Positions 1 through 37,926 of a DNA stretch of 37,926 nucleotides are shown here, one piece after another. This stretch comes from Candidatus Brennerbacteria bacterium (lineage in GTDB: Bacteria > Patescibacteriota > Minisyncoccia > UBA6257 > JACPKE01). The translations under genes were made by a program, and so were the position numbers. The stretch covers positions 1 through 37,926 of the forward strand of contig JACPKE010000004.1 in the NCBI GenBank assembly GCA_016187205.1, read 5' to 3'. Under the pieces are notes generated by a model. The model had not been told where the DNA came from. It made no database searches and saw nothing but the letters and a program-made list of their open reading frames with translations. Positions within the stretch are counted from its first letter, which is position 1, and each line of letters begins with the position of its first letter.

Positions 1-1902
1 AAAACTTCAGGAGATCATTTTTATACAACTAGCGCCACTGAAAAAGATTCAGCTGTTGTTGGCGGTTCTCCGCCCTCTTTTGCCCTCAAAGAGTTCAGGC
101 CTTTAAATTATAATTATTATTCTTGTCCTAGTACTTATCCTAACAACGCCGGATATTTCAAAATAGACGCGACTGCTAATAATCTTACTTATCCTTCAGG
201 CGTTGATTACGCAGGCAACAAAATGAACTCCGGCTGGTTTCAGTTGTGCAACAAACTGAAATTAGGTTTTGATCCGTATCTTACCGTCAGCTACAACGAC
301 TATACCGGTTACTACGATGGTTCTGCCAAACAAGGCTTTTTATGGGGCGGTGCTTTCAAACCCGATTCGGTTGCCCAGGGAGGCGGAATTACCGGAGCGG
401 CTTATAATCCGTTAACGCCAACAGTATTTACAACAATTGAATCCGGCTGGATGAATCTTTTGGCTCCCCAGCTTCTCATCTCCAACCTTTCTTATGGCCA
501 GACTTCTTTTTCTTATAATGCCGGACAAGCCATAACTTCTATCACGCCTTCGTACGACGGCCTTAAAGCTAAGCTTTTTACAATCTCTCCGGCTTTTTCC
601 AACGGTCTGGTATTCAACACATCAACAGGAGTTATTTCAGGAACTCCCATACTCTCAAAAGCAACGGACTATACCATTACAGCAACCAATCAGTTCGGGT
701 CGGGTTCGGTGGTGGTGAAGATATCGGTAAAGCCGCGATTTTTGATGGGGTTTATGTCAGTGGAGCTTAATGAGATTGCCTACGCAGTTGATTTATTAGG
801 AAAAGGCGTAAGGCATAGTTTTTGGTTTCTTAATAACCAATTTCAAGAAATAGAAGCAGTTGGCACTATTACACCATTAATGAATGAAAATTTTGAATTA
901 ATTGCTCAAATAATACCCGGACCGCCATCTCTTCTGATCACTGATTATACAGAAATTAAAAATAAATTACGCGATCTTGTAAAAAGTAAAAAAGAAATAT
1001 TTAAATATTGGCAAATTGGCAATGAACCCGACCTTATTTATAAAAATATTAATTCATCTTATACAGCCAGTCGTTATGTTGATTTCTTTTTGGCGGCTTC
1101 GGAAGTTATAAGAGAAGAATGTTCTTTTTGCAAGATTATTCTTGCGGGAATAAGCAATCAATACGACTCTTCACAAAATAATTTTCAATATTATAAAGAT
1201 ATTATTGTAGATATAAAGAAAAGAAGTAAATATGCAAAACCGTTTGATGTTTTTGATATTCATTTATATACAGTAAATAATAGTTTAGAAGATTATAAAA
1301 GGGTGGAAAGCGCGGTAAACGACTACAAACTTTTAATATCAAGTAGTGGTTATATTTATCCAATTGAATTTGTCAGTACTGAATTTGGAACTCATTCCGC
1401 CCAGCCAAAAAATTCCCAAACAGTTCAATTTCAGACTGAAAAATTTCAAGCAGAAACTTTGATTAAATTATATACAGCGTTCTTTAATGCCGGTATTACT
1501 AAGGCCTTTTGGGTTGACGTTATAAATAATTATAAGTTTGGTTTTCAGGGAACGGCTGATGGTTATTTTGATTTAACTGGTCTTATTTATAATGGCAAGG
1601 GAGCCTATGATTTAGCTAATGGAAAATTAGAAGGCACTAAAAAAGAATCTTATTATGCATATAAAACTTTAGTTGCAAAAATTCTAGATAAAACAGCGGT
1701 TATTAAAATAGGAAATAATATTTATAAATTTAGCAATGCAAACAATGCAATATATATTGCCTGGAGCGACGGCGTAGAAACATCATTACCGCTTTCAATT
1801 ACCGGCACTGTAAAGGTTAGTGATTATTTAGGGAATGAAAGTATAAAAGCCGCTCCTGAAGTTATTATTGGTAACAGTCCTGTATTTATTGAGGTGCAGT
1901 AA
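1..1902 (+). CDS. Surface protein, 5'-partial: HFYT (DUF5648-like) segment + Ig-like (He_PIG-type) domain + clan GH-A glycoside-hydrolase-like domain
   Basis: Frame 1 is open from base 1, with no stop before the M at 223, so the gene starts outside the window. It has a GDHFYTTSATEKDSAV segment and an Ig-like stretch (ITSITPSY..GLVFNTSTGVISGTP..YTITATNQFGSGS). YWQIGNEPD (NEP acid/base-like) and FVSTEFG (nucleophile-like) motifs are typical of (beta/alpha)8 GH-A enzymes. Confidence 0.6.
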   Translation, partial: KTSGDHFYTTSATEKDSAVVGGSPPSFALKEFRPLNYNYYSCPSTYPNNAGYFKIDATANNLTYPSGVDYAGNKMNSGWFQLCNKLKLGFDPYLTVSYNDYTGYYDGSAKQGFLWGGAFKPDSVAQGGGITGAAYNPLTPTVFTTIESGWMNLLAPQLLISNLSYGQTSFSYNAGQAITSITPSYDGLKAKLFTISPAFSNGLVFNTSTGVISGTPILSKATDYTITATNQFGSGSVVVKISVKPRFLMGFMSVELNEIAYAVDLLGKGVRHSFWFLNNQFQEIEAVGTITPLMNENFELIAQIIPGPPSLLITDYTEIKNKLRDLVKSKKEIFKYWQIGNEPDLIYKNINSSYTASRYVDFFLAASEVIREECSFCKIILAGISNQYDSSQNNFQYYKDIIVDIKKRSKYAKPFDVFDIHLYTVNNSLEDYKRVESAVNDYKLLISSSGYIYPIEFVSTEFGTHSAQPKNSQTVQFQTEKFQAETLIKLYTAFFNAGITKAFWVDVINNYKFGFQGTADGYFDLTGLIYNGKGAYDLANGKLEGTKKESYYAYKTLVAKILDKTAVIKIGNNIYKFSNANNAIYIAWSDGVETSLPLSITGTVKVSDYLGNESIKAAPEVIIGNSPVFIEVQ

Positions 1903-1927
1903 TAGTTGGTGTTAATTTGTTGTTTTC

Positions 1928-2473
1928 ATGCCTTATCTTTTTTCAGGGAATAATATTTTTTTAAAATTAATGCAGATTCGCCAGCTGGTTTTTGGATTTT
2001 GGGAAAGCTATGGCATCGCGGTGCAGGCATTTTCGGTTTTGCTTTCCGGCGCTTTGTTATTCGGAATTGTTTTTTTTATTTTGCGCCTTGGTATTTTGAA
2101 TTACCAAGCCGAGCGTTTTATTGATGTTTCCGGTTTTGGCGATTTATCTCGCCGCCGGTCTTTGAAGGCATGGCAACAGATTCAAAAAAGAATGCGCCTT
2201 GGAGGCGAAGCTAATATGAAGCTGGCTCTGATAGAAGCCGATAAGATTTTTGACGAAATCATTAAGTTGTCCGGTTATAAAGGGGAGACAATGGCTGATC
2301 GTTTGAAGCAGATAACGCCGGCTCAACTTTCCGGAATTGAACGGCTGTGGCAGGCGCATAAAATAAGGAACCGGGTTGTTCATGAACCGGATTTTCATTT
2401 AACTTTAGAACAAACGGACGCGGCGCTTGATATTTACAAACAATCTTTTCAAGAGATGGGATTAATTGATTAA
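1928..2473 (+). CDS. Hypothetical membrane-anchored protein
   Basis: 181-aa ORF with a hydrophobic N-terminal segment (VLLSGALLFGIVFFILRLGIL) and a charged helical C-terminal part. I recognise no family. The start could instead be the internal M at MQIRQLV. Confidence 0.5.
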   Translation: MPYLFSGNNIFLKLMQIRQLVFGFWESYGIAVQAFSVLLSGALLFGIVFFILRLGILNYQAERFIDVSGFGDLSRRRSLKAWQQIQKRMRLGGEANMKLALIEADKIFDEIIKLSGYKGETMADRLKQITPAQLSGIERLWQAHKIRNRVVHEPDFHLTLEQTDAALDIYKQSFQEMGLID

Positions 2474-2538
2474 TTCTTAGGCTGTGCGTGAAAAACCCAT
2501 TCTTGCAGGGCGCGTTTTTATAGTTTAAATTTTGTTTA

Positions 2539-2568
2539 TTTAGTACTATGACGCGTCATAGTACTAAA
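2539..2568. terminator. 30-bp perfect palindrome between convergent genes (probable bidirectional terminator)
   Basis: TTTAGTACTATGACG|CGTCATAGTACTAAA is perfectly self-complementary, followed by a T-rich run (CTTTGTTTTTG). It lies between the + gene ending at 2473 and the - gene ending at 2620. Confidence 0.55.
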
Positions 2569-2619
2569 CTTTGTTTTTGCCTTCGCCTCTTACAGAAGAA
2601 AAATTTTCGCTGTAAAGGA

Positions 2620-3483
2620 CTATCCTTGTATTTCGGAGAAAGTTTTTTTAGCAAAATCTATTGTCAGTCCGCTGATTGTTTTGCTTAAAAGAGCTTCCCC
2701 GTCATTTTGGTTGAGAACGGCGCCGTAATTTCCGTATAACAGATTTATTTCGTTTTGGGTTTCGGGAATTATAAAGCCTATGATTATGTTTTTTGAAGAA
2801 AAAGGCGCGGCTCCGTAGCCGGTCCAGTTTGGATTAGCGGTTGCTAATCGCTGGAAGCTCTGCTCGTTATTTTTAACGTCATACATAAGTTGTAAAAACC
2901 TGCCGTATATTTCCGCGCCGCTTTTGTTATTAATTTCAATTTCCGCTATAACAAGCGCCGATGCCGCATTGTCTGTTTTTTTTGAAGTTTCAATACAAGC
3001 GATGTCTTTTATGAAAATAAAAATCGGTTTATCCTGTTCAACGTAATTGCAGGGCGTCCGAAGCCCGCGAATCGGAACGCCGCCCCAGGTTTTGGTTATT
3101 TTGACGATTTTAAATTCCGTTTCCGGATATTCTTTCAGACTGAATTGGTAATTTAAATCAATTGAAGTTAAAATTTTGGCGTTTATTTCATTGGCCGGCG
3201 ATTGTACTGTTGTGAAGCTTGGCGCTGTTTGAACGGACGAAGTATTATTTTCCGGCTGCGACAGGGCCGTCGTGGATGTTGCGGTTTGCGCTGGATTTTG
3301 AGGGATTTCCGGCTGTATTATTATGGCTGTTTTTTCAAATGATCCGGAAAAATAATAATATCCCGAAAAAAATCCAATGATTAAAAATAAGCAGCCGGTT
3401 GCCGCAATTATTACGATTACCAGAGTTTTATTAAAAACAGGTTGGGGCTTAAAAGGCCTGATTGGAGGAGTCGGTTCAGTCAT
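2620..3483 (-). CDS. Hypothetical N-terminally anchored extracytoplasmic protein
   Basis: 287-aa ORF with one TM helix (LVIVIIAATGCLFLIIGFFSGYYYF), then a low-complexity S/T/P/Q linker and a globular part. No recognised family. Confidence 0.55.
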   Translation of the reverse strand: MTEPTPPIRPFKPQPVFNKTLVIVIIAATGCLFLIIGFFSGYYYFSGSFEKTAIIIQPEIPQNPAQTATSTTALSQPENNTSSVQTAPSFTTVQSPANEINAKILTSIDLNYQFSLKEYPETEFKIVKITKTWGGVPIRGLRTPCNYVEQDKPIFIFIKDIACIETSKKTDNAASALVIAEIEINNKSGAEIYGRFLQLMYDVKNNEQSFQRLATANPNWTGYGAAPFSSKNIIIGFIIPETQNEINLLYGNYGAVLNQNDGEALLSKTISGLTIDFAKKTFSEIQG

Positions 3484-3510
3484 TTTTTAATTATAGCAAG
3501 TTTTAAATTT

Positions 3511-3588
3511 TGGCGGACCCGACCGGATTTGAACCGGCGATCTTCCCCGTGACAGGGGGACGTGTTAACCGGGCTACACCACGGGTCC
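3511..3588 (-). tRNA. tRNA-Asp (GTC), CCA encoded
   Basis: Reverse complement is GGACCCGTGGTGTAGCCCGGTTAACACGTCCCCCTGTCACGGGGAAGATCGCCGGTTCAAATCCGGTCGGGTCCGCCA. It has a 7-bp acceptor stem, anticodon arm TCCCC-CTGTCAC-GGGGA, T-loop TTCAAAT, discriminator G and a CCA end. Confidence 0.9.
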
Positions 3589-3590
3589 AT

Positions 3591-4988
3591 TTATCGCAAC
3601 GTTTTCGTTAATTTCTTAAAAACTTTACCTCTTTCTTTGTAGTCTGTAAACATATCAAAGCTGGCTGATCCGGGGGAAAATAATATGATTAATTTAGTTT
3701 TTAGCTTATAGTTTTTTCCGCCAGAGGCGGATCCGCCTTCGGCGGAAGTTTTTAACTTATTAGCTTTTTTATATGTTAAATTAACAGCGCCTTTTAAATC
3801 TTTCGTTAAAATAATAGGCACACCGGTTTTTGAAATCGCTTTTTTTATTTTATTTTTATTTTCTCCGAATAATATAATCTCAAGCGTGTTGGAATTTTTT
3901 AAAGTGTTTGCCAATGGTTTGAAATCAAGCTTCTTGTCTTTGCCGCCGGCAATTAAAATTTTTGGTTCTTTAAAAGCTTTTATCGCGGCCGCGGTTGTCT
4001 GGGGATTGGTAGATGCGGAATCGTTATAGAAAAACATTCTAACATTCTTGAGAATGTCAGAATGTTTTTTAACAGGGATTTTAATTGATTTAATCAATTC
4101 TAAGCGATGCTCAAGGCCTTTAAAACCCTCAATTGTTTTTTTTATAATATTTTCTTTTATTTTTAAAAAGCGGCAGACTTCCGCGGCCATTAAAGCGTTT
4201 TTGATGTTATGTATCCCGTTAATTTTTAAATTTACGAAGTGGGACTTCGTAAATTTAACAGGGATTTTTTTGGCTCGGCTTTTTGCAATAATTGGTTTTA
4301 AGCCCGGCTCATTATTAAAATAAAATATTTTATCGCCGATTATTTGATTTTTTACAATTCCGGCTTTGGCATTTATATATTCTTTAAAGTTTTTATGCGA
4401 GTCTAGATGGTCGGGAAAAATATTTAAAATCACGGCGATGTTAGGGGAATATTTCAATTCTTGGAGCTGGAAGCTGGACATTTCCAGCACAACAATTGAT
4501 TTTTTTGATAAGCGCGGAAGTATTTCAATTGCTGGTTTGCCGATGTTGCCTGCCAAATAAACATCGCGCTTTGCGGCTTTTAAAATTTTATAAATCAAAG
4601 TTGAGGTTGTGCTTTTGCCTTTGGTGCCGGTTATGCCTATTGTCAGGCATTTGATTTTTTTAGTTTGTTCCAAAAATAATTCTGTGGAACTTGTTATTTT
4701 TGTTCCTGATTTCGCCGCTTCCTGTATTTCTTTTGTCATATACGGAATTCCTGGAGAACGGAAAATAACGTCAAAAATTTCCAAATTTTTAAGGTATTTT
4801 TCTCCGGATATGATTTTAACGCGTTTATTTTTTCCGCCTTTGGTGAAAAATAAAGATTTTACAGGTTTGCGGTCGCAAATCGCAATTTCATAATTTTTAT
4901 AATCGGGAGATTTTAAAAGATAGCGTAAAAGCGCTTGTCCTTCGCGGGCAAAACCAAGAATGGCGATTTTTTTATGAGTTTTTATCAA
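3591..4988 (-). CDS. murD: UDP-N-acetylmuramoyl-L-alanine--D-glutamate ligase
   Basis: Mur ligase P-loop GITGTKGKSTTSTL, an N-terminal Rossmann-like segment (IAILGFAREGQ), GIHNIKNALMAA and a LEHR motif. Length is typical of MurD. Contains two in-frame hairpin insertions (see the repeat features). Confidence 0.9.
   Translation of the reverse strand: MIKTHKKIAILGFAREGQALLRYLLKSPDYKNYEIAICDRKPVKSLFFTKGGKNKRVKIISGEKYLKNLEIFDVIFRSPGIPYMTKEIQEAAKSGTKITSSTELFLEQTKKIKCLTIGITGTKGKSTTSTLIYKILKAAKRDVYLAGNIGKPAIEILPRLSKKSIVVLEMSSFQLQELKYSPNIAVILNIFPDHLDSHKNFKEYINAKAGIVKNQIIGDKIFYFNNEPGLKPIIAKSRAKKIPVKFTKSHFVNLKINGIHNIKNALMAAEVCRFLKIKENIIKKTIEGFKGLEHRLELIKSIKIPVKKHSDILKNVRMFFYNDSASTNPQTTAAAIKAFKEPKILIAGGKDKKLDFKPLANTLKNSNTLEIILFGENKNKIKKAISKTGVPIILTKDLKGAVNLTYKKANKLKTSAEGGSASGGKNYKLKTKLIILFSPGSASFDMFTDYKERGKVFKKLTKTLR
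3717..3746 (-). repeat. 30-bp GC-rich double-hairpin element, in-frame in murD (encodes SAEGGSASGG)
   Basis: The coding strand reads TCCGCCGAAGGCGGATCCGCCTCTGGCGGA. This is 29/30 identical to the copy in gap (33062-33091). Confidence 0.85.
4226..4258 (-). repeat. 33-bp hairpin element (core GAAGTGGGACTTC), in-frame in murD (encodes ..FTKSHFV..)
   Basis: TTAAATTTACGAAGT-GGG-ACTTCGTAAATTTAA forms a 15-bp perfect stem with a 3-nt loop. The same 13-nt core occurs twice in pheT (7933-7972). Confidence 0.8.
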
Positions 4989-5054
4989 TGCGCTTTTAAA
5001 ATCAAAATTGTTTATTAATGGCTTGAATTATTGCAAGAGTGTTGATTTTTTTTG

Positions 5055-5126
5055 TGACGGCGGCAGGAATTGGACCTGCGACCTAGGGTTTATGAGTCCC
5101 TCGCTCTGCCACTGAGCTACGCCGCC
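5055..5126 (-). tRNA. tRNA with CAT anticodon (elongator Met or lysidine-type Ile2), no CCA encoded
   Basis: Reverse complement is GGCGGCGTAGCTCAGTGGCAGAGCGAGGGACTCATAAACCCTAGGTCGCAGGTCCAATTCCTGCCGCCGTCA. The cloverleaf fits, with anticodon loop CTCATAA. C11:G24 is elongator-type. The T-loop TCCAATT and an A31-A39 mismatch are slightly unusual. Confidence 0.8.
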
Positions 5127-5217
5127 ATATCACTTGTGAAAATTTTCTTTATAATGAATTTATGATTGCGTCGGTAAGATAGGTTTGCCATCTTTCTATA
5201 TTAATTAATCGAGCCGT

Positions 5218-5799
5218 TTATTCTGTAAATCTAAAAGTAGAAAAAATAGCTTGCCTTAATTTACTACCTTTAATATTTCTTTCTATTATTACGTTATCAT
5301 CTGCATCGCTGGCAATTTCTAGTAAATATATAAATTCATTTTTTTGAATCTCTCGATATGTATAACAACCACCTTCATCGCATTGTTTAAATATTCTACT
5401 CGGATAATCTAAAAACTCATCTTTTCTTTCAATATTATCTACTGGTGAATATGTTGATATTGCAATAAAAAAGAGATCATACCCACCATCTAGCTCAAAA
5501 TAAATTAGACCATCAGTTGTTAATGCGGGTTGATGCAATTCTTTATCGTTACGATTAGTTCGTCCAATTATTTTAACAATTGACGGATATTTAACTTCAA
5601 ATTTATACTTTTGATTTTTATAGATTTGCCAATTTTTATAGATTTGCCAATCAGCGGTTGTAGTGGTTATTGGTTTTACGATTTGAGTTTCTTTAACTTC
5701 TTGAATTGATTTTTGGATAATATATCGGATTCCAATAGCTCCACCTAAAACACCCATGATAACTATCAAAATTATTAAACGGTATATTTTTTGATTCAT
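5218..5799 (-). CDS. Hypothetical N-terminally anchored protein
   Basis: 193-aa ORF with one TM helix (LIILIVIMGVLGGAIGI) and a W..Y.N..Y.F...YP motif. That motif is shared with the C-terminal domains of the 2620..3483 and 34050..35330 products. Contains a perfect 18-bp tandem duplication (WQIYKN x2). Confidence 0.55.
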   Translation of the reverse strand: MNQKIYRLIILIVIMGVLGGAIGIRYIIQKSIQEVKETQIVKPITTTTADWQIYKNWQIYKNQKYKFEVKYPSIVKIIGRTNRNDKELHQPALTTDGLIYFELDGGYDLFFIAISTYSPVDNIERKDEFLDYPSRIFKQCDEGGCYTYREIQKNEFIYLLEIASDADDNVIIERNIKGSKLRQAIFSTFRFTE

Positions 5800-5868
5800 A
5801 AGATTAGTTGTTTGGTAAGTTCATGAATAAAAATATAAATGATTAATAACCATTTATATTTTTATTAG

Positions 5869-6175
5869 TTGCGGATCGGGGAATCGAACCCCACCCTAAA
5901 GGTTATGCTTGCTACTACGATTTTCATCGCCTCCAAAATTAGGAGTTTGTAGTCTGGACTATACCTTAATCCTGTTTTAACGGGATTCTCGCCATCTAGT
6001 CTCTACGCCTTCTTCATCTCTTCATAATTCAGAGAAACCGAAGCTTGGTTCGGTATTACCTCTCCGTTGTTGGAAGGGGCTCCACCGAGTTTGACGAGTG
6101 TCCATCACTTATTACTAAGTGACGAGCCCATATTAAGTTTTGAGCCTTTCGAGCTCACCAGAGCTCTTATCCGCC
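5869..6175 (-). tRNA. Intron-containing tRNA, predicted anticodon CAT (initiator-like features); exons 6175..6143 and 5907..5869
   Basis: 5' exon is GGCGGATAAGAGCTCTGGTGAGCTCGAAAGGCT and 3' exon is CATAACCTTTAGGGTGGGGTTCGATTCCCCGATCCGCAA. Joined, they give a 72-nt class I cloverleaf with anticodon arm AAAGG-CTCATAA-CCTTT and T-arm TGGGG-TTCGATT-CCCCG. The 5' exon ends in U and the intron ends in G, as group I splicing rules require. Confidence 0.75.
5908..6142 (-). ncRNA. Group I intron (IC3-like), 235 nt, in the anticodon loop between positions 33 and 34
   Basis: Contains core blocks that I recall from the Azoarcus pre-tRNA-Ile intron: GTCAAACTCGGTG, CCAAGCTTCGG, and GATGAAG..GCGTAGAGACTAGATGGC followed by TTAAGG. 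No ORF lies inside. Confidence 0.75.
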
Positions 6176-6264
6176 TTTATATTATATTTAAATACTTTTT
6201 TCTTGTCAAAATTTATGCGCCTCTTTAATTTGCCAATAAAATTTTAGCCATTACAATTAAAATA

Positions 6265-7287
6265 ATGGATATTTTGAAAAATTTGGAAGAAATAAAAAAA
6301 TTGGCTCATCAGGATATTGAGGCGATAAAAACTACGGAAGAATTTGAAAAAGTCCGTGTTAAATATTTAGGCCGGAAAAGCGAGTTAAGCCTGGCCTTGC
6401 GTTCTATTAAAGATTTGCCGATTGAAGAACGGCGTGAAGTCGGTTTTAAAGCTCAGAAGTTGAAACGGGCATTAGAGGAATTATTTTTAAGAAAATTAAG
6501 CGAGTTAAATGTCAAAGGTCAAATGTCAATGGTTAGTTTAGATATTACAAAACCTGGCAAAAAAATTGAATTGGGCCATTTGCATCCGCTTACAAAAATA
6601 TCCCAGGAAATTAAAAATATTTTCATCTCGCTTAATTTTTCCGTTGTTGATGGTCCGCAGGTTGAAATCGAACGTTACAATTTTGACGCATTGAATATTC
6701 CGGCTAACCATTCGGCCAGGGATATGTGGGACACCTTCTGGCTGCAAAGCAGCCAGAAGGTGTCCAGCAGCCAGCTGTCAGCAGCCAGCAGCCGGTTGTT
6801 ATTGCGCACCCACACCAGTCCGGTGCAAATTCGTTATATGGAATCGCATCAGCCGCCTTTTCAGATTATCGCTCCCGGGACAGTATATCGTTATGAAGCA
6901 ACCGATGCCACCCATAGTTTCCAGTTTCAGCAACTGGAAGGTTTAATGGTCGGGAAAAATATTTCTTTCGCTAATTTTAAATATGTTATCAGCGTTTTTT
7001 TGGAAAAATTTTTCAAGCGAAAAATTGAATTTATTCTGCGGCCGAATTATTATCCTTTTGTCGAGCCCGGCGTTGATGTTTATATAAAATGGAAAAATCG
7101 CTGGCTGGAAGTGGCTGGTGCCGGCATGGTTCATCCGAAAGTTTTTGAGGCGGCGCATTATAATCCGCGGGAATGGCAGGGCTTTGCTTTTGGGTTCGGG
7201 TTGGATCGTTTAGCGATGATTAAATATAATATTCCCGACGTCAGGCTTTTTTATTCCGGCGATTTGAGGTTTATTAAACAGTTTTAA
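6265..7287 (+). CDS. pheS: Phenylalanine--tRNA ligase alpha subunit
   Basis: Class II aaRS motifs: HPLT, NFDALNIPANHSARDMWDTFW, LLRTHTSPVQIRYM, APGTVYR, FQQLEG, GAGMVHP and FGFGLDRLAM. Carries a roughly 14-aa insert between DTFW and LLRTHTS. Confidence 0.95.
   Translation: MDILKNLEEIKKLAHQDIEAIKTTEEFEKVRVKYLGRKSELSLALRSIKDLPIEERREVGFKAQKLKRALEELFLRKLSELNVKGQMSMVSLDITKPGKKIELGHLHPLTKISQEIKNIFISLNFSVVDGPQVEIERYNFDALNIPANHSARDMWDTFWLQSSQKVSSSQLSAASSRLLLRTHTSPVQIRYMESHQPPFQIIAPGTVYRYEATDATHSFQFQQLEGLMVGKNISFANFKYVISVFLEKFFKRKIEFILRPNYYPFVEPGVDVYIKWKNRWLEVAGAGMVHPKVFEAAHYNPREWQGFAFGFGLDRLAMIKYNIPDVRLFYSGDLRFIKQF
6729..6765 (+). repeat. 17-bp-stem perfect hairpin inside pheS; the left arm is conserved coding sequence
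   Basis: GGACACCTTCTGGCTGC-AAA-GCAGCCAGAAGGTGTCC, followed by further GCAGCCAG copies at 6767-6774 and 6781-6788. Confidence 0.85.
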
Positions 7288-7302
7288 CTATTTATTATAG
7301 AT

Positions 7303-7707
7303 ATGTCCGAAATTTTAGAAAAAATAGAAAACGGGGAAAAAGAAAAAAATATTCAGACTCAGGAAAAAGAAGTACTGGATAATTTTCATCGCGAAATTCG
7401 GGAATTAAAAGAAAAAGAAGAAAAAGGAGAATTGAAAACAGTGCATTTAAAGGATATTAATCCGGATGAACTGGTGTTTGAAGATATGGCTAAGTGGGAG
7501 CAGGTAAAAAATAACTTAATCATTTTAGATGATTTGGAAGATTTCGCCGCCGAGCTTAGACAAGAAGGTAAAAAGCCGGAAGATAAAGAAGAGATTCCAG
7601 AATCCCGTCTTCTTTTTGCGGCCTTTTTACTTAATAAAGGGGCTGGTTTCAGGCAAATGAAAGCTCAAGAACAAAAGAAAATTTATAAAATGAAAGAAGC
7701 GGCTTAA
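7303..7707 (+). CDS. Hypothetical highly charged (E/K-rich) protein located between pheS and pheT
   Basis: 134-aa ORF tightly packed between pheS (ends 7287) and pheT (starts 7716). No recognised domain. Confidence 0.5.
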   Translation: MSEILEKIENGEKEKNIQTQEKEVLDNFHREIRELKEKEEKGELKTVHLKDINPDELVFEDMAKWEQVKNNLIILDDLEDFAAELRQEGKKPEDKEEIPESRLLFAAFLLNKGAGFRQMKAQEQKKIYKMKEAA

Positions 7708-7715
7708 AAATTAAT

Positions 7716-9794
7716 ATGAAATTTTCTTACACTTTAATAAAAAAAATAGTTCCAGGGCTTAAAAATAAAAACCAGCTTATTGAAGCGTTAAATGAACATT
7801 CTTTTGAAGTTGTTGACGCGGAAGGCGATTCCTTTGATGTTTCGGTTCCGCCCAACCGGTTTTCCGATGCGGCTTCGCATTGGGGAATAGCGCGGGAAAT
7901 TTCCGCGATTTTAAATTTGAAATTAAATATTAAGGAAGTGGGACTTCCTAATATTAGGAAGTCCCACTTCCTAAGAGTTGAGATTAAAGAAAAAAAGCTT
8001 TGCCGGCGTTATATCGCCGAATATTTTACCAACGTTAAAATTAAGCCGTCTCCTGTCTGGATGCAGAAAATTTTAAAAGACTGCGGTTTGCGGCCGATTA
8101 ATAATGTTGTTGATATTATGAATTACGTTATGCTGGAAACCGGACAGCCGTTACACGCTTTCGATTTTGATAAAATCGAAAGCGTTAAAATCAAAAATCA
8201 AAAATCAAAAATCAAAAATATTATAATTCGCACGGCAAAACACAGCGAGGAAATTAAAACATTAGATAATCAGCAATTTATTCTTAATGCCGATGTTCTG
8301 GTTATAGCCGATTCCAAATTTCCGTTAGCGATTGCCGGCGTAAAAGGCGGTAAAAAAGCCGAGGTGGATGCCAAAACTAAAAATATCATTGTTGAAGCCG
8401 CGAATTTTGACGGTCCGAATATTTACAGAACATCAAAATTTTTAAATTTAAAAACAGACGCTTCTTTAAGATTTTCTCATAGTTTAAGTCCGTTCTTAGC
8501 CGGTTTGGGATTGGCAAGGGCGGGAGAACTGCTTATAAAAGAAGGCGCTCGGCCGCAGGCTTATTACGATTCCCATCCGGACGGACATTTGAAAAAACTT
8601 ATTGAATTTAATATTGAAAAATTCAATCATTTAATCGGCGTTAATTTAAGTATTGGGCAGGCGGAGGATTATTTAAAGCGGCTCGGTTTTTTAACGGCTA
8701 AAAACTATAACCTAAAAACTAAAAGTTCATTCTTAGTTGAAGTTCCGCAATTTCGGGCGGATATAGAAAATTCTGAAGATTTGGCAGAGGAAATCAGCAG
8801 GCTTTACGGATATAATAAAATTAAATCTTTGCCTCCCGAGGTGCCGCTTAAAATAGCCAAAACTGATGATATTATTGTTTTTAAAGACCAATTGCGGAAA
8901 ATTTTAACCGGATTTGGCGCTAGTGAAGTTTATAATTATTCTTTTGTTTCAGCGACTGACTCAAGGCTTGGTTTTGATGGTGGTAAACCGGTTGAGCTTT
9001 TAAATCCGATTAGCCCGGCGTTCCAATTTTTGCGTCCGAATTTAGCCATTGGTTTGTTAAAAAATATCAAGGAAAATTTCCGTTTTTTTGAAGAGGCAAG
9101 GATTTTTGAAATAGGGAAAGTTTTTAACAAACGCGATGTAAAACTGCGAATGCGTCCGAATCAACGAATAAATTCAAATGATACTAATATAGAAGGCTGG
9201 CTTGCCAGCCGAAGCATTAGCGAAGGCTGGCGGCTGGGAATCGCGATTGGTTCTAAAAACAAGGAAATTATTTTTGAACTTAAAGGTTTAGTTTCCGAGT
9301 TGCTGAAAAAATCTGGACTGGTTGAATTTTTTATGCGTGATGGCGGCAAAAAATCAGATTTTTTACAAGCTGACGGGGCGTTAATGATTGAATCTGATAA
9401 TTCAATTATCGGATATCTTGGCAAGGCCGGTGATTTTACCAGCGTTTGCGAGATTGATTTGGAGAAATTGCTAAATCTTGTGGAAGGCGAATTGGAATTC
9501 CGGCCATTACCAAAGTATCCGTCTGTAATGCGAGATATTTCAATCCTTGTCAGCCGCGACATAAGAATCGGGGAAATTTTGGAAGCTATGAATTCGCCGG
9601 AAATTCAATATGTTGACGATGTTGATTTGATTGATGAATATTTTAGCGATAAGCTTGGCGGCAACCGCCAGAGCCTGACTTTTCGCGTTGTTTTTCGTTC
9701 GGAAGAAAAAACCCTTGAGGACAGGGAAGTTGATAAAGAATTGGTTAAAATAGTCAATATTTTGAAAGAAAAATTTATGGCTGAAATACGTTGA
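7716..9794 (+). CDS. pheT: Phenylalanine--tRNA ligase beta subunit (short form lacking the N-terminal tRNA-binding domain)
   Basis: B3/4-type region (RYIAEYF..VKIKPSPVWMQKIL..CGLRPINNVVDIMNYVMLETGQPLHAFD), B5-like region, and a C-terminal FDX-ACB-like end (YPSVMRDISILV...QSLTFRVVFRS..KTL). Position directly after pheS supports the call. Confidence 0.9.
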   Translation: MKFSYTLIKKIVPGLKNKNQLIEALNEHSFEVVDAEGDSFDVSVPPNRFSDAASHWGIAREISAILNLKLNIKEVGLPNIRKSHFLRVEIKEKKLCRRYIAEYFTNVKIKPSPVWMQKILKDCGLRPINNVVDIMNYVMLETGQPLHAFDFDKIESVKIKNQKSKIKNIIIRTAKHSEEIKTLDNQQFILNADVLVIADSKFPLAIAGVKGGKKAEVDAKTKNIIVEAANFDGPNIYRTSKFLNLKTDASLRFSHSLSPFLAGLGLARAGELLIKEGARPQAYYDSHPDGHLKKLIEFNIEKFNHLIGVNLSIGQAEDYLKRLGFLTAKNYNLKTKSSFLVEVPQFRADIENSEDLAEEISRLYGYNKIKSLPPEVPLKIAKTDDIIVFKDQLRKILTGFGASEVYNYSFVSATDSRLGFDGGKPVELLNPISPAFQFLRPNLAIGLLKNIKENFRFFEEARIFEIGKVFNKRDVKLRMRPNQRINSNDTNIEGWLASRSISEGWRLGIAIGSKNKEIIFELKGLVSELLKKSGLVEFFMRDGGKKSDFLQADGALMIESDNSIIGYLGKAGDFTSVCEIDLEKLLNLVEGELEFRPLPKYPSVMRDISILVSRDIRIGEILEAMNSPEIQYVDDVDLIDEYFSDKLGGNRQSLTFRVVFRSEEKTLEDREVDKELVKIVNILKEKFMAEIR
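7933..7972 (+). repeat. 40-bp perfect palindrome in pheT made of two inverted GGAAGT-GGG/CCC-ACTTCC hairpins
   Basis: AGGAAGTGGGACTTCCTAAT|ATTAGGAAGTCCCACTTCCT. It encodes ..EVGLPNIRKSHFL.. and shares its 13-nt core with murD 4226-4258. Confidence 0.85.
8187..8220 (+). repeat. 7-bp microsatellite (AAAAATC, about 4.9 units) inside the pheT coding sequence
   Basis: AAAATC AAAAATC AAAAATC AAAAATC AAAAATA, encoding KIKNQKSKIKNI. Confidence 0.9.
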
Positions 9795-9865
9795 CGTTTT
9801 AAAAAACTTAAGGTATTATTTTTTCCAGTAATTTGAATTTAATTTAATAAGGAAAGGAGAATGAA

Positions 9866-10702
9866 TTGTACAATGAAAAATATAAGATTTGCGAAGGCAA
9901 GTCTAAAATTATCTGGCAAGATCCTAATGATTCAAGTCAGGTTTTAATTCAAAATAAGTCTGTTATTACGGCCGGCGACGGAAAAAAACGGGATTTCTTG
10001 CCAAACAAGGACGAGATGGCGACTGAAACTACTTGTAATGTATTTCATTTTTTACATACCCATGGAGTAGCTACCCATTACCTGAAGCGTGCAAACAGCA
10101 TAACTTTTTTGGCCAAGAAAGTTTCAATGATTCCAATTGAAGTAGTTATCAGAAAGATAGCTTTTGGTTCTTATCTTAAACGGCATCCCGAGGTTCCCGA
10201 AGGCGCTTTGTTTTCTCCGTTAGTGACAGAATTCTTTTTAAAAGACGATGAGAACCATGATCCGTTGATGATATGGGAGGAAAATGAAAATAAATTTATA
10301 CTTTGCAATTCCCAAGAACCATTGGGGGATGGATGGATTCGTCTTTTTGATCCGTCATTATTAGTTAACGGTTCGCTTATTCCTAAAAATACTCTAGAAA
10401 TTCAGAATATCCGCAAGCTGGCAGTGGAAGTTTTTTGGCTGCTGGAAAAAGTTTGGGCTGATTTGCAGGTTCAGTTGGTTGATTTAAAAATTGAAATGGG
10501 GTTTGATTCAGAAACCGGAAATTTATTGGTTGCTGATGTTATAGACAATGATTCTTGGAGAATTTGGCCCCAAAGCGATAAGTTTCAGATGAAAGATAAA
10601 CAGGTTTATCGTGATTTTAAAGAAATTACGCCGGAAGCAATAAAAGCTATTCAAGAAAATTATAAATGGGTTTCTGAAATAACATTTCGATTTAAGTATT
10701 AA
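9866..10702 (+). CDS. purC: Phosphoribosylaminoimidazole-succinocarboxamide (SAICAR) synthase
   Basis: Block-by-block match to E. coli PurC as I recall it: EGKSKIIW, ITAGDGKKRDFLPNKDEM, MIPIEVVIRKIAFGSYLKR, FFLKDDENHDPLM, LVDLKIEMGF, DNDSWRIW and MKDKQVYR. TTG start 5 nt after GGAAAGGAGA. Confidence 0.85.
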   Translation: MYNEKYKICEGKSKIIWQDPNDSSQVLIQNKSVITAGDGKKRDFLPNKDEMATETTCNVFHFLHTHGVATHYLKRANSITFLAKKVSMIPIEVVIRKIAFGSYLKRHPEVPEGALFSPLVTEFFLKDDENHDPLMIWEENENKFILCNSQEPLGDGWIRLFDPSLLVNGSLIPKNTLEIQNIRKLAVEVFWLLEKVWADLQVQLVDLKIEMGFDSETGNLLVADVIDNDSWRIWPQSDKFQMKDKQVYRDFKEITPEAIKAIQENYKWVSEITFRFKY

Positions 10703-10957
10703 TTTAAAAATATAATAATTATAGAAAGGCGGTGATGATGTATGATAATTGCTATAATTGGGATTATTTTTGCATTCATATTTTGTGTAAAGAGATAACC
10801 ATTTTGATTTTTGGACCCTAAAAATAATCGCAGATTAAGATAGTTTGTGATAAAAAATTGTTAAATTGAGCCGGTTTTTCTTCAGAGAATCCGGCTTTTA
10901 CTTTTGAATAAATAATGTTAATATATTAAGTACCCGAGCAGGGTATTTTTATTAAAA

Positions 10958-12937
10958 ATGCCGAAAAAACCAGTTAAAAAAGAAGAAAAAAAGCCAGTAA
11001 TTCCGGCGGAAAAATCCGAAAAACAGCCGTCTTACACCGCTAAAGACATTTATGTTTTGGAAGGTTTGGAGCCGGTTCGCAAGCGTCCCGGTATGTATAT
11101 TGGTTCAACCGGAGTTGACGGTTTGCATCATTTGATTTGGGAAGTTGTTGATAACAGCATTGACGAGGCAATGGCCGGATACGCCAAAAATATCCGCGTT
11201 GAGCTTTTATCCGCCTCCGGTGGAAAGAATTACCACGTGGCTGTTAGCGACGACGGCCGCGGCATTCCGGTTGAAATTCACGCTCAAACAAAAAAATCCG
11301 CCTTGGAAACGGTAATGACAACGCTTCATGCCGGCGGTAAGTTTGGCGGGGAGTCATATAAAGTTTCAGGGGGCCTGCATGGCGTCGGAGTTTCGGTTGT
11401 CAATGCTCTATCAAAATGGCTGCGCGTTGAAGTGTGCCGCGACGGACAATTGTATTCCCAGGAATACGAAACAGGAAATCCGAAATATAAAGTAAAAAAG
11501 GAAAATAAATGCCAGAAAACCGGCACTAAAGTTATTTTTGAGCCGGACCCGAAAATTTTCAGCAAAATTGAATTTGACCTTAAAAGAATTCTTGACCATC
11601 TTCGCCAGCAAGCGTATCTCACCAAGGGCATCAGGATTGAATTTATTGACGAGAGAACCAGTCAGCCGTTTTATTATTCTTTTTATTTTGAAGGCGGTCT
11701 TTTATCGTTTATAAAATATCTTCAGGCCGGCCGCCAGATAATCCATGACAATATTTTTTACGTTCATAAAAATTACGAAAATATAGAAGTGGAAGCGGTC
11801 GCGGTTTATAAGGAAGATTTGGAAATGCAGGAAATGACTTTTGCTAATAATATTTACACTCCTGACGGCGGTATGCATTTGACGGGTTTTCGTTCCGCCA
11901 TCACCAGAAGTTTGAATGATTATGCCTGGAAAGAAGGCTATTTAAAGCAAAAAGACGAGAATTTGACCGGCGATGACGTGCGGGAAGGGCTGACTGTCAT
12001 AGTTTCCGTGAAAATAAGGGAACCGCAGTTTGAAGGCCAGACAAAAGCGCGGCTTGGCAATCCGGAAGCGCGGACTGCCGTTGAATCCGTTGTTAGCGAG
12101 GCTTTAAAAGAATTTTTGGAAAAGCATCCGGCTGACGCCAGAAAAATAATTGAAAAATGTCTGCTGGCGGCCAAAGCCCGAAAAGCCGCTAAAGCCGCCA
12201 AGGACACGGTATTGCGCAAAGGCGCTTTGGAAGGCATGACTTTGCCGGGAAAACTTGCCGATTGTTCTTCGCGCGATCCCGAAGAATCGGAACTTTTTAT
12301 AGTGGAAGGCGACAGTGCCGGCGGAAGCGCCAAGCAAGGACGGGACCGGCGCACTCAGGCAATTCTGCCGCTTAAAGGGAAAATTTTGAATGTTGAAAAA
12401 GCGCGTATTGACAAGATGTTATTAAACAAGGAAATTCGGGCCTTGGTGGTGGCTCTTGGCACCGCCATTGCCGACGAGTTTGATATTGAAGGGCTTAGGT
12501 ACCACAAAATTATTTTAATGACCGACGCCGATGTTGACGGTTCGCATATCCGCACTTTGCTGTTAACTCTTTTTTACCGGTATTTTCCCAAAATTATAGA
12601 AAACGGCAATCTTTATATCGCTCAACCGCCGCTTTACAGAGTGCAAAAAGGCAAGGAAATTATTTACGCTTATTCCGATAATGAAAAAGAAAAAATTCTG
12701 AAAAAGTTTGATTCTGACGGCGCGAACATCCAACGTTATAAAGGCTTGGGCGAAATGAATCCGGATCAGTTGAGTGATACTACGATGAATCGTGAAACGC
12801 GGATATTAAAAAAAGTGGAAGTTGGCAATGCCGCCGAAGCGGACAGGCTTTTTGATGTTTTGATGGGGGAAAACGTTGAACCGAGGAAAAACTTCATCCA
12901 ATCCAGGGCCGAAGCGGTTAAAAATCTTGATGTTTAA
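10958..12937 (+). CDS. gyrB: DNA gyrase subunit B
   Basis: LEGLEPVRKRPGMYIGS, HHLIWEVVDNSIDEA, DDGRGIP, GGLHGVG, the Toprim motifs EGDSAGGSAKQGRDR and PLKGKILNVE, IILMTDADVDGSHI, and a C-terminal QRYKGLGEMNP. Confidence 0.97.
   Translation: MPKKPVKKEEKKPVIPAEKSEKQPSYTAKDIYVLEGLEPVRKRPGMYIGSTGVDGLHHLIWEVVDNSIDEAMAGYAKNIRVELLSASGGKNYHVAVSDDGRGIPVEIHAQTKKSALETVMTTLHAGGKFGGESYKVSGGLHGVGVSVVNALSKWLRVEVCRDGQLYSQEYETGNPKYKVKKENKCQKTGTKVIFEPDPKIFSKIEFDLKRILDHLRQQAYLTKGIRIEFIDERTSQPFYYSFYFEGGLLSFIKYLQAGRQIIHDNIFYVHKNYENIEVEAVAVYKEDLEMQEMTFANNIYTPDGGMHLTGFRSAITRSLNDYAWKEGYLKQKDENLTGDDVREGLTVIVSVKIREPQFEGQTKARLGNPEARTAVESVVSEALKEFLEKHPADARKIIEKCLLAAKARKAAKAAKDTVLRKGALEGMTLPGKLADCSSRDPEESELFIVEGDSAGGSAKQGRDRRTQAILPLKGKILNVEKARIDKMLLNKEIRALVVALGTAIADEFDIEGLRYHKIILMTDADVDGSHIRTLLLTLFYRYFPKIIENGNLYIAQPPLYRVQKGKEIIYAYSDNEKEKILKKFDSDGANIQRYKGLGEMNPDQLSDTTMNRETRILKKVEVGNAAEADRLFDVLMGENVEPRKNFIQSRAEAVKNLDV
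11210..11233 (+). repeat. Single-hairpin relative of the 30-bp element, in-frame in gyrB (SASGGKNY)
   Basis: TCCGCC-TCC-GGTGGA (6-bp stem with one G-T pair), followed by AAGAATTAC. Homologues that I recall (E. coli, B. subtilis GyrB) are shorter just before the DDGRGIP motif. Confidence 0.6.
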
Positions 12938-12951
12938 GGCAGGGCAGAGGG

Positions 12952-12980
12952 TTGACCGTTTTTCATTTTTGAGATTTAAT
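12952..12980 (+). promoter_or_regulatory. Candidate sigma70-type promoter for secE-nusG-rplK
   Basis: TTGACC, 17-nt spacer, TTTAAT, ending 10 nt upstream of the secE ATG. This would give a nearly leaderless mRNA. Confidence 0.3.
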
Positions 12981-12990
12981 AACAATTACT

Positions 12991-13179
12991 ATGTTTAATA
13001 AATTAACAATGTTTTTGCAGGAATCCAGGCGTGAACTTCAGCGCGTTAATTGGCCGAGCAGGGAGGAAACTATCCGTTATACCGCGGTGGTCATCGGTCT
13101 TTCGTTGGTGTTTGCTTTTTATCTTGGCGGCCTGGATTTTGTTTTTACTTATTTAATCAGAACCTTTCTTGTTAATTAA
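12991..13179 (+). CDS. secE: Preprotein translocase subunit SecE
   Basis: 62 aa, with ESRRELQRVNWPSREE followed by a single TM helix. Sits immediately upstream of nusG, the conserved order. Confidence 0.9.
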   Translation: MFNKLTMFLQESRRELQRVNWPSREETIRYTAVVIGLSLVFAFYLGGLDFVFTYLIRTFLVN

Positions 13180-13734
13180 ATGATACAATCTTCAACAACC
13201 GAAAAAAAACAGCGCGCTTGGTACGCGCTTCACACTTATTCCGGCTATGAGGACGCAGTGGAGCGTTATTTGAAGCAGCGCGTTGATTCTTTGGAAATGA
13301 ATGATAAAATTTTTAATGTTATAGTTCCTAAAGAAAAAAAAATCAAGGTAAAAAATGGCAAGAGGCAGATGATTGAAGAAAAAATTTATCCGGGTTATGT
13401 TTTGGTGGAGATGATTTTAACCGAAGATTCATGGTATGTTGTAAGAAATACGCCAAGAGTTACCGGTTTTGTCGGGCCCGACAGCACCAGCCCTACTCCG
13501 CTTTCAAAAGACGAGGTTGATGTTTTGCTTGGCCGGATGAAAGCCGAAGAGCCGAAATTTAAAGTTGAACTTCAGGTCGGCGAAGCGGTTAAGATAATAG
13601 ACGGCCCGTTTAAGGATTATGACGCTAAAGTGCTGGAAGTTAATGAAGAAAAAGGCAAGGTCAAGGTTTCCGTTCCGATTTTCGGACGGGATACTACGGT
13701 TGAGATTGATTCTTTGCAGGTTAAAAAAATCTGA
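13180..13734 (+). CDS. nusG: Transcription termination/antitermination factor NusG
   Basis: WYALHTYSGYEDAV NGN start, YPGYVLVEM, and a C-terminal KOW (GEAVKIIDGPFKDYDAKVLEV..KVKVSVPIFGRDT.VEI). Confidence 0.95.
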   Translation: MIQSSTTEKKQRAWYALHTYSGYEDAVERYLKQRVDSLEMNDKIFNVIVPKEKKIKVKNGKRQMIEEKIYPGYVLVEMILTEDSWYVVRNTPRVTGFVGPDSTSPTPLSKDEVDVLLGRMKAEEPKFKVELQVGEAVKIIDGPFKDYDAKVLEVNEEKGKVKVSVPIFGRDTTVEIDSLQVKKI

Positions 13735-13812
13735 AATGCGACATGTAAAATGCGACAAGTGTAATGAAAAAAACGCGCTATTTCGTTTATTTTATTGAGT
13801 TCCAATAAATTA

Positions 13813-14238
13813 ATGGCTAAACTAATCAAAACAACTTTAAAATTGCAGATTGAAGCCGGGAAAGCCAATCCGGCGCCGCCGATTGGACCGGCTCTTGGCC
13901 AGCACGGCGTTAATATTCAGGATTTTTGCAAGCAGTTTAACGACGCCACCAAGGATATGACCGGGGATGTTGTTCCGGCGGAAATCACTATTTATCAGGA
14001 CAGGACTTTTGATTTTAAACTGAAAACTCCTCCGGCTTCGGCTTTGCTTAAAAAAGCCGCTGGCGTTGAAAAAGGATCCAAGGATATTTTAAAAAGCAAA
14101 GTCGGCAAGGTTTCCAGAGAAGATATCAGGAAAATAGCCGAACGCAAAATGATTGATTTGAATACCGATAATGTTGAAGAGGCGGAAAAAATAATTGCCG
14201 GCACCGCAAAATCAATGGGGATTGAGGTTATGGATTAA
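13813..14238 (+). CDS. rplK: 50S ribosomal protein L11
   Basis: [42 protein letters not shown] prefer the ATG at 13813 over the upstream TTG at 13795 given in the ORF track, because L11 proteins normally begin MAK. Confidence 0.93.
14125..14237 (+). repeat. 113-bp segment of the rplK 3' end, duplicated at 18851..18963 (1 mismatch)
   Basis: Direct comparison of the two stretches, ATCAGGAAAATAGCCGAACGCAAAATGATTGATTTG...GGGATTGAGGTTATGGATTA. The only difference is ATAATTGCC versus ATAATCGCC. Confidence 0.95.
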
Positions 14239-14374
14239 ATTTTAAGTTTATTATAATTTAAGAATTTGCGTTGTTTTTAAATAAAAAATTTCCATACCCG
14301 TTGCTTAATGATTTTTGACCAAAATAATGATAGAATAACGGTATGATGAATATTTTTTAAACAATCTATAAATT

Positions 14375-15091
14375 ATGACAGATCAAAAAGTTGTTGATTA
14401 TATAAAAACTTCCTTGGCGACTGGAAAACCGAAGGAGAGTATTTATAAGGAATTACTAAATAGCGGCTGGACGATTGAAGCAATTGAAAAAAATTTCCAA
14501 TCTCTCAATATTGAATCGGAGAAAGCTGACACGCAAAAGAGAACAATCAAGATTATTTTGACGATTGGCGCAATTCTTATTGGCGCCGGTATTTTTTCTT
14601 TTGTGGCGGCGAATTGGGAAGAAATATCTCGTGTTCTTAAGGTGTCAATACTTATAGCGACTATGTTGGGTTTTTATATTGCCGGCTGGCATTTGAAGGA
14701 AAAAGCCGGCCTTGTCAAAACTGGCGCGGCATTTATTCTTCTTGGAGCAATCACTTACGGAGCTAGTATCTTTCTTATCGCTCAAATGTTTAACATTCGC
14801 TCTAATTGGCCCGATGGTTTTATTATTTGGATGGCGGGGACGCTCCTTATGGCGTTTAGTGCCGATATTTTTTCTCTTTTTTATCTTTCTATAATTACGG
14901 GAATCATTGCAGTCGCGGGAACACCGTTTACGCTTTTTGCGCCTCTTTTTGGTTCAAGGTCGCTCTTTAGCACTAGCTCTCAATTTCTTATGACGCCTTC
15001 TTTATTGCTTCTCGCGGCGGCGGCAATCGCTTTCATAAGCGGCTGGCTGGTTCGAAAAAAAATTCCCGATGAATTAAAAGATTATTATTAA
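14375..15091 (+). CDS. DUF2157-like membrane protein
   Basis: Soluble N-terminal segment, then TM helices with the FSFVAANWEEISR motif that I associate with DUF2157. The gene neighbourhood includes a GDYXXLXY protein. Confidence 0.6.
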   Translation: MTDQKVVDYIKTSLATGKPKESIYKELLNSGWTIEAIEKNFQSLNIESEKADTQKRTIKIILTIGAILIGAGIFSFVAANWEEISRVLKVSILIATMLGFYIAGWHLKEKAGLVKTGAAFILLGAITYGASIFLIAQMFNIRSNWPDGFIIWMAGTLLMAFSADIFSLFYLSIITGIIAVAGTPFTLFAPLFGSRSLFSTSSQFLMTPSLLLLAAAAIAFISGWLVRKKIPDELKDYY

Positions 15092-15096
15092 AAAAT

Positions 15097-16269
15097 ATGA
15101 TTTTAGCAATTTTATTTTTTGTTTTTCTGCCGTTTACCGCTTTTGCTTCCCACAACACTTCTTTTTTTGGAATACCTTATTTAACTTATCTCATTTGGCC
15201 CATTCTTATTGTTGCAGTTATCATCGGCTTTGTAACTTGGCGGCAAAGAAAGCGGGGCAAAACTGTGGCGCTTGGAAAGAATTGGTATTTGCAATTGGCG
15301 CTTTCGCGGGAAGATTTAGTAAGTCAATTTTTGCTTTCTCTGGCCGTGCTGTTTTTCGGACTGGCTCTTATGTCGTTCAACCGCCAATTAGGAGATCCAT
15401 TTTCATGGAAAACGATTATTCTTATTACTTCGCTTGTTGGCGTAATAATTGCCTATTTTTTAAAAGCGATCTATCCCCTTATCCTTGGTTTGGTAGGGAT
15501 GGGAATTTGGTGGATTGGCAAAGATATAGAATGGATTCAAGCCGTCCATGTTAAGCCAGTCTTCATTCTGGCGAGCGTTATTTTTAAAATGCTTTTCCTC
15601 TATGTTATTGGTCGTTTGCATGAGCAAAAAATGCGCTGGAAACGTTTTGCGATGGTTTATTTTATTCTTAGTTTAGCGGTGATAACCGTTATTCTTTTTA
15701 GTTTTTCAACAAAAATCGGTCTTTCCGAGTTCCAATCGCTCTTTAAGGGAGAATCTCTTTTTGGTTCTTGGCAAATTAGTGTTTCTTTGTTTGTTTTTAT
15801 TGTTCTTTTTCTTGGGGCGCTTTTTTATGCGGTGACAAAAGGAGTAGTCGCGAAAAGCGAGGTTGCCGCTCTTATTGTATTAGCGAGCGTATTTACTGCT
15901 ATTATGTTTATTCCGGTGGGCGAGCTCTTTATCAAACCAACGACGGGATACTATTCTAGTTATAATAATCCTCTTTCCGGCGCAGGTATATTTTGGGCCG
16001 CTCTCTTCAATTTCCTTCTTGTTTTTGAACTTTTGGGGATTATTTTTCTGGGATATGGCCGACGGGAAGGCTGGCTGGTTAATCTCGGCGCTTTTGGTTT
16101 CTTTGCTTTTATTATGTTTAAGTATTTTGATTGGTTCTTTACTTTTCTTGATAAGAGTGTTTTTTTCATCGGCGCCGGCATCCTTCTTTTTGGTGTTGGC
16201 TGGCTTATGGAAAAAAGCCGCAGGAAAATGATTTTATCTATGAAGGGAGAAGTTTCTCCCGCTGAATAA
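15097..16269 (+). CDS. Multi-pass integral membrane protein (DUF4401-like by context)
   Basis: 390 aa, about 10 or more hydrophobic helices, 5 nt after the previous gene and 4 nt before the GDYXXLXY gene. The family assignment is by synteny only. Confidence 0.55.
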   Translation: MILAILFFVFLPFTAFASHNTSFFGIPYLTYLIWPILIVAVIIGFVTWRQRKRGKTVALGKNWYLQLALSREDLVSQFLLSLAVLFFGLALMSFNRQLGDPFSWKTIILITSLVGVIIAYFLKAIYPLILGLVGMGIWWIGKDIEWIQAVHVKPVFILASVIFKMLFLYVIGRLHEQKMRWKRFAMVYFILSLAVITVILFSFSTKIGLSEFQSLFKGESLFGSWQISVSLFVFIVLFLGALFYAVTKGVVAKSEVAALIVLASVFTAIMFIPVGELFIKPTTGYYSSYNNPLSGAGIFWAALFNFLLVFELLGIIFLGYGRREGWLVNLGAFGFFAFIMFKYFDWFFTFLDKSVFFIGAGILLFGVGWLMEKSRRKMILSMKGEVSPAE

Positions 16270-16273
16270 TTTT

Positions 16274-17572
16274 ATGGAATCAACAAAACAAGTAAAATTT
16301 ATTATCGTCGTTGGGCTTCAAATCTTTGTTCTTTTCGCGATAATTATTTATAAAACCGCGATTCTCGCGAGCGGAACGGACATTGTATTAAAGCTTCAGC
16401 CAGTAGATCCAAAAGATTTTTTGCGGGGCGACTATGTCAGTTTGCGCTACGACATTAATAACATTGACTTAAATAAAATCTCGGTTGAAGGGGAAAAAAG
16501 TTTTAAAACAGGAGAAAACATTTATGTCAGTCTTAAAAAAGAACAAGATTATTTTTCTGCGGAAAAAGCCAACCATCAAAAACCAATGAGTAATTATTTT
16601 ATTAAAGGGATGGTTAGCAGGGGCGGTGACGGCGCTATTTCTGTTCAGTATGGCATTGAATCTTATTTTATGCCCGAAGGGAATGCCCGCGATCTTGAAC
16701 AGCTTACTTTTGGAAGGCAAAATAATACTCTTCTTGTTGGAGTAAAAGTTGACCGTTCCGGCAATGCTTTAATCAATAAAATAATTATTGCCGGCAAGGA
16801 AATTGACGCGTCTAATTTTAGAGAAGTTGCATCAAGTGTGGAATATTACAGAAACCAATCCCTTGGGAATGTGGAGGTTGCCTCAAGAGACGCGAAGCGC
16901 CAGGCAGATATACGGCAATTTGTTACCGCTATGGAGCTTTGCTACGACAGTACTGATTGCGGCGAAGGAACTAAAAAATATTTGACAAGCGCGACGATGC
17001 CAACAAGTATTGATATTGATAACAGTCCTATATTGTTTCAGAAGATACCGTCCGATTCATCAAGGAATACCCCTTATAACTGGATTAGTAATTTAGGTAA
17101 AGATTATGGGTATTGCGTATACGCTGTTTCAGAAAGTTTCCCTGCGACTTATTATATTGGATCGTCAAAGGGGTATAAAACAGAAACTATAGAACCAAAG
17201 ACACTAGAGGACTGCGGAGTTAAAAAATCTATTGCTCTTGTGGGTGGCTACATTTTTATTGATAGTAACAAAAATGAAGTTTTTGATAAGGGGGATGGTC
17301 TCTTTCAAGATATCAATGTAAGTTTAAGTAAGGCGGAAATTCTGAAAACTGGTGGTGGATTTACAAAGGGAACATTAAATCAGGTTAAACCTGATGCAAA
17401 AGGATATTATCAATTCGAGATTTTTGACGCGGGGAACTATAAAATTAGCCCGATATTAATTTCTAGATCCATAGGAGCGGGTACTAGTGGTAGCAGTAAG
17501 GATAAGGGATATTTTGAAATCAAAGGGGGTGAGAAAATTAACAATTATAATTTCTTTATTTTCTTCTATTAA
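16274..17572 (+). CDS. GDYXXLXY-domain protein fused to a pilin-like segment and a CnaB/SdrD-B-like domain
   Basis: N-terminal TM helix, then LQPVDPKDFLRGDYVSLRY...YGIESYFMPEG (GDYXXLXY family signature). A mid-region SRDAKRQADIRQFVTAMELCYD resembles the segment following the hydrophobic helix of type IV pilins. The C-terminal GGYIFIDSNKNEVFDKGDG..INVSL....GYYQFEIFDAGNYKI resembles CnaB/SdrD B repeats. Confidence 0.7.
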   Translation: MESTKQVKFIIVVGLQIFVLFAIIIYKTAILASGTDIVLKLQPVDPKDFLRGDYVSLRYDINNIDLNKISVEGEKSFKTGENIYVSLKKEQDYFSAEKANHQKPMSNYFIKGMVSRGGDGAISVQYGIESYFMPEGNARDLEQLTFGRQNNTLLVGVKVDRSGNALINKIIIAGKEIDASNFREVASSVEYYRNQSLGNVEVASRDAKRQADIRQFVTAMELCYDSTDCGEGTKKYLTSATMPTSIDIDNSPILFQKIPSDSSRNTPYNWISNLGKDYGYCVYAVSESFPATYYIGSSKGYKTETIEPKTLEDCGVKKSIALVGGYIFIDSNKNEVFDKGDGLFQDINVSLSKAEILKTGGGFTKGTLNQVKPDAKGYYQFEIFDAGNYKISPILISRSIGAGTSGSSKDKGYFEIKGGEKINNYNFFIFFY

Positions 17573-17632
17573 ATTGCGGGGAAAATTACTAACTATAATT
17601 TCGCCGTGCAGTTTTAAGAAAATTTCTCAGGA

Positions 17633-18673
17633 ATGAAAACTCAATTTATTAAGATACTCATTTTTTTATTTTTGGGTTTGATTTTGGTTTCATTACCGTT
17701 TGTTATAAAATATTTGTTTAAAGTAAAACAATCTGCAAATCTTAAAAATGAGGTTATGATAACCGAAACGAGTCCTGAACAGGAAAAACTCTTTGGCGAA
17801 GACAATGTTAAAAAGGAAGCAATTTTAGAAAAAAATGAAATAAATAAAGATAAAAGCGAGAAGTTGGTGGAACCAATCATCAAAAAAGAGGTGATTTTTA
17901 AGACAGCGCTACAAAACAATATCAAGAAAGTTATAATTATTGAAGTTGCGTTATTTGACACAAAATATGCAGATAATACTAATTATATAGACAAAACTTT
18001 TCTTGAGTTAGTTAATGCGCCGACGGCGTATTCTATTGTAAAAGGAGCCGGTGGGCAGGAATTGAGATTTGATTCTTTGCACGGTATCGACGACTGGTTT
18101 GCGCAAGAGTATAAAAGAATTACTGGTTATGAAAAAGAAGTTTTTGATATAAAAATCGTAGGACCCTTTAGCGTGTCGGAGCAACCTCCTCATAAACGGA
18201 TGAATGATTCCTGCTTAATTCTCCAGCCATATTTTCAAAGGGTTGCGATTGACAACGGTGTAGATATTTCAAAATACGACATTGCCGCGTTTGTCTTTTT
18301 TGATGATTTTACGCGAATAACGCCAGATCGTTTAGAGCAAAGCTTTTGGTCATGCCAAACAAGCGGCTCGTCTTATAATATGGTTTTTGTTGATTTCAAT
18401 GTCGCCTTTTTTTCAGGAATTAGCGTGGGGTTTATAGATTTAGCGCATGAATTATTTCATGGTTTAGGCGCTTATGACACATATGATGGTTGGAGATGCA
18501 TTGAACCCGATGGCATTCCTGAGCCGAATAAAGAGCCTAAATATCCCCAAAGTAAAGCTTGTTTAATGTGCAGAAATATTATGATTGGTGAAAATGCCAG
18601 TAGAGCCACTAACTCTCTTGATGAAGTAATGATTTGCAAGAACGAAGCCAAGGCGGTAAAATGGACGAAGTGA
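17633..18673 (+). CDS. Secreted or anchored putative zinc metalloprotease (HExxH)
   Basis: N-terminal hydrophobic helix (ILIFLFLGLILVSLPFVI), an AHELFHGLGAYDTYD (HExxH) motif and a Cys-rich C-terminal part. I cannot assign a family. Confidence 0.5.
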   Translation: MKTQFIKILIFLFLGLILVSLPFVIKYLFKVKQSANLKNEVMITETSPEQEKLFGEDNVKKEAILEKNEINKDKSEKLVEPIIKKEVIFKTALQNNIKKVIIIEVALFDTKYADNTNYIDKTFLELVNAPTAYSIVKGAGGQELRFDSLHGIDDWFAQEYKRITGYEKEVFDIKIVGPFSVSEQPPHKRMNDSCLILQPYFQRVAIDNGVDISKYDIAAFVFFDDFTRITPDRLEQSFWSCQTSGSSYNMVFVDFNVAFFSGISVGFIDLAHELFHGLGAYDTYDGWRCIEPDGIPEPNKEPKYPQSKACLMCRNIMIGENASRATNSLDEVMICKNEAKAVKWTK

Positions 18674-18733
18674 TAACGAAAAATAATCCCGCAAGAAAAG
18701 TTATTTAAACAATTCGGTTTTTATAATTTAAAA

Positions 18734-18970
18734 ATGGTTAAAAAATTATTCACAATCGAAGGAATGCATTGCGGCGCTTGCGCCGCCGGCATTGAGAAAG
18801 GTTCCGGCGACGTTTTAAAAAAAACAGCTGGTAAAATCAGCAGGGAAGACATCAGGAAAATAGCCGAACGCAAAATGATTGATTTGAATACCGATAATGT
18901 TGAAGAGGCGGAAAAAATAATCGCCGGCACCGCAAAATCAATGGGGATTGAGGTTATGGATTATTTTTAA
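18734..18970 (+). CDS. Chimeric ORF: HMA-like N-terminal fragment fused to a second copy of the L11 C-terminal domain
   Basis: [16 protein letters not shown] carries the GMxCxxC heavy-metal-associated signature. It is followed by [60 protein letters not shown], which corresponds to L11 residues from about 84 to the end. The last 113 bp are near-identical to rplK. It may be a pseudogene. Confidence 0.45.
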
Positions 18971-19002
18971 TCCAGTTTTTTGTTAATTGAATATTGGGTT
19001 AA

Positions 19003-19011
19003 TGTTATAAT
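19003..19011 (+). promoter_or_regulatory. Extended -10 element (TGTTATAAT) upstream of the thyX-like gene
   Basis: TGnTATAAT lies 25 nt upstream of the ATG at 19036, with the RBS AAAGGAGA in between. The -35 (TTAATT) is weak. Confidence 0.3.
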
Positions 19012-19035
19012 AAACAGTCAAGAAAGGAGAAAATT

Positions 19036-20715
19036 ATGGAAGAAAGATTGAATAATTTTCAGCAATTATCCGAATTAGGACTGCCTGATTTTCCGGCGGA
19101 AGAATGGAGCGACGAAGAACGTTTTTTGTTGGAACCGTTTTTTACCAATCTTGACGGCCATGTTACGGTGATTCGCAATTTGCCGCCAGAATTGGTAGGC
19201 GCGCTTTGTTCCAAAGCCAGCCGGGCCACCGGTTCTTTGATACGGGTATTTCTTAATGAATATTTAAAGCCGATTTTGCAGGGCGAAGATAAAAAGCTGG
19301 TTAAAGATTTGAAAGCGTTTGTCGCGATGTTTAGAGAATACAGTCCCGATAAAGTTTTGAATAACCAGCTGGCCAGGAAATTTTATGTTAGATGGCTTGC
19401 CGAGTTTGGCGATGATTCAATAGCGCAAATGACCGGCGTCCATGTTAATTTGCTCTATGTTTCACAGGTGGCGATGAAATTTATTGAAGACCAGCGGATG
19501 GGTTTGGAACCGATTGAAAAATCCACAAGATACGTGAATTACGGACAGAAGGTTGGCGGCCGGTATTTGTATTTTATACCGTTTTCTGAGTGGAATACCG
19601 TCTCAGAACTTGATGATAGTAAACTTTATAAAGAAACCCTTGATAATCTTTTCAATGTTTATAACTTGCTCGTGCCAAAGCTAACAGAATGGCTTAAGAA
19701 AAATTATGAAGAAAAATCTTCAGTTCTTGAGAAAAAAGCTTTTGACACGTTAAGAGGTTTATTGCCGATGGCGACTGTCAGTCAGGTTGCTTTTAGGGGC
19801 AATGCCCAGGCCTGGGAATATCTTGTTAATCGCACGGCGCGTTATCCGTTAAATGAGGTTAGGTTAATAAGCTCAGCCATCAGAGAGGAATTAAATTTAG
19901 AAATACCGTCTTTAATGGCAAGACTTGCGGAACCGAAATCGCAATTCTATCAAGCTTATTTGGCCGGAAAACGGGAAAAGGCAAAAAAGATAGCCAAAAC
20001 ATATGAATCATCAACGTTTGTTTACGCCCCTGATGTTGCCTTGATTGAATACGATTCTGACGCCGAAGATAAAATTTTAGCCGGAATTATGTTTCCTTAT
20101 TCCAATGAATGTTGGGGCAATATTATTGAATGGGTTAAGAGTTTGAGTTATAGCGAGAAAGAAAAAATTTTTGATGAGTATTTTACCGCCAGAACCGAAC
20201 GCTGGTATAAAGTATCCAGGGCTTTTGAAAATTCTTATTTGCGTTTTGAGATAGTTGTGAATGCGGGCGCTTACAGGGATTTGCACCGGCATCGGATGCA
20301 GACTCAAGACAGGCAGTATTTTACCATAAATCACGGTTATGATGTGCCGGAGGAGGTTGTTTCCGCCGGAATGGAAAAGGAATTCAGGGCGGCCTTGGAT
20401 TCGGTTAAGCCTTTGTTTGTTATGTTGAATGAAAAATACGGCCCGGAACTGGCTCAATACGTTGTGCCAATGGCTTACAGAATGAGATTTTATCAGTGGC
20501 AGAATTTCCGGCAGTTTTTCTGGGAAAGCGAATTGCGGACTATTTCGCAGGGCCATCCGGATTATCGCATGATTGAACAAATGAAATTCAAACTGGTGAA
20601 AGAAAAGTTTCCTTTATTGGCAAAATATATGAAAGTTGACACAAAAGATTATTTTTTTGCCAGAAGAGGCGTTGAAGAAAAGATTAAGGCAAAGACGGAC
20701 AAGCTGTTAAAGTAA
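19036..20715 (+). CDS. thyX: FAD-dependent thymidylate synthase, tandem-fused (pseudo-dimeric) long form
   Basis: The C-terminal half has YRDLHRHRMQTQDRQY (RHR block) and FFWESELRTISQGHPDYRMIEQ. These parallel T. maritima ThyX RHRIASYNELSGRY and [28 protein letters not shown] as I recall them. The N-terminal half has degenerate equivalents (FIEDQRMGLEPIEKSTRYV and AFRGNAQAWEYLVNRTARYPLNEVR). Confidence 0.75.
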   Translation: MEERLNNFQQLSELGLPDFPAEEWSDEERFLLEPFFTNLDGHVTVIRNLPPELVGALCSKASRATGSLIRVFLNEYLKPILQGEDKKLVKDLKAFVAMFREYSPDKVLNNQLARKFYVRWLAEFGDDSIAQMTGVHVNLLYVSQVAMKFIEDQRMGLEPIEKSTRYVNYGQKVGGRYLYFIPFSEWNTVSELDDSKLYKETLDNLFNVYNLLVPKLTEWLKKNYEEKSSVLEKKAFDTLRGLLPMATVSQVAFRGNAQAWEYLVNRTARYPLNEVRLISSAIREELNLEIPSLMARLAEPKSQFYQAYLAGKREKAKKIAKTYESSTFVYAPDVALIEYDSDAEDKILAGIMFPYSNECWGNIIEWVKSLSYSEKEKIFDEYFTARTERWYKVSRAFENSYLRFEIVVNAGAYRDLHRHRMQTQDRQYFTINHGYDVPEEVVSAGMEKEFRAALDSVKPLFVMLNEKYGPELAQYVVPMAYRMRFYQWQNFRQFFWESELRTISQGHPDYRMIEQMKFKLVKEKFPLLAKYMKVDTKDYFFARRGVEEKIKAKTDKLLK

Positions 20716-20730
20716 TTTTATTTAAAATTT

Positions 20731-20759
20731 AAAAGCCCCATCAATCATTAGGGGCTTTT
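20731..20759. terminator. Bidirectional rho-independent terminator between thyX and folA
   Basis: AAAAGCCCC-ATCAATCATTA-GGGGCTTTT, flanked by A-runs and T-runs, between convergent genes. Confidence 0.7.
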
Positions 20760-20764
20760 GTTTT

Positions 20765-21286
20765 TCATTTTTTTCTCCTTTCCCATGTTTCCAGAGTGAA
20801 TGGGCTTTTGTTTTCTATCGTGTCGCAGCAGTGATGTTGATAGTCCGCAAGCTTCCATTCGTTTTTGTCGTATTCCGGAAAAAATGCATCTCCGTCATCA
20901 ACGATTTTATGAATGCGCGTAATATACATTTTTTTCGCATGCGGCAGAGCGATTTTAAATATTTCTTCGCCGCCGATAACAAAAACTTTTCTTCTTTCTT
21001 TGGCTTTGGCGGCTTTTATCGCTTTTTCCCATGATAAAGCTTGAACGCAATTTTTAGGCATTTTGTAATGCTTTTGTTTAGTCATAACAATTGTTTTCCG
21101 GTTTTTCAATGGATGACCAAGCCGTTTTACTATTGATTCATGAGTTTTTCGACCGCAAATAATAATATGGTTTTTGGTTTTTTGGTGGAAGTATTTCATA
21201 TCCGCTTTAACTTGCCATGGTAAAGTTCCATTACGGCCAATAACGTTGTTATCGGATACCGCAACAATAATTGAGATATTTGTCAT
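20765..21286 (-). CDS. folA: Dihydrofolate reductase
   Basis: MTNISIIVAVSDNNVIGRNGTLPWQVKADMKYFHQKT..IIICGRKTHESI matches the DHFR N-terminal signature. I place the start at the ATG preceded by AGGAGG (21284-21286), not at the ORF-track start at 21436. Confidence 0.9.
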   Translation of the reverse strand: MTNISIIVAVSDNNVIGRNGTLPWQVKADMKYFHQKTKNHIIICGRKTHESIVKRLGHPLKNRKTIVMTKQKHYKMPKNCVQALSWEKAIKAAKAKERRKVFVIGGEEIFKIALPHAKKMYITRIHKIVDDGDAFFPEYDKNEWKLADYQHHCCDTIENKSPFTLETWERRKK

Positions 21287-21434
21287 TATTTTTCCTCCTG
21301 TGATATTTGATTGGTTTAAAAAACTTTTCCAATAATAATTAATAATCGGGTTGCTTGTCAACTGTTTCGGTTTTGTGTTATTTTGGGAACAGTTTTTGTT
21401 TTCACAATTTTGAAATTTTAATAGGAGAAGAAGC

Positions 21435-21998
21435 ATGGAATTAAAACCAGCCAGACTGACTTTTGACGAACTTTTTGATTTGGTTGCTTTATTTTTTGCC
21501 TGCCGTGGAACTTGCGATCGTTTGCGAACATCAACGGTTGTCAGGAGCGATGAAAATGTGTTTATTGCCGCCGGTTATAACGGTTCTTTGCCTGGGTTGC
21601 CTCATTGCGATGAAATCGGCCATTTAATGGTTGATAATCATTGCATGAGAACTAATCATGGCGAGGATAACGCGATATTGAATTGCCTTGACTTGGCAAA
21701 GCTTAACGGCGGGACAGCGACGATTATCGGCAATCCTTGTTATCCCTGCGCCAGAAAACTTATCGGTAAAAAAATTAAAAGACTTCGTTATATAGGAGTT
21801 TATAATAATGCCGCCGGAGGGAATTTGGTTGAAGGGCTTTGCAAAGAAAAAGCCGTTATTATGGAGTTTGTTGATATTAATGAAGTTCTTGCGTCTTTGC
21901 AAAAAGCTTTGGAGTTTCTTCAAGGTCCGGGCGGGCCTTTAAAAGACCTGCCTCAACTTAGTTTGGTATTATTAAATAGAAAAAAGGAGGATAAATAA
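21435..21998 (+). CDS. dCMP deaminase (ComEB-type cytidine/deoxycytidylate deaminase fold)
   Basis: FFACRGTCDRL, AAGYNGSLPG, HC.RTNHGEDNAI (an HxE zinc motif with G in place of the usual A) and PCYPCARKL (PCxxC). Confidence 0.8.
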   Translation: MELKPARLTFDELFDLVALFFACRGTCDRLRTSTVVRSDENVFIAAGYNGSLPGLPHCDEIGHLMVDNHCMRTNHGEDNAILNCLDLAKLNGGTATIIGNPCYPCARKLIGKKIKRLRYIGVYNNAAGGNLVEGLCKEKAVIMEFVDINEVLASLQKALEFLQGPGGPLKDLPQLSLVLLNRKKEDK

Positions 21999-21999
21999 T

Positions 22000-22665
22000 A
22001 TGAAACCTAATCATGATTATCCGGGAAAATTCATAATACTTGAAGGCTGTGAGGGAGCCGGTAAAACAACTCTAATTAAAAGTTTAAAGTTGAATATGCA
22101 AAATTTTGGCTATAAAGTTGTAGCAACTAAAGAGCCGGATTGCGGAACTCCACGGTGTAAGCAAATATGTAAAGATTTATTAAGTCCTGAAAAATCTTTA
22201 ACCGTAGCCGAAGAGCTTGATTTAATGATTGAGTGCCGCAAAGAAAATTTCGGTAAAATCGTTATACCGGCTTTAAAAACCGGCAAGTTTGTTTTATGCG
22301 ACAGAAGTTATCCGTCAACAATCGCTTACCAGCATTATGGCGCCGGTTTTGATTTAACCGAGATTTTAAAAGCCGACGCTATCGCGCGGCAAAATGTAAG
22401 CGCTGATTTAATTTTATTGTTGGATATTGTTGATCCTGTTGCGGGGTTGAAACGCAAAAATATTGAAAGCAGATTTGAAAAAAAGGATATAGAATTTCAT
22501 CAACGAGTTAGAAAAGGTTATTTGCAACAATGGTATGACGACAATGACGGCAACTGGCGGCATATAGACGCCAGTTCTTCGCGTGAAAACGTGAGAGAAA
22601 AAGCTCTGAAAATTGTTTTTGAAACTATTTTAAGAGAAAGGAAGAATAATGCCTCAATCCGTTAA
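22000..22665 (+). CDS. tmk: Thymidylate (dTMP) kinase
   Basis: FIILEGCEGAGKTT P-loop, the DRSYPSTIAYQ motif and a LID-like RFEKKD. Size is typical. Confidence 0.9.
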   Translation: MKPNHDYPGKFIILEGCEGAGKTTLIKSLKLNMQNFGYKVVATKEPDCGTPRCKQICKDLLSPEKSLTVAEELDLMIECRKENFGKIVIPALKTGKFVLCDRSYPSTIAYQHYGAGFDLTEILKADAIARQNVSADLILLLDIVDPVAGLKRKNIESRFEKKDIEFHQRVRKGYLQQWYDDNDGNWRHIDASSSRENVREKALKIVFETILRERKNNASIR

Positions 22666-23107
22666 AAGATATTGCCCGGGCCAAAGCGTCGGAGCGATTA
22701 TCAGAAATAAAAAGGGAGATTTTTTGTGTCTTTTCCGTTTGAAAAAACCAATTGGCTTGGCTTTGCCGGCCGGCCATATAGAAAAAGGCGAAACTCCGGA
22801 ACAGGCGATTAAGCGGGAAGTTTTGGAAGAAACAGGTTTAATGGTTGATAAGGCTGATTTGATCTGGAGAGGTTTTATTGAAAACGAATGTTCGTTAAAA
22901 GACGAAAATGGTTTTTATTACAATGCTCATCAATGGTGGATTTATGACATCAGTGAATGGAGAGGACAGCCGCGGTTGCAAGAGCCTGGCAAGCATAAAT
23001 TCGTTAAATTTATGCCCTTGAATAAAAGAATGATGAAAAAGTTGAAAGGCCAGCCGGTTTTTGATCCGGCCTGGCTGAATATTTTAAAAACTCTGAATAT
23101 TTTTTAA
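22649..23107 (+). CDS. Nudix hydrolase
   Basis: Complete Nudix box GHIEKGETPEQAIKREVLEETGL (Gx5Ex7REUxEExGU). Overlaps the tmk end by 17 nt. Confidence 0.85.
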   Translation: MPQSVKRYCPGQSVGAIIRNKKGDFLCLFRLKKPIGLALPAGHIEKGETPEQAIKREVLEETGLMVDKADLIWRGFIENECSLKDENGFYYNAHQWWIYDISEWRGQPRLQEPGKHKFVKFMPLNKRMMKKLKGQPVFDPAWLNILKTLNIF

Positions 23108-23200
23108 TCTTTTATTTTCTGGAAATTTAATTCCAACAGCAAATCTTCTTCTGTAAAGGTAAGGATGAGATGGATTTTAAGAGAATTGCTAAATAACAAA

Positions 23201-23225
23201 GCGGCTGAAACTACAGCCGCTTTTT
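23201..23225. terminator. Rho-independent terminator between Nudix (+) and the kinase gene (-)
   Basis: GCGGCTG-AAACTA-CAGCCGC followed by TTTTT and preceded by AAA, so it could work in both directions. Confidence 0.65.
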
Positions 23226-23253
23226 ATATTAGTTTTTTCAAGAATGAGGATTT

Positions 23254-23795
23254 TTAAATAATCATTGCAAGATCCAGGCAGATTTTTTGGAAAGTAAGAT
23301 TTTCATTAAGATAAGTTGTGTTTAGGATAATGTCAAAATATTTTTCATCCAGATGATTTTGGATTTTATAAAGTTTACGGTAGCGCATTTTTTCTTCTCT
23401 TAATCTTTCTCTAGAAAGTTCTAGAATTTCATCAAAAGTTTTTTTTGATTTTCTGGTCGGTTCATCTGGCGTCGCGCTCCTTCTTTATCCTCCACTTTTA
23501 AAAGAATATTTATTTTTTTAAAAGAACTTTTTAAAAAAGGCGCCATTCTGCCTTGTATAATCTTGTTGTTTTTGGTGAGCATTAATTCCTCTTGTTCTTG
23601 GTCAATCATTTTTTCAATATCAATTTTATGTTTCAGATTTTTATAAAATTGCGTAATATCGCAATTGTCTCTTTCGGCGAGTTTTTTGAATATCGCGCCA
23701 ATGTTAATGTTCTCATAATCAAGCTCCCGAGCCAGTTTTTCAGCCAGCGTTGATTTGCCGGCTCCGGGATACCCGCTTATAGCTATAATAGCCAT
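23254..23795 (-). pseudogene. Cytidylate-kinase-like (Cytidylate_kin2 / archaeal-type CMP kinase family) gene interrupted by a frameshift at an A8 run
   Basis: N-terminal frame (23421..23795): [22 protein letters not shown] (P-loop), ending shortly after the A8 run (T8 at 23439-23446 on the + strand). The -1 frame stays open for about 60 more codons ([26 protein letters not shown]...DIILNTTYLNE...) down to TAA at 23254-23256, as expected for the C-terminus of this family. Confidence 0.7.
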
Positions 23796-23889
23796 TTTTC
23801 TTCCTTTCATTTTTTTTTCAATGCGGAGTTTTGAACTTTAAATCAGCTTCTGTTAGGATAATAAAAAGATATTAATTTAGCAAATTGTT

Positions 23890-24348
23890 ATGAAATCGGT
23901 AGTTTTTTGTTCAAGCCAGCGTTTTAGAAAGGAACTCAAGGAATTCGTTAAGGAGCTCCGTATTTTAGCTCATGCAAAGGGCGGTCATTTGGTTATTCTT
24001 GAACCTAATTTTGACGATAATGCGGATCATTTGGACCAGGCGCATGAAAAAGACCGGTTGAAAGACGCGCAATATAAATCAACGGTTGCCGGAAAAGTCT
24101 ATGACCATTTGTTCAGAAAGGTCAGGGTGGCCGATGTTTGTTTTGTTTTTAATAAAAACGGTTATCTTGGCGCCAATACCAACGGCGAGCTTTTTGCCGC
24201 CGCCATGGCAGGCAAATTTTGTTATGCTCTGGAAGAAAAGACTTTAATGGGAAATTATCCGCATGATTTATACGAAGAGCCGTCAACGCGGAAACTTATT
24301 CATGAGATCGTATCAACGCCGGAAGAATTATTTAAAAGGTTAGTTTAA
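23890..24348 (+). CDS. Nucleoside 2-deoxyribosyltransferase-like / Rcl-like fold protein (tentative)
   Basis: 152 aa. The C-terminal pattern ADVCFVFNKNGYLGANTNGELFAAAMAGK resembles the D..(V/A)..(D/N)xGTxxExGxAxxxGK signature of that superfamily. The nucleotide-metabolism context supports it. The match is weak and made by eye only. Confidence 0.35.
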   Translation: MKSVVFCSSQRFRKELKEFVKELRILAHAKGGHLVILEPNFDDNADHLDQAHEKDRLKDAQYKSTVAGKVYDHLFRKVRVADVCFVFNKNGYLGANTNGELFAAAMAGKFCYALEEKTLMGNYPHDLYEEPSTRKLIHEIVSTPEELFKRLV

Positions 24349-24350
24349 TT

Positions 24351-25835
24351 ATGTCTGAATATAAACCCACAATTGGTTTGGAAATTCACGCGGAACTTAA
24401 GACAAACACCAAAATGTTCTGTGGTTGTTTGAATGATCCGGAAGAAAAACATCCGAACGTAAATGTTTGCCCGATTTGCCTTGCTCACCCCGGGACTTTG
24501 CCGGTTATTAATCGCCAGGCCGTTGAAGCGGTTATTAAACTTGGTTATGCTGTCGGCGGCATTATTCCTAAAACTTCCCATTTTGACCGCAAGAGTTATT
24601 TTTATCCGGATTTGCCGAAAGGTTATCAGATTTCGCAGTATGAAAATCCTTTGGTTGAAGGCGGAAGTTTGTTGGGAGTCAGAATAAAAAGAGTGCATTT
24701 AGAGGAAGATACGGGGCGATTAATACATAGTAGCCCTTCGACAGGCTCAGGGCGACCGGCTTCGCTGGTCGATTTTAACCGCGCCGGTATTCCGTTAATG
24801 GAGCTGGTTACCGAGCCGGATATTAAAAATGCCGAACAAGCCGTAAAATTTGCAAAGGAGCTTCAGCTTATTTTGCGGTATCTTGGGATATCGGACGCGG
24901 ATATGGAAAAAGGCCAGATGCGGGTTGAAGCCAATATCAGCGTATCCGATAGCGGCGACATGGGAGTGAAGGTGGAAGTTAAAAACATAAATTCTTTTAA
25001 AGCGGTTAAAGACGCTATAGATTATGAAATTAACCGGCAGAAGCAGGTTATTGAGGCGGGAGACCCCGAAGGATCCCGACAAGGCGGGACCTACGGGGCA
25101 GGAAAAATAATTCAGGAAACGCGCGGCTGGGATGATGTTAAAAGAATCACTAAATCCCAGCGGACAAAAGAATCGGCCCATGATTACCGTTATTTTCCGG
25201 AGCCGGATTTGCCGCCTTTGGAATTTTCCGATGCTGTGCTTGAAAAAATAAAACTGGAATTGCCGGAACTGCCCGAAGCAAAAAGAATCCGTTTCATGAA
25301 AGAATTCGGGTTTAATCGGGAGCAAGCCGAAACTATCATTGCCGATCGTTTCGCGGCCCAGTATTTTGAATCCGCAGTTTCCGAACTTCTTGAATTTCAG
25401 CCGGAATTGACGCCTTTCAGCCTGCTTTATAATTATTTTACCAGCGATTTATGGGGTTTAATGGCTCAAAAAGGAATCGGATTCGGGGATTTGAAAATTC
25501 CGCCGGAACACTTAGCGCACCTTGTTTCATTAATAGCCGATGAAACGTTTTCAAGCCGCATGGCCAAAGACGTTTTGGCGAAAATGTTTGACAGCGGACT
25601 TGATCCGGAAGCTATTATTAAAGAATCCGGGTTAACGCAGATGGGAGACGAAGAGGACCTGACTGCGATAATTGAGGAAGTAATTAAAGAAAATTTGCCG
25701 GCGGTGGAAGACGTCAAAAAAGGTAAGCAAAATGCGGTTCAGTTTTTAATCGGACAGGCAATGAAAAAATCTAAAGGCCGAGCCAAACCGGAAGCCGTTA
25801 AAAAACTTTTGGACAGGCATATTAAAACCTTATAA
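24351..25835 (+). CDS. gatB: Asp-tRNA(Asn)/Glu-tRNA(Gln) amidotransferase subunit B
   Basis: KPTIGLEIHAELKT..KMFCGC, VCPICLAHPGTLPV.N, SHFDRKSYFYPDLPKGYQISQ, HLEEDTG, SLVDFNRAGIPLMELVTEPD, RVEANISV, and a C-terminal YqeY-like tail. Contains two apparent in-frame inserts. Confidence 0.95.
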   Translation: MSEYKPTIGLEIHAELKTNTKMFCGCLNDPEEKHPNVNVCPICLAHPGTLPVINRQAVEAVIKLGYAVGGIIPKTSHFDRKSYFYPDLPKGYQISQYENPLVEGGSLLGVRIKRVHLEEDTGRLIHSSPSTGSGRPASLVDFNRAGIPLMELVTEPDIKNAEQAVKFAKELQLILRYLGISDADMEKGQMRVEANISVSDSGDMGVKVEVKNINSFKAVKDAIDYEINRQKQVIEAGDPEGSRQGGTYGAGKIIQETRGWDDVKRITKSQRTKESAHDYRYFPEPDLPPLEFSDAVLEKIKLELPELPEAKRIRFMKEFGFNREQAETIIADRFAAQYFESAVSELLEFQPELTPFSLLYNYFTSDLWGLMAQKGIGFGDLKIPPEHLAHLVSLIADETFSSRMAKDVLAKMFDSGLDPEAIIKESGLTQMGDEEDLTAIIEEVIKENLPAVEDVKKGKQNAVQFLIGQAMKKSKGRAKPEAVKKLLDRHIKTL

Positions 25836-25881
25836 ATTTATGAGGCCGAGCCTCGTAAGAGTATTTCGTAAATATTAAAAA

Positions 25882-26043
25882 ATGGAACAAGAAAAATTTT
25901 TTCAACCAAAATTAACGCCGGAAGAAGAGAAAGCGCATGAAGAAAGCGAACGCCGCCGCAAGATTTTAGAACAGCAGGAAGGTGAAAAAGCGCGCAAGCT
26001 TTTAGAAAAAGAATTGGAGAAAGTTATAGAAGAGAAAGAATAA
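25882..26043 (+). CDS. Small E/K-rich hypothetical protein (53 aa)
   Basis: ATG ORF not in the supplied track (shorter than 60 aa): MEQEKFFQPKLTPEEEKAHEESERRRKILEQQEGEKARKLLEKELEKVIEEKE. No clear RBS. Confidence 0.3.
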   Translation: MEQEKFFQPKLTPEEEKAHEESERRRKILEQQEGEKARKLLEKELEKVIEEKE

Positions 26044-26045
26044 AT

Positions 26046-26960
26046 TTATAATTTTTCAATCGTCTTTTTAATTCCTGTTTCAACGTCTGTTTTTGCTTTC
26101 CAGCCGAGTTTTTTTTGGGCTTTTTCTCCTGATATCGCTATTCTGTATACTTCGCCTTTGCGCGCCGGAGAAAAAACCGGCTTTCCCTGAAAGTTAACGG
26201 CTTTGGCTGTCAGATTAAATATTTTTTTATCGCTGGTTTCTTGGCCAGAACCAAGATTTATAATTTCGTTAACGCATTTTTTGAGCGTAATGATATTGGC
26301 ATTAACAATATCGTCAATATAAACATAGTCCCTGGTTTTTGTTCCGTTGCCGTAAATTTTTGGCTGGAGGCCGGATTTCATCAGTCCGCCGAAAATCGCC
26401 ACTACCCCGGCTTCGCCTTTTGGATTTTGGCGCGGTCCGTAAACATTGGGATAGCGGAATATCAGATAATTAAACCCGTAAACGCGGGAGTAAAATTTTA
26501 TCATTTCTTCTCCCAGTAATTTTGAAAGTCCGTAAGGAGAAAGGGGAATTGCCGGAGTTTTTTCATCAGCCGGGATTTTGTCCGGCTGGCCGTAAATCGC
26601 GCCGCCGGTTGAAGAAAAAATAAATTTTTTTATTTTTACCAGGCCGCCGGCAACCAGAACATTGGCGGTTCCCAGAACATTGGTTTGGTAAGTCGGAATC
26701 GGATCGCGAAGCGATTTCACTACTTCGGCAATGGCGGCATGATGGTTCACGATTTCCGGCCGTTCTTTTTTGAATATTTTTTCAACGGCGTTTTTATCGC
26801 GGATATCGGCTTTGTAAAATTTCGCTTTTTTGTTGATATTGCGGCGGAAGCCGGTAGCGAGATTATCAATAATTACTGCGCGATGGCCAAGATTTATGTA
26901 TTTATCTGTTATATGGCTGGCAATAAAGCCGGCGCCGCCGGTGATTAGTATTTTAGCCAT
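26046..26960 (-). CDS. NAD-dependent epimerase/dehydratase (GalE-like SDR)
   Basis: ILITGGAGFIASHI (GxxGxxG) and the YGLSKLLGE (YxxxK) catalytic motif. Overlaps the end of the upstream sugar transferase by 8 nt, consistent with an operon. Confidence 0.85.
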   Translation of the reverse strand: MAKILITGGAGFIASHITDKYINLGHRAVIIDNLATGFRRNINKKAKFYKADIRDKNAVEKIFKKERPEIVNHHAAIAEVVKSLRDPIPTYQTNVLGTANVLVAGGLVKIKKFIFSSTGGAIYGQPDKIPADEKTPAIPLSPYGLSKLLGEEMIKFYSRVYGFNYLIFRYPNVYGPRQNPKGEAGVVAIFGGLMKSGLQPKIYGNGTKTRDYVYIDDIVNANIITLKKCVNEIINLGSGQETSDKKIFNLTAKAVNFQGKPVFSPARKGEVYRIAISGEKAQKKLGWKAKTDVETGIKKTIEKL

Positions 26961-28293
26961 GGGATATAAAAATCATTTTTATTGTTTTAAGTATAATGGA
27001 AATATCAAGAAAAAACGAGCGGTTTTTTAAATAATAAAGATCATACTGCAATTTTTGGTAAGCATCTTCAATGGATGAGCCATAGCGGTAATTAATTTGA
27101 GCCCAGCCGGTGATTCCCGGTTTTATCAAATGACGCATTTCATAAAAAGGCACTTGTTCTTTTAATGGCTTTACGAATTCAGGGCGTTCCGGCCTGGGAC
27201 CCACAAAAGAAAGCTCGCCTTTTAAAATATTATAAAGCTGGGGAATTTCATCAATGTGAGTTTTCCGCAAAAAACCGCCCAGCGGAGCAATCCGTTCGTC
27301 GTTTTTTCCGGACGACCATTGCGGCCCTTCGGCTTCGGCATTCAAGCGCATAGTTCTTAATTTGTAAATCCAGAATTCTTTTTCATTCTTGCCCATCCGT
27401 TTTTGTTTGTAAAAAATCGGGAAACCGGAAATTAAAGCTATGACCGGTAGTAAAAATATTGATACTGGCAATGCGACGGCAAGAGCTATAGCGGCAATAG
27501 TTAAGTCCTCCATTCTTTTAATAATATCAATGAATTTTTGTTTTCCGGCGGCTGTTTCCATTAGCCAATTTTCTTCCATAATCGCCAGGGGAATTTTTTG
27601 TAAGGCCGATTCGTAAAGAGCGTTAAGGCCGGTGACGCTAGTGCCTGAACTGATAAGCCGGTAAATGAGCTTGGCATTTTCAGGGTTATTTTGGATTTCG
27701 GGAGAAAGAATAATGGAATCAATTTCTTCGTCTTTGATTATTTTTTTAACTTCATCTACGTTTTTATTTTTCAGGCCTGTTTTTAGCCATAATTTTGTTT
27801 GGTAGCCAAGCTGGGGATTTTTTGCCAGGATACCGATTAGTTCCGCGGTTGTTGTATCGGATCCGGTAAAAAGCAATTTAGTCTGGAATCCTTTTGAGAT
27901 GAAAAGCTTGTTAAGAAATTTTCTTGCCCAATAATCAAGCAGGCCGAAAATAAATATTAAAATAAAAAGATTGGTTTTTGGAGTGATGCCGAAATAAGGA
28001 ATAAGATAGAAAAAAAGCGCGGCTAAAGAAGTTCCGGTAATCAGACCGGCGGAGTAAAAACCGCCGAATCCGCTTCCGATTTTCAATTTTTTAGGGTCAT
28101 ATAAGCCGTTAATATAGAAAATAATTATCCACAGGCCGAAAATAATGGAGAACGGCCGCCAATGGCCGGCCCATTGTTCGCCTAGCCGAAACCAGCCGTA
28201 GCGCAATATAAGCGTTAAAAAAAGCGAAAAATAAAGAACCGCGGCATCGCCTAAAAAAAGGATAAGTGATCTTATTTTTGACTGGCTAAGCAT
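26953..28293 (-). CDS. Polyprenyl-phosphate sugar-1-phosphate transferase (WbaP/ExoY 'bacterial sugar transferase' family)
   Basis: N-terminal TM bundle and a C-terminal KLRTM......PQLYNILKGELSFVGPRPERPEF...KPGITGWAQINYR signature. Confidence 0.85.
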   Translation of the reverse strand: MLSQSKIRSLILFLGDAAVLYFSLFLTLILRYGWFRLGEQWAGHWRPFSIIFGLWIIIFYINGLYDPKKLKIGSGFGGFYSAGLITGTSLAALFFYLIPYFGITPKTNLFILIFIFGLLDYWARKFLNKLFISKGFQTKLLFTGSDTTTAELIGILAKNPQLGYQTKLWLKTGLKNKNVDEVKKIIKDEEIDSIILSPEIQNNPENAKLIYRLISSGTSVTGLNALYESALQKIPLAIMEENWLMETAAGKQKFIDIIKRMEDLTIAAIALAVALPVSIFLLPVIALISGFPIFYKQKRMGKNEKEFWIYKLRTMRLNAEAEGPQWSSGKNDERIAPLGGFLRKTHIDEIPQLYNILKGELSFVGPRPERPEFVKPLKEQVPFYEMRHLIKPGITGWAQINYRYGSSIEDAYQKLQYDLYYLKNRSFFLDISIILKTIKMIFISHG

Positions 28294-28313
28294 TTTTAGT
28301 ATAGTATAATATC

Positions 28314-28367
28314 TAGTATCTAGTATCTAGTATCTAGTATCTAGTATCTAGTATCTAGTATCTAGTA
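28314..28367. repeat. 7-bp microsatellite (TAGTATC x7 plus a partial unit) in a divergent intergenic region
   Basis: Perfect TAGTATC units from 28314 to 28362, then TAGTA. Lies between the sugar transferase start (28293, -) and the DsbA-like start (28388, +). Confidence 0.95.
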
Positions 28368-28387
28368 GATAAATTTTAGCAGTTATT

Positions 28388-29098
28388 ATGGACGAAGAAA
28401 AAATTCAACAGCCAAACCAACAGCAAAAAGATTATTTTTTGCCGGCCAGCATTCTGGTTGCCGGAGTTTTGATTGCCGGTTCGGTTATTTACAGCACCGG
28501 TCTTAAAAATACTCCGATAAAACCGCTTCAGGCTGATCTTGGCATTATCGCGACAACTCCGCAAATAGGCGATGATGTTATTCTTGGCGACAAAAACGCT
28601 CCTATTACTATTGTTGAATTCGGCGATTATCAGTGTCCTTTTTGCGGCCGCTTTTTTTCCGAAACAGAAGCTCGATTAAGAAAAGAATATATAGAAACCG
28701 GCAAAGCTAAGATGGTTTATAAAGATTTCGCTTTTCTTGGGCCGGAATCTGACGCCGCCGCCCAAGCGGCCGAGTGCGCCAAAGACCAGGGAAAGTATTG
28801 GGTTTATCACGACGCTTTATATAATGAAGAAATCGCCGACAATCAGGAAAACAACGGCAATCTTACTTTCGACAGGTTAAAGGAAATTGCGGTTGAAAAT
28901 GGCCTTCAAAAAAGCCAGTTTGATTCTTGTTTTGATTCAAAAAAATATGAAGCTGAAGTTAGGGGCGATTACGATGAAGCTCAAGCGCTTGGGGTTAAAG
29001 CAACGCCCACCATTTTTATAAACGATCAGAAATTTGAAGGAGCTTTGCCGTTTTCGGTTTTTCAGGAAGTTATTGACAAAATTTTGGCGCAGCAATAA
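28388..29098 (+). CDS. DsbA-family thiol:disulfide oxidoreductase (membrane-anchored)
   Basis: N-terminal TM helix, FGDYQCPFCGRFF (CPFC active site) and VKATPTIFIN (cis-Pro loop). Confidence 0.85.
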   Translation: MDEEKIQQPNQQQKDYFLPASILVAGVLIAGSVIYSTGLKNTPIKPLQADLGIIATTPQIGDDVILGDKNAPITIVEFGDYQCPFCGRFFSETEARLRKEYIETGKAKMVYKDFAFLGPESDAAAQAAECAKDQGKYWVYHDALYNEEIADNQENNGNLTFDRLKEIAVENGLQKSQFDSCFDSKKYEAEVRGDYDEAQALGVKATPTIFINDQKFEGALPFSVFQEVIDKILAQQ

Positions 29099-29264
29099 TA
29101 TATTAAACGCGTTTAATTTTGAAACTCAATGATTCAGGATTATTTTATTTTAAGAGATAAATCGTATAAATCCCTCGCCTTTTAAAGATCGGCCGCTTCG
29201 CGGCAAAAATATCTGAAATTTTGAAAAGGTTAGGGATAAAAGGGACGAAACAAAATAAACAAAA

Positions 29265-29495
29265 ATGGCTTTTAATAATGATCAGGGCGGCGGAGGTTTT
29301 CAGCGGCCGATGTTTACCGGCGACTGGGAATGTTCGCAGTGCCATGCCAAAATAGACAAGCTGCCTTTTGAGCCGGATCCGGCCCGTTTGAATCAGCTGA
29401 AATGCCGCGACTGCTACAAATCGCAGCCAAGGTCTTTTGGCGGCGGAAACAGGTTTCAGGGAGGAGGCGACAGATTTCAACATTCATCCGAATAA
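29265..29495 (+). CDS. CxxC-x(17-20)-CxxC zinc-ribbon protein with G-rich tails
   Basis: WECSQCHAKIDKLPFEPDPARLNQLKCRDCY fits the CxxC..LPFxPD..CxxC small-protein family that I recall. GGGG and RFQGGG termini. Confidence 0.6.
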   Translation: MAFNNDQGGGGFQRPMFTGDWECSQCHAKIDKLPFEPDPARLNQLKCRDCYKSQPRSFGGGNRFQGGGDRFQHSSE

Positions 29496-29521
29496 GAAAA
29501 TTAAAACTTGAGATTAGCATG

Positions 29522-29543
29522 GCCCGCTTTTTTACTGGCGGGC
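29522..29543 (+). terminator. Hairpin terminator after the zinc-ribbon gene
   Basis: GCCCGC-TTTTTTACTG-GCGGGC followed by TTTGTG. Confidence 0.4.
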
Positions 29544-29578
29544 TTTGTGCTATATATAATAGATAGATAAACTTTAAT

Positions 29579-29752
29579 ATGCATTTTAAAAAAAACATCT
29601 GGGTTCAATTAATTCTAGGCGTTTGGATTTTTGTTTCTCCGTGGCTGCTTGGTTTTTATGAGATTAATTTGGCTTTATGGAGCAATTTGATAGCCGGAAT
29701 CGCTATTGTTATTTTAAGTTTATGGTTGATTTATGGGGAAGAGCATAAATAA
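29579..29752 (+). CDS. SPW-repeat small membrane protein (57 aa)
   Basis: ORF not in the supplied track: MHFKKNIWVQLILGVWIFVSPWLLGFYEINLALWSNLIAGIAIVILSLWLIYGEEHK. Two TM helices and the VSPW motif. Confidence 0.55.
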   Translation: MHFKKNIWVQLILGVWIFVSPWLLGFYEINLALWSNLIAGIAIVILSLWLIYGEEHK

Positions 29753-29753
29753 T
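29726..29753 (+). promoter_or_regulatory. Candidate promoter for the structured RNA at 29760
   Basis: TTGATT, 16-nt spacer, AATAAT. The predicted start, about 7 nt downstream, coincides with the first base of the long hairpin. Confidence 0.35.
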
Positions 29754-29759
29754 GGGTTT

Positions 29760-29956
29760 AACAGCAAATCTTTTTCTGCCAGCCGTCTTCGCAACAGGCA
29801 AATTATCTTTGCTCGTCGTCAGAAGCTTGCGAAAAATTGAGAACTCGCCTTTAGCTCAAACATCTCAATTTTTCTGCTTCTTTCCTCCTTACTCGGTAAT
29901 TTGCGGCTGTTGCTACGACCATGCTGGCCCTGAAAAAGATTTGCTGTTGTATTTTT
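29760..29956 (+). ncRNA. Structured RNA of about 190 nt: extended hairpin with a large central bubble (6S RNA-like)
   Basis: Paired segments: 29761-29776 with 29932-29947 (16 bp, perfect), 29778-29783 with 29923-29928, 29791-29805 with 29897-29913 (GG bulge), 29821-29826 with 29876-29881, and 29831-29842 with 29863-29874 (12 bp). The unpaired bubble is 29806-29820 versus 29882-29896 (15 x 15 nt). The apical loop is 20 nt and a TTTTT run follows at 29952-29956. Confidence 0.5.
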
Positions 29957-30008
29957 CCCAAGTGGAATAATAATGTAAATAATGTTATGATTTTCTATAA
30001 TTAAAATT

Positions 30009-30248
30009 ATGGAAAAAACAATTAAAATTTATACAACGTCGTCCTGCGTTTATTGCAAGATGGCAAAAGAATTTTTCAAAACAAATAACGTGCAGTACGA
30101 AGAGTATGATGTCGCTGTTGATGAAAAAGCCAGAAATGAGATGGTTGAAAAATCTCATCAGCTGGGCGTGCCGGTTATTGAAATAAACGGCGAAATTTTT
30201 GTCGGTTTTGACAAGAGCGCTTTATTAAAGGCTTTGAATATAAAATAA
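30009..30248 (+). CDS. Glutaredoxin-like (NrdH/YruB-type) protein
   Basis: 79 aa, with IKIYTTSSCVYCKMAKEFF (CxxC) and GVPVIEING. Thioredoxin fold size. Confidence 0.85.
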   Translation: MEKTIKIYTTSSCVYCKMAKEFFKTNNVQYEEYDVAVDEKARNEMVEKSHQLGVPVIEINGEIFVGFDKSALLKALNIK

Positions 30249-31186
30249 TGTACGATGTAATTATTGTTGGCGGCGGGCCGGCTGGAGTTGCCGCCGGAAT
30301 CTACACCGCCAGGAAAAAATTAAAAACGCTTTTAATGACAGAGGAATTCGGCGGCCAGTCAATCGTGTCCGATGACATTCAGAATTGGATTGGCGATGCC
30401 CACATTTCCGGTTTTGATTTGGCGAAAAAACTTGAGGCGCATTTGCGGACTTATTCCGATGATGTTGATATTAAAATTCCGGAAAAAGCCGTTGAGGTGA
30501 AAAGAATCGGCGATGGTTTGACGGCTATGGGATTTGAAGTGAAAACCGATAAAAATAATGTTTATCAGGCAAGAGCGGTGATTTTAGCGAGCGGAGCGCG
30601 CCGCAGAAAATTAAATATCCCGGGAGAGGACCGCTTGAACGGAAAAGGAGTTGTTTATTGTTCAACTTGCGACGCCCCGCTTTTTAAAGATAAAGCGGTG
30701 GCTGTTGTCGGCGGAGGCAATGCCGGCTTGGAAGCGGTAGTTGATCTTTTTCCTTACGCGTCAAAAATTTATCTTTTGGAATTCGGTGAAACTCTCAAAG
30801 GCGACCAGGTTTCCCAGGAAGAGGTGAAAAAGAACCAGAAAGTTGAAATTCTTTTTTTTGCCGAAACGCGCGAGATATTGGGGGATAAGTTTGTTGCCGG
30901 ATTGAAATACAGCCACCGCAAAACAGGCGAGGAAAAAATTTTGGATGTAAAAGGAGTTTTTGTTGAAATCGGTTCGGTTCCCAATTCCGAAATGGTTAAA
31001 GGTTTGGTGGCGCTGGATAAATATGGCCAGGTGATTATTGATTCAAAACACAGCACCACTTCCGAACCGGGAATTTTCGCGGCTGGAGACGTTACCGACG
31101 ATCCTTACAAGCAGAATAATATTTCCGTAGGCGACGCGGTTAAGGCGGCTTTGGCGGCTTATAATTATCTTTTGAAGAATAAGTGA
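30248..31186 (+). CDS. trxB: Thioredoxin-disulfide reductase
   Basis: YDVIIVGGGPAGVAAGIY (FAD-binding), the CSTCDAPLF redox CxxC, VVGGGNAGLEAV (NADPH-binding) and FAAGDVTD. Confidence 0.9.
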   Translation: MYDVIIVGGGPAGVAAGIYTARKKLKTLLMTEEFGGQSIVSDDIQNWIGDAHISGFDLAKKLEAHLRTYSDDVDIKIPEKAVEVKRIGDGLTAMGFEVKTDKNNVYQARAVILASGARRRKLNIPGEDRLNGKGVVYCSTCDAPLFKDKAVAVVGGGNAGLEAVVDLFPYASKIYLLEFGETLKGDQVSQEEVKKNQKVEILFFAETREILGDKFVAGLKYSHRKTGEEKILDVKGVFVEIGSVPNSEMVKGLVALDKYGQVIIDSKHSTTSEPGIFAAGDVTDDPYKQNNISVGDAVKAALAAYNYLLKNK

Positions 31187-31719
31187 TAGTCGTACTTTCT
31201 GATATTCGGAGTATTTATAATGTCGGTTCAATTTTCCGAACCGCGGACGCGGTTGGCGCTGAAAAAATTTATCTTTGCGGAATAACTCCGGCGCCGATTG
31301 ACCGTTTCGGAAAAATTAGGCCGCAATTTGCCAAAGTTTCTCTTGGCGCGGAAAAATTAGTTAAATGGGCAAAGGTAAAAGCGACAGGCGTAATTATTGA
31401 AAAATTAAAAAAAGACGGGTATAAAATATTTGCTATTGAGCAGTCAAAAACATCAATTCTTTATTATAAAACCAATCTATCGCGGTCCGACCGCGATAGA
31501 TTGGTTTTGATTTTAGGGGGCGAAGTTAAAGGGTTGCCGCCGGCGATTTTAAAAAAAGCCGACAAGGTTTTGGAAATTCCGATGAGAGGGGCAATGGTTC
31601 GGCAGGCTCACCATCCGCGAAGTTTAGGCCGCGGAAAAGAATCGTTGAATGTATCAGTTGCTTTCGGCGTTATCGCTTATTTTTTAAGATTCAAAAAATG
31701 CAACGTTATATTCAATTAA
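31183..31719 (+). CDS. SpoU/TrmH-family RNA 2'-O-methyltransferase
   Basis: NVGSIFRTADAVG, LVLILGGEVKGL and IPM.G....SLNVSVAFGVIAY (SPOUT motifs 1-3). GTG start overlapping the trxB stop. Two apparent in-frame inserts. Confidence 0.85.
   Translation: MIVVLSDIRSIYNVGSIFRTADAVGAEKIYLCGITPAPIDRFGKIRPQFAKVSLGAEKLVKWAKVKATGVIIEKLKKDGYKIFAIEQSKTSILYYKTNLSRSDRDRLVLILGGEVKGLPPAILKKADKVLEIPMRGAMVRQAHHPRSLGRGKESLNVSVAFGVIAYFLRFKKCNVIFN
31468..31508 (+). repeat. 41-bp near-perfect palindrome inside the SpoU methyltransferase gene
   Basis: AAAACCAATCTATCGCGG-TCCGA-CCGCGATAGATTGGTTTT (18-bp stems), encoding KTNLSRSDRDRLVL. Confidence 0.85.
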
Positions 31720-32165
31720 TCATTCTTTTTCTGCCATTGTTTTTATTGGCTATTTTAATTTACGGCTACGATTACGGCTCTAGAGACAGGTCTTTTGAAA
31801 AGGTGGTTATTAATGGAACAGAATTTACCGTTGATATAGCCGATACTCCGGATAAGCGAGAAAAGGGTTTGTCAGGCCAGCCGGGCTTGGCGGAAGACAT
31901 GGCGATGCTTTTTATTTTTGAACATCCGGGAATTTATGGTTTTTGGATGAAGGATATGAAATTTCCGATTGATATTATCTGGATTAAAAACAATAAAATA
32001 ATTGGTTTTGAAAAAAATATTCCCCCGAAATCTTATCCAAAGGCGTTTTATCCCGAATTGGAAGTTGATATGGTATTAGAAGTTACCGCAGGGACAGTTG
32101 ATAAATTTAATTTTATGGTGGGAGATGCGGTTTATTTTTCATCTATGGGAGTTGAACTTCCATAG
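31698..32165 (+). CDS. DUF192-domain protein
   Basis: N-terminal TM helix and A.TP..R..GLSG...L.ED.AMLFIF.....FWMKDM.FPIDIIWI, which matches the DUF192/COG1430 pattern that I recall. Confidence 0.7.
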   Translation: MQRYIQLIILFLPLFLLAILIYGYDYGSRDRSFEKVVINGTEFTVDIADTPDKREKGLSGQPGLAEDMAMLFIFEHPGIYGFWMKDMKFPIDIIWIKNNKIIGFEKNIPPKSYPKAFYPELEVDMVLEVTAGTVDKFNFMVGDAVYFSSMGVELP

Positions 32166-32231
32166 ATTATTTTTGAAAAGTTAGGGAAAGTGTTATAATT
32201 TATTAAATGATTTATCATGAGAATGTAAATT

Positions 32232-32558
32232 ATGGTTATTACTCAAGAAAAAATTAAACAGGTTGTTGATAAGATTGTTAAAGAATTTGAGCCGGAAAAA
32301 ATTATTCTTTTTGGCTCTTATGCGTGGGGTGAGCCGGATAAAGATAGCGACGTGGATTTGTTTATTATAAAAGAAACCGATAAAAATATTTTTGAAAGAA
32401 ATAGAGAGGCGCAACGGATCATATTTGGAAGCGGCATTCCTATTGATGTTTTGGTTTATACTCCGAAACAATTAATAAGAAGAGAAAAATTAGGCGACCA
32501 ATTTGTTCAAGAAATAATTAATAAGGGTCAAATTATTTATGAACAATCAGCAAGATAA
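32232..32558 (+). CDS. MNT-type nucleotidyltransferase (antitoxin-like partner of HEPN)
   Basis: ILFGSYAWGEPDKDSDVDLFII is the GSx(n)DxD minimal nucleotidyltransferase signature. Overlaps the downstream HEPN gene by 20 nt. Confidence 0.85.
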   Translation: MVITQEKIKQVVDKIVKEFEPEKIILFGSYAWGEPDKDSDVDLFIIKETDKNIFERNREAQRIIFGSGIPIDVLVYTPKQLIRREKLGDQFVQEIINKGQIIYEQSAR

Positions 32559-32955
32559 AAAGGAGTTTGTAAAAGAATGGATTTTGCGCGCGCGAGACGA
32601 TGAGCGTAATATATCCGCTCTTTTTAAAGAGCATGATGGCACTCCGGCGCACATTTGTTTTATTTCTCAACAAATCGCTGAAAAATATCTAAAAGCATTA
32701 TTATTGTTTTATGGCGGAAATTGCCCGAAAATTCATGCCATTGGATTTTTAATTGAATTAATTCAACCTTATGAAAAATTAATTGTGGAAAAATTAAAAG
32801 AAGAAGCAATTTTATTAGATCCTTATTATATTGAAGCGCGTTATCCAGCCGATATTCCTTTGGAAAATTTTACTTGGGAAATGGCAGAAGAAGCATATAA
32901 AGCTGTGATAAAAATTAAAGAATTTGTTTTGGATAGAATCGGGACAGACGCCTAA
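32539..32955 (+). CDS. HEPN-domain protein
   Basis: A..D...I..L........A.F.SQQIAEKYLKALLLFYG....K.H.I..L.......YYIEARYP is the classical HEPN (PF05168-type) pattern. Paired with the MNT gene. Confidence 0.85.
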   Translation: MNNQQDKKEFVKEWILRARDDERNISALFKEHDGTPAHICFISQQIAEKYLKALLLFYGGNCPKIHAIGFLIELIQPYEKLIVEKLKEEAILLDPYYIEARYPADIPLENFTWEMAEEAYKAVIKIKEFVLDRIGTDA

Positions 32956-32992
32956 TTCTTTTAGATTTTAAGCAGATTTATTTGAATTAATA

Positions 32993-34036
32993 ATGAAAAA
33001 TGTAAAAATAGCAATAAACGGGTTTGGCAGGATAGGCCGGCTTTTTTTCCGCCAGGCTTTTTCCGCCCAAGGCGGATCCGCCTCTGGCGGAGGTTTAGAT
33101 ATCGTTGCCGTTAATGATCTGGGCGATATTGAAAATTTGGCTTATTTGTTAAAATACGACACTGTTTACGGCCGGTTCGCCAAAGAGATAAAAGTAAAAA
33201 GCGATAAGTTAATTGTTGATAATAAAGAAGTTAAATTTATTCAGGAAAAAGATCCGGCGCGGCTGCCCTGGAAAGATTTGGGAATAGATATTGCGATTGA
33301 ATCAACGGGATTTTTTGAATCCTATGATAAAGCTAAAGCGCATATCGGCGCCGGAGCCAAACGGGTTGTTATTACCGCTCCGGCAAAAGATCCGGACGGC
33401 GTTGAAGGGAAAACAATCTTGATTGGAGTGAATGAAGCAGAGGCAAAAGGCATTGTTTTGACTTCAAACGGTTCCTGTACCACTAATGCCGCGTCTCCGG
33501 TAATCCAGATAATGTCCGAAAATCCGGGTATTCAGAAAGCGATTTTAAACACGGTTCATGGCTATACCGCTACGCAGAATTTGGTTGACGGGCCGACCAA
33601 GGGCAAGGATTTCCGGCGCGGCCGGGCCGCGGCCCAAAATATTTCGCCTTCAACAACCGGCGCGGCTATCGCGGTTACCCGCGTCATTAAAGAATTGGAA
33701 GGAAAATTTGACGGCGTGGCTTTGCGGGTGCCGGTTGCGACGGGTTCGGTCGCCGATATCACTTTTCTGGCAAAACGGAAAACTACCGAAGCTGAAATTA
33801 ACGATATTTTTAAACAAGCTGCCGCGTCTCCGAGATGGAAAGGGATTTTAGCCGTCACCGAAGACCAGATTGTTTCTTCGGATATCATCGGCGAACCATA
33901 CGGCGCGATTGTTGATTTGAAATTTACCAAAGTTGTTGACGGCGATCTGGTGAAAATTTTGTCATGGTATGATAATGAAGCCGGATATGTTTCAACACTT
34001 ATCAAACATGTTTTAAATGCCGCCGCATTAGTTTAA
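32993..34036 (+). CDS. gap: Type I glyceraldehyde-3-phosphate dehydrogenase
   Basis: KIAINGFGRIGR, the SNGSCTTNAASP active-site Cys, and WYDNEAGY at the C-terminus. Confidence 0.95.
   Translation: MKNVKIAINGFGRIGRLFFRQAFSAQGGSASGGGLDIVAVNDLGDIENLAYLLKYDTVYGRFAKEIKVKSDKLIVDNKEVKFIQEKDPARLPWKDLGIDIAIESTGFFESYDKAKAHIGAGAKRVVITAPAKDPDGVEGKTILIGVNEAEAKGIVLTSNGSCTTNAASPVIQIMSENPGIQKAILNTVHGYTATQNLVDGPTKGKDFRRGRAAAQNISPSTTGAAIAVTRVIKELEGKFDGVALRVPVATGSVADITFLAKRKTTEAEINDIFKQAAASPRWKGILAVTEDQIVSSDIIGEPYGAIVDLKFTKVVDGDLVKILSWYDNEAGYVSTLIKHVLNAAALV
33062..33091 (+). repeat. 30-bp GC-rich double-hairpin element, in-frame in gap (encodes SAQGGSASGG)
   Basis: TCCGCCCAAGGCGGATCCGCCTCTGGCGGA. It inserts between the GRIGR helix and the IVAVND strand, where E. 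coli GapA as I recall it is about 7 residues shorter. Confidence 0.85.
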
Positions 34037-34049
34037 GTTTTAGTTTAAT

Positions 34050-35330
34050 ATGACAAATCAATTAAAACTTGATCCGGTTAAAAAACTTTTCAAAGAATCT
34101 TTTGAATTTTATTTAAACAGATTTTGGAGGCTGACCGCCATATCTTTAACGCCCATAATAGCGTTAATTTTGCTGTCAGCGCCCTTTATCGTTATTTATT
34201 TTTTAGGCATTAATGTTTTTACCGGCGTCGGTATTCTGGCCGTCATATTATTTTTTATATTTTTTTTTGTTTTTGAATTTTGGGCACTTTTGGCTTTGAT
34301 TTATTCCATCAAAGAAGATGCCGGCATTTTCTTGTCTTTTCAGGAAACCAGGCGTCTTTTTTTCCCGTTTTTGAAGATTACGATTTTAATAAATTTGATT
34401 ATTTTAGGCGGTTTTATGATGGGCATTGTTCCGGGAATTATTTTTTCATTTTGGTTCGTGTTTGTCAGTTTTTTGCTTATTGACCAGGGGCTTACGGGCA
34501 TGAACGCTATTTTACGCAGCAAAGAATACGTAAAAGGCTATTGGTGGGCTATAGTTGGGCGAAATCTGATTCTGTTAATGTTTGCAATACTAGTGAGTGT
34601 TTCTGCTTATCTTGTTATTTCTTCAATTATTAATGATGCGGTTGGAGAATTAGCGAGAAGCATTGTTTACCTTATTTTAGCTCCGTTTATGATTGTTTTT
34701 ATGTTTTTTCTTTATCGGAATTTTGTTAATTTAAAACCGGAACTTGCCGGAGCGCCGGTTTCCGGAAAAAAGGGATTTTTTATTTTCAGCGCGATTTTGG
34801 GAGTTTTGGCTATGTTATTAATACTGCTTATAACTTTAATAGCTAATCGATTATCTTCTATGCTTATTGAATCGGAAAATGAAGTTGCCAATTGGGCAGT
34901 GTATCATAATACAAAGTACAATTACTCTTTTCGTTATCCAAGGAATTTTACGATTTATACAGCAATTGATCAGGCAAAAAATGAGGTTATTTTACCGACT
35001 AATACAAGCGATAAAGTTTATCTTACAGACAAAAAAGATAAGTTGTTTTGTTGCGAACCGTTTATTACATCTATTTCTGTGGTGAATGGTTTTATTGATA
35101 TTAAGAATTGGCGTCAGTATGCAGAAATTCCTGATTATCGTATTAAATCTCAAAATGAAATTGTTTTTGACGGTTATAAAGCGTTTGAAGTGCGAAGTTC
35201 AGTTGGCATAGATTCTGTTGGCGCTCGTCTGATTTTAATTCCAAGAAACCAGTTTTCATTTAAGCTTATTCAAGGCGATGAAGGTGAGCCATGGGAATCT
35301 ATAACCAACTCTTTTTTCTTTTATGATTAA
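34050..35330 (+). CDS. Multi-pass membrane protein with a C-terminal extracytoplasmic domain
   Basis: 426 aa with about 7 hydrophobic helices. The C-terminal domain begins WAVYHNTKYNYSFRYPRNF, a motif shared with two other anchored proteins in this window. Confidence 0.55.
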   Translation: MTNQLKLDPVKKLFKESFEFYLNRFWRLTAISLTPIIALILLSAPFIVIYFLGINVFTGVGILAVILFFIFFFVFEFWALLALIYSIKEDAGIFLSFQETRRLFFPFLKITILINLIILGGFMMGIVPGIIFSFWFVFVSFLLIDQGLTGMNAILRSKEYVKGYWWAIVGRNLILLMFAILVSVSAYLVISSIINDAVGELARSIVYLILAPFMIVFMFFLYRNFVNLKPELAGAPVSGKKGFFIFSAILGVLAMLLILLITLIANRLSSMLIESENEVANWAVYHNTKYNYSFRYPRNFTIYTAIDQAKNEVILPTNTSDKVYLTDKKDKLFCCEPFITSISVVNGFIDIKNWRQYAEIPDYRIKSQNEIVFDGYKAFEVRSSVGIDSVGARLILIPRNQFSFKLIQGDEGEPWESITNSFFFYD

Positions 35331-35338
35331 TTAAAAAA

Positions 35339-35800
35339 ATGATTATTTACATCGCTTCAGACCATCGGGGTTTTCAATTAAAAGAAGCGTTAAAGAATTT
35401 TTTAAAAGCGAACGGGTATACGGTAGAAGATTTAGGAAATAGCCGGCTGGATAAAGAAGACGATTATCCGGATTTCGCCGCCAAAGTCGCCAAGATAATC
35501 AGTGAAGATTATTACAATGAGCGGCGCGGCATTGTTTTATGCGGTTCCGGTGTCGGCGTTGATATCGTGGTTAATAAATTCCCGCGCGTTCGTTCGGTTT
35601 TGGCGATTTCGCCGGATCAGGCGTCCGTCAGCAGGAATGACGATGACACCAATGTTTTGTCTTTAGCCGCTGATTTCATGGAAGAAGAAAAAGTTAAAAA
35701 AATCGTTTCTGTCTGGCTGCAAACGCCTTTTGCAGGAGAAGCCAAGAATAAACGGCGGCTGGATAAAATCGCGGAGATAGAAAAGACAATTAACATTTAA
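35339..35800 (+). CDS. rpiB: Ribose-5-phosphate isomerase B
   Basis: IYIASDHRGFQLKE, GIVLCGSGVGVDIVVNKF.RVR and RNDDDTNVL (RpiB/LacAB family). Confidence 0.9.
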   Translation: MIIYIASDHRGFQLKEALKNFLKANGYTVEDLGNSRLDKEDDYPDFAAKVAKIISEDYYNERRGIVLCGSGVGVDIVVNKFPRVRSVLAISPDQASVSRNDDDTNVLSLAADFMEEEKVKKIVSVWLQTPFAGEAKNKRRLDKIAEIEKTINI

Positions 35801-35821
35801 CAATTGACATTTGACTATTAT

Positions 35822-36463
35822 ATGGAAGTTATTCCGGCTATCAATGAAAAAACTTTTGAAGAGGTTGCAAAAAAAATAAAAATTGCCGAAGATTTTTTAC
35901 CGCTTGAAAATAGCTGGATTCATATTGATGTTGCCGACGGAATTTTTACTCCTAATAAAATATGGGATAATCCCGGTGATTTGGCGAGCCTGAAAACAAA
36001 ATTGAAACTGGAAGTTCATTTGATGGTTGAAAAACCGGAACAGCAGATTGAAAATTGGCTGAAAGCCGGAGCCAGACGTTTGGTTATTCATTTGGAAGCT
36101 TTTACCGAGCCGAATTTTATTTTGCGGCTGATTAAGCAATATAATGCTGAAATTATTTTAGCGGCCAATCCGATTACTCCGGCCGATGCCATCGGCCTTT
36201 ATCTCGGCTCTTTTGCTTTTTTTCAGATTTTGGCGGTTGATCCGGGTTTAGCCGGCCAAAAATTCCAGGAAAAAGTTCTGGAAAAAATAAAATTTTTGCG
36301 TTCCCGCAATCCGGCTGTTAAAATAGAAGTTGACGGCGGCATTGATTTGGATACGGCTAAAATCGTAAAAGCCGCGGGCGCTGATATTATTGTTTCAGCT
36401 TCTTATATATTTAATCATCCAAATAGTCCGGCCGTTGGTTATGAAGAATTGAAAGCGGTTTAA
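35822..36463 (+). CDS. rpe: Ribulose-phosphate 3-epimerase
   Basis: HIDVADGIFTPN, EVHLMV, VDPGLAGQKF and EVDGGI. I prefer the ATG at 35822. The TTG at 35804 in the ORF track is an alternative. Confidence 0.88.
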   Translation: MEVIPAINEKTFEEVAKKIKIAEDFLPLENSWIHIDVADGIFTPNKIWDNPGDLASLKTKLKLEVHLMVEKPEQQIENWLKAGARRLVIHLEAFTEPNFILRLIKQYNAEIILAANPITPADAIGLYLGSFAFFQILAVDPGLAGQKFQEKVLEKIKFLRSRNPAVKIEVDGGIDLDTAKIVKAAGADIIVSASYIFNHPNSPAVGYEELKAV

Positions 36464-36602
36464 TAGCAAGTAAACAGTGTTTGATTTTATGACAACATTC
36501 CAATATTCTCAAGAATGTTGGAATATTAAAAAATAACATAACTAGCTTTTTAAGAAAATTAAATAAAATAGCCGCCCTATATAAAAAGACGGCTGACAAC
36601 TA

Positions 36603-36932
36603 TTAACAATGAGGATTGAAAGGAACATTTGATTTGTTTTTTAAAGTGTTAGGAAGGGGAATTTTAAAATGGTGATTATCTTTGCAATACCACATATTGG
36701 CAACTTCACTAGCCTTCCATTCAATATGATTATGATTATTATCTGCTTCACAATACACCCATCCTATTCCATATATTGCATCAACTTCATAAGAAATTCC
36801 GTTTTCACAAGACATAATTTCTCCGTTTGTTAATTCTATAAATGAAGGGTTTAGAAATCTAGTAGCGCAACCGCTAATTAATAAAAAACTAACGCTTAAT
36901 AAGAGTATTTTAACGCTCATTTTATACCCCAT
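36603..36932 (-). CDS. Small lipoprotein, hypothetical
   Basis: MGYKMSVKILLLSVSFLLISGCAT carries a lipobox (L-I-S-G-C). The ATG at 36932 is preceded by GAGGAA. The ORF-track TTG at 36947 is less likely. Confidence 0.55.
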   Translation of the reverse strand: MGYKMSVKILLLSVSFLLISGCATRFLNPSFIELTNGEIMSCENGISYEVDAIYGIGWVYCEADNNHNHIEWKASEVANMWYCKDNHHFKIPLPNTLKNKSNVPFNPHC

Positions 36933-36970
36933 TTTTTTGTTCCTCAAAAAATTTTCAAAAATCTGAAATT

Positions 36971-36999
36971 ATGATATATTTTAAACATTAAATTGTCAA
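36971..36999 (-). promoter_or_regulatory. Candidate sigma70 promoter for the lipoprotein gene
   Basis: On the minus strand: TTGACA, 17-nt spacer, TATCAT, about 30 nt upstream of the start codon. Confidence 0.45.
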
Positions 37000-37071
37000 G
37001 GATTAGTCTCTTCCAATACAACATGATACTGAAATAACCCCCGCTTTCCAACGATTCTGATACCAAGGAGC

Positions 37072-37677
37072 TTGGAAAAAGGGGGTATATCGGCAACGGT
37101 GAGAGGTATGACCATCACTCTCGCTATGGACGATAGACAATTGTCCACCATCCAGGAGGTCGAACGGTTTACCGCGGGAACGGCGGCTGCCCTGTTTCGC
37201 GGCAGTTCGCGCAAGGAAAAGTACGCCTGGGCGGAAGCAACCCTCATCCGCTTCCGCTACGCGCGGCTTCGCAAGAAGGAAAGGTCGTCGGTCAGGGAGT
37301 TTATCCGCAAAATCACCGGCTATTCCGACATCCAGACTAAGCGGCTCATCGGACAGTACCTCGACTCGGGCAAAGTGCTCCTCCAGTCTTGTTTCAACGA
37401 ATATCTGAATTTCCACCGTCCCTGCGGGTTTGCCACCGTGATTGTGGATGCTAAAGGCAAAGAGAAGAAAATATATAACGTGTATGAAACCCCGTATGAG
37501 AGGTTCGGATCGCTTTCCGGAGCGGAACAGTATCTCAAGCCGGGTGTCTCGTTCGCCGAGCTTGATTGCGTTGCCCAGAGGATGAGCGATACCGAATATG
37601 CTATGATGAAGCAAAAGGCCGAATTATTGTCCGCTATAGGCGGAGCCGCTTCAGGCGGAAAAAACCTCTCTCGTTAG
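37072..37677 (+). pseudogene. Transposase remnant (HTH N-terminus joined directly to the C-terminal tail; DDE core missing)
   Basis: The N-terminal part (..KEKYAWAEATLIRFRYARLRKKERSSVREFIRKITGYSDIQTKRLIGQY) is followed directly by the tail NEYLNFHRPCGFATVIVDAKGKEKKIYNVYETPYERF..AEQYLKPGVSFAELD. In full-length rve-type transposases that tail follows the catalytic domain. There is no DDE region in between. Confidence 0.6.
37630..37659 (+). repeat. Diverged copy of the 30-bp double-hairpin element at the 3' end of the transposase remnant (SAIGGAASGG-KN)
   Basis: TCCGCTATAGGCGGAGCCGCTTCAGGCGGA. Both hairpins are retained through T-G wobbles, and it is followed by AAAAAC as in murD. Confidence 0.65.
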
Positions 37678-37801
37678 CCTAACTGATTTCAGTATCATTT
37701 ATGGATTGGAAAATGCTAGATATCTACAAGTAATGGGGTTTACAGAATTATTCGGGGGGGGTACACTAATAATAAACAACTTAAATTAACAACATACGAC
37801 T

Positions 37802-37926
37802 ATGGGAAAAGAAAAAATACCAAAACAAGAACCAACGCCAGAGGAAATCTCAGAAATACGAAAAGAAAGAACGCTTTCTGATGCGGAATTAATTAAAAAT
37901 GGAGCAAAATATGAAAAAGAAGGAAG
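37802..37926 (+). CDS. Hypothetical protein, 3'-partial
   Basis: ATG ORF running off the window (MGKEKIPKQEPTPEEISEIRKERTLSDAELIKNGAKYEKEG..). No recognisable domain. Confidence 0.3.
   Translation, partial: MGKEKIPKQEPTPEEISEIRKERTLSDAELIKNGAKYEKEG

Follow-up and report, generated by a model that had tools for sequence, protein, structure and literature searches.

The direct repeat that brackets a GC-rich double hairpin in the murD gene of this Candidatus Brennerbacteria contig is probably not the scar of an insertion, but two copies of a separate, scattered module with a 7-base period, between which a 30-nt palindrome lies. The fuller explanation that we favor, and consider reasonably likely, is that the palindrome was put into a module array already present in murD, without duplication of its target. 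The loop before the last strand of the MurD C-terminal domain would then be an insertion-tolerant site, colonized by two unrelated short repeat DNAs that are both compatible with the reading frame. The module would be present there twice in tandem (21 and 22 nt), and the palindrome would have entered as a precise 10-codon block, with no target duplication, at a T-rich/A-rich junction that is also a boundary between heptamer units. What looks like a direct repeat would be the tandem period of the module itself, interrupted by the palindrome. Throughout, the window refers to the whole stretch of 37,926 nucleotides that was analyzed.

Architecture of the murD loop

The host gene, murD (UDP-N-acetylmuramoylalanine--D-glutamate ligase; 3591–4988, minus strand), was assigned from its open reading frame and translation, and its homologues carry Mur ligase Pfam domains and the source name MurD. 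The repeat and hairpin features all fall in the loop that precedes the LFSPGSASFD strand of the C-terminal domain, where the minus strand reads in frame through the insert as ..NKLKTSAEGGSASGGKNYKLKTK.. The inserted unit is the palindrome itself (3717–3746; TCCGCCAGAGGCGGATCCGCCTTCGGCGGA), which encodes SAEGGSASGG on the coding strand and is built of two GC hairpins, CCGCCAGAGGCGG (3718–3730) and CCGCCTTCGGCGG (3733–3745). Upstream of it on the coding strand is module copy 1 (3747–3768, minus strand; AAAAGCT-A-ATAAGTT-AAAAACT), which encodes (K)ANKLKT and contains the 17-nt repeat noted earlier. Downstream is copy 2 (3693–3716, minus strand; AAAAACT-ATAAGCT-AAAAACT-AAA), which encodes KNYKLKTK and is the 24-mer that recurs in pheT. 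Both copies lie flush against the palindrome.

The original prediction described a 16/17-bp direct repeat, AGTTTTTAGCTTATAG at 3696–3711 and AGTTTTTAACTTATTAG at 3747–3763, and a frame-preserving segment of 51 nt (3696–3746). The positions, the length and the maintenance of the murD frame are all as claimed. The repeat is real but longer than described: on the coding strand its copies are AAAAGCTAATAAGTTAAAAACT (22 nt, the reverse complement of 3747–3768) and AAAAACTATAAGCTAAAAACT (21 nt, the reverse complement of 3696–3716), which match at 19 of 21 positions, with two substitutions, and differ further by a 1-nt indel. What had been taken for a T5 linker is a run of six T residues (3712–3717), of which the repeat includes the first five and the palindrome the last. 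Flanks 30 nt apart match this well at only 6 of 5407 sampled window positions (0.1%), the murD site being one of them, which places the repeat beyond chance. Flank repeats of this length accompany only 5 of 123 hairpin copies elsewhere, versus 1 of about 3000 mismatched-flank controls. When exactly the 30 nt of the palindrome are deleted in silico, an uninterrupted in-frame array results (..TTAAAAA CTAAAAA CTATAAG CTAAAAA CTAAATT..), and the match to pheT lengthens by 2 nt, to 25/26.

The further claim that 17 codons were added to murD is arithmetically correct but disagrees with the orthologues, as the loop has 26 residues in the window protein and 12 and 13 in its two closest relatives. When aligned to PDB 3lk7, the loop has 4 residues in the structure versus 24 in the window protein, and the aligned MurD homologues vary in length from 410 to 556 aa. 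A search for the exact window MurD protein, with either L or M as the first residue, returned no database record, and no strain-level relatives were found in the collections, where the closest MurD has 72% identity. At 71–72% protein identity the nearest relatives are too distant for the ancestral loop to be reconstructed, which limits the explanation that we favor.

Rfam covariance models gave no match at gathering score at 3690–3770, 8698–8724 or 33062–33091, and the palindrome and module were on this basis rejected as members of a known RNA family. The Rfam matches in the window, all elsewhere, are two tRNAs and one group I intron.

The palindrome is a dispersed 30-nt unit

The mobile unit is not 51 nt but the 30-nt palindrome TCCGCCnnnGGCGGATCCGCCnnnGGCGGA (3717–3746), ten codons of the form SAxGGSAxGG. 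It consists of TCCGCCnnnGGCGGA followed directly by a second TCCGCCnnnGGCGGA, is palindromic except in its loops, and when folded as DNA has an energy of -12.9 kcal/mol (z = -4.1). The second window copy (33062–33091) lies within the GAPDH gene (32993–34036, plus strand) and is read as SAQGGSASGG. GAPDH orthologues are polymorphic for the palindrome at this codon, and every filled allele has an empty nearest neighbor. At GAPDH site 2, two filled alleles (L128 and L126) are separated from two empty ones (the window and L125) by a clean gap of 30 nt, and no target sequence is duplicated; the junctions, marked here by slashes, read GTTGTT/TCCGCC...GGCGGA/GAAGGA when filled and ATTGTT/GATAAT when empty, and the protein lengths are consistent (348 aa = 338 + 10). 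This clean gap sets the unit size at 30 nt. In two filled/empty pairs at GAPDH site 1, the same unit stands in place of 9 nt. The unit size and the lack of duplication are thus shown at a locus other than murD, and the view that target-site duplication is the general mechanism is not supported by these two sites or by the bulk of the copies, most of which have no flank repeat.

The third window copy (37630–37659; TCCGCTATAGGCGGAGCCGCTTCAGGCGGA) is degenerate and lies at the 3' end of an rve-type transposase ORF (37072–37677, plus strand) that carries an internal deletion, so that all three window copies lie inside ORFs. This ORF is the only transposase-like one in the window. The hairpin was considered as a part or end of this neighboring transposase and rejected: full-length homologues (about 413 aa, with the rve core) end differently and lack the hairpin peptide, which is likewise absent from the 149 other transposase matches listed (the top match being the window's own protein). 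Pfam returned no match for the remnant itself.

A scan of species-representative genomes found copies of the palindrome with exact stems in many phyla, in at least 120 genome stretches. The hosts among the 80 matches listed include Patescibacteria, Omnitrophota, Kiritimatiellae, Planctomycetales, Ignavibacteria, Gammaproteobacteria and other MAGs, and the flanks follow the consensus tTyT/core/ArAa. Stop-free spans of at least 450 nt contain 79 of 124 copies, with the SAxGGSAxGG frame used in 67 of these 79. Phage vectors were rejected as carriers, as only two viral contigs have the hairpin pattern and none has the module.

The heptamer module is a separate family

The module has the consensus AAAAGCT-ATAAGCT-AAAAGCT-AAAAGCT, in AT-rich 7-nt units of the form WAAARCT, and is open in one frame of six, which reads K[S/N]Y[K/N]LK[A/T]K. 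It has no inverted ends and no tendency to fold (-0.8 kcal/mol, z = 0). The pheT copy (8698–8724, plus strand; CT-AAAAACT-ATAACCT-AAAAACT-AAAAG) is called by Tandem Repeats Finder with period 7 and 3.9 copies. As originally predicted, it encodes KNYNLKTK and matches the minus-strand murD 24-mer (3693–3716) at 23/24 positions, although the match covers 8700–8723 and does not end at 8724; dinucleotide-preserving shuffles give 0.00 expected matches of this quality. Orthologues of pheT carry the same module at the same codons, for example AAAAGCTATAAGCTAAAAGCTAAAAGC in locus L123, and K-L-K-A/T is kept in orthologues of about 50% identity. The pheT copy was therefore rejected as an insertion relic peculiar to this genome, and it is native sequence that the orthologues share; in the explanation that we favor, it is another resident member of the module family.

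Exact copies of the 24-mer pattern AAAARCTATAASCTAAAARCTAAA number 102, spread over 101 metagenome stretches; their flanks are unrelated, as are the housekeeping genes in which they occur. By a rough estimate about one copy would be expected by chance, and 69 of the 102 are identical. The fixed unit order of this pattern means that the diversity and boundaries of the module are biased by the route of discovery. Long ORFs hold 66 of the 102 copies, every one in the single open frame, and the ORFs that Pfam confirms among those with the module are MurD, a MurC-type Mur ligase, TsaD, PriA, a class I aminoacyl-tRNA synthetase and a GT1 glycosyltransferase. Four of the metagenome loci (L130, L145, L181 and L195) contain a 24-mer identical to murD copy 2. 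A tandem arrangement is normal for the module: of 91 distinct contexts, 12 have a second direct copy within 70 nt. Several other period-7 arrays are present in the window.

These counts bear on the reading that the murD repeat and its pheT match are ordinary low-complexity K/N/L coding sequence, produced by chance convergence in an AT-rich genome together with slippage, with no dispersed element at all. The region is indeed heptamer-periodic and, as expected from slippage, its unit number varies among relatives; this proteome has many K-rich peptides; and by a rough estimate an identical 7-residue peptide would not be rare by chance within the window. Such convergence does not account for the shuffle result or for the number, identity and unrelated gene contexts of the metagenome copies. 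Moreover, (NNNAGCT)x3 arrays are nearly absent from 854 kb of other genomes, with only 4 sites, and the AGCT frequency in the window is unremarkable (O/E 0.91). We regard this reading as highly improbable. The same O/E value led us to reject restriction avoidance of AGCT as the cause of the AGCT-to-AACT changes shared by murD and pheT. The AGCT module is also unlikely to represent 7-nt excision footprints, which would be locus-specific, whereas the module is one conserved 24–28-mer.

The original prediction had proposed, as one option, that the flank is part of a composite mobile unit with solo flank copies elsewhere. Solo copies are numerous, as the metagenome counts attest, and the flank is a dispersed sequence module. 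The composite itself, in which the hairpin and one flank copy (51 nt, 17 codons) would move together and leave solo flanks as remnants, can draw on these copies, on the divisibility of 51 by 3, and on the presence of both families in the same genomes and even in one gene (the ValRS-like ORF of L156). The co-occurrence counts nevertheless led us to reject it, and we give it almost no credence: no GC hairpin abuts any of the 102 module copies, nothing module-like lies in 854 kb of sequence surrounding 125 hairpin copies, and the other two window hairpins have no such flank. The hairpin also spans many phyla, while the module has no viral match and is absent from the cross-phylum hairpin loci. 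Three hairpins do occur in the metagenome module loci, and the two whose positions were compared are more than 1 kb from the module.

The module occurs in the same MurD loop in the orthologues P0002 (NYKLKTKN), P0008 (KNYNLKPKN), P0060 (KSYKLKTKS) and the ORF of L198 (KSYKLKAKS), and its murD site is occupied in three hairpin-free orthologues. Among hairpin-free relatives, L001 has one NYKLKTK copy (AAC TAC AAA CTA AAA ACT AAA) at the place of copy 2, and L002 has two AAGCT-type copies, with GAT AAT AAG CTA at the position homologous to copy 1. The number of heptamer units at the site is 4 in L001, about 5 in L002 and about 6 in the window. It had been suggested that hairpin-free relatives with both flank copies in murD would make the repeat ancestral; this is borne out in part, as both relatives have a heptamer array at the site, with two copies in L002 and one in L001. 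The two families are shown by these data to be independent and each widely dispersed, with the module present at the murD and pheT sites of relatives that have no hairpin.

We also considered intragenomic copying, in which one of the two, murD copy 2 or the pheT module, recently arose by copying from the other or by conversion, with the hairpin arriving at the same time or later. The two share a rare A..A variant (AAAAACT..AAAAACT) found in 5 of the 102 metagenome copies, whereas pheT of a relative (sample SRR22388306) carries the GCT variant. Against this, the ACT variant at the murD site predates the split, because L001 murD already has it, and the shared variant could be a mere lineage subfamily. 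This history seems to us very improbable indeed.

Insertion scar or pre-existing periodicity

The most serious alternative is that murD held a single module copy and that insertion of the palindrome duplicated either 7 nt (AAAAACT) or the whole 21-nt module, leaving the repeat as a scar. Target-site duplication predicts module copies directly abutting each end of the palindrome, as is seen at murD, an arrangement for which the explanation that we favor needs a junction preference. At murD, AGTTTTT recurs 7/7 at lag 37, and L001, with one module copy and no hairpin, resembles the required empty site. Across the family, the 7-mers that abut the palindrome match at 5 or more of 7 positions in 22 of 123 copies versus 4.9 expected under shuffled pairing, and lags 37 and 44 peak, with the lag-37 signal (30 + 7) reaching z = 5.2.

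Several observations weigh against duplication. The same palindrome is inserted without it at both GAPDH sites, 101 of 123 copies have abutting 7-mers that match at fewer than 5 of 7 positions, and only 5 of the 123 have flank repeats with a match score of at least 11. A 37-nt addition would break the frame, yet the long-ORF copies are predominantly in frame, and the two copies of L002 occur without a hairpin. In addition, adjacent 7-mers within one flank match at 5 or more of 7 positions in 8–12 of 123 copies versus a genome background of 2.1%. The hairpin flanks are enriched for period-7 arrays, which gives the flush position an explanation other than target duplication. Periodicity explains about half of the copies with matching abutting 7-mers, since one flank by itself is already repetitive there. 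Three copies have abutting 7-mers that match 7/7, and at these removal of the 30 nt restores a perfect array. The excess of abutting over within-flank matches is modest and is not accounted for by our preferred explanation. Taken together, we consider target-site duplication at the murD locus unlikely, and we infer that both murD module copies predate the hairpin and that the palindrome has a preference for T-rich/A-rich junctions.

Discussion

Although attractive, the reading of the murD repeat as a target-site duplication or as part of a composite unit should not be carried forward. A broader proposal, which we offer tentatively and do not favor over more cautious views, is that two undescribed families of ultra-short modules (30–35 nt) have spread into loops of essential genes and persist there by way of one frame that encodes a harmless peptide. 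The palindrome would insert as an exact 30-nt block at T-rich/A-rich junctions, in more than ten phyla and with no target duplication. This would imply a widely shared insertion route, for which single-strand hairpin integration and short-patch recombination after DNA uptake are candidates. The heptamer module (KSYKLKAK) would spread by itself, apparently in the same groundwater Patescibacteria-type genomes. In a bolder variant, the period-7 arrays enriched beside the palindrome might be footprints of repeated insertion and excision.

If both prove to be genuine mobile modules, they would be the smallest in-frame "selfish" insertions known to us, and the palindrome would cross phylum boundaries with identical stems, which to our knowledge the REP, MITE and RPE families do not. 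Precise insertion of 30 nt without target duplication points to an uncharacterized mechanism. Much of the variation in length among conserved Patescibacteria proteins, and their odd low-complexity loops, would also be explained by such modules, which are relevant to gene annotation, phylogenomic alignments and the interpretation of Gly/Ser-rich or K-rich "linkers" in these proteomes. Literature searches for the peptide GGSASGG, the sequence GGCGGATCCGCC and Parcubacteria palindromes returned only synthetic linkers, primers and CRISPR, which does not establish the absence of a prior description, and searches on Patescibacteria returned nothing relevant to either family.

Rickettsia palindromic elements (RPEs) are, in the passages of PMC10969869 (citing Ogata et al. 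2000) that describe them, about 100–150 bp long, fall into about ten families and are limited to Rickettsia. As described there, RPEs are like the 30-nt palindrome in being palindromic, in having many copies in unrelated housekeeping ORFs and in adding a tolerated, in-frame peptide (PMC10969869), and the palindrome does lie in frame within unrelated protein-coding genes. The palindrome differs in its 30-nt size and in having identical stems in MAGs of many phyla, with hosts in Patescibacteria and beyond, and thus falls outside the RPE families. The heptamer module differs from RPEs in not being palindromic.

With MITEs, the palindrome shares its shortness, its lack of coding capacity of its own, its terminal inverted repeats, its many dispersed copies and the occurrence of some in-frame fusions. 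Described MITEs are far longer than 30 nt, and MITE insertion leaves a target-site duplication of fixed length, which the palindrome lacks at its cleanest filled/empty site (GAPDH site 2), although there is still a weak excess at lag 37. In the window and among the matches listed for its rve remnant, no autonomous element with matching ends came to light, and the homologues of the remnant are without the hairpin. RAYT-mobilized REP/REPIN elements likewise have two adjacent GC-rich hairpins, a length of about 30 nt and many copies per lineage, and no target duplication is expected for them. By definition REPs lie outside genes, and each is restricted to one species or genus, whereas the palindrome lies mostly inside ORFs and crosses phyla. 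Finally, the module resembles coding tandem repeats that arise by microsatellite or VNTR slippage, as it consists of head-to-tail 7-nt units whose number varies among orthologues. The 7-nt period is not divisible by 3, five of the six frames are closed, and, in contrast to a slippage array, whose sequence is specific to its locus, the 24–28-nt unit order of the module recurs in over 100 unrelated loci.

A GC palindrome and a heptameric repeat in murD

The window has a G+C content of about 38% and belongs to a Patescibacteria-type genome, and homologues of its MurD, PheT and GAPDH proteins come from Patescibacteria, Wolfebacteria and Paceibacterota MAGs. Across the GC double hairpin (3717–3746) in the murD ORF (3591–4988, minus strand), the plus strand reads AGTTTTTAGCTTATAG (3696–3711), T6, CCGCCAGAGGCGG-AT-CCGCCTTCGGCGG (3718–3745), A and AGTTTTTAACTTATTAG (3747–3763), and the protein reads ..KKANKLKTSAEGGSASGGKNYKLKTKLIILFSPGSASFD... 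The original prediction placed a direct repeat around this hairpin and a further copy in pheT, and both are confirmed: the flanking 24-mer (3693–3716, minus strand) is found again in pheT at 8700–8723 with one mismatch (0.00 such matches expected from shuffles), and flank similarity as good across a 30-nt gap occurs at 0.1% of positions in a scan of the window. The true length of the repeat is 21/22 nt (coding strand AAAAGCTAATAAGTTAAAAACT vs AAAAACTATAAGCTAAAAACT), so that the bases originally set apart as a T5 linker belong to the repeat itself.

The MurD loop at this site, 4 residues long in structure 3lk7 (Streptococcus agalactiae MurD), has 24 residues in the window, and the nearest MurD proteins, 72% and 71% identical, are both without the hairpin. 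At the same site, the murD genes of these two read ACAAACT ACAAACT AAAAACT AAAAACT (L001, encoding TNYKLKTKN) and AATAAGCT AATAAAGCT GAAAGCT GAAAGCT (L002, encoding NKLIKLKAES), and the same loop is KNYNLKPKN in homologue P0008, KSYKLKTKS in homologue P0060 and KSYKLKAKS in the ORF of locus L198. Taking exactly 30 nt out of the window murD leaves an in-frame, unbroken heptamer array (..KKANKLKTKNYKLKTKLIILFSP..) which is two tandem copies of the flanking module. Lengths of the MurD orthologues (P0001–P0072, alignment A1) vary between 410 and 556 aa, and their insertions recur at certain hot spots; several of these resemble short-period repeats in translation (LPTTNYQLPTTI and SSQWSAVSSQWSAV, or segments of the RINADKNKIRVNQRKYQRKSAS type, are examples).

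The palindrome is a widespread unit of 30 nt

The palindrome occurs three times in the window, in murD, in GAPDH (33062–33091) and as a degenerate copy at 37630–37659, and the unit was delimited by comparing filled and empty sites in GAPDH. At site 2 (~residue 67), the element is present in loci L128 and L126 and absent from the window and L125; the alignment (GTTGTT|TCCGCCCAAGGCGGATCCGCCTCTGGCGGA|GAAGGA vs ATTGTT|GATAAT) has a single clean 30-nt gap and no target duplication, and the protein lengths agree (348 = 338 + 10). Site 1, at residue 22, holds the window's copy and is filled in 6 of 120 orthologues, every one of which has an empty nearest neighbour (closest pair 95.7% identical); in the two filled/empty pairs with DNA, the same 30 nt stand where the empty allele has 9 nt of native loop, and here too there is no duplication. 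From the two sites together, the unit is TCCGCC...GGCGGA, ten codons long, and its length is neither 51 nt nor 36 nt. Among close relatives the hairpin is polymorphic at the two loops: P0243 has both, P0245 only site 2, the window only site 1 and P0242 neither.

A scan of one genome per species with the pattern CCGCCNNNGGCGGATCCGCCNNNGGCGG matched at least 120 stretches, and the family is very widespread. Many Patescibacteria classes are represented among the 80 listed stretches, as are Omnitrophota, Kiritimatiellae, Verrucomicrobiota, Planctomycetales, Ignavibacteria, Lentisphaerae, Chloroflexota and Gammaproteobacteria-labelled MAGs, with a G+C content of 30–70%; viral contigs gave two copies. 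Among the matches listed, nearly all cores are bordered by T before and A after, within outer flanks that lean softly towards T on the left side and towards A on the right; purines prevail in the first loop and pyrimidines in the second. The palindrome folds into two 6-bp hairpins (−12.9 kcal/mol, z = −4.1) and matches no Rfam family. Of 124 listed copies, 79 lie in spans of 450 nt or more without a stop codon, and 67 of these 79 use the SAxGGSAxGG frame, where one third would be expected at random phase. In Kiritimatiellae and Verrucomicrobia MAGs (L005, L008 with two copies, L031, L055) the hairpin is embedded in a longer repeat that is itself conserved, CATAGGAATTTT[hairpin]ACAATCCGTC..., and there it may belong to a larger element.

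An independent second element in the flank

Tandem Repeats Finder reports the pheT copy as a period-7 array (8698–8724, unit CTAAAAA). It is native to pheT, as orthologues align without gaps, reading KSYKLKAKSSF, KNSKFKAKNSF, SQKLKTKNSF and QNQKLKAENSF, and at these codons the pheT of locus L123 has AAAAGCT ATAAGCT AAAAGCT AAAAGC. A search of metagenome contigs for AAAARCTATAASCTAAAARCTAAA gave 102 copies in 101 stretches, with unrelated flanks, bearing out the proposal that solo flank copies exist; 69 are the identical 24-mer AAAAGCTATAAGCTAAAAGCTAAA, and the matches usually have AGCT after them and another AAAAGCT-like unit before them. Pfam assigns module-bearing ORFs to MurD, MurC-type ligase, TsaD, PriA, class I aminoacyl-tRNA synthetase and GT1 glycosyltransferase. 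Five of the six frames are closed; the remaining one reads K S Y K L K A K and is the frame of all 66 copies that lie in long ORFs. Among 91 distinct contexts, a second tandem or nearby copy is present in 12 and an inverted one nearby in 6. Structure prediction gave no fold for the module and Rfam no match, and viral contigs held no copies.

The original prediction had also offered hairpin and flank as one composite unit, which was rejected on the co-occurrence counts: none of the 102 module copies abuts a GC hairpin, and nothing module-like was found in 854 kb around 125 hairpin copies. The 690 kb of module loci contain three hairpins, none adjoining a module, and the two compared lie more than 1 kb off. 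Both families can nevertheless be present in one genome, and even in one gene, the ValRS-like ORF of L156 being an example.

Probable periodicity rather than target duplication at murD

A target duplicated on insertion would also place a repeat on both sides of the hairpin. In 22 of 123 copies, the two 7-mers that directly adjoin the 30-nt unit agree at 5 or more of 7 positions, where shuffled pairing expects 4.9, and in three copies, murD included, they agree at 7/7; peaks in the lag spectrum fall at 37 (30 + 7, z = 5.2) and 44. The hairpin flanks are themselves heptamer-periodic, with adjacent 7-mers within one flank matching at 5 or more positions in 8–12 of 123 copies vs a genome background of 2.1%, and both lags follow if a 30-nt block is inserted between two units of an array that already had period 7. 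Such boundaries (...TTT|AR...) fit the T-rich|A-rich junction consensus of the hairpin. About half of the 22 flush matches sit in period-7 arrays, leaving a roughly 2-fold excess beyond them. A gain of 37 nt would break the frame, which most genic copies keep. Given the periodic flanks and the frame argument, we attribute the murD repeat to array periodicity and do not regard it as a scar. Duplication of the target is unlikely, with both GAPDH sites free of it and the excess of flush matches in its favour; the murD relatives are only ~70% identical. The best reading, and a reasonably probable one, is that the palindrome is nested at murD, where it would sit between two tandem copies of the independent heptamer module.

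Other repeats and genes in the window

Arrays of period 7 are more frequent in the window than is usual for coding DNA, and further ones consist of TATCTAG (28310–28367, x8.3, 100% identity, intergenic), AAAATCA (8187–8219, x4.7, 100%, within pheT), ACAATTA (35786–35820, x5), AAAGGTC (6507–6533, x3.9) and CCAGCAG (6764–6793, x4.3). An AT-rich palindrome, AACATTCTAACATTCTTGAGAATGTCAGAATGTT, occurs in murD (4033–4066) and in an intergenic region (36494–36527), the copies being 85% complementary. In murD it reads HSDILKNVRMF, where many orthologues are of SNILKNVR type, pointing to a third family of repeats that are translated in frame. Palindromes related to each other, with ACGAAGTGGGACTTCGT and GGAAGTGGGACTTCC at their core, are found in murD (4221–4257) and pheT (7920–7987), the latter gene also having a period-23 repeat at 7926–7974 (Tandem Repeats Finder).

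The degenerate third hairpin replaces the C-terminus of an rve-type DDE transposase gene (37072–37677, plus strand) in a region of higher G+C. This gene is internally deleted, its residues matching 1–94 and ~320–405 of ~413-aa homologues, and the hairpin peptide is absent from those homologues. A 187-nt direct repeat (14056–14242 and 18782–18968, 87% identity) has its copies 4.7 kb apart, and an Rfam group I catalytic intron match (5931–6152, minus strand; 59 bits vs a gathering score of 50) lies between tRNA-Met (5054–5126) and an ORF that is apparently pheS (6265–7287). The tetranucleotide palindromes TCGA, GATC and GGCC are scarce (observed/expected 0.29, 0.52 and 0.64), which hints at restriction-modification pressure; AGCT is not avoided in the window, and the hairpin centre is GGATCC despite the scarcity of GATC.

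Comparison with known elements

Our literature search, which was incomplete, found no earlier description of either element. The palindrome lacks the target duplication expected of a MITE and the extragenic location expected of a REP, and the module lacks the locus specificity of a slippage array. Rickettsia palindromic elements are repeats within housekeeping genes through which the reading frame continues (PMC10969869); both elements described here differ from them in size, sequence and host, but act alike in effect, lying in frame inside housekeeping genes.

Follow-up and report, generated by a model that had tools for sequence, protein, structure and literature searches.

The minus strand of the window (the whole stretch of 37,926 nucleotides analysed here) carries, at 6175..5869, a tRNA(CAU) gene with a 235-nt intron inserted between U33 and C34. 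Our reading, to which we assign a probability of about 0.92, is that this is an initiator-type, tRNA-fMet-like gene interrupted at U33|C34 by a compact, ORF-less group I intron of the cyanobacterial tRNA-fMet family. As judged from its sequence, the intron is a real and intact ORF-less addition to a family that is already known. The original prediction had placed a tRNA(CAU) with a 235-nt intron at 5869-6175, and those coordinates proved exact, in agreement with both the match to the Rfam group I model RF00028 and the junction of an intron-less allele, L385.

The 5' exon reads GGCGGAT AA GAGC TCTGGTGA GCTC G AAAGG CT and the 3' exon reads CAT AA CCTTT AGGG TGGGG TTCGATT CCCCG ATCCGCA A; the latter contains a 4-nt variable loop, the T arm and discriminator A, and CCA is not encoded. 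When the sequence was spliced in silico by removal of the 235 nt, ARAGORN returned a normal cloverleaf, tRNA-Met(cat), as had been predicted. A default ARAGORN run over the window missed the intron-bearing tRNA and found two other tRNAs, a tRNA-Asp at 3511-3588 and an elongator-type tRNA-Met(CAU) at 5054-5126. Because the intron and exon 2 both open with CA, comparison of the DNA alone permits a shift of 0-2 nt. Shift 0 was chosen because it is the sole placement in which the 5' exon ends in U and the intron ends in G; these ends, U33 and G235, are those that had been proposed, and they fit the L385 junction. A placement as tRNA-Leu(caa), with the intron shifted 3 nt downstream, was tried and rejected, since it violates the U/G rule and gives CTCAAAACC vs CTCATAACC in the intron-less allele. 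The positions of the exons, the intron and its predicted helices are given in Table 1. The promoter-like site listed there is the sole perfect consensus match to TTGACA-17-TATAAT within 5000..6400, and it probably serves as the promoter of this gene.

Table 1. Positions of the exons, the intron and predicted structural elements in the window (bp, base pairs)
Feature	Coordinates	Strand	Description
Promoter-like site	6181..6209	(-)	TTGACA-17 nt-TATAAT; 12/12 consensus letters; ends 6 nt upstream of tRNA 5' end
5' exon	6143..6175	(-)	33 nt; tRNA positions 1-33; final letter U33
Group I intron	5908..6142	(-)	235 nt; first letters CAAAAC, last GCAAG
Internal guide UAUGGGCU	6125..6132	(-)	Intron 11-18; predicted P1 with exon 1 end, P10 with exon 2
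P2 hairpin	6105..6122	(-)	Helix model; 7 bp; GUAA tetraloop 6115..6112
P3 5' strand, J3/4, P4, J4/5, P5	6050..6098	(-)	Helix model; P3 5' strand 6098..6092; P4 6088..6083 with 6055..6050
P6 and extension	6008..6048	(-)	Helix model; CCAAGCUUCGG ... GAAGAAGG
P7 5' strand	5998..6003	(-)	GAGACU; bulged A141, then G142 pairing C186 (5957)
P3 3' strand	5988..5994	(-)	UGGCGAG; pseudoknot with P7
P8 hairpin, J8/7, P7 3' strand	5956..5987	(-)	Helix model; P8 5987..5968; J8/7 5967..5961; P7 3' strand AGUCC 5960..5956
P9 region	5908..5952	(-)	P9.0 CUAC/GUAG; extra P9a hairpin 5945..5931; P9b; tail CAA
3' exon	5869..5907	(-)	39 nt; tRNA positions 34-73; CAU anticodon first

When 24 nt of the 5' exon served as the query in a metagenome scan, a single contig came back, L385, which stems from groundwater at Hainich (well H43, 0.1-um fraction). 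Here the same tRNA is uninterrupted and reads CGCGGAC AA GAGCTCTGGTGAGCTC G AAAGG CT|CATAA CCTTT AGGG TGGGGTCCGATTCCCCG GTCCGCA A. Across the predicted junction its sequence is ..GAAAGGCT|CATAACCTTTAGGG.., joined exactly there. The exons of the window are 94.7% (5' exon) and 95% (3' exon) identical to those of L385, and the same tRNA-Met gene (92% identical to that of the window) and a tRNA-Asp gene lie downstream of the L385 tRNA. The allele was scored at 36.1 bits by the Rfam tRNA model, and its position 1:72 is the canonical C1xA72.

The claim that the intron belongs to group I was borne out by the Rfam search. The match to RF00028 extended over 6152..5931 on the minus strand and covered the full model (1-253), scoring 59.0 bits where the gathering score is 50, with an E-value of 1.2e-12; it was the only non-tRNA Rfam family detected across the 38-kb window. 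Relatives of the intron scored 57.6 (Scytonema), 61.3 (Trichodesmium), 61.6 (Berkelbacteria) and 72.3 bits (Saccharibacteria), a range that includes the window. The score of the window exceeds the threshold by just 9 bits. Based on the E-value, the covariation within the family and the intron-less allele, taken together, we excluded a chance match.

No ORF was found inside the window intron, in which the longest stop-free stretch is 40 codons; the I-Ssp6803I-type homing endonuclease gene, which is optional in the U33|C34 family, is absent from it. Its predicted architecture fits that of a compact intron, with P2 present, P5abc and P7.1/P7.2 absent and GNRA loops on P2 and P9. The label of a compact, IC3-like tRNA intron would rest on this compact architecture and on homology to the cyanobacterial tRNA-fMet introns; we take the relatives of the window intron to be the introns termed IC3 in the literature.

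A P1-P9 model that includes the P3/P7 pseudoknot was drawn from the window sequence and then mapped on a MAFFT alignment of 57 ORF-less, non-redundant relatives with mutual identity below 85%. Standard pairs occupied 88.8% of the cells, compared with 76.2% in shuffles (0 of 500 reached the observed value), and dropped to 29-48% when the partners were slid. The model was taken from one of the aligned sequences, which gives it some bias relative to the slid controls; the margin is large. Double-sided changes were found in 35 of the 56 model pairs. Support was good for each of P3, P4, P6, P8, P9.0 and the P9 hairpin. By helix, P3 was 89% paired with 6 doubly changed pairs, P8 was 88% paired with 5, and P9b, which has a GAAA tetraloop at 5925..5922, was 99.6% paired with 4. 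Both P4 and the base pairs of P6 were 100% paired, and one pair in P6 had 11 double changes. The P2 columns lie in a poorly aligned peripheral region and were just 61% paired in this alignment. All five pairs of P7 were formed (100% paired) but invariant in all 57 sequences and are hence uninformative for covariation; by established group I architecture, the bulged A141 and the G142-C186 pair of P7 would form the guanosine-binding site. In P9.0, a compensatory change from C-G to U-A was found in the window and 5 relatives, and the P9a/P9b layout of the window recurs, nearly the same, in a Berkelbacteria locus (L358).

The predicted contacts of the internal guide with the exons were examined in the same set. 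In P1 (6 bp) the GGCU of the guide pairs with exon GGCU33, placing U33·G15 at the cleavage site, and this splice-site U·G is present in 57/57 relatives. The pair between exon position 31 and the guide is GC in 30 relatives and AU in 27, so that the guide co-varies with the host tRNA. P10 (4 bp) is formed by the UAUG of the guide with the CAUA of exon 2, as C34-G14, A35-U13, U36-A12 and A37-U11. The terminal G of the intron (omega G) is G235, at 5908; in the relatives a terminal G was imposed by the search pattern, and there it provides no independent evidence.

The window agrees with the family at 84 of the 88 columns that are conserved at 90% or more in the 57-sequence alignment. Two of the four deviating columns are the compensatory P9.0 pair, and one is a change from A to G in J4/5, where the adenine is kept in 54 of 56 relatives; with this substitution the wobble pair at the splice site might dock less firmly. 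Three sequence blocks that had been quoted as close to the Azoarcus core occur in the intron (positions 48-58, 95-105 and 137-152), within the most conserved blocks of the alignment. Because of the 84 conserved columns, the compensatory change and an Rfam score within the range of its relatives, the intron looks intact.

From these features we infer that the window intron is catalytic and is spliced, by the following route. The precursor would be transcribed from the consensus promoter just upstream, and the intron would fold into P1-P9. The guide UAUGGGCU would grip the 5' exon end, GGCU33, in P1 with its U·G wobble, and free guanosine, bound in P7, would attack the phosphate 3' of U33. The guide would next pair with the CAUA of exon 2 in P10, G235 would occupy the G site, and the 3'-OH of U33 would attack after G235. 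The exons would thereby be joined into the anticodon loop CUCAUAA and the intron released.

Two homologues from an IMG/VR pre-test (L161 and L133) had the same ..CT|...AAG|CATAA.. layout as the window. Either the core motif GTAGAGACTAGAYGG or the motif AGTCCAGACYACAAAC alone was too general as a search pattern, each giving at least 120 IMG/VR matches, many of them phage group I introns; many phage introns with the same P7/P9 motif were located at a U|AA site. A pattern for 33/34 introns consisting of G, CATAACC and the T arm was also rejected. About 38 of its 44 viral matches were intron-less 3' halves of tRNA-fMet, which are probably phage attachment sites. In L161 and L133 alike the 3' motif AGTCCAGACYACAAAC precedes G|CATAA by 27-36 nt, and this combination was adopted as the family pattern. 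A scan with this combined pattern of one genome per species (185,579 species) gave at least 119 loci. The 119 genome loci listed, the window and 11 viral loci made up the 131 motif occurrences that were analysed. The genome of the window is not represented among these 119 loci, which carries little weight given that the count is a lower bound.

Among the matches listed, the tRNA(CAU) was split at U33|C34 (CT|...G|CATAA) in 113 of the 131 occurrences, that is, in all 113 cases that could be parsed. The original prediction had noted that the 33/34 site differs from the U|AA site of tRNA-Leu, which is so; the novelty that it implied did not hold, because these occurrences share the same site. The comparison indicates that 33/34 is the standard site for CAU tRNAs in a large known family, and no departure from the norm. 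Loci of Parcubacteria, Kaiserbacteria and Berkelbacteria, which lie outside the parsed set, had the same layout by eye. Members turn up in the tRNA arrays of phages and across more than a dozen phyla of bacteria, a hint that the family is much bigger and more widespread than older counts, of a few dozen cases in bacteria, would suggest.

The window intron is 66-68% identical to the initiator-class copies of Saccharibacteria (L374) and Nostoc. Most family members among the matches listed, including those of Scytonema and Nostoc, measure about 244 nt and have no ORF. The longer members at U33|C34, of about 640 nt (Patescibacteria L279 and L301; 653 nt in Snowella) contain a 149-aa ORF on the sense strand, and the ORF of L279 matches PDB entry 2OST (I-Ssp6803I) with an E-value of 1e-51. 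I-Ssp6803I is encoded in the 655-nt tRNA-fMet intron of Synechocystis PCC 6803 (PMC1995217). The homologues of I-Ssp6803I in these longer relatives thus tie the U33|C34 family to the published Synechocystis tRNA-fMet intron.

Host tRNAs were classified from the 113 motif occurrences, window included, that had a parsable complete tRNA; the counts that follow apply to the matches listed. The initiator class, defined by A11:U24, comprised 56 hosts including the window, with 1:72 unpaired in 53 of them (C·C in 25, C·U in 14, C·A in 10, U·U in 3 and G·A in 1; the other 3 had U-A). The elongator class (tRNA-Met or tRNA-Ile2), defined by C11:G24, comprised 57 hosts, all with 1:72 paired. Among the cyanobacteria, initiator-class hosts included Scytonema PCC 10023, many Nostoc, Trichodesmium IMS101, Oscillatoria and Snowella; the remainder included Nitrospirales, Rhodothermales, Chloroflexota, Planctomycetota, Omnitrophota, Elusimicrobiota and Patescibacteria (UBA926, Saccharibacteria). 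Elongator-class hosts included Paraburkholderia, Rhodoferax, Limnohabitans, Pyrinomonadaceae, Bacillota and some Saccharibacteria.

In the window tRNA the D stem is GAGC/GCTC, with A11:U24, and position 1:72 is a G1xA72 mismatch, the only G·A at this position among the matches listed. The acceptor pairs are G2-C71, C3-G70, G4-C69 and G5-C68, and the discriminator is A73; positions 2-5:68-71, A72 and A73 agree with E. coli tRNA-fMet. The run of three G-C pairs at 29-31:39-41 that is typical of initiators is incomplete, the window having A29-U41, G30-C40 and G31-C39. Such an AU/GC/GC anticodon stem is also found in 8 other initiator-class hosts among the matches listed, and mycoplasma initiators have it likewise. 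By these sequence features the host tRNA is of the initiator type and tRNA-fMet-like, and the mature tRNA presumably acts as an initiator. The label of a CAU tRNA given in the original prediction was therefore correct, and A11:U24 with an unpaired 1:72 refines it to the initiator type.

Two other readings of the gene concern which tRNA it encodes. The host could be an elongator tRNA-Met or a tRNA-Ile2 (with CAU modified to lysidine), as in Azoarcus and Burkholderia, given that elongator-type CAU tRNAs account for 57 of the 113 family hosts among the matches listed (in Burkholderiales, Pyrinomonadaceae and some Saccharibacteria) and that the full G29-G31:C39-C41 run is missing from the window tRNA. 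The altered stem is shared with the 8 initiator-class hosts mentioned above, however, and the elongator-class hosts all combine C11:G24 with a paired 1:72, whereas the window has neither. The acceptor positions in agreement with E. coli tRNA-fMet, C1xA72 in the L385 allele and the presence of a separate elongator-type tRNA-CAU 750 nt away (5054-5126) also speak against an elongator or Ile2 host, which we regard as very unlikely. The intron option of ARAGORN reports instead a tRNA-Leu(caa), i(37,235), at 5868..6175, in which the 235-nt intron follows position 37, the canonical site of protein-spliced introns. This would leave A as the last letter of the 5' exon and U as that of the intron, contrary to the group I fold detected by Rfam, the U·G of P1 and the P10 pairing, and the product would read CUCAAAACC where L385 reads CUCAUAACC. 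The variable loop here is 4 nt, whereas tRNA-Leu, as a class II tRNA, requires a long variable arm; bacteria are not known to have the tRNA splicing endonuclease. We give the tRNA-Leu reading practically no weight.

The gene might also be a pseudogene in which the intron is a decayed relic that does not splice, with the cell relying on another initiator tRNA gene. The missing homing endonuclease gene, the change of the conserved J4/5 A to G and the modest Rfam score are in keeping with decay, and our view is limited to 38 kb of the genome. Most members of the family are equally ORF-less, however (about 244 nt, as in Scytonema and Nostoc), and 84 of 88 conserved columns are intact, with the helices preserved by compensatory changes such as the C-G to U-A change in P9.0. 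Both exons are likewise intact, being 95% identical to L385, and a perfect consensus promoter lies upstream. Decay is thus about as improbable to us as an elongator host, and an initiator-type tRNA gene with an intact group I intron remains the reading that we prefer.

The window is an ordinary piece of bacterial chromosome (38.6% G+C) with genes for a MurD-like ligase, PheS, PheT, PurC, GyrB, NusG, L11, ThyX, DHFR, Tmk, GatB, GapA and Rpe. Exact look-ups of PheS and GyrB gave no match, and a neighbouring 181-aa protein (1928-2473) was met only on two short Logan contigs. In loci of Kaiserbacteria, Saccharibacteria and Parcubacteria, a homologue of this protein lies next to the same intron-bearing tRNA, and the fMet(intron)-Met-Asp order of tRNA genes recurs in a Saccharibacteria locus. 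Taken with the origin of the relative L385 in a 0.1-um groundwater fraction, these features suggest that the window probably comes from Patescibacteria (CPR). We consider it doubtful that the genome is a reduced Patescibacterial one with no initiator tRNA gene other than the intron-bearing gene. If that were so, all translation initiation would hang on a guanosine-dependent ribozyme, and the supply of initiator would be coupled to the guanosine nucleotide pool.

The value of the result is mainly practical and lies in annotation, because initiator tRNAs go 'missing' in small genomes. The tRNAscan-SE 2.0 paper lists 36 bacterial genomes in which an fMet or Ile2 tRNA was missed owing to group I introns, and the program was not built for detecting tRNAs with such introns (PMC8450103). 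Because standard tRNA finders miss such genes, a genome like that of the window would be scored as lacking an initiator tRNA; apparent loss of this kind bears on completeness checks of small CPR genomes (PMC8172020). The mobile ribozyme family to which the intron belongs was already known in the early 1990s; the window adds a compact ORF-less copy to it, and L385, from a related organism, an empty-site allele. The known mechanism of group I splicing is unchanged by it.

Among known systems, the closest is the group I intron of cyanobacterial tRNA-fMet (Synechocystis PCC 6803, Scytonema, Dermocarpa), described by Biniszkiewicz, Cesnaviciene and Shub (1994) as cited in PMC8450103. The window intron resembles it in the initiator tRNA host, in the blocks of core sequence, in the P1-P9 fold and in the U33|C34 site, which was read directly in genomes of Scytonema PCC 10023, Nostoc and Trichodesmium. 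It differs in being shorter, 235 nt against at least 244 nt, and, unlike the Synechocystis intron with its I-Ssp6803I gene, it is ORF-less. Its extra P9a hairpin is common to the Berkelbacteria and Parcubacteria copies, unlike the cyanobacterial copies, whereas the extension of the P1 loop seen in the latter is lacking in the window. The window tRNA has G1xA72 and an AU/GC/GC anticodon stem, whereas the cyanobacterial hosts have C1xC72 or C1xA72 and GC/GC/GC; the organism is apparently a Patescibacterium rather than a cyanobacterium.

Like the tRNA-Ile intron of Azoarcus, the window intron is of the compact self-splicing type, lies in the anticodon loop of a CAU tRNA and has GNRA tetraloops on P2 and P9. 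The Azoarcus blocks, which we take to be GUCAAAUUCGG, CCAAGCUUCGG and GUAGAGACUAGACGGC, are near-identical to those of the window. The Azoarcus host, however, is an elongator-type tRNA-Ile2, whereas that of the window is of the initiator type. The Azoarcus intron is said to have been placed after the anticodon (CAU|) by Reinhold-Hurek and Shub in 1992; the tRNA(CAU) introns of Burkholderiales that we read are at the 33/34 site. The tRNA-Leu(UAA) intron of cyanobacteria and plastids belongs to the same broad family of group I introns in tRNA anticodon loops, but it interrupts a class II tRNA between anticodon positions 34 and 35, in contrast to 33/34 in the window. The core of the Anabaena tRNA-Leu intron is presumably GCAGAGACUCGACGG, against GUAGAGACUAGAUGG. 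The bulge-helix-bulge introns of archaeal and eukaryotic tRNAs (mostly 37/38), which are protein-spliced, also lie in the anticodon loop; lacking a ribozyme fold, they depend on an endonuclease and a ligase for their removal, whereas the window intron matches the group I model and follows the U/G splice-site rule.

The intron-bearing initiator-type tRNA(CAU) gene of the window is preceded by a predicted promoter that matches the sigma-70 consensus perfectly (see the table). Only 6 nt separate the end of this site from the first tRNA base, a spacing from which transcription may start at, or adjoining, the mature tRNA 5' end. That first base is G in the window, versus C in the intron-less relative on a Hainich groundwater contig (L385, positions 993−1065). 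The intron-less allele was not reported by the Rfam tRNA model under default filters; in sensitive mode it scored 36.1 bits, above the gathering score of 29. The initiator type of this allele is divergent and is readily overlooked even without an intron.

Features located in the window and in viral contigs (coordinates of each sequence)
Sequence	Position	Strand	Feature	Details
Window	5054−5126	minus	second tRNA(CAU), elongator type (tRNA-Met or tRNA-Ile2)	G1-C72, C11-G24
Window	6181−6209	minus	sigma-70 consensus-like site, predicted promoter	TTGACA, 17 nt, TATAAT; perfect match
Window	19036−20715	+	ORF, 559 aa	Pfam ThyX (Thy1) match
L134	about 630−680		viral tRNA(CAU)-like gene	G33
L153	about 10610−10660		viral tRNA(CAU)-like gene	G33

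In the second tRNA(CAU) of the window, the bottom of the anticodon stem has an A31xA39 mismatch. The T loop of the initiator-type tRNA is normal (TTCGATT). Five initiator-type 3' exons found elsewhere (L276, L291, L324, L343, and L358; three of them Patescibacteria by title) have the T loop TGCAATT, which places G at position 55, where the conserved base is U. For the ThyX-matching ORF, Pfam reported two stretches, the best of which covers only residues 336−526; no other Pfam family matched its long N-terminal part.

Of 44 matches to G + CATAACC + T arm in IMG/VR viral contigs (L121−L164), about 38 were tRNA-fMet 3' halves that lacked both a 5' half and an intron upstream; such fragments resemble phage attachment-site copies of this half of the tRNA. 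In two uninterrupted viral tRNA(CAU)-like genes (L134 and L153), position 33 holds G rather than the universal U (anticodon loop CGCATAA), and in L136 the anticodon loop seems to be shortened.

Group I introns look very common in phage tRNA genes. Among the IMG/VR matches listed (L001−L263), the intron motif AGTCCAGACYACAAAC occurred 168 times, in 128 cases within tRNA genes to which ARAGORN assigned an intron. Most of these genes were tRNA-Leu(UAA) with the interruption at U|AA, the classical position (59 among the matches listed); the remainder included Arg(UCU), Met(CAU), Phe, and other isotypes. One 84.5-kb contig (L161) carries a dense array of ~14 tRNA genes at about 3200−9200 with two separate matches to the Rfam group I intron model RF00028, one of them in an initiator-like tRNA (C1xC72) at U33|C34, as in the window.

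Long introns of the tRNA(CAU) U33|C34 family, of about 600−680 nt (L279, L301, L330, and others; L268, L313, L366, L377, and others), contain either of two types of ORF. In those of the elongator class, the ORF is antisense, about 122 aa long, and contains the HNH-like motif CLNCHAEIHNP. Those of the initiator class encode, on the sense strand, a 149-aa homologue (E 1e-51) of I-Ssp6803I (PDB 2OST), the homing endonuclease from the tRNA-fMet intron of Synechocystis PCC 6803.

Follow-up and report, generated by a model that had tools for sequence, protein, structure and literature searches.

The window analysed here is a 37,926-nt stretch of DNA from a Candidatus Brennerbacteria bacterium. It contains a pheS gene whose ORF matches T. 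thermophilus PheRS alpha and, within it, a perfect hairpin followed by a heptanucleotide tandem array (Table 1). The initial annotation had described this hairpin from the sequence, and its anatomy held up on each point. The left arm is native coding sequence for the (W)DTFWL motif, in which D156, T157, F158 and W159 are invariant across the PheS alignment, and the right arm is its exact inverse, opens a hypervariable loop and is translated in frame. The segment from 6729 to 6795 reads GGACACCTTCTGGCTGC AAA GCAGCCAGAAGGTGTCC AGCAGCCAGCTGTCAGCAGCCAGCAGCCGG, and the hairpin occupies 37 nt, with all 17 positions of its arms paired. The motif GCAGCCAG, earlier reported to recur at 6767 and 6781, belongs to the CCAGCAG array at those two positions; it also occurs at 6749 on the forward strand, and at 6738 (in the left arm) and 35713 on the reverse strand, with 0.32 occurrences expected.

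Table 1. Coordinates of the pheS and pheT features in the window
Feature	Position	Strand	Description
pheS, host gene	6265..7287	+	phenylalanine--tRNA ligase alpha subunit, 340 aa; PF01409, PF02912; E = 1.4e-88 to 1b70_A
Second pheS heptamer array, AAAGGTC x3.9	6507..6533	+	in frame, encodes NVKGQMS; linker after N-terminal coiled coil
Left arm of pheS hairpin	6729..6745	+	native codons: last G of Trp155 codon, Asp156-Thr157-Phe158-Trp159-Leu160, first C of next codon
Hypervariable PheS loop, codons L160-R177	6742..6795	+	between DTFW helix and LLLRTHTS strand
Spacer AAA, 3 nt	6746..6748	+	symmetry centre
Right arm of pheS hairpin	6749..6765	+	exact reverse complement of left arm; in-frame reading (Q)SSQKVS
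Heptanucleotide tandem array, CCAGCAG x4.3	6764..6793	+	82% matches; TRF, period 7
Perfect 14-bp pheT hairpin	8155..8185	+	ACGCTTTCGATTTT gat AAAATCGAAAGCGT; left arm = conserved H-A-F-D-F codons
Perfect array, AAAATCA x4.7	8187..8219	+	33 nt; directly after pheT hairpin

The 17-mer of the pheS arm has two exact copies in the window, one per strand, where 0.04 would be expected, and none of 100 shuffles produced two copies. Folding of the region is strong (-65.5 kcal/mol, z = -6.2). The sole other assembly of the organism, L001 (Logan SRR12113424), was generated independently; it differs from the window by 1 mismatch in 2873 nt, outside the palindrome, and is identical across the hairpin and array region. 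The pheS palindrome is therefore no artefact of a single assembly. Chimeric reads can in general yield palindromes, which is all that favours chance or an assembly or amplification artefact. Against the shuffles, the identical independent assembly, the in-frame position of the palindrome within an essential gene and the related hairpins present in assemblies from many separate studies, we regard such an origin as practically negligible.

At the protein level, the loop (L160-R177, LQSSQKVSSSQLSAASSR) is predicted to be a disordered coil of low confidence: in the structure model, mean pLDDT is 55 for residues 161-170 and 65 for residues 171-180, falling below 50 at residues 168-172. Loop length in relatives ranges from 4 to 34 aa. 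All 85 DTFW loops surveyed are in frame and stop-free, hence read through, and translational bypass was rejected as an explanation. The S/Q-rich peptide encoded by the loop is probably a passenger. The segment had been proposed as an insert of about 14 aa that E. coli PheS lacks. E. coli-type chains are indeed without about 13-14 residues at this loop, but the T. thermophilus loop is equally long, with 1 aa more (LTGEGFRLEGPLGEEVEGR), so the term "insert" applies relative to E. coli only.

Our survey of relatives covered 85 Paceibacteria genomes (Patescibacteria/CPR). At the DTFW site, 16 of these genomes, the four closest relatives among them, have a perfect stem of 9 bp or more in which the F-W codons take part; none of 1700 shuffled tails does. 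The hairpin, with the same position of its 3-nt spacer, is common to L002, L003, L004, L085 and about 20 other species. Stems with the same centre as in the window measured 12 bp in L002 (1 mismatch), 10 bp in L003 (1 G-T), 9 bp in L004 and 13 bp in L085, and a 3-nt spacer placed as in the window was recorded in L002, L003, L008, L029, L047, L070 and L085. Spacers were always the minimal 3 nt and had no preferred sequence. About 70-80% of sampled relatives, which have short loops, are missing the hairpin. The initial annotation had anticipated intermediates among related pheS genes, and these exist as a graded series of stems of 0, 5, 7, 9, 10-13 and 17 bp that starts from GGCTTAAGCC-type seeds in short LKP loops.

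This distribution bears on the earlier proposal in its literal form, in which a single recent snap-back inverted duplication in the window lineage made the insert of about 14 aa de novo. In its favour are the perfect 17/17 arms, the minimal spacer and an array unit that exactly repeats the beginning of the right arm. The proposal is nonetheless largely refuted by the same-centre hairpins in L002, L003, L004 and L085, the last of which also has a homologous cassette; moreover, equally long loops without a palindrome exist, that of Thermus included. We consider a single event very improbable.

The two arms change together. In the window, the right arm fits the gene's own synonymous codons (GAC ACC TTC TGG CTG), and where relatives use TTT, TTG, TTA or a different Thr codon, it is altered in step. 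Among 10 genomes sharing the same register, double-sided changes affected four pairs: Leu-1 (C-G three times, T-A seven times), Phe-3 (likewise C-G three times and T-A seven), Leu-3 (G-C and A-T) and Thr-3 (three pair types). Complementarity between each genome's own arms reached 111 of 130 pairs; permutation gave 96.5 on average and 110 at most, and none of 20,000 permutations attained the observed value. L070 and L020, which share 85% core identity and the same loop family, were separated by three double changes. Non-Watson-Crick pairs in the stems were G-U and A-C in equal number (3 each, very few data). Covariation alone is compatible with either templated correction or selection on structure and cannot separate the two.

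A hairpin of the same kind lies in pheT. There a native 6-bp palindrome (GATTTT gat AAAATC), which reaches 14 bp in the window, is followed by a heptamer array whose AAAATCA unit is the reverse complement of native TGATTTT; most relatives have only 3-4 aa at this site. Overall, the window contains six perfect hairpins of at least 14 bp, compared with none in 30 shuffles. Five of the six are located within ORFs, with spacers of 0-3 nt; where the spacer is only 0-1 nt, the symmetry belongs to the DNA and does not represent an RNA loop that could fold. SpoU and MurD contain palindromes too.

Selection on a cis-element of the pheS mRNA or DNA, whether a pause site for translation or transcription, a signal for mRNA stability or processing, or an entry site for cassette exchange, would also keep the arms paired. 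It would suit the position-fixed hairpins with double-sided changes at four pairs in many species, as well as the strong folding. In the closest clade, moreover, the hairpin has been retained in the window, L002, L003 and L004 despite four unrelated downstream cassettes, and this greater evolutionary stability than that of the adjoining cassettes could mean selection. Such an element is harder to reconcile with the absence of the hairpin from most sampled relatives, with minimal spacers of no preferred sequence, and with the lack of a G-U over A-C bias in those few pairs. Rfam, under gathering and E-value thresholds, assigned no family to the hairpin, its sole match being a spurious sub-threshold miRNA (23 bits against a gathering score of 100), and the hairpin was absent from the terminator-like sites of a terminator and promoter scan. 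The palindromes with 0-1-nt spacers in other ORFs, together with the pheT twin, point instead to a general DNA process, and we judge a selected cis-element unlikely.

The sequence that follows the hairpin may have a different history. The CCAGCAG array has a homologue, CCAGCAGTCAGCTGCCAGCC, within the pheS loop of L085, a genome of 54% GC that is only 70% identical to the window in the PheS core. The window's loop has 58-62% GC and a GC3 of 0.83, compared with 0.43 for the pheS gene. Given the homologue in this distant, GC-rich relative, the GC-rich part of the cassette may have been acquired from elsewhere, not made locally. The initial annotation had attributed the whole insert to local templating and called it not foreign. 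The first part stands for the right arm, which tracks its own codons; "not foreign" is more than can be claimed for the cassette, given its homologue in L085. The L085 stem is 13 bp long, and where L085 has AGCGA the window has GT, a juxtaposition that gives four extra pairs and hence 17 bp. The nearest relatives of the window are 72-75% identical to it, with none closer in databases, and we therefore infer this extension from a homologue that is not ancestral. A long recombination tract from a GC-rich donor was rejected, the synonymous sites flanking 6729-6795 following L002-L004 and not L085.

Loop cassettes differ between otherwise similar genomes. Sharp-boundary replacement was seen between genomes whose flanks are about 90% identical, and the same cassette families occur in PheS proteins only 66-71% identical, yet differ between neighbours at 92-96% identity. 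In L012, one 68-nt hairpin element lies in frame in both pheS and pheT; this element, SAxGGSASGG and the KSHF hairpin are dispersed in-frame palindromic families of the window and its relatives. In metagenomes, the cassette core CCAGCAGYCAGCTGYCAGC matched over 120 contigs, the majority from unrelated organisms of 50-70% GC and none with a pheS context; the core is a low-complexity pattern, and these matches are uninformative on mobility.

Could the whole insert, right arm included, be a mobile or horizontally exchanged in-frame cassette (RPE-like, or a recombination patch), its complementarity to DTFW coming from the cassette or from the insertion mechanism? The replacements just described, the L012 element, the occurrence of heptamer arrays at different sites and the GC-rich loop with its homologue in L085 all speak for mobility. 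However, the right arm fits the window's own synonymous codons, and in L085, L002 and L003 it follows the codons of those genomes instead. Its first 12-13 nt are common to relatives with differing cassettes, and the cassette boundary therefore lies 3' of the hairpin. The flanks resemble those of L002-L004 and not L085, no target-site duplication or other direct repeat flanks the insert at the locus, and the left arm consists of conserved DTFW-L codons and is not part of an element. Copies at unrelated loci, which the initial annotation had taken as the mark of a mobile element, were not found: neither the rest of the 38-kb window nor 353 kb of sequence from related loci contains the arms at another locus. 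In this respect the hairpin is distinct from the dispersed families, as had been claimed, but the distinction does not extend to the heptamer cassette, which is of a type also seen elsewhere, both at further sites and in further genomes. A mobile origin for the entire insert appears doubtful.

With at least three head-to-tail 7-nt copies, the sequence at 6764-6793 is a heptanucleotide repeat, and the right arm begins with the same 7 nt as its unit when this is written as GCAGCCA. The second pheS array also falls in a low-confidence region (pLDDT below 50 at residues 86-90), and it shares exact strings of 20-23 nt with the DTFW loops of L002 and L057. Period 7 prevailed among the arrays, with 80 instances compared with 14, 8 and 8 for periods 6, 8 and 9. 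Heptamer arrays occupy surface loops of essential aminoacyl-tRNA synthetase subunits, and 69 of 78 lie inside ORFs and in frame; perfect arrays span 26-34 nt, with a mode at 33 nt. Either the units contain no stop in any of the three frames or variant units break the stops. Hairpins and arrays were strongly associated (17 of 33 versus 1 of 51; Fisher p = 6e-8). Exact 7/7 matches between array unit and hairpin arm were seen at the window's two loci and otherwise only in L005; overall similarity averaged 5.2 versus 4.7 of 7 (p = 0.008), weak general support for deriving all DTFW-loop arrays from the local right arm, a proposal we set aside. Stepwise 7-nt expansion in an essential gene would cause frameshifts, and simple slippage therefore explains the arrays incompletely. 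The same arrays were found at different sites and in different genomes, a recurrence that points to copying from elsewhere.

Taken together, these data lead us to regard the pheS feature as probably a quasi-palindrome at the level of the DNA, with no function of its own. It sits at the 5' edge of a surface loop that is hypervariable and tolerates insertions. The hairpin is most likely kept by DNA-copying errors and not by function. It would have originated in the natural self-complementarity of TGG-CTN...CCA codons of the W-L-K-P type. Template switching during replication, when the nascent strand folds back and serves for a moment as its own template, would keep the arms complementary; the 3' arm can accept such correction since it codes for a disordered loop that is under no constraint. 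The same process would occasionally lengthen the stem, which may thus have reached 17 bp in the window lineage. Template switching is known to create and maintain perfect stems and to produce multi-base compensatory changes in one event (PMC8794818). Two of its signatures are visible here: the changed segment is an exact reverse complement of adjacent sequence (17/17, 3-nt spacer), and in relatives the arms stay complementary through two-sided changes at four pairs (0 of 20,000 permutations). Repeated copying or slippage of the right arm probably seeded the array, which selection would then filter for an in-frame, stop-free state. Arrays of this kind (26-34 nt when perfect) and small palindromic elements are themselves the in-frame cassettes with fast turnover, both in this loop and in other permissive loops of pheS and pheT.

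More tentatively, and as a possibility we would not rank as likely, Paceibacteria may have a systematic means of inserting and exchanging brief in-frame peptide cassettes in the surface loops of their essential proteins. One route could be hairpin-primed snap-back synthesis followed by reiterated copying of a 7-nt template. Another could be the transposase-independent copying of small palindromes and preformed heptamer arrays of about 33 nt from one locus or genome to another. Conserved coding-region hairpins such as that at DTFW would be the entry or stalling sites. If the template-switch reading is true, pheS offers a clear natural example of a perfect hairpin created, maintained and lengthened in an essential protein-coding gene, with conserved codons as the fixed template and a disordered loop as the writable copy. 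Apparent compensatory covariation in coding regions would then not need to signal functional RNA structure. In CPR/Patescibacteria genomes more widely, permissive loops of housekeeping enzymes are occupied by in-frame heptanucleotide arrays and small palindromes that rapidly take each other's place. Such turnover affects gene calling, alignment and the phylogeny of marker proteins, and the appearance of 7-nt arrays in essential genes without frameshift intermediates poses a mechanistic puzzle.

Several known systems resemble parts of this locus. Translational bypass elements (T4 gene 60 and the mitochondrial "byps") are likewise GC-rich, hairpin-forming inserts in AT-rich genomes, with the hairpin at the start of the insert; bypassed gaps, however, need be neither in frame nor stop-free, whereas all 85 pheS loops are both. 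The long heptanucleotide repeats of prokaryotes, among them the cyanobacterial STRR family, share with the window's arrays 7-nt tandem units, present in a few to about 10 copies and in many unit sequences, but known families are mostly intergenic and those described here lie mostly inside ORFs (69 of 78), in frame. In many prokaryotes heptanucleotides outnumber all other long repeats, and slippage of the polymerase has been proposed as their source (PMC4679880); the TAACTGA repeats of Beggiatoaceae are a further instance, and that article also cites a Mrazek-type survey.

Rickettsia palindromic elements (RPEs) and intragenic MITE-like repeats (PMC10969869) are, like the pheS insert, small palindromes inserted in frame at permissive sites of housekeeping genes, here a low-confidence coil of the protein. 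RPEs measure about 100-150 bp, contain both arms within the element and have many dispersed copies (PMC10969869), whereas the pheS hairpin is 37 nt long, one of its arms consists of native codons, and neither the window nor the 353 kb of related loci contains another copy. The closest likeness is to quasi-palindrome or template-switch mutations (the Ripley model; E. coli hotspots; Monttinen & Loytynoja 2022, PMC8794818), which show the same adjacent reverse-complement copy, minimal spacer and perfect stem; in such mutations multi-base compensatory changes keep the arms paired, and one event can make or lengthen the stem. The pheS stem differs from these in lying inside a protein-coding gene, in having one arm whose conserved codons are held fixed by purifying selection while the other arm lies in a free loop, and in recurring at the same codons across a bacterial class, coupled to heptamer arrays. 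Literature searches pairing CPR/Patescibacteria with repeats that are in-frame, tandem or palindromic turned up no earlier account. The pheS feature combines known phenomena, namely template-switch hairpins, heptamer repeats and RPE-like in-frame elements, in a new variant.

The initial annotation had described a perfect hairpin in pheS with native, conserved codons as its left arm, and this was confirmed. The 17-mer forming the arm occurs once per strand in the window and nowhere besides the hairpin (0.04 matches expected), none of 100 shuffled sequences contained two copies, and an independent assembly of the same organism (L001, Logan SRR12113424) is identical at the hairpin; the structure is thus genuine and very unlikely to be due to chance. 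Its left arm comprises the final base of Trp155 followed by the Asp-Thr-Phe-Trp-Leu codons, and D156, T157, F158 and W159 do not vary among aligned relatives. The right arm is also coding, being translated within the loop LQSSQKVSSSQLSAASSR between the DTFW helix and the LLLRTHTS strand (the DTFW loop). The recurring GCAGCCAG, likewise reported initially, was found again and forms part of a period-7 tandem array.

Hairpins, arrays and other features of the window and of related loci
Feature	Locus	Position	Details
pheS	window	6265..7287, +	340 aa; closest solved relative T. thermophilus PheRS alpha, E = 1.4e-88
pheS hairpin	window	6729-6765	GGACACCTTCTGGCTGC-AAA-GCAGCCAGAAGGTGTCC; perfect 17-nt arms, 3-nt spacer AAA
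DTFW-loop array	window	6764-6793	CCAGCAG x4.3
N-linker array	window	6507-6533	AAATGTCAAAGGTCAAATGTCAA; in frame, encodes NVKGQMS
pheT hairpin	window	8155-8185	ACGCTTTCGATTTT gat AAAATCGAAAGCGT; perfect, 14 bp; left arm, conserved H-A-F-D-F codons
pheT array	window	8187-8219	AAAATCA x4.7, perfect, directly after hairpin; unit is reverse complement of native TGATTTT
pheS hairpin	L048		TACATTTTGGTTG, 13 bp
pheS hairpin	L085		ACCTTTTGGTTGC gga GTAACCAAAAGGT, 13 bp, one G-T
pheS hairpin	L008, L029		12 bp
pheS hairpin	L002		12 bp, one mismatch
pheS hairpin	L070		11 bp
pheS hairpin	L032		10 bp
pheS hairpin	L003		10 bp, one G-T
pheS hairpin	eight genomes		C[AG]TTTTGGC nnn GCCAAAA[TC]G, 9 bp
Long-hairpin element	L012	1960-2040; 3751-3818	pheS loop; pheT
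Long-hairpin element	L079	3754-3809	pheT site
GC-rich double hairpin	window	33062-33091; 3717-3746; 37630-37659	GAPDH; MurD-like ORF; third copy
CTAAAAA-type array, 24 nt	window	8700-8723; 3693-3716	in frame in pheT and MurD-like ORF (there adjoining GC-rich double hairpin); 96% identical; encodes KNY[NK]LKTK
TATCTAG x8.3 array	window	28310-28367	perfect; longest in window; intergenic, consistent with stop codon in unit
Palindrome, perfect, 40 nt	window	7933-7972	pheT; contains hairpin motif GAAGTCCCACTTC
GAAGTCCCACTTC, second copy	window	4226-4258	in frame in MurD-like (Mur ligase) ORF 3591..4988, -; K-S-H-F encoded in both copies
Palindrome, perfect, 20+20 nt	window	31468-31508	coding, SpoU methylase ORF 31183..31719; 1-nt spacer; right arm extends into conserved LVLILGGE motif
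Palindrome, perfect, 30 nt	window	2539-2568	intergenic, no spacer
Direct repeat, 187 nt	window	14056-14242; 18782-18968	87% identity, 4.7 kb apart
Group I intron match	window	5931-6152, -	between ORF 5218..5799 and pheS; 59 bits, exceeding Rfam gathering score; no tRNA called there by ARAGORN
Small ORF, 134 aa	window	7303..7707	between pheS and pheT; no Pfam match; similar-sized ORFs at this position in L002 (129 aa) and in L085 (109 aa)

PheS similarity places the host in the Patescibacteria/CPR, close to Wolfebacteria and Paceibacterota. The description of the DTFW loop as an insert stands relative to E. coli-type PheS, which has 13-14 residues fewer here, but not relative to T. thermophilus, whose loop is one residue longer than the window's. 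Across 85 related genomes the segment from DTFW to (K/R)LLLRTHTS is hypervariable (4-34 aa), yet in frame and stop-free in all 85. An AlphaFold model built with 102 sequences places the loop as coil, with pLDDT averaging 55 over residues 161-170 and 65 over 171-180, and falling below 50 at residues 168-172. Template switching could maintain or extend the stem, since the loop encoded by the 3' arm is free to vary.

The comparison drew on pheS DNA of L002-L004, the three relatives nearest to the window (72-75% aa identity), of L085 and of 80 species-representative genomes (L005-L084). Hairpins with the F-W-L codons as left arm are widespread among these relatives, their 3-nt spacer lying directly after the Leu codon or directly after TGG. 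A perfect stem of 9 bp or more was present in 16 of 85 genomes and in 0 of 1700 shuffled-tail controls. The initial annotation had proposed looking for intermediates, and stem lengths do form a graded series of 0, 5, 7, 9, 10-13 and 17 bp. The arms covary at synonymous sites: the Phe codon pairs as TTC/GAA or TTT/AAA, the Leu codon as CTG/CAG, TTG/CAA or TTA/TAA, and the Thr third position shows three pair types. For the 10 genomes in the window's register, which are related and phylogenetically non-independent, own arms pair at 111 of 130 positions; permuting right arms among them gave a mean of 96.5 and a maximum of 110, and 0 of 20000 permutations reached 111. Three double changes separate the close relatives L070 and L020, which have a common loop family. 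This covariation argues that the right arm was templated on, or co-evolves with, the local DTFW-L codons, and it is in that form that the proposed derivation from local codons holds. The W-L-K-P codons of short-loop relatives are self-complementary by nature (e.g. GGCTTAAGCC in L066, TTGGC tgaa GCCAA in L013), and this self-complementarity is the likely seed of the hairpin.

In the closest clade (the window, L002, L003 and L004; core identity 81-88%) all four members have the hairpin, followed by four mutually unrelated in-frame sequences (cassettes). The hairpin is thus older than its adjoining cassette, and the one-off duplication initially envisaged is not borne out, since L002-L004 all have the hairpin beside different cassettes. 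Alternatively, the entire insert might have arrived as a mobile or exchanged cassette. Consistent with such an arrival, the window cassette is clearly homologous to that of L085 (CCAGCAGTCAGCTGCCAGCC in the window, CCAGCAGCCAGCTGTCAGCA in L085), a genome of 54% GC whose PheS core is 70% identical to the window's, and the window is nearer to L085 than to L002-L004 only within 6688-6778. The window loop is unusual in composition, with a GC3 of 0.83 versus 0.43 for the entire pheS. Exchange is also indicated by three pairs (L021/L032, L030/L047, L061/L046) in which unrelated loops with sharp boundaries lie between pheS flanks ~90% identical in DNA (core protein identity 92-96%), by loop families common to PheS proteins of 66-71% identity only, and by arrays and a palindromic element that recur at different sites, as described below. 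Against arrival of the whole insert, the right arm matches local synonymous codons, and the cassette boundary lies 3' of the hairpin. Synonymous sites directly outside 6729-6795 go with L002-L004. Where L085 reads AGCGA the window reads GT, which puts GTCC opposite GGAC and gives a 17-bp stem in place of one of 13 bp; a template switch would make a multi-base change of this type, although L085 is not ancestral.

A ~68-nt long-hairpin element lies in frame in both the pheS DTFW loop and pheT of L012 (92.6% identity), and again in L079. Paceibacteria thus have in-frame mobile palindromes like the Rickettsia palindromic elements (RPEs), the DTFW loop being one landing site. The pheS hairpin is unlike them because one arm is native sequence, and the initial separation of it from dispersed element families was upheld on that ground. 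Elsewhere, a GC-rich double hairpin (TCCGCC-n4-GGCGGA-TCCGCC-n3-GGCGGA), in frame in unrelated genes of the window, encodes SA[EQR]GGSA[SL]GG, a peptide also encoded in L058 pheT; it is an RPE-like dispersed family.

The pheS array belongs to a general class of heptamer arrays, the same arrays recurring at differing sites and in differing genomes. Surveying the window and 84 loci (353 kb) for arrays with at least 3 copies, we found 80 of period 7 versus 14, 8 and 8 of periods 6, 8 and 9; with the duplicate assembly L001 left out (n=78), 69 period-7 arrays lay within long ORFs and 9 outside. The arrays were concentrated at three hot spots in PheS (N-terminal linker, DTFW loop and one further site) and two in PheT. 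Perfect coding arrays were 26-34 nt long (mode 33 nt), in all cases with no stop in any of the three frames, and consensus units that would give a stop were interrupted by variant units. Arrays and hairpins co-occur in the DTFW loop (17/33 vs 1/51, p = 6e-8). The window unit GCAGCCA equals the initial 7 nt of the right arm, a resemblance weakly general across genomes. Strings of 20-23 nt in the window's N-linker array are identical to stretches of the DTFW loop in L002 and in L057, so that one array occupies different pheS sites in different genomes. AAAATCA arrays, present in window pheT, also occupy the DTFW loop in L024, L037 and L058, and GCAAATG, GTCGTCA and GCAAAGC arrays are found at two different sites each.

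The window's pheT repeats the pheS architecture at 8155-8219, a native-codon hairpin followed by a heptamer array. Most relatives have 3-4 residues only at this site, and L073 has GCTTTCGAT...ATCGAAAGC (a 9-bp version) with an AAAGTTA array. GATTTT gat AAAATC is already present in the native D-F-D-K-I codons and would be the natural seed, as in pheS. The whole window has six perfect hairpins with stems of 14 bp or more, versus none in 30 shuffles; five lie within ORFs, and spacers are 0-3 nt. Together with the pheT counterpart, these hairpins suggest a general DNA-level process, not a pheS-specific RNA signal. Maintenance of the pheS hairpin as a selected structure would account for its arm covariation and persistence, but its distribution is patchy, spacers are minimal and sequence arbitrary, it matches no known family and lacks terminator features, and pheT has a hairpin built in the same way. 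Separately, the pheT region at 7933-7972 is no longer than in relatives, so the palindrome overwrote existing sequence there and was not inserted.

Three steps make up the account that the evidence supports best. Its starting point would be the quasi-palindrome that the W-L codons form naturally, visible in the sequence. From the pattern and established knowledge, we infer that replication template switching (snap-back copying) maintains arm complementarity and at times extends the arms, and that the neighbouring cassette region may gain, lose and exchange small palindromes and heptamer arrays, with those that break the frame or bring in stops filtered out. Template switching can create and maintain perfect stems and yield multi-base compensatory changes (PMC8794818), and heptanucleotide repeats, which in many prokaryotes are more common than any other long repeat, have been ascribed to polymerase slippage (PMC4679880).

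The pheS hairpin did not group with dispersed mobile elements, with known RNA families or terminators, or with bypass elements, and our literature search turned up neither in-frame heptamer arrays nor codon-templated hairpins described for CPR bacteria. The feature is not a new functional system; it is relevant to specialists in mutation and genome evolution. Among known systems, the hairpin acts like a template-switch quasi-palindrome, its CCAGCAG array is a heptanucleotide repeat, and its neighbourhood resembles RPE-type in-frame repeats (PMC10969869).

Follow-up and report, generated by a model that had tools for sequence, protein, structure and literature searches.

The perfect hairpins in the genes pheT and murD of the window (the whole stretch of 37,926 nucleotides that was analysed) are probably copies of a REP/REPIN-like element that has a RAYT-like transposase, the palindrome in pheT being a doublet of this element, and on the best reading the element has its host range in Patescibacteria, in the class Paceibacteria and its relatives. 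The repeat family is widely distributed, occurs in multiple frames and is present in some orthologues and absent from others, and in related genomes the hairpin stands in physical linkage with a gene for a Y1 HUH transposase and co-varies with it.

Hairpins in pheT and murD

The features of the window are listed in Table 1. The palindrome in pheT consists of two 20-nt arms (AGGAAGTGGGACTTCCTAAT and ATTAGGAAGTCCCACTTCCT) that show 100% complementarity and have no spacer between them and, exactly as stated in the preliminary description, each arm is in turn a small hairpin (GGAAGT-GGG-ACTTCC and GGAAGT-CCC-ACTTCC). The two units of the palindrome are inverted relative to each other, with AATATT as their overlap. 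In the left stem of unit 1 the consensus TTAG is replaced by TAAG, and so the in-frame TAG stop is gone from the E-V-G-L-P frame; the same aag-for-tag change occurs in all copies from other genomes that are read in the KEVGLP frame. Unit 2 has a perfect stem of 9 bp (TTAGGAAGT/ACTTCCTAA). The 33-nt hairpin reported for murD was also confirmed (TTAAATTTACGAAGT-GGG-ACTTCGTAAATTTAA) and has perfect 15-nt arms and a 3-nt loop that reads GGG on the + strand and CCC on the murD sense strand.

Table 1. Location of the hairpins and of their host genes in the window
Feature	Position	Strand	Remarks
pheT (phenylalanine-tRNA ligase beta subunit), host gene	7716-9794	+	identity confirmed by homologue search
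murD (UDP-N-acetylmuramoylalanine-D-glutamate ligase), host gene	3591-4988	-	identity confirmed by homologue search
REPIN-like doublet in pheT, perfect 40-bp palindrome	7933-7972		translated as K-E-V-G-L-P-N-I-R-K-S-H-F-L
pheT unit 1	7931-7951	+	core 7935-7947, loop GGG
pheT unit 2	7952-7976	-	core 7958-7970, loop CCC on + strand; read as R-K-S-H-F-L
Single full-length unit in murD, TTAC..GTAA sub-family	4226-4258	+	core 4236-4248; read as (V)KFTKSHFVNL
Possible diverged relative, perfect 19-20-bp hairpin in SpoU methylase ORF	31468-31508		read as KTNLSRSDRDRLVL

The 13-mer GAAGTGGGACTTC occurs three times in the window, at 4236 (+), 7935 (+) and 7958 (-), and with a tolerance of up to 2 mismatches, shuffled sequences (n=100) contained 0.40 matches on average, three being reached in 1 shuffle only. 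All window copies lie within ORFs (pheT, ...NIKEVGLPNIRKSHFLRVE...; murD, ...IPVKFTKSHFVNLKING...) and the three copies of the 13-mer translate to KEVGLP or KSHF, KEVGLPNIRKSHF being a peptide stretch of the translated repeat. When folded as single-stranded DNA, the pheT and murD hairpins gave -20.4 kcal/mol (z = -9.2) and -12.8 kcal/mol (z = -10.2), respectively, and 0 of 200 shuffles folded as stably. Perfect hairpins with an arm of at least 11 and a loop of at most 6 were found 6 times in the window, compared with 0.31 times (maximum 2) in first-order Markov simulations (n=100). The window contains three copies of the family and possibly a fourth, the hairpin in the SpoU methylase ORF, whose apex GGT-CCG-ACC shares T-CCG-A with the family consensus and which is a possible diverged relative.

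In pheT the element is located in a hypervariable linker that is preceded by '...GIAREISAIL' and followed by 'KLC(P/R)RY', and in murD it occupies a variable site (site 1) after 'KKIPV'. Alignments show that at neither site is the linker of the window longer than in orthologues. The hairpins, which had been described as simple inserts, therefore replace variable linkers and neither is a clean net insertion; for murD, the lack of a net length gain rules out a clean insert of 11 codons. The two pheT orthologues closest to the window gene, with 69% and 67% identity, have neither the core nor a significant hairpin at the site, and orthologue alignment showed the core to be absent from many murD orthologues. 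A 24-mer, AAGGAAGT(S)GGACTTCCTAATATT, is common to the window pheT and to the murD of another species (L004). At murD site 1, orthologous hairpins are present in five related species (L006, L142, L143, L004, L005), their stems differing from one another with compensatory changes, and three such paired changes distinguish the window hairpin from that of L006. These varied but compensated hairpins at one site could be explained by selection on structure or by local copy-correction as well as by transposition. A reading of the murD flanks as ancestral coding sequence, copied from one side of the hairpin to the other, was dropped, as the family consensus reaches about +/-8 nt past the core.

A repeat family dispersed in Patescibacteria

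The unit of the family is about 29 nt long, has the consensus AAyyTTAG-GAAGT-SGG-ACTTC-CTAArrTT and forms a stem-loop. In 498 kb of Patescibacteria loci, the core GAAGT(CGG/CCG/GGG/CCC)ACTTC was present in 121 copies among the matches listed, where 0.03 were expected, an enrichment of more than 1000-fold that includes non-coding DNA; as the genome-scan pattern fixed positions -2 to +15 and the numbers refer to the matches listed, a bias affects both the copy numbers and part of the consensus. The degenerate pattern SGAAGTGGGACTTCS has fewer than 14 specified bases. Copies, both intergenic and intragenic, were encountered in many Patescibacteria assemblies, with several per metagenome-assembled genome (MAG) located on different contigs (up to 5 contigs per MAG among the matches listed), and a pattern scan of viral contigs gave 3 matches. 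The core is kept in MAGs spanning 30-58% GC. Among the matches listed, 66 of the 121 copies lie in open frames of at least 120 codons, compared with 87% of random positions, and intragenic copies are read as E-V-x-L-P (35), K-S-D/H-F (22) or G-S-R/P-T-S (9), which are all three stop-free frames. The host proteins are unrelated and include, besides pheT and murD, an RluD-like synthase (L016, L085), YraN (L020) and others. The repeat is therefore neither a product of chance nor a gene-specific peptide. KSHF can indeed be read in both pheT and murD, as noted earlier, but it is merely the translation of the core in one frame, and a KSHF motif selected at the peptide level was ruled out by the presence of the core in all frames and in intergenic DNA.

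Within a lineage the apical 13 nt are nearly invariant whereas the lower stem is variable yet paired. A logo of 133 copies shows a TTAG/CTAA foot with the variants TTAC, TTTG, TCAT and ATCG, and neither a GTAG nor a CGTC tag was present in it. The observation that the 13-nt core is constant between pheT and murD and the outer stems are not holds, and it reflects a real repeat family at the DNA level: the stems differ because the family comprises the sub-families TTAG..CTAA and TTAC..GTAA, the latter with 13 occurrences in groundwater metagenomes. As single-stranded DNA the members of the family fold with z values of about -8 to -10. At gathering thresholds, the only Rfam matches were a group I intron and two tRNAs, and no family matched the hairpins; in permissive mode these had miRNA-like matches that all stayed below threshold.

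Besides single units, the family includes inverted doublets, each of which folds into one long hairpin; those in L084, L102, L126, L142 and L004 have 5-25 nt between the cores, and a doublet is also present in L005. Such doublets bear on the suspicion that the pheT palindrome is a chimera of assembly or amplification, or that similar peptides have led to the shared core by coincidence. Chimeric reads can yield perfect palindromes without a spacer, and in unrelated organisms (L011, L013, L024) EVGLP is a native peptide of IleRS and pyruvate kinase. However, the pheT ORF is intact and in frame, comparable doublets are present in independent assemblies of other samples, and the core with its strong enrichment also occurs in non-coding DNA, so that this explanation is scarcely credible and an assembly artefact behind the palindrome is very unlikely. 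The core is found beyond the two window genes and is missing from the closest pheT orthologues, so that the outcome named in the preliminary description as refuting it did not occur. The same description considered the persistence of a 40-bp palindrome remarkable in view of a cruciform or replication hazard, which is overstated, as independent assemblies repeatedly contain doublets as large as this one. Palindromes of such short length are tolerated in bacteria, REP and BIME doublets being examples.

The stems run past the consensus more often than expected by chance, with a probability of about 0.7 per base pair and with flanks that differ between copies, and a fixed-sequence element alone is insufficient as an explanation for this extension. 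Together with the three compensatory changes between the window and L006 murD hairpins, it would fit a local origin in which intra-strand template switching (quasi-palindrome correction) makes hairpins and keeps them perfect without any transposase, the products being tolerated in variable linkers. The window also contains further perfect hairpins of unrelated sequences, at 6729-6765 (pheS), 8155-8185 (pheT) and 2539-2568, and the second of these has the conserved HAFDFD motif encoded in its left arm, its right arm lying in a variable stretch. Template switching, however, leaves unexplained that an identical core of 13-29 nt is shared by different genes, by intergenic DNA and across species, and also that the repeat is linked to and co-varies with a transposase gene. 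As a full account it is quite unlikely, and it is plausible only as a contributor that lengthens or repairs stems.

A Y1 transposase gene linked to the hairpins in related genomes

Among the matches listed, tblastn revealed a gene for a Y1 HUH transposase of about 235 amino acids, a single-strand DNA transposase of the IS200/RAYT type, in 17 of 65 Patescibacteria loci that carry the pattern. Against Pfam Y1_Tnp the protein scores 35.9 bits, above the cut-off of 23, and among NCBIfam models it best matches that of the REP-associated tyrosine transposase, with 34.6 bits against a curated cut-off of 80. The HUH and Y-I-H-x-N-P motifs are conserved in its homologues, of which more than 4,700 were retrieved in a protein search. 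Searches of the PDB by sequence, with the transposase alone or with a profile of 8 sequences, gave nothing significant (best E = 0.19-0.7). For an AlphaFold2 model with a modest pLDDT of 70, in which the residues encoded by the repeat have a pLDDT below 50, the top 24 PDB fold matches were all TnpA proteins of the IS200/IS605 group, including those of IS608 and ISDra2.

In 10 of 11 full-length transposase genes, hairpins flank the gene 22-92 nt upstream of the ATG and 3-19 nt past the stop, the gene with its ends measuring about 0.8 kb, and in 8 of the 11 an additional in-frame hairpin is located at about codon 60. This in-frame copy is read as EV[GR]LP in 42 of 120 transposase homologues, the rest having related variants. 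Repeat and gene vary together: the transposase of L130, which is 54% identical, has the altered core GAGGT-TGA-ACCTC at the upstream, internal and downstream positions, and hairpins of the stem sub-families TTTG, TCAT and ATCG are found beside transposase variants of their own. Among the loci scanned, no MAG had the full gene twice, and a neighbouring gene beside it is common to only 3-4 MAGs, which may point to vertical inheritance. In the 38-kb window itself, tblastn did not find a transposase gene, and a comparison of the metagenome loci with the window by blastn did not find another contig of the same genome; the window is therefore linked to the transposase by repeat homology only. We infer that the window's own genome encodes such a transposase, that the enzyme acts on the hairpins and that the copies were moved by transposition.

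The gene and its two flanking hairpins might instead constitute an autonomous insertion sequence of the IS200/IS605 type, the dispersed hairpins being solo ends or MITEs (PATE-like) and no single-copy domesticated RAYT being involved. The Pfam match to the general IS200-like family, the fold matches to the TnpA of IS608 and ISDra2, the score below the NCBIfam RAYT cut-off and the IS200-like size of the gene with its ends all favor such a view, and many transposase-bearing contigs are short, consistent with assembly breaks at repeats. It is nonetheless unlikely, since the upstream, internal and downstream hairpins are identical instead of forming distinct left and right ends, hairpins far exceed transposase genes and also occur, in the same MAGs, on contigs that lack the gene, a second full gene copy was not seen in any MAG among the loci scanned, and the neighbour gene is common to four MAGs.

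The retention of the in-frame copy at a fixed position across many transposase homologues, the conservation of the core over the wide range of GC contents and the presence of the murD-site hairpin, with co-varying stems, in at least six lineages could also indicate that the hairpin is a selected functional structure of mRNA or DNA (a translation pause, a binding site for an RNase or another protein, or a signal for replication or uptake) that spread owing to its function and not through selfish mobility. This alternative is decidedly improbable, as copies are present in unrelated genes, in all frames, in both orientations and in intergenic DNA, the closest pheT orthologues and many murD orthologues are free of the hairpin, and Rfam has no matching family.

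Proposed mechanism and comparison with known systems

In the preferred reading, that of a REP/REPIN-like element with a RAYT-like transposase, the transposase would recognise the hairpin when it is folded in single-stranded DNA, as may happen at the replication fork, and would cut and rejoin DNA so that copies spread or are homogenised. In tiny, gene-dense genomes many copies would fall into ORFs, where only stop-free copies in tolerant surface linkers would survive, to be translated as short loop segments (KEVGLP, RKS(D/H)F or GS(R/P)TS, depending on the frame). A more far-reaching joint reading, which we regard as doubtful, is that an ancient, largely vertically inherited RAYT-like transposase and its cognate hairpins have colonised coding sequence, including essential genes and the transposase ORF itself, where the copy would be autoregulatory, and that the hairpins are actively kept paired, their arms and copies changing in concert and continually rewriting variable loops of core proteins. 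Concerted evolution would then proceed by copy-correction, mediated by the transposase or by template switching, and the system would be one of hairpin maintenance and protein-linker remodelling instead of a passive selfish repeat.

REP/REPIN-RAYT systems have so far been described mainly in Proteobacteria, as extragenic elements. No paper joining RAYT or REPIN with Patescibacteria or CPR was found in a literature search, and a phylogenomics paper on HUH proteins does not mention RAYT/REPIN of Patescibacteria. The present finding adds a related system in ultra-small, gene-dense Patescibacteria, in which, with little intergenic space, about half of the repeats lie inside genes and are translated. 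Some of the unusual hypervariable linkers in core proteins of these organisms, such as those encoded by pheT and murD, are explained by intragenic repeats, and the system lends itself to studying in nature how protein evolution interacts with a Y1 transposase and hairpin repeats. Assemblies are probably interrupted at the repeats, which also give rise to spurious 'insertions' in alignments of proteins and could act as lineage markers.

With IS200/IS605 elements and the MITEs derived from them (PATEs), the system shares the Y1 HUH fold and motifs, a gene-plus-ends unit of about 0.8 kb and, presumably, the recognition of sub-terminal hairpins on single-stranded DNA. It differs from them in having the same hairpin at both ends and at an internal site and in the great excess of solo hairpins over the gene, a multi-copy full-length element not being seen among the loci scanned.

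Rickettsia palindromic elements (RPE) and intragenic REPs (Di Nocera et al., 2013, PMC3733652) are likewise palindromic repeats read in frame within protein-coding genes, in a genome that is reduced, with housekeeping genes among their hosts; many of them are dimers that encode 10-30 residues, orthologues carry different repeats at about the same site, and in-frame copies are found in surface or variable regions, as in the pheT and murD linkers. RPE-1, however, measures about 100-150 bp and has no known dedicated transposase, whereas the present unit has about 29 nt and a link to a Y1 transposase. RPE also belong to an unrelated taxon and are probably unrelated to the Patescibacteria repeat in sequence, and the window copies replace a variable linker without adding length.

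REP/REPIN-RAYT systems and REPtrons of Escherichia, Pseudomonas and Stenotrophomonas (PMC3116915, PMC5581495, PMC3479197, PMC3733652) resemble the Patescibacteria system in that a short (20-40 nt) hairpin repeat is dispersed in multiple copies and frequently forms inverted doublets folding into one long hairpin (REPIN), that the same repeats bracket a Y1 HUH transposase gene (here in related genomes only), that repeat and transposase co-vary between lineages and that the transposase gene is apparently present once per genome. TnpA-REP from E. coli binds and cleaves the single-stranded repeat (PMC3479197). Classical REPs are extragenic and carry the tetranucleotide GTAG or CGTC at one end of the hairpin, whereas the Patescibacteria repeat has no such tag, is conserved at the apex and not in the lower stem, and lies with about half of its copies in ORFs, where it is translated. 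The Patescibacteria transposase, a protein of about 235 amino acids, scores below the NCBIfam RAYT cut-off and its ORF itself holds an in-frame copy, and the core of the repeat, instead of being species-specific, is common to a very broad set of Patescibacteria.

Repeats in pheT and murD

The pheT palindrome and the murD hairpin were found in the window sequence as the preliminary description had given them, and the features discussed here are collected in the table. Each arm of the pheT palindrome forms one small hairpin, GGAAGT-GGG-ACTTCC or GGAAGT-CCC-ACTTCC, and the palindrome as a whole is a doublet, its two units meeting head to head with AATATT as their overlap. The 13-nt core GAAGTGGGACTTC occurs in the window at 4236 (+), 7935 (+) and 7958 (-), against a mean of 0.40 matches in the shuffled window with up to two mismatches permitted. 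Translation across the hairpins gives ...NIKEVGLPNIRKSHFLRVE... for pheT and ...IPVKFTKSHFVNLKING... for murD. Single-strand folding yielded -20.4 kcal/mol (z = -9.2) for the palindrome and -12.8 kcal/mol (z = -10.2) for the murD hairpin, and the window contains 6 perfect hairpins with arms of at least 11 nt, whereas first-order Markov simulations predict 0.31. The earlier argument that a 40-bp palindrome is a potential replication hazard was judged weak.

Features of the window and of related loci (L-numbers: loci from other genomes or metagenomes)
Feature	Position	Strand	Gene	Details
Perfect palindrome	7933-7972		pheT	arms AGGAAGTGGGACTTCCTAAT and ATTAGGAAGTCCCACTTCCT, 20 nt, no spacer
Hairpin	4226-4258		murD	TTAAATTTACGAAGT-GGG-ACTTCGTAAATTTAA, perfect 15-nt arms
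Host ORF of palindrome	7716-9794	+	pheT	692 aa
Host ORF of hairpin	3591-4988	-	murD	465 aa
Perfect hairpin, unrelated sequence	6729-6765		pheS	
Perfect hairpin, unrelated sequence	8155-8185		pheT	
Perfect hairpin, unrelated sequence	2539-2568		intergenic	
Double hairpin	3716-3747		murD	in frame, read SAEGGSASGG; C-terminal site, hypervariable in orthologues
Double hairpin	33062-33091		GAPDH ORF 32993-34036	in frame
Third hairpin family	4019-4080		murD variable site 2	AAAAACATTCTnACATTCT..AGAATGTnAGAATGTTTTT, read KKHSDILKNVRMFF
Identical 15-nt direct repeat	4068-4082, 4254-4268		murD	AAAATCCCTGTTAAA, sense K-I-P-V-K
Perfect 19-20-bp hairpin	31468-31508		SpoU methylase ORF 31183-31719	apex GGT-CCG-ACC, read KTNLSRSDRDRLVL
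Group I intron RF00028 (Rfam)	5931-6152	-		59 bits, above gathering; region 5800-6210
Near-identical direct repeat, ~113 bp	14125-14237, 18851-18963			few mismatches, 4.7 kb apart
Tandem array	28310-28365		between two ORFs	7-nt unit CTAGATA, ~7-8 copies
murD site 1, window			murD	single unit, loop CCC, stem ACGAAGT
murD site 1, L006			murD	single unit, loop CCG, stem AGGAAGT; 3 paired compensatory differences from window
murD site 1, L142			murD	inverted doublet, 8 nt between cores
murD site 1, L143			murD	single unit, stem GAGAT/ATCTC
murD site 1, L004 and L005			murD	spaced doublets; in L005 changes in one unit mirrored in the other
Transposase genes with own in-frame hairpin near codon 60, among others	L020 1710-2417, L122 1161-1865, L130 1820-2503		Y1 transposase	

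Further repeats were noted. The double hairpins, TCCGCC-NNN-GGCGGA twice around GGATCC, presumably correspond to the first family of the preliminary description. At murD site 2, many orthologues carry related peptides (HSNILKNVGM and similar) and others are insert-free (FVRQIKNIKFYNDS); the 15-nt direct repeat lies directly before the site 1 and site 2 hairpins. The SpoU hairpin may be a diverged member of the pheT/murD family, its apex fitting the consensus T-CCG-A. The group I intron appears to interrupt a tRNA-like gene, with exon-like sequence upstream (GCGGATAAGAGCTC...) and downstream (...GGTTCGATTCCCCGATCCGCA), and this tRNA is not among the ARAGORN calls.

Distribution and coding context of the family

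When one genome per species was scanned with the pattern AGGAAGTNGGACTTCCTA, at least 114 stretches matched; among the matches listed, the majority were Patescibacteria MAGs from many lineages (GC 30-58%), often with several contigs from one MAG. Matches outside Patescibacteria were either native E-V-G-L-P coding in unrelated proteins (IleRS and pyruvate kinase, for example) or a conserved site in Thermoleophilaceae. Cores of the type GAAGT(CGG|CCG|GGG|CCC)ACTTC number 121 in the 498 kb of Patescibacteria loci among the matches listed, where 0.03 would be expected. A logo of 133 distinct copies gave the consensus AAyyTTAG-GAAGT-SGG-ACTTC-CTAArrTT, in which positions -6/-5 co-vary with +17/+18 and neither a GTAG nor a CGTC tag was found. 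Sub-families are set apart by the core-adjacent stem (TTAG, TTAC, TTTG, TCAT, ATCG), which explains the earlier remark that the stems around the core differ. Scanning metagenomes for GGG-loop forms added 18 loci, mostly from groundwater, 13 of them belonging to the murD-type TTAC..GTAA sub-family.

Open frames of at least 120 codons hold 66 of the 121 copies, compared with 87% of random positions in the same loci, so that copies are depleted in genes yet still mostly genic. Intragenic copies use all three stop-free frames (E-V-x-L-P, 35; K-S-D/H-F, 22; G-S-R/P-T-S, 9). The consensus TTAG would place a TAG in the E-V-G-L-P frame, and every copy in this frame, including unit 1 of the window, has AAG instead, which renders the stem imperfect. 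Other host genes include YraN (L020) and an RluD-like synthase, in which two MAGs (L016, L085) have the repeat at one and the same position.

The associated Y1 transposase

At several loci the core is repeated around a gene with the motif '...LMPNHFHL...', whose product of about 235 aa matches Pfam Y1_Tnp (35.9 bits, cut-off 23) and has as its best NCBIfam model the REP-associated tyrosine transposase, at 34.6 bits and thus under that model's cut-off of 80. By tblastn, the gene was detected in 17 of 65 Patescibacteria pattern loci among the matches listed and not in the window; a neighbouring gene is common to 4 MAGs. In 10 of 11 full-length transposase genes, one hairpin precedes the ATG by 22-92 nt and a second follows the stop at a distance of 3-19 nt, and 8 of 11 carry a third in frame near codon 60, read KEVGLPKI. 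Among 120 homologues, this segment varies by sub-clade (KEVGLPKI, QSYEV(E/Q/K)LRKI, YEAKPRKI). The transposase keeps the HUH motif and a Y-I-H-x-N-P motif. The protein collection contains over 4,700 homologues, every one of them PF01797, and those with a name are entered as a 'transposase' of Parcubacteria, Wolfebacteria, Brennerbacteria or Liptonbacteria. When an AlphaFold model (pLDDT 70; below 50 for the repeat-coded residues 58-64) was compared with PDB folds, IS200/IS605 TnpA structures (ISHp608, ISDra2, Sulfolobus) took the first 24 places (probability 1.0, E ~1e-3). The L130 transposase (54% identical) has an altered core, GAGGT-TGA-ACCTC, in each of its three hairpins, which lie at -40, near codon 59 and at +62, indicating that hairpin and enzyme co-vary; the hairpin inside the L130 ORF has a perfect 17-bp stem.

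Host sites and relation to REP systems

The top homologues of PheT and MurD from the window are from Patescibacteria (Paceibacterota, Parcubacteria, Wolfebacteria-like MAGs). The palindrome falls within a pheT linker that is flanked by the conserved '...GIAREISAIL' and 'KLC(P/R)RY'; across 40 orthologues this linker is hypervariable, both in its sequence and in its length, and it is no longer in the window than in others. The murD hairpin lies at variable site 1, after 'KKIPV', where the window's segment does not exceed the common form in length and may even be shorter. In neither gene, therefore, does the copy amount to a clean net gain of sequence. L001 and L002, the pheT orthologues nearest to that of the window (69% and 67% identity), lack the core throughout, and their DNA at the site does not form a significant hairpin (z = -1.3 and -1.7), which makes the doublet specific to the window's lineage. 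A more distant pheT (L003, 50% identity) has AAGGAAGTcGGACTTCCTA at the same site. In murD from a different species (L004, 58% identity), AAGGAAGTCGGACTTCCTAATATT is followed by a 25-nt spacer and inverted GGAAGTCCGACTTCC, the first 24 nt equalling the window's pheT element except for a loop base. At the protein level, the PheT linker of other Paceibacteria (P0011, P0012, P0020, P0024, P0028) reads KEVQPPKI...QSREVEPLKI, which when back-translated fits an inverted doublet of the sub-family around the L130 transposase; judged from these sequences, the linker may be a recurrent landing site.

Stems run past the consensus with a probability of about 0.7 per base pair despite flanks that differ between copies, and orthologous copies at murD site 1 show compensatory changes. 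Both could reflect selection on structure, hot-spot re-insertion, or copy-correction of one arm by the other through template switching. A hint that palindromes are also perfected locally comes from the window's perfect hairpins of unrelated sequence. The hairpin at 8155-8185 has the conserved HAFDFD motif encoded in its left arm and a variable stretch (KIESV) in its right arm, which suggests copying of one arm into the other.

Hairpins and transposase together have the anatomy of a REP/REPIN system and its RAYT-type transposase ('REPtron'), as described for Proteobacteria (PMC3116915, PMC5581495, PMC3479197, PMC3733652), and the pheT and murD repeats are quite probably REP/REPIN-like elements tied to a RAYT-like Y1 transposase and in frame in both genes. 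The hairpin family proposed beforehand stands, with its core in other genes and species; the proposal had missed the link to a transposase. If it behaves like IS608 TnpA and E. coli TnpA-REP, the enzyme would recognise the hairpin once it has folded in single-stranded DNA, and would cut and rejoin it. Copies in ORFs would survive only where stop-free reading is tolerated, in variable linkers, and would then be translated. No literature joining RAYT or REPIN with Patescibacteria was found. The in-frame location is not new in kind, given the precedents of intragenic REPs and Rickettsia RPEs (PMC3733652). Unlike classical REPs, the Patescibacteria family is without the GTAG/CGTC tag, has a conserved apex above a variable though paired lower stem, is genic in about half of its copies, and has a copy within the transposase ORF.

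Follow-up and report, generated by a model that had tools for sequence, protein, structure and literature searches.

The segment from 14238 to 18850 of the window (the whole stretch of DNA analysed here, a contig of 37,926 nucleotides assigned to Candidatus Brennerbacteria) is a lineage-specific insertion of about 4.6 kb, located between rplK, the gene for ribosomal protein L11, and thyX. It bears a recombination scar at the rplK 3′ end, and nothing marks it as a self-mobile element. With slightly better than even confidence, we attribute this insertion and its scar to the integration of foreign DNA guided by homology and independent of a recombinase. The case is a well-documented and fairly ordinary insertion in a groundwater Patescibacteria genome. 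The features discussed below are collected in Table 1.

Table 1. Features of the rplK-thyX region in the window and the evidence for their assignment.
Feature	Coordinates	Strand	Evidence
rplK, intact, 141-aa ribosomal protein L11	13813..14238	+	Pfam Ribosomal_L11_N and Ribosomal_L11
L1, native rplK segment matching the diverged part of copy 2	14056..14124	+	nucleotide identity of 87% to L087 and L088, 91% to L093
R1, left 113-bp repeat copy, last 37 rplK codons	14125..14237	+	112/113 identical to R2; native-type dS
Left end of insert, AT-rich spacer containing TTATAATTTAA	14239..14374	+	unlike the spacer between rplK and thyX in L087 and L088, to which it was aligned
Cargo gene 1, DUF2157 membrane protein	14375..15091	+	Pfam PF09925, E 9.8e-33
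Cargo gene 2, 390-aa polytopic membrane protein	15097..16269	+	hydrophobic; faint DUF4401 match, E 1.3
Cargo gene 3, GDYXXLXY protein, C-terminal part SdrD B-like	16274..17572	+	Pfam PF14345, E 8.4e-35
Cargo gene 4, orphan 346-aa protein	17633..18673	+	N-terminal hydrophobic segment, HELFH (HExxH) motif
78-aa chimeric ORF: HMA-like N-terminus, putatively foreign rplK piece, native rplK tail	18734..18970	+	Pfam
HMA-like start with AAGIEKG-coding string (18782-18802)	18734..18802	+	HMA genes in metagenome loci, rplK of L003
L2, diverged in-frame rplK-derived segment, putatively of foreign origin	18782..18850	+	67-68% nucleotide identity to L1, L087 and L088 alike
R2, right 113-bp repeat copy	18851..18963	+	112/113 identical to R1
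Native rplK-thyX spacer	18964..19035	+	alignment with L087 and L088
thyX, first native gene downstream of the insertion	19036..20715	+	Pfam Thy1; 90% and 74% identity to ThyX of L087 and L088

The empty site in relatives and the native flank

In the locus L087, whose ThyX is 90% identical, and in L088 to L092 (74%), rplK is followed by a spacer of 108-113 bp and then by thyX, and the gene order thyX-DHFR-dCMP deaminase-tmk-nudix-gatB is that of the window minus 14238-18850. Because these closest relatives have an empty site and the same downstream order, the segment is an insertion specific to the lineage of the window, as shown by the synteny comparison called for in the preliminary description. 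The 1-kb contig of L093 ends at the rplK stop codon, and its site is unreadable. Gene maps, read for 8 metagenome loci and for the first 45 of the 80 loci from related genomes, place no cargo gene in the vicinity of rplK, the DUF2157 gene being absent beside rplK in these 45 genome loci, and a six-frame HMM scan revealed no second L11 fragment in the 80 genome loci. Across the wider clade, the rplK-gatB interval ranges from 0.1 to 10 kb, which points to the rplK border as a recurrent site of gene turnover.

On the right side, the native spacer has kept the extended -10 box of thyX (TGTTATAAT, 19003-19011) and its ribosome-binding site (19025-19029), as seen in the alignment with L087 and L088. 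It carries neither the rplK stop codon nor the terminator of about 42 nt present in the relatives, whose hairpins have folding energies of -20.5 and -21.6 kcal/mol (z -5.8 and -6.6), and no equivalent hairpin was found in the window. The absence of this terminator had been missed previously.

The direct repeat and the diverged segment

The duplication of the rplK 3′ end announced in the preliminary description is exact in its details: R1 and R2 are identical at 112 of 113 positions, the sole mismatch (T at 14196, C at 18922) being a synonymous change in an Ile codon and the longest exact run measuring 71 nt. Both edges are sharp, with mismatches at 14124/18850 and 14238/18964. Between R1 and R2, dS amounts to 0.047 and dN to 0; between the window and L087, dS is 0.72 in the N-terminal part of rplK, 0.72 in the L segment and 0.79 in R (all Nei-Gojobori). 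The divergence of the repeat from relatives therefore matches that of the rest of rplK, and the repeat is native-type. The left rplK, in which L11 residues 1-100 are identical to those of L087 and L088, starts at ATG 13813, a TTG upstream at 13795 being also possible.

The L11-like residues noticed earlier upstream of the second copy are genuine, since the 69-bp segment L2 is in frame and shares 16 of 23 residues and 47 of 69 nucleotides (68%) with its counterpart L1, with a dS of 1.65 and a dN of 0.26 (Nei-Gojobori). L1, L087 and L088 are mutually 87-96% identical, and L2 is equally far from each of them. The 16 sites specific to L2 often show the family-majority state, lost by the whole clade, as in codon 89, where L2 has the majority GGC (Gly) and the clade AAG or AAA (Lys). 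The closest match to L2 is the rplK gene of L003, with 51 identities over 69 nt and 29 over the first 30 nt. Differences between L1 and L2 favour third codon positions (5:5:12, not 1:1:1), and no gradient of divergence towards the repeat edge is apparent. Because L2 keeps family-ancestral states that the whole clade has lost, it looks like a xenologous piece of another lineage's rplK, which agrees with the earlier proposal of a diverged own copy of the rplK end lying beside the second repeat. It passes into native R at 18850/18851 without a change of frame, forming an in-register joint. Substitutions at two strongly conserved L11 positions (K95T and V96A) suggest that L2 underwent relaxed evolution, the timing of which is hard to reconcile with a recent insertion.

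The chimeric 78-aa ORF

L2 and R2 belong to an ORF of 78 residues that extends two codons beyond the usual rplK stop, where TAA has become TAT. Its residues 17-74 match Pfam Ribosomal_L11 (E 1.1e-18) over profile positions 12-69 of 69, so that the N-terminal 11 positions of the RNA-binding domain are missing; Pfam gives no Ribosomal_L11_N match in this ORF, and its TIGR01632 score of 62 lies below the cut-off of 142 for a full L11. The first 16-22 residues or so resemble the start of a heavy-metal-associated (HMA) protein, as judged from a Pfam HMA match at residues 6-22 that falls below the cut-off (E 6.7e-4, 20.4 versus 24.8 bits) and from a weak CopZ match (E 0.004 over 21 residues); the full ferredoxin-like HMA/CopZ domain of about 62 residues with its GMxCxxC motif is absent from the ORF. 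This HMA-like N-terminus, overlooked previously, makes copy 2 a three-part chimera.

The transition from the HMA-like start to the rplK-like part falls within a string coding for AAGIEKG that occurs in both gene families, reading GCCGCCGGCATTGAAAAGGG in the HMA genes of the metagenome loci L102 and L103 and GCCGCCGGCATTGAGAAAGG in the rplK of L003, with further HMA-gene counterparts in L108 and L112. This string is the likely illegitimate joint, and the ORF is probably a by-product of recombination. A TATAAT-like box lies immediately upstream of its ATG. No second chimera of this kind was detected among 5.8 billion proteins, JGI metagenome contigs and viral contigs.

Cargo genes and search for mobility functions

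The four enclosed genes had been described as all encoding envelope proteins. They are better rendered as predicted membrane or secreted proteins of unknown function. The fourth has no match in Pfam, NCBIfam or PHROGs and a single homolog, 33% identical, among 5.8 billion proteins, and the best non-self relative of the GDYXXLXY protein among 1.84 billion representatives is 44% identical. With an orphan and a protein whose relatives reach at most 44% identity, the cargo is not circulating. Its GC content, GC3 and codon usage are host-like, and it may for this reason have moved within the genome, though it is absent from relatives at this site. The left spacer gave no blastn match in any of the loci compared.

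The 11-bp string reported beside both rplK copies does occur at 14251-14261 and 18721-18731, with a third occurrence on the minus strand at 103-113. The significance of this match between the flanks is marginal and not established: for an 11-nt longest exact match, p was about 0.02 with mononucleotide shuffles, 0.09 when a first-order Markov model served as background and 0.04 when other segments of the window were used for comparison. With one mismatch allowed, TTATAATTTAA occurs as frequently as chance predicts.

As noted earlier, neither an integrase nor another recombinase is present, a result now based on Pfam searches of the 34 principal ORFs of the 37.9-kb contig (those of at least 90 aa, plus secE and the 78-aa ORF). 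Furthermore, PHROGs gave no match in the insert, no phage or plasmid, conjugation, excisionase or replication gene occurs in the insert or the contig, and neither a transposase domain nor terminal inverted repeats at the insert ends point to a transposon or insertion sequence. A duplication of 113 bp is far longer than the target duplications of transposons. The cargo has no close relatives, and the chimeric ORF was found in neither viral nor other metagenome contigs. From the earlier att-like reading, we thus retain the insertion and the foreign-looking rplK arm, not the mobile element.

Assembly check

Logan unitig contigs (k=31) from four SRA runs (SRR12113383, SRR12113384, SRR12113420 and SRR12113430) match the window at 99.9-100% identity, and, as k=31 would lead one to expect, they end or begin precisely at the edges of the repeat. 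L083 covers cargo and L2 and terminates 30 nt inside R2, at 18880; the starts of L116 and L117 lie at 14208 and 14125, respectively. Contigs from these runs reproduce the L2-R and R-left spacer junctions at 100% identity. The feature is therefore not an assembly artefact at the level of the junctions, which disposes of that part of a doubt raised in the preliminary description; the linkage of the flanks across R rests on the original assembly.

A proposed route of insertion

We propose that foreign DNA entered an ancestral nusG-rplK-terminator-thyX region between rplK and thyX. This DNA would have contained the operon of four membrane-protein genes and would have ended on the right with an rplK piece from another lineage, by then joined to the beginning of an HMA (copper-chaperone-like) gene. 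This HMA::rplK joint would probably have been formed by recombination across the string of about 20 nt coding for AAGIEKG and common to both families, and the same step could have circularised a donor segment rplK-operon-HMA gene. The foreign rplK piece may have paired in register with the 3′ end of the resident rplK. Integration would have been of the Campbell or ends-in type, from a circular or circularly permuted molecule and with the gap filled from the chromosome, or alternatively would have proceeded by homology-facilitated illegitimate recombination (HFIR) followed by gene conversion. Either route would duplicate the last 113 bp of the resident rplK on both sides of the insert and leave an intact rplK on the left and a chimeric 78-aa remnant on the right, and a dedicated recombinase would not be required.

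The in-register L2-R joint, the shared AAGIEKG string, the native repeat and the foreign character of L2 all argue for such homology-guided integration. Several observations speak against it. The guiding homology is thin, L2 being only 68% identical to L1, and any homologous arms would need to have been short stretches in the end portions of R, where they can no longer be seen. Since both copies of R are native-type, the proposed route further requires that gap repair duplicated the target or that gene conversion acted later. The loss of the stop codon and of the terminator after copy 2 is not explained by this route alone, and site-specific integration, too, leaves direct repeats with sharp edges where it targets a conserved gene's 3′ end. 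Neither the donor, of the form rplK-operon-HMA gene, nor the parental HMA gene was found in any collection searched. Precedents have been described for HFIR and for the displacement of 3′ gene fragments (PMC5361080). Among Patescibacteria, competence has been shown experimentally only for Saccharibacteria, in which incoming DNA recombined (PMC10633639). Horizontal gene transfer is common among groundwater Patescibacteria (PMC12455944). The contig itself carries neither com nor recA genes.

Alternative explanations

An unlikely reading, though one with an appreciable chance of being right, takes the insert as a remnant or satellite of a site-specific element targeting the rplK 3′ end, with the repeats as attL and attR, L2 as an attP arm, and the integrase lost or acting in trans from elsewhere in the genome, as it does for a cis-mobilisable element. 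The sharp repeats, the intact target gene, the empty site and the foreign rplK-like arm beside attR would all fit, as would a long life of L2 as a non-coding att arm, given its changes at conserved L11 sites, and the inspected sequence covers only 38 kb of the genome. Nevertheless, the genes of such an element are missing from insert and contig, the cargo consists of four ordinary membrane proteins of host-like composition, and neither cassette nor chimeric ORF occurs elsewhere in the searched collections. The core would also be long for an att site. Furthermore, two identical native-type copies are not the expected product of a simple attP x attB exchange in which the element brings a diverged copy. 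Rather improbable, in our view, is a scenario that the preliminary description had also considered, in which the rplK 3′ end was partly duplicated in situ at an older date, together with the insertion. The 5′ part of this duplicate would have decayed as a pseudogene, and its last 113 bp would have been preserved or, more recently, restored by gene conversion from rplK. Direct repeats of this length are good substrates for conversion, and the L2 changes at conserved residues are pseudogene-like. The level of divergence alone is no firm argument against this scenario, since the pS of 0.67 between L1 and L2, compared with 0.46 between the window and L087, is based on only about 15 synonymous sites. 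What disfavours it is that the ancestral states of L2, such as Gly GGC at residue 89, had already been replaced in the common ancestor of the window, L087, L088 and L093, before the clade with its empty-site genomes diversified, and a three-base reversion to the majority codon by drift is unlikely. L087 and L088, moreover, have empty sites with an intact terminator, the third-position bias and the lack of a divergence gradient do not suit decay in place, and the partners of conversion would have differed by about 30% at its outset.

We consider a mis-resolved assembly very improbable; in this case, the genome would have an empty rplK-thyX site and, separately, a 4.7-kb circle or other locus, or the contig would be a chimera joined through the repeat. 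The k=31 contigs do break at the repeat, and L117 links a C allele to the left spacer where the window has T; however, all four junction types recur in independent runs at 100% identity, an HMA::L2::R mosaic is not creatable by a chimera, and L083 reads through it without a branch. In addition, the longest exact run and even the whole repeat are shorter than the 141-151-nt k-mers named in other contigs of the collections, so that ordinary reads or a large k could presumably span it. There is equally little chance that the 78-aa ORF is a functional free-standing paralogue of the L11 C-terminal domain, its 3′ part being kept identical by concerted evolution. The ORF is open and in frame, a TATAAT-like box precedes its ATG, and dN/dS between L1 and L2 is about 0.16, but it is unique in the collections searched, incomplete in its RNA-binding domain, substituted at K95 and V96, and deprived of the usual stop codon, and its in-frame joints follow from homologous alignment with no need for selection.

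Comparison with known systems

Integrative elements insert into the 3′ ends of housekeeping genes and restore them, as do streptococcal ICEs at rplL, rpsI and rpmG and SCCmec at rlmH, and cis-mobilisable elements are integrase-less derivatives of such elements. The rplK insert resembles them in its 3′-end direct repeats, intact target ORF, gene-like arm and empty site in relatives. It differs in having no integrase or mobility gene, in its 113-bp identical core with both copies native-type, and in a cargo not seen elsewhere; rplK as an integration target was not found in the literature searched. In Campbell or ends-in integration, direct target repeats flank the insert, both with chromosomal sequence where the chromosome serves as template for gap repair; the target gene is preserved, and recombination between the two repeats can remove the insert again. 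The rplK insert shares the flanking target repeats and the intact target gene, but no plasmid backbone or replication gene is found in it, the arms would be very short, and an extra deletion of the terminator of about 42 nt would be needed.

HFIR and displaced 3′ fragments at Rhs, CDI and T6SS effector loci, a process occurring in naturally transformable bacteria, offer a further comparison (PMC5361080). At the rplK scar, unlike these loci, the fragment is a mosaic with a putatively foreign 5′ and a native 3′ part, the native 3′ end is duplicated and not replaced, and the anchor is a ribosomal protein gene and not a polymorphic toxin gene. At these loci, and in the route proposed for the rplK scar, a conserved gene anchors the added foreign DNA by homology, a truncated 3′ gene fragment lies downstream, and a dedicated recombinase is not required.

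Structure of the duplicated rplK end

The 3' end of rplK occurs twice in the window, and repeat finding as well as direct alignment gave 112 identical bases out of 113 between the two copies, R1 and R2, of this repeat, here called R. Its edges are sharp, with mismatches at 14124/18850 and 14238/18964, and the sole internal difference (T at 14196, C at 18922) is a synonymous Ile change in the codon-by-codon comparison. R2 lies within a 78-aa ORF whose stop is displaced two codons further by a TAA to TAT change. The 69 bp directly upstream of each copy are in frame with it; these segments, namely, L1 in native rplK and L2 in the second copy, have 16 of 23 residues and 47 of 69 bases in common. 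According to the Nei-Gojobori method, L1 and L2 are separated by a dS of 1.65 and a dN of 0.26, compared with 0.047 and 0 for R1 and R2, a contrast so strong that L2 and R2 have different histories. The preliminary description, which reported a near-identical duplicate of the rplK end preceded by a diverged L11-like stretch, was borne out on both points.

Coordinates of the features discussed, in the window unless another locus is named
Feature	Locus	Position	Strand
11-mer, third copy	window	103-113	(-)
Group I intron match	window	5931-6152	(-)
rplK region compared for site sharing	window	13813-14238	
Equivalent region	L087	24-449	
Equivalent region	L088	6983-7408	
L1, native rplK segment	window	14056-14124	
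R1	window	14125-14237	
Insert	window	14238-18850	
78-aa chimeric ORF	window	18734-18970	
L2, diverged rplK-like segment	window	18782-18850	
R2	window	18851-18963	
Weak hairpin at the R2 end	window	18950-18985	
Nucleotidyltransferase and HEPN genes	window	32232-32955	
Span of Logan contig L083	window	16785-18880	
Span of Logan contig L084	window	17454-18793	
Start of Logan contig L116	window	14208	
Start of Logan contig L117	window	14125	
P0036 ORF	L002	671-1060	
gyrB with intein	L088	2934-6203	

The window is one entire 37,926-bp contig, and an assembly artefact had been envisaged as an explanation of the duplication. Across the cargo and both junction types, the window is matched at 99.9–100% identity by Logan unitig contigs of four separate SRA runs. 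Of these, L083 passes from the cargo into the chimeric 5' part and ends 30 nt inside R2, L116 begins 30 nt short of the R1 end, and L117 begins at the first base of R1 and continues into the left spacer and the cargo. Such breaks are those expected of a k=31 graph with two left and two right contexts, so the four junctions are real and an artefact is disfavoured; the pairing of left and right contexts across R comes from the original assembly, being beyond the k=31 data. As R totals 113 nt with a longest exact run of 71 nt, large k-mers or reads exceeding about 115 nt would have been able to resolve it, and a mis-resolved linkage across R is unlikely. At the polymorphic site adjoining the left spacer, L117 has C and the window T, a difference that is uninformative owing to bubble popping. 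Groundwater at Modesto, California, is the source of a neighbouring accession in this run series (PMC11549363), from which we infer that the four runs belong to the Modesto groundwater project.

The empty site in related genomes

ThyX homologs led to two closer relatives, a Logan contig (L087) with a 90% identical ThyX and a Hainich groundwater genome (L088-L092) with a 74% identical one. In L087 and L088, a spacer of 113 or 108 bp separates rplK from thyX, beyond which lie DHFR (on the opposite strand), dCMP deaminase, tmk, nudix, and gatB, an order equal to that of the window minus the insert. Since rplK precedes thyX in these relatives, with the same genes downstream, the block is an insertion in the lineage of the window, and the synteny comparison proves the insertion reading of the preliminary description right.

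The intrinsic terminator in the rplK-thyX spacer of the relatives is strong (-21.6 and -20.5 kcal/mol, z -6.6 and -5.8), and its stems differ at a few positions between L087 and L088 and still fold in both; an extended -10 box and the thyX ribosome-binding site lie 3' of it. Downstream of R2, the window aligns with this spacer starting at TTTAATCC, the last base of the stop codon and about 42 nt carrying the terminator being missing, and the sequence 3' of R1 is unrelated to the spacer. Neither downstream of rplK nor downstream of the second copy does the window have a terminator of the L087/L088 type. The insertion site is thus the border between rplK and its terminator. The R2 end TGGATTA can pair with TAATCCA, then GTTTTTTG, forming a weak AT-rich hairpin only.

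With regard to gene neighbourhood, the contig carries the housekeeping genes pheS/T, purC, gyrB, secE, nusG, rplK, thyX, DHFR, dCMP deaminase, tmk, gatB, gapdh, and others; rplA, rplJ, and rpoB are not among the genes of its 37,926 bp. The closest L11 proteins among species-representative genomes (at most 82% identity) belong to Patescibacteria, and the pheT-gyrB-secE-nusG-rplK order is kept in the genomes with the nearest L11. In the clade, the rplK-gatB interval is about 0.1 kb long in L008, at one extreme, and 10 kb in the window, at the other; it contains mostly nucleotide-metabolism genes (tmk, dCMP deaminase, nudix, thyX). In this clade (loci L003-L041), rplK is not followed by rplA, and the interval of L023 includes a 321-aa ORF whose N-terminus looks reverse transcriptase-like by eye. 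Gene maps of the first 45 of 80 genome loci and of 8 metagenome loci revealed no cargo genes near rplK, and a six-frame L11 HMM scan of all 80 genome loci revealed no second L11 fragment within 10 kb.

Elsewhere on the contig, a match to the group I intron family of Rfam, whose 59 bits exceed the gathering score, is intergenic; it is flanked by a hypothetical gene and pheS, and a host gene is not evident. An intein (Pfam Intein_splicing) is present in the gyrB gene of L088, which codes for 1089 aa, and the gyrB matches of L018 and L094 are each split into two parts separated by more than 1 kb; the 659-aa product in the window has DNA gyrase B domain matches only. Adjacent nucleotidyltransferase (Polbeta/NTP_transf_2) and HEPN-domain genes display the usual MNT-HEPN toxin-antitoxin arrangement.

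Native and probably foreign rplK segments

Over residues 1-100, the L11 proteins of the window, L087, and L088 do not differ. At the nucleotide level, L1 shares 87% identity with L087 and L088 and 91% with L093, and L2 shares 67–68% with the equivalent segment in each of L1, L087, L088, and L093. L1 and L2 differ at 22 sites (5, 5, and 12 at codon positions 1, 2, and 3), where the clade consensus is present in L1 at 16 and in L2 at 2; at several of those 16, L2 displays the majority state of the wider family, which was lost in the clade. Codon 89 shows this best, with GGC (Gly) in L2 versus AAG/AAA (Lys) in the window, L087, L088, and L093. L2 is most similar to the rplK of L003 (51/69 overall, 29/30 across the first 30 nt), and we conclude from these site patterns that L2 probably derives from an rplK outside the clade holding the empty-site genomes. 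T and A occupy two strongly conserved L11 positions in L2 (K in 74 and V in 70 of 80 sequences), indicating that it passed time under relaxed constraint.

R exhibits 82% identity to L087 and 74% to L088, and its dS to L087 (0.79) is like that of the remaining rplK (0.72), so R is of native type in both copies. The idea that the 113 bp of the window are foreign and overwrote the native rplK tail was rejected for this same reason. Classical displacement by homology-facilitated illegitimate recombination, in which the recipient's original 3' end becomes the displaced fragment, was also discarded, the outlier being L2 and not L1. Gene conversion of an older in-situ duplication, an alternative in the preliminary description, is disfavoured, and simple decay of an in-situ duplicate is unlikely, because L2 holds family-ancestral states, in a comparison spanning 23 codons.

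In other respects, the window sides with L088 over the first 243 nt of rplK (13 sites versus 4) and with L087 over the last 111 nt (14 versus 5), thyX behaving likewise (319 versus 60). This suggests past recombination among the three lineages, with a break point in rplK, but dS differs strongly between neighbouring genes, and we do not build upon this switch for that reason.

The chimeric ORF

Residues 17-74 of the 78-aa ORF match the Pfam L11 RNA-binding domain (E 1.1e-18) without the N-terminal 11 of its 69 positions, residues 6-22 match the start of an HMA domain (E 6.7e-4, under the curated cut-off), and NCBIfam reports a weak CopZ match. Genuine HMA genes encoding a GM[HT]-type string were retrieved by a metagenome scan. 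A string of about 20 nt coding for AAGIEKG is common to the HMA and rplK gene families (GCCGCCGGCATTGAAAAGGG in the HMA genes of L102/L103, GCCGCCGGCATTGAGAAAGG in L003 rplK), and the switch from HMA-like to L11-like sequence falls inside it, a plausible microhomology joint. The Logan contig L084 also stops inside this string; if its end is a graph branch and not a coverage drop, the sample has an intact HMA gene with the first ~60 nt of the ORF.

No other HMA::L11 chimera was found in the protein collection, JGI metagenome contigs, or viral contigs. The metagenome scan with the ORF returned ordinary rplK and ordinary HMA genes and zero chimeras, viral-contig scans using it and the GDYXXLXY protein gave no matches, and exact-sequence look-ups of L11, ThyX, and the ORF gave no contigs. 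The homolog search yielded truncated L11 proteins only; P0014, considered as a stand-alone L11 C-terminal domain, was rejected as a frameshift in a low-coverage contig. On its sequence features, the ORF is regarded as a probable by-product and not a gene, a functional L11-tail paralogue being unlikely for a product both unique and truncated, and annotation should not give it the L11 name. P0036, a 129-aa chimeric ORF of an unrelated organism (JGI 3300021077, 1253-bp contig), combines a hemerythrin-like N-terminal part with an L11 C-terminal tail starting almost where R begins, and could represent either another duplication of an rplK tail or a chimeric assembly.

Search for signs of a mobile element

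In agreement with the preliminary description, neither the insert nor the rest of the contig contains recombinase domains, and the same holds for transposase, phage, plasmid, and conjugation domains. Inverted repeats are absent from the insert ends, as are tRNA genes and Rfam families from the insertion site. For the four cargo genes, GC, GC3, and codon usage are within the range of the other genes and give no signal of foreignness. The 346-aa protein has one homolog (33% identity) among 5.8 billion proteins, and the best non-self relative of the GDYXXLXY protein among 1.84 billion representatives is 44% identical. Lacking mobility domains and close relatives, and being host-like in composition, the cargo shows no sign of circulating as a cassette.

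The 11-mer TTATAATTTAA is indeed present at both flanks; a longest shared string of 11 nt between them has a p of about 0.02–0.09, varying with the null model, and no enrichment appears with one mismatch allowed. A third exact copy shows no apparent link with the start of any gene. The string was rejected as an extended att or promoter motif, being at chance level after multiple comparisons.

Insertion and architecture thus survive from the proposed att-like event, but att exchange alone does not, given that both R copies are native and mobility genes are absent. The architecture is compatible with a site-specific element whose integrase was lost or acts in trans, a reading that has no positive support; a literature search on rplK as an integration site returned nothing relevant. 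That 14125-18850 (4.7 kb) is an integrase-less cassette cycling as a circle at the rplK 3' end, through host recombination or a trans recombinase and with the HMA::L11 ORF as circle junction, appears improbable to us. If true, it would be a pop-in/pop-out surface-protein module in a symbiotic Patescibacterium, whose essential target gene is never damaged.

Proposed route and significance

Any mechanism has to explain the in-register junction between the foreign rplK piece of the insert and native R, the presence of native, almost identical, and sharply bounded R on both sides, and the start of the insert right after the rplK stop codon with no recombinase. Since a simple attP x attB exchange or a single crossover with a diverged element copy would leave one foreign-type R, a gap fill from the chromosome or a later conversion is needed. 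In 'ends-in' integration, double-strand-gap repair would fill the stretch missing between the incoming homologous ends from the chromosome, generating two chromosomal copies; alternatively, one copy of R may have been converted later. The donor would have been arranged as rplK-spacer-operon-HMA gene, which would account for the cargo adjoining the rplK stop codon, and its circularisation across the AAGIEKG string would have created the chimeric ORF as circle junction before the circle integrated at the resident rplK tail. We infer this arrangement and these steps, which would demand an additional deletion for the absent terminator, and short homologous arms.

The evidence points to a recombination scar beside a gene-turnover hot spot and not to a new mobile element, and no new kind of system is revealed. 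The locus provides a clean before/after pair of gene gain in a streamlined genome of uncultivated Patescibacteria, with junctions resolved to the base, and a conserved ribosomal gene border can gain foreign DNA without visible mobile-element machinery, which helps in understanding the acquisition of surface functions by such small genomes. The observations suggest homology-guided integration as the route, with short strings common to unrelated genes as joints. Transformable bacteria are known to undergo homology-facilitated illegitimate recombination and to end up with displaced 3' gene fragments (PMC5361080), DNA uptake and recombination occur in Patescibacteria (PMC10633639), and Patescibacteria of groundwater exchange genes frequently (PMC12455944).

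Follow-up and report, generated by a model that had tools for sequence, protein, structure and literature searches.

A conserved three-gene membrane module and a metzincin-like gene in a 4.7-kb insertion beside rplK of a Patescibacteria-type genome

Why should four genes for membrane-associated proteins lie next to the ribosomal genes secE, nusG and rplK in a Patescibacteria-type genome? A first-pass annotation of the 37.9-kb window (the whole stretch of DNA analysed, 37,926 nucleotides) took them for one envelope system inside the secE-nusG-rplK locus. The ORF listing returns exactly the four co-directional genes and the gaps of 5, 4 and 60 nt that it described: p1 (238 aa) and p2 (390 aa) are separated by nt 15092-15096, p2 and p3 (432 aa) by nt 16270-16273, and p3 and p4 (346 aa) by nt 17573-17632. 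The single-operon reading of p1-p4 rests on this spacing and on the shared strand; consensus scans for promoters and terminators gave chance-level results that are uninformative on co-transcription. The elements of the locus are:

13795-14238, plus strand: rplK (ribosomal protein L11), intact, both Pfam L11 domains complete; upstream boundary of the insertion
14056-14242, plus strand: direct repeat copy 1 (3' end of rplK), core at 14125-14237
14375-15091, plus strand: p1, DUF2157 membrane protein (Pfam PF09925, hydropathy)
15097-16269, plus strand: p2, polytopic membrane protein of a Patescibacteria family, with about 11 hydrophobic segments
16274-17572, plus strand: p3, membrane-anchored GDYXXLXY protein, long form (Pfam, AF2 model)
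17633-18673, plus strand: p4, membrane-anchored metzincin-like protein (motif and profile evidence)
18734-18970, plus strand: 78-aa chimeric ORF, with an HMA/CopZ-like first 16 aa (GMHCGAC) that run in frame into a copied L11 C-terminus
18782-18968, plus strand: direct repeat copy 2, core at 18851-18963; downstream boundary of the insertion
19036-20715, plus strand: thyX-like gene (Pfam Thy1), native downstream flank and first of the thymidylate cluster

The first three genes are the DUF2157/DUF4401/GDYXXLXY module, with a polytopic gene in the middle and a conserved order. That this trio is recurrent and tightly packed had already been proposed, and it is borne out by Patescibacteria contexts, seven of them complete and two truncated, together with Pantoea and natural fusions. 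Specifically, the order p1-p2-p3 is found in L001, L003, L119, L120 and L123, L008 and L121 have p1 and p2 as a fusion, and L009 and L122, whose contigs are truncated, fit this order. Across distant phyla the spacers are 0-5 nt or the polypeptides are fused. The named cases are Pantoea sp. MT58 (IAI47_RS21205-RS21210) and Pantoea vagans pPag3 (PVAG_RS01710-RS01705), Pantoea having the same gene order and a fused DUF2157/DUF4401 gene that overlaps the GDYXXLXY gene, and Brevibacillus invocatus, with 710-aa single-chain fusions of the trio; the fusions recorded are P0038, P0039, P0056, P0087, P0111 and P0154-P0161. Thus all the relatives examined, from Patescibacteria through Pantoea to Brevibacillus, keep the trio in order or have it fused, and its flanking genes are different in every context examined. 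The metzincin-like gene p4, by contrast, stands beside the trio only in this window among those contexts, and the idea of four genes forming one co-conserved system is not supported. The insertion holds a self-contained trio module plus an extra gene that is unlinked to the module elsewhere. We found no functional study of the trio in the literature, in agreement with the earlier statement that no function is established. An anti-phage defence or phage-derived module was also considered and rejected, as none of p1-p4 matched a PADLOC or PHROG family.

The individual assignments differ in strength. For p1, the DUF2157 assignment is secure (PF09925 at 113.4 bits against a gathering cut-off of 32.4, profile positions 25-141 of 146); hydropathy gives an N-terminal soluble helical domain of ~55 aa and about 6 hydrophobic segments, and the protein is 50-58% identical to the product of the same-position gene in the five unfused contexts L001, L003, L119, L120 and L123. 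The roughly 11 hydrophobic segments of p2 agree with its description as polytopic, but the suggested search with PF14351 (DUF4401) leaves p2 itself unmatched even at E ≤ 0.1, and it has no other match in Pfam or NCBIfam. Its homologues (n = 146) include some fused to DUF2157, and 23 of the 81 p2-family sequences in alignment A5 match PF14351 weakly (E ≤ 0.01; best E 4.2e-6). When the p2 family was compared by hhalign with a Pantoea protein named DUF4401 by PGAP, only the last 43 columns aligned (E 0.036). These profile comparisons make the p2 family, from Patescibacteria, a distant relative of DUF4401. The p2-like part of a modelled fusion protein reaches pLDDT >90; it had no fold match in the PDB, and no transporter fold was recovered. 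The cassette is like the known trio in that p1 and p3 score above the Pfam cut-offs and the parts occur joined in natural fusions; it differs in that its p2 belongs to a Patescibacteria-specific family short of PF14351, its p3 has 432 aa instead of ~170-190 aa, with a helix/sheet domain and a domain of CnaB type added, a metzincin-like gene follows the trio, and the block as a whole was inserted recently.

The trio could be read as serving metal (copper) or thiol homeostasis or transport, the HMA-like scar then being the trace of a gene for a copper chaperone or ATPase that travelled with it. Its neighbours in L001 are a DUF411 gene on one side and, on the other, genes for a CsoR-type repressor, DsbD_TM, Redoxin and an HMA-type P-type ATPase, and the 78-aa ORF right after our cassette opens with an HMA-like motif. 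However, the other six complete contexts and Pantoea have no metal genes nearby, the HMA match of the ORF covers 17 residues and stays below the Pfam cut-off, the start of the ORF is unlike the CopA N-terminus of L001, and the fold searches above recovered no transporter fold. We consider this explanation unlikely.

How, then, did the module come to lie where it does? Directly upstream of the cassette are secE (12991-13179), nusG (13180-13734) and rplK. Because thyX, folA, dCMP deaminase and tmk follow it, and no more ribosomal protein genes, the cassette sits at the downstream edge of the ribosomal locus and not inside it. Neither tblastn nor profile HMMs detected p1, p2, p3 or p4 in 80 related gyrB-secE-nusG loci or in 27 thyX loci. 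In several relatives (L063, L080, L097/L116, L042/L099, L103) the next gene after rplK is tmk, folA or thyX, with no cassette in between; for example, tmk starts 132 nt after rplK in L063 and folA ~290 nt after it in L080. Since a repeat of rplK brackets the cassette, all 80 loci lack it, and some join rplK to the thymidylate genes, the cassette is a 4.7-kb lineage-specific insertion between the two. Its position beside rplK is incidental, which removes the earlier argument that a place in the ribosomal locus implies a selected function.

The bracketing repeat, which the first-pass annotation does not mention, is the only long repeat in the window and spans 187 nt (14056-14242 versus 18782-18968). 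Its 113-nt core is made up of two exact runs, 71 and 41 nt long, with a single mismatch at 14196. In copy 1 the 69 nt that precede the core are 68% identical to copy 2 and 91% identical to L040, the closest relative, whose L11 is 93% identical to the rplK product of the window; the first 69 nt of copy 2 have at most 64% identity to rplK of any sampled relative. Copy 2 lies within the 78-aa ORF, which matches Pfam Ribosomal_L11 at 67.8 bits, HMA at E 6.7e-4 and NCBIfam CopZ at E 0.004. No Shine-Dalgarno-like sequence was found upstream of this ORF, whereas thyX has one, and the ORF is probably a recombination scar.

Could the arrangement be an assembly artefact, in which the 113-nt repeat led to the threading into an rplK-thyX junction of a separate 4,726-bp circle, or of a segment that belongs elsewhere or to another strain? 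Direct repeats around a segment are formally equal to a circle plus an empty site, the contigs of the closest relatives (L039, L040) end in or just after rplK, and Logan contigs from two runs (k=31) break at the repeat. The breaks fall at window position 14154, k-1 bases into the exact repeat, just as expected for a true repeat, and these independent contig ends show that the repeat is real in the reads. Furthermore, the copies differ at one core base and have diverged strongly over the 69 nt leading up to the core, and therefore the assembler resolved two distinct copies; the 113-nt repeat is also shorter than ordinary reads. Even if the segment had been misplaced, it carries an rplK-derived attachment fragment, so the link to the rplK site would remain. 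An artefact of this kind is in our view decidedly unlikely.

The insertion resembles classical genomic islands at the 3' ends of tRNA or tmRNA genes in that the target rplK is intact, a partial 3' copy marks the far boundary, and the block is absent from relatives. It differs from them in its target, a ribosomal protein gene, and in its long repeat, which is made of 113 near-identical and 69 diverged nt and joined to an HMA-like start. Nor does it have a mobility gene: no integrase, recombinase or transposase was found in the cassette or the 37.9-kb window (Pfam, ORFs of at least 110 aa), and the composition of the cassette is not unusual. The most likely route of arrival would be single-crossover (Campbell-type) integration of a circular DNA with an rplK-like 3' fragment, which would regenerate an intact rplK and leave the displaced copy as a scar.

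What the inserted module might do is approached here through p3, which is longer than most of its relatives. Its regions are:

residues 1-33, plus strand: N-terminal TM helix (AF2 model)
residues 16-169, nt 16319-16780, plus strand: GDYXXLXY domain (Pfam PF14345)
residues 182-305, nt 16817-17188, plus strand: long helix plus small sheet (AF2 model)
residues 321-431, nt 17234-17566, plus strand: SdrD-B/CnaB-type beta-sandwich (profile and Foldseek)

The GDYXXLXY assignment made earlier is upheld at 120.2 bits against PF14345 (gathering cut-off 27; profile positions 1-152 of 153), with the literal motif GDYVSLRY. In alignment A4 of GDYXXLXY proteins D53 is invariant, and G52, Y54, L57 and Y59 reach at least 90% conservation. 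The AF2 model of p3 has a pLDDT of 84.3. Its C-terminus scores 28.4 bits against Pfam SdrD_B, just under the cut-off of 29.7, the p3 family profile matches an SdrD sequence at E 1.3e-8, and Foldseek places the model with SdrD 4jdz (E 3.7e-6) and the CnaB2 domain 8bdw (TM 0.67 on target). By family profile and predicted fold, the C-terminal domain is of SdrD-B/CnaB type. Such stalk domains are of a kind found in Gram-positive adhesins and pilins. The likeness to the B-repeat/CnaB domains of MSCRAMM adhesins and pilins covers the C-terminal 110 residues, in profile and predicted fold; unlike those adhesins, p3 has the B-type domain only once and lacks both an LPXTG sorting signal and a ligand-binding A region, and unlike wall-anchored adhesins it bears the B-type domain on a GDYXXLXY membrane protein. 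The middle region has the motif RDAKRQADIRQ and, in the model, a long helix with a small sheet after it, which we take to resemble type IV pilins and T2SS-G; a globular domain of that type for residues ~182-305 was nevertheless rejected, as residues 178-318 matched no Pfam family at E ≤ 10, pilin families included.

The fourth gene product, p4, has one hydrophobic N-terminal anchor by hydropathy and the following conserved parts:

residues ~100-345, nt 17930-18667, plus strand: conserved domain
residues 272-284, nt 18446-18484, plus strand: motif HELFHGLGAYDTY

The sequence HELFHGLGAYD fits the extended zinc-binding motif HExxHxxGxx(H/D) of the metzincin clan. H272, E273, H276, D282 and M312 do not vary among 50 family members, and G279 is kept in at least 90% of them; the invariant Met, a candidate Met-turn residue, lies 30 residues past D282, where one would be expected in metzincins (reprolysin-like; archaemetzincin 2x7m). 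An exhaustive search gave 303 representative clusters of homologues; no relatives of the family turned up in viral contigs. There is no match to p4 in curated Pfam, NCBIfam or PHROG families, but some family members weakly match Reprolysin_3/4/5, and the family profile matches snapalysin 1c7k at E 3.4e-4 (profile positions 176-222 on residues 55-100). In snapalysin (MEROPS M7, PDB 1c7k/4hx3) the motif HExxHxLGxxDxY aligns with p4 residue for residue, including Asp at the third zinc ligand position. However, only ~47 residues align, in a domain of ~245 aa versus 132 aa, and p4 has in addition a membrane anchor and a Cys-containing conserved C-terminal part (...KACxMC...IC...); full homology to snapalysin (M7) was rejected because the alignment does not cover the whole catalytic domain. 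Thus p4 belongs to an uncurated metzincin-like family with snapalysin as its nearest solved relative, and the zinc protease first proposed from the HExxH motif is plausible: with HExxHxxGAxDxY...M and the N-terminal anchor, p4 is a putative membrane-anchored zinc metallopeptidase.

We propose that p1, p2 and p3 make up one cytoplasmic-membrane complex, an interaction suggested by gene order and fusions only. The polytopic p1 and p2 would serve as the membrane platform, and the beta-rich GDYXXLXY domain as the extracytoplasmic working part; the single predicted N-terminal TM helix and the CnaB-type domain point to p3 being outside. In this lineage the outer part of p3 would be lengthened by the helix-plus-sheet domain and the SdrD-B/CnaB stalk. 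With this stalk, and with the gene of the putative protease 60 nt further on in the same direction, the most likely place of action of this version is the cell surface, where it would display, bind or process material of the surface or of partner cells. The stalk domain lends indirect support to the speculative role in cell-surface or host-attachment remodelling put forward earlier. Our best guess is a membrane complex displaying an extracytoplasmic domain, here with a surface stalk and a putative protease alongside. A biochemical role has no structural anchor, since fold and profile searches against the PDB found no solved structural relative of the GDYXXLXY domain or the polytopic proteins. 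Taken as a whole, an insertion that carries the conserved module and the unlinked metzincin-like gene, with the complex, the surface role and Campbell-type entry as proposed, is the account we hold to be probable.

A different function would follow if the trio were an envelope-stress sensor, with DUF2157 acting like a LiaI/LiaF transmembrane sensory domain. DUF2157 has been grouped with the LiaI-LiaF-TM domain in one comparative-genomics paper (10.1101/2020.09.24.301986), and a GDYXXLXY protein of Fusobacterium nucleatum co-purified with FtsX and EnvC (PMC5915739). But p1 matches only DUF2157 in Pfam and no LiaF/LiaI family, and no PspA/LiaH, two-component or sigma-factor gene stands beside the trio in the contexts examined, making a sensor very unlikely. 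Equally improbable, and already largely refuted, is a native operon that a minimal genome keeps within secE-nusG-rplK because of a selected envelope function tied to the locus: p1-p4 do share a strand and tight spacing and the trio is real and conserved, but the cassette is absent from 80/80 related loci, and in several of these tmk or folA comes straight after rplK; the cassette is bracketed by a duplicate of the rplK 3' end, and elsewhere the trio lies in unrelated contexts, never adjacent to p4.

Because the trio is widely conserved and the fourth gene is a lineage-specific putative zinc protease, the inserted cassette is a useful case of a conserved unknown and not a new kind of system. 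The long form of p3 is itself rare, with a 260-aa extension and only five full-length homologues. Since most GDYXXLXY family members are short (170-187 aa) and have no stalk, the surface-adhesion reading may apply only to the stalked variant.

The four envelope genes form a cassette of about 4.7 kb on the plus strand, between rplK and a dTMP cluster:

14375-15091, plus strand: p1, ORF of 238 aa
15097-16269, plus strand: p2, ORF of 390 aa
16274-17572, plus strand: p3, ORF of 432 aa
17633-18673, plus strand: p4, ORF of 346 aa

The spacers p1/p2, p2/p3 and p3/p4 are 5, 4 and 60 nt, and all four plus-strand ORFs of the first-pass annotation agree exactly in coordinates with our ORF listing. On the 5′ side lie gyrB, secE, nusG and an intact rplK (13795-14238); on the 3′ side are a thyX-like gene, folA (minus strand), a dCMP deaminase gene and tmk. 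Because no rplA, rplJ or rplL follows rplK in the window, the cassette lies at the border of the ribosomal locus, not within it as had been claimed. Promoter and terminator scans gave results at chance level. The rest of the window is housekeeping DNA; the named best matches of its proteins belong to Parcubacteria, Sungbacteria, Colwellbacteria and other Patescibacteria MAGs, and exact-protein look-ups found matches only in short Logan contigs from two runs.

The cassette is an integrase-less insertion of recent date, marked by a second copy of the rplK 3′ end. A direct repeat of 187 nt, the only long repeat in the 37.9-kb window, has copy 1 at the end of rplK (14056-14242) and copy 2 beyond p4 (18782-18968). 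Its core, the last 113 nt, is identical bar one base as far as base 2 of the stop codon, while the 69 nt before the core are 68% identical between copies and still encode L11-like residues. Copy 2 falls within a chimeric frame:

18734-18970, plus strand: 78-aa ORF, a 16-codon HMA/CopZ-like start (GMHCGAC) in frame with the copy of the L11 C-terminus

The start of this ORF matches Pfam HMA (E 6.7e-4) and NCBIfam CopZ (E 0.004), and no obvious ribosome-binding site was seen. The junction falls where the HMA and L11 families both read AAG(I/V)EK, which suggests recombination at microhomology.

A NusG-seeded metagenome scan gave 80 related loci (NusG 50-93% identical), and gyrB-secE-nusG synteny is kept in most of the sufficiently long contigs among them. 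Where rplK is present, thymidylate genes come next: tmk 132 nt on in locus L063, folA about 290 nt on in L080, and likewise a thymidylate gene in L042/L099, L097/L116 and L103. We therefore take rplK followed by the dTMP cluster to be the ancestral order and the 4.7 kb to be an insertion. Neither tblastn nor profile HMMs found p1-p4 in any of the 80 loci. The location had earlier been read as a sign of selected function; for an insertion bounded by an rplK 3′ duplicate and absent from 80/80 related loci this reading fails, and the position next to rplK is incidental. Many relatives (L048, L050, L056, L058, L069, L070 and others) have gyrB-secE-nusG without rplK in the 8 kb after nusG, so the nusG-rplK link is not fixed in the clade.

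The observed geometry is what a single crossover would leave behind. Specifically, a circular DNA with a fragment resembling the 3′ end of rplK may have recombined with the chromosomal rplK, which would give an intact target gene and, at the far end, a mosaic partial copy. No integrase, recombinase or transposase families were found in the scanned ORFs of the window. Cassette GC and GC3 are within one standard deviation of the window genes, giving no compositional sign of horizontal transfer. A foreign origin of the rplK 3′ core was rejected, since divergence from the closest rplK relative (L040) stays within the background range along the gene, and no sampled lineage matches the diverged 69 nt of copy 2 better than the host. 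A defence or phage origin of the cassette genes was dropped for want of matches. The ancestral junction was sought in thyX relatives (best ≤59% identical, none with rplK nearby) and in the 40-nt tail after rplK in L040, which matches neither window flank above shuffled controls (p = 0.14 and 0.61).

Alternatively, the cassette may have been misassembled into the rplK site. In two runs the Logan contigs (k=31) break off at window position 14154, which lies exactly k-1 bases inside the exact repeat, and the contig of a relative with 93% identity stops at the corresponding point, so the repeat is real in the reads. A circle together with an empty site would yield the same k-mer graph as an insertion, and the contig ends alone are no proof of linkage. 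However, the copies show differences inside the core and immediately before it, and a single read exceeds the core in length, which makes misassembly improbable. Taken as an integrase-less insertion with an rplK 3′ duplicate, the locus is a small, clear example of reduced genomes gaining envelope genes.

Within the cassette, p1-p2-p3 are kept as a unit in every relative examined. This trio occurs as three separate genes in L001, L003, L119, L120 and L123; L008 and L121 have a p1-p2 fusion, and the truncated trios of L009 and L122 are consistent with the same unit. In Pantoea megaplasmids a 725-735-aa DUF2157/DUF4401 gene overlaps the GDYXXLXY gene by 8 nt, and in Brevibacillus all parts are found in one 710-aa chain. 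Neighbouring genes of the trio overlap or are 0-5 nt apart, except for a p1/p2 gap of 36 nt in L119. The flanking genes are different in each context, and we conclude that the trio is self-contained and moves about the genome. In two Pantoea plasmids (pPag3 of P. vagans, L124, and that of Pantoea sp. MT58, L125) a dTMP kinase gene lies 0.7-1.2 kb after the pair, followed by a FAD oxidoreductase gene and eptA; its echo of the dTMP cluster in the window is probably a coincidence.

The protease gene behaves differently. The only close p4 homologue, which was also the only one found by word-indexed search, adjoins a ParE toxin gene and has no trio in its vicinity. In the nearest long-form relatives (L008, L122), what comes after the trio is unrelated to p4, and a p4-family HMM drew no match from the roughly 1 Mb of related loci that were fetched. 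Co-conservation of the protease with the trio was therefore rejected. What had been annotated as a four-gene system is a conserved trio plus a lineage-specific passenger: the recurrence and tight packing of the trio hold up, with gene order kept across Patescibacteria relatives, Pantoea and the Brevibacillus fusions, but p4 is not a co-conserved member. The window module belongs to the catalogued, uncharacterised DUF2157/DUF4401/GDYXXLXY neighbourhood, from which it differs in its divergent middle protein, its long adhesin-like GDYXXLXY protein and its appended metzincin-like gene.

Profile searches agree with two of the three proposed family assignments in the trio. p1 is a DUF2157 protein (Pfam, 113.4 bits) with a soluble helical N-terminus of about 55 aa and about six hydrophobic segments, and p3 is a full GDYXXLXY protein (Pfam, 120.2 bits) with the literal motif GDYVSLRY. 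For p2 the polytopic character stands, hydropathy giving about eleven hydrophobic segments, but membership of PF14351 does not, as neither Pfam nor NCBIfam returned a match. All 146 homologues of p2 (40-51% identity) come from Patescibacteria-type sources. PF14351 (DUF4401) is weakly matched by 23 of the 81 sequences in a p2 alignment of which 75 are unfused p2-type proteins (alignment A5; best E 4.2e-6), and the p2-family profile aligns with a PGAP-named DUF4401 protein of Pantoea through the last transmembrane hairpin alone (E 0.036). Because position and weak similarity are its basis, we use the name DUF4401-like for p2 and do not treat it as a demonstrated member. The N-terminus of p2 in the window (15097-15170) is about 22 residues longer than in the 365-370-aa homologues, and the extra stretch adds a hydrophobic, signal-like segment, MILAILFFVFLPFTAFA. 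A model of a natural fusion has pLDDT >90 over the p2-like part and 45-80 over the DUF2157 helices. Compared with PDB folds, the platform model has no relative (best E 0.21, TM-score ≤0.24), and a platform profile search against PDB sequences returned nothing.

GDYXXLXY proteins are usually 170-190 aa long, or 243 aa in Thermodesulfobacteriota-type proteins, and p3 bears a 260-aa extension beyond this domain. In the AF2 model of p3 (pLDDT 84.3) an N-terminal TM helix is followed by the beta-rich GDYXXLXY domain; then come a helix of 44 residues accompanied by a small sheet and, at the C-terminal end, a beta-sandwich. This sandwich is a domain of the SdrD-B/CnaB type (profile match to SdrD, E 1.3e-8; Foldseek match to 4jdz, E 3.7e-6), and it dominates the Foldseek matches of full-length p3. 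The full long form recurs in only five other proteins of a 5.8-billion-sequence database. The GDYXXLXY profile had no match among solved structures; a likeness to the Zcp/DUF4198 fold (probability 0.3-0.6, rmsd ~20 Å) was set aside as generic beta-sandwich similarity, and a pilin-like reading of the middle domain found no support in Pfam. The presence of an adhesin-type stalk on this rare long form is a hint of an extracellular role for the GDYXXLXY domain.

p4 combines an N-terminal anchor with a conserved C-terminal domain of about 245 aa, and exhaustive search raised its homologues to 303 representative clusters. Among 50 aligned family members H272, E273, H276, D282 and M312 are invariant, and the consensus reads HExxHxLGAxDxY...KACxMC. 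Among solved structures the family profile matches snapalysin best, the alignment running through the zinc motif (E 3.4e-4), and some members weakly match reprolysin-like Pfam families. The family is absent from Pfam, NCBIfam, PHROGs and PADLOC; judged by sequence, it is an uncurated, metzincin-like family with a snapalysin-type HExxHxxGxxDxY motif. The earlier description as a putative secreted zinc protease survives as a putative membrane-anchored, metzincin-like peptidase with an invariant HExxH-type motif.

These features point to a working model for the module. p1 and p2 would form a platform in the cytoplasmic membrane, which would hold or serve a GDYXXLXY domain on the extracytoplasmic side; this lineage would have extended the outer part of p3 into a stalk and gained a putative membrane-anchored metzincin 60 nt downstream of the p3 gene. 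p3 has a single N-terminal anchor, and its terminal domain type is otherwise known from extracellular adhesin stalks; together with the nearby putative metzincin this suggests a cell-surface role in binding or processing. Our literature search found no study of the trio and two incidental mentions only: a GDYXXLXY protein of F. nucleatum that co-purified with FtsX/EnvC in a pull-down (PMC5915739), and the grouping of DUF2157 with LiaI/LiaF TM domains (10.1101/2020.09.24.301986). Literature queries by accession brought nothing of use. A copper/thiol role for the trio is also suggested, both by the HMA-like scar (GMHCGAC) after the cassette and by a Patescibacteria MAG (L001, 3194-15556) in which the trio lies within a copper/thiol cluster (DUF411, SfLAP, DUF1573, a CsoR-type repressor, DsbD_TM, Redoxin and an HMA P-type ATPase), but the other contexts examined give it no support. 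One could even picture the trio as a portable machine for surface display in ultra-small episymbiotic bacteria, the long GDYXXLXY protein being an adhesin stalk on a dedicated platform and the unit moving with its partner protease as an integrase-less circle that recombines with the rplK 3′ end; we think this full version a long shot.

The trio matters as a conserved unknown that extends from Patescibacteria to Enterobacterales and Bacillota, with natural fusions and without a solved structural relative. Its nature as a self-contained, relocatable three-gene unit narrows the experimental questions, and Pantoea sp. MT58, Brevibacillus and Fusobacterium are tractable hosts. The window adds to it a rare long form with an adhesin-type stalk, and an uncurated metzincin-like family of about 300 clusters.

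Some further features lie away from the cassette. In relatives L039, L041, L054 and L062, gyrB gives two tblastn pieces 1.2-1.6 kb apart, the break coming after a point near residue 68 or near residue 457, which suggests an intein or intron that the window gyrB lacks. The window itself has a group I intron upstream, on the minus strand, of an AT-rich ORF, which could be a homing-endonuclease-type gene:

5055-5126, minus strand: tRNA-Met
5218-5799, minus strand: AT-rich ORF (GC 0.28, GC3 0.155), no Pfam match
5931-6152, minus strand: group I intron (Rfam RF00028, 59 bits, cut-off 50)

Finally, a heptamer array lies between two divergently oriented genes, one for a sugar transferase (26953-28293, minus strand) and the other for a DsbA-like thioredoxin (28388-29098, plus strand):

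28293-28389: tandem array of about 10 copies of TATCTAG
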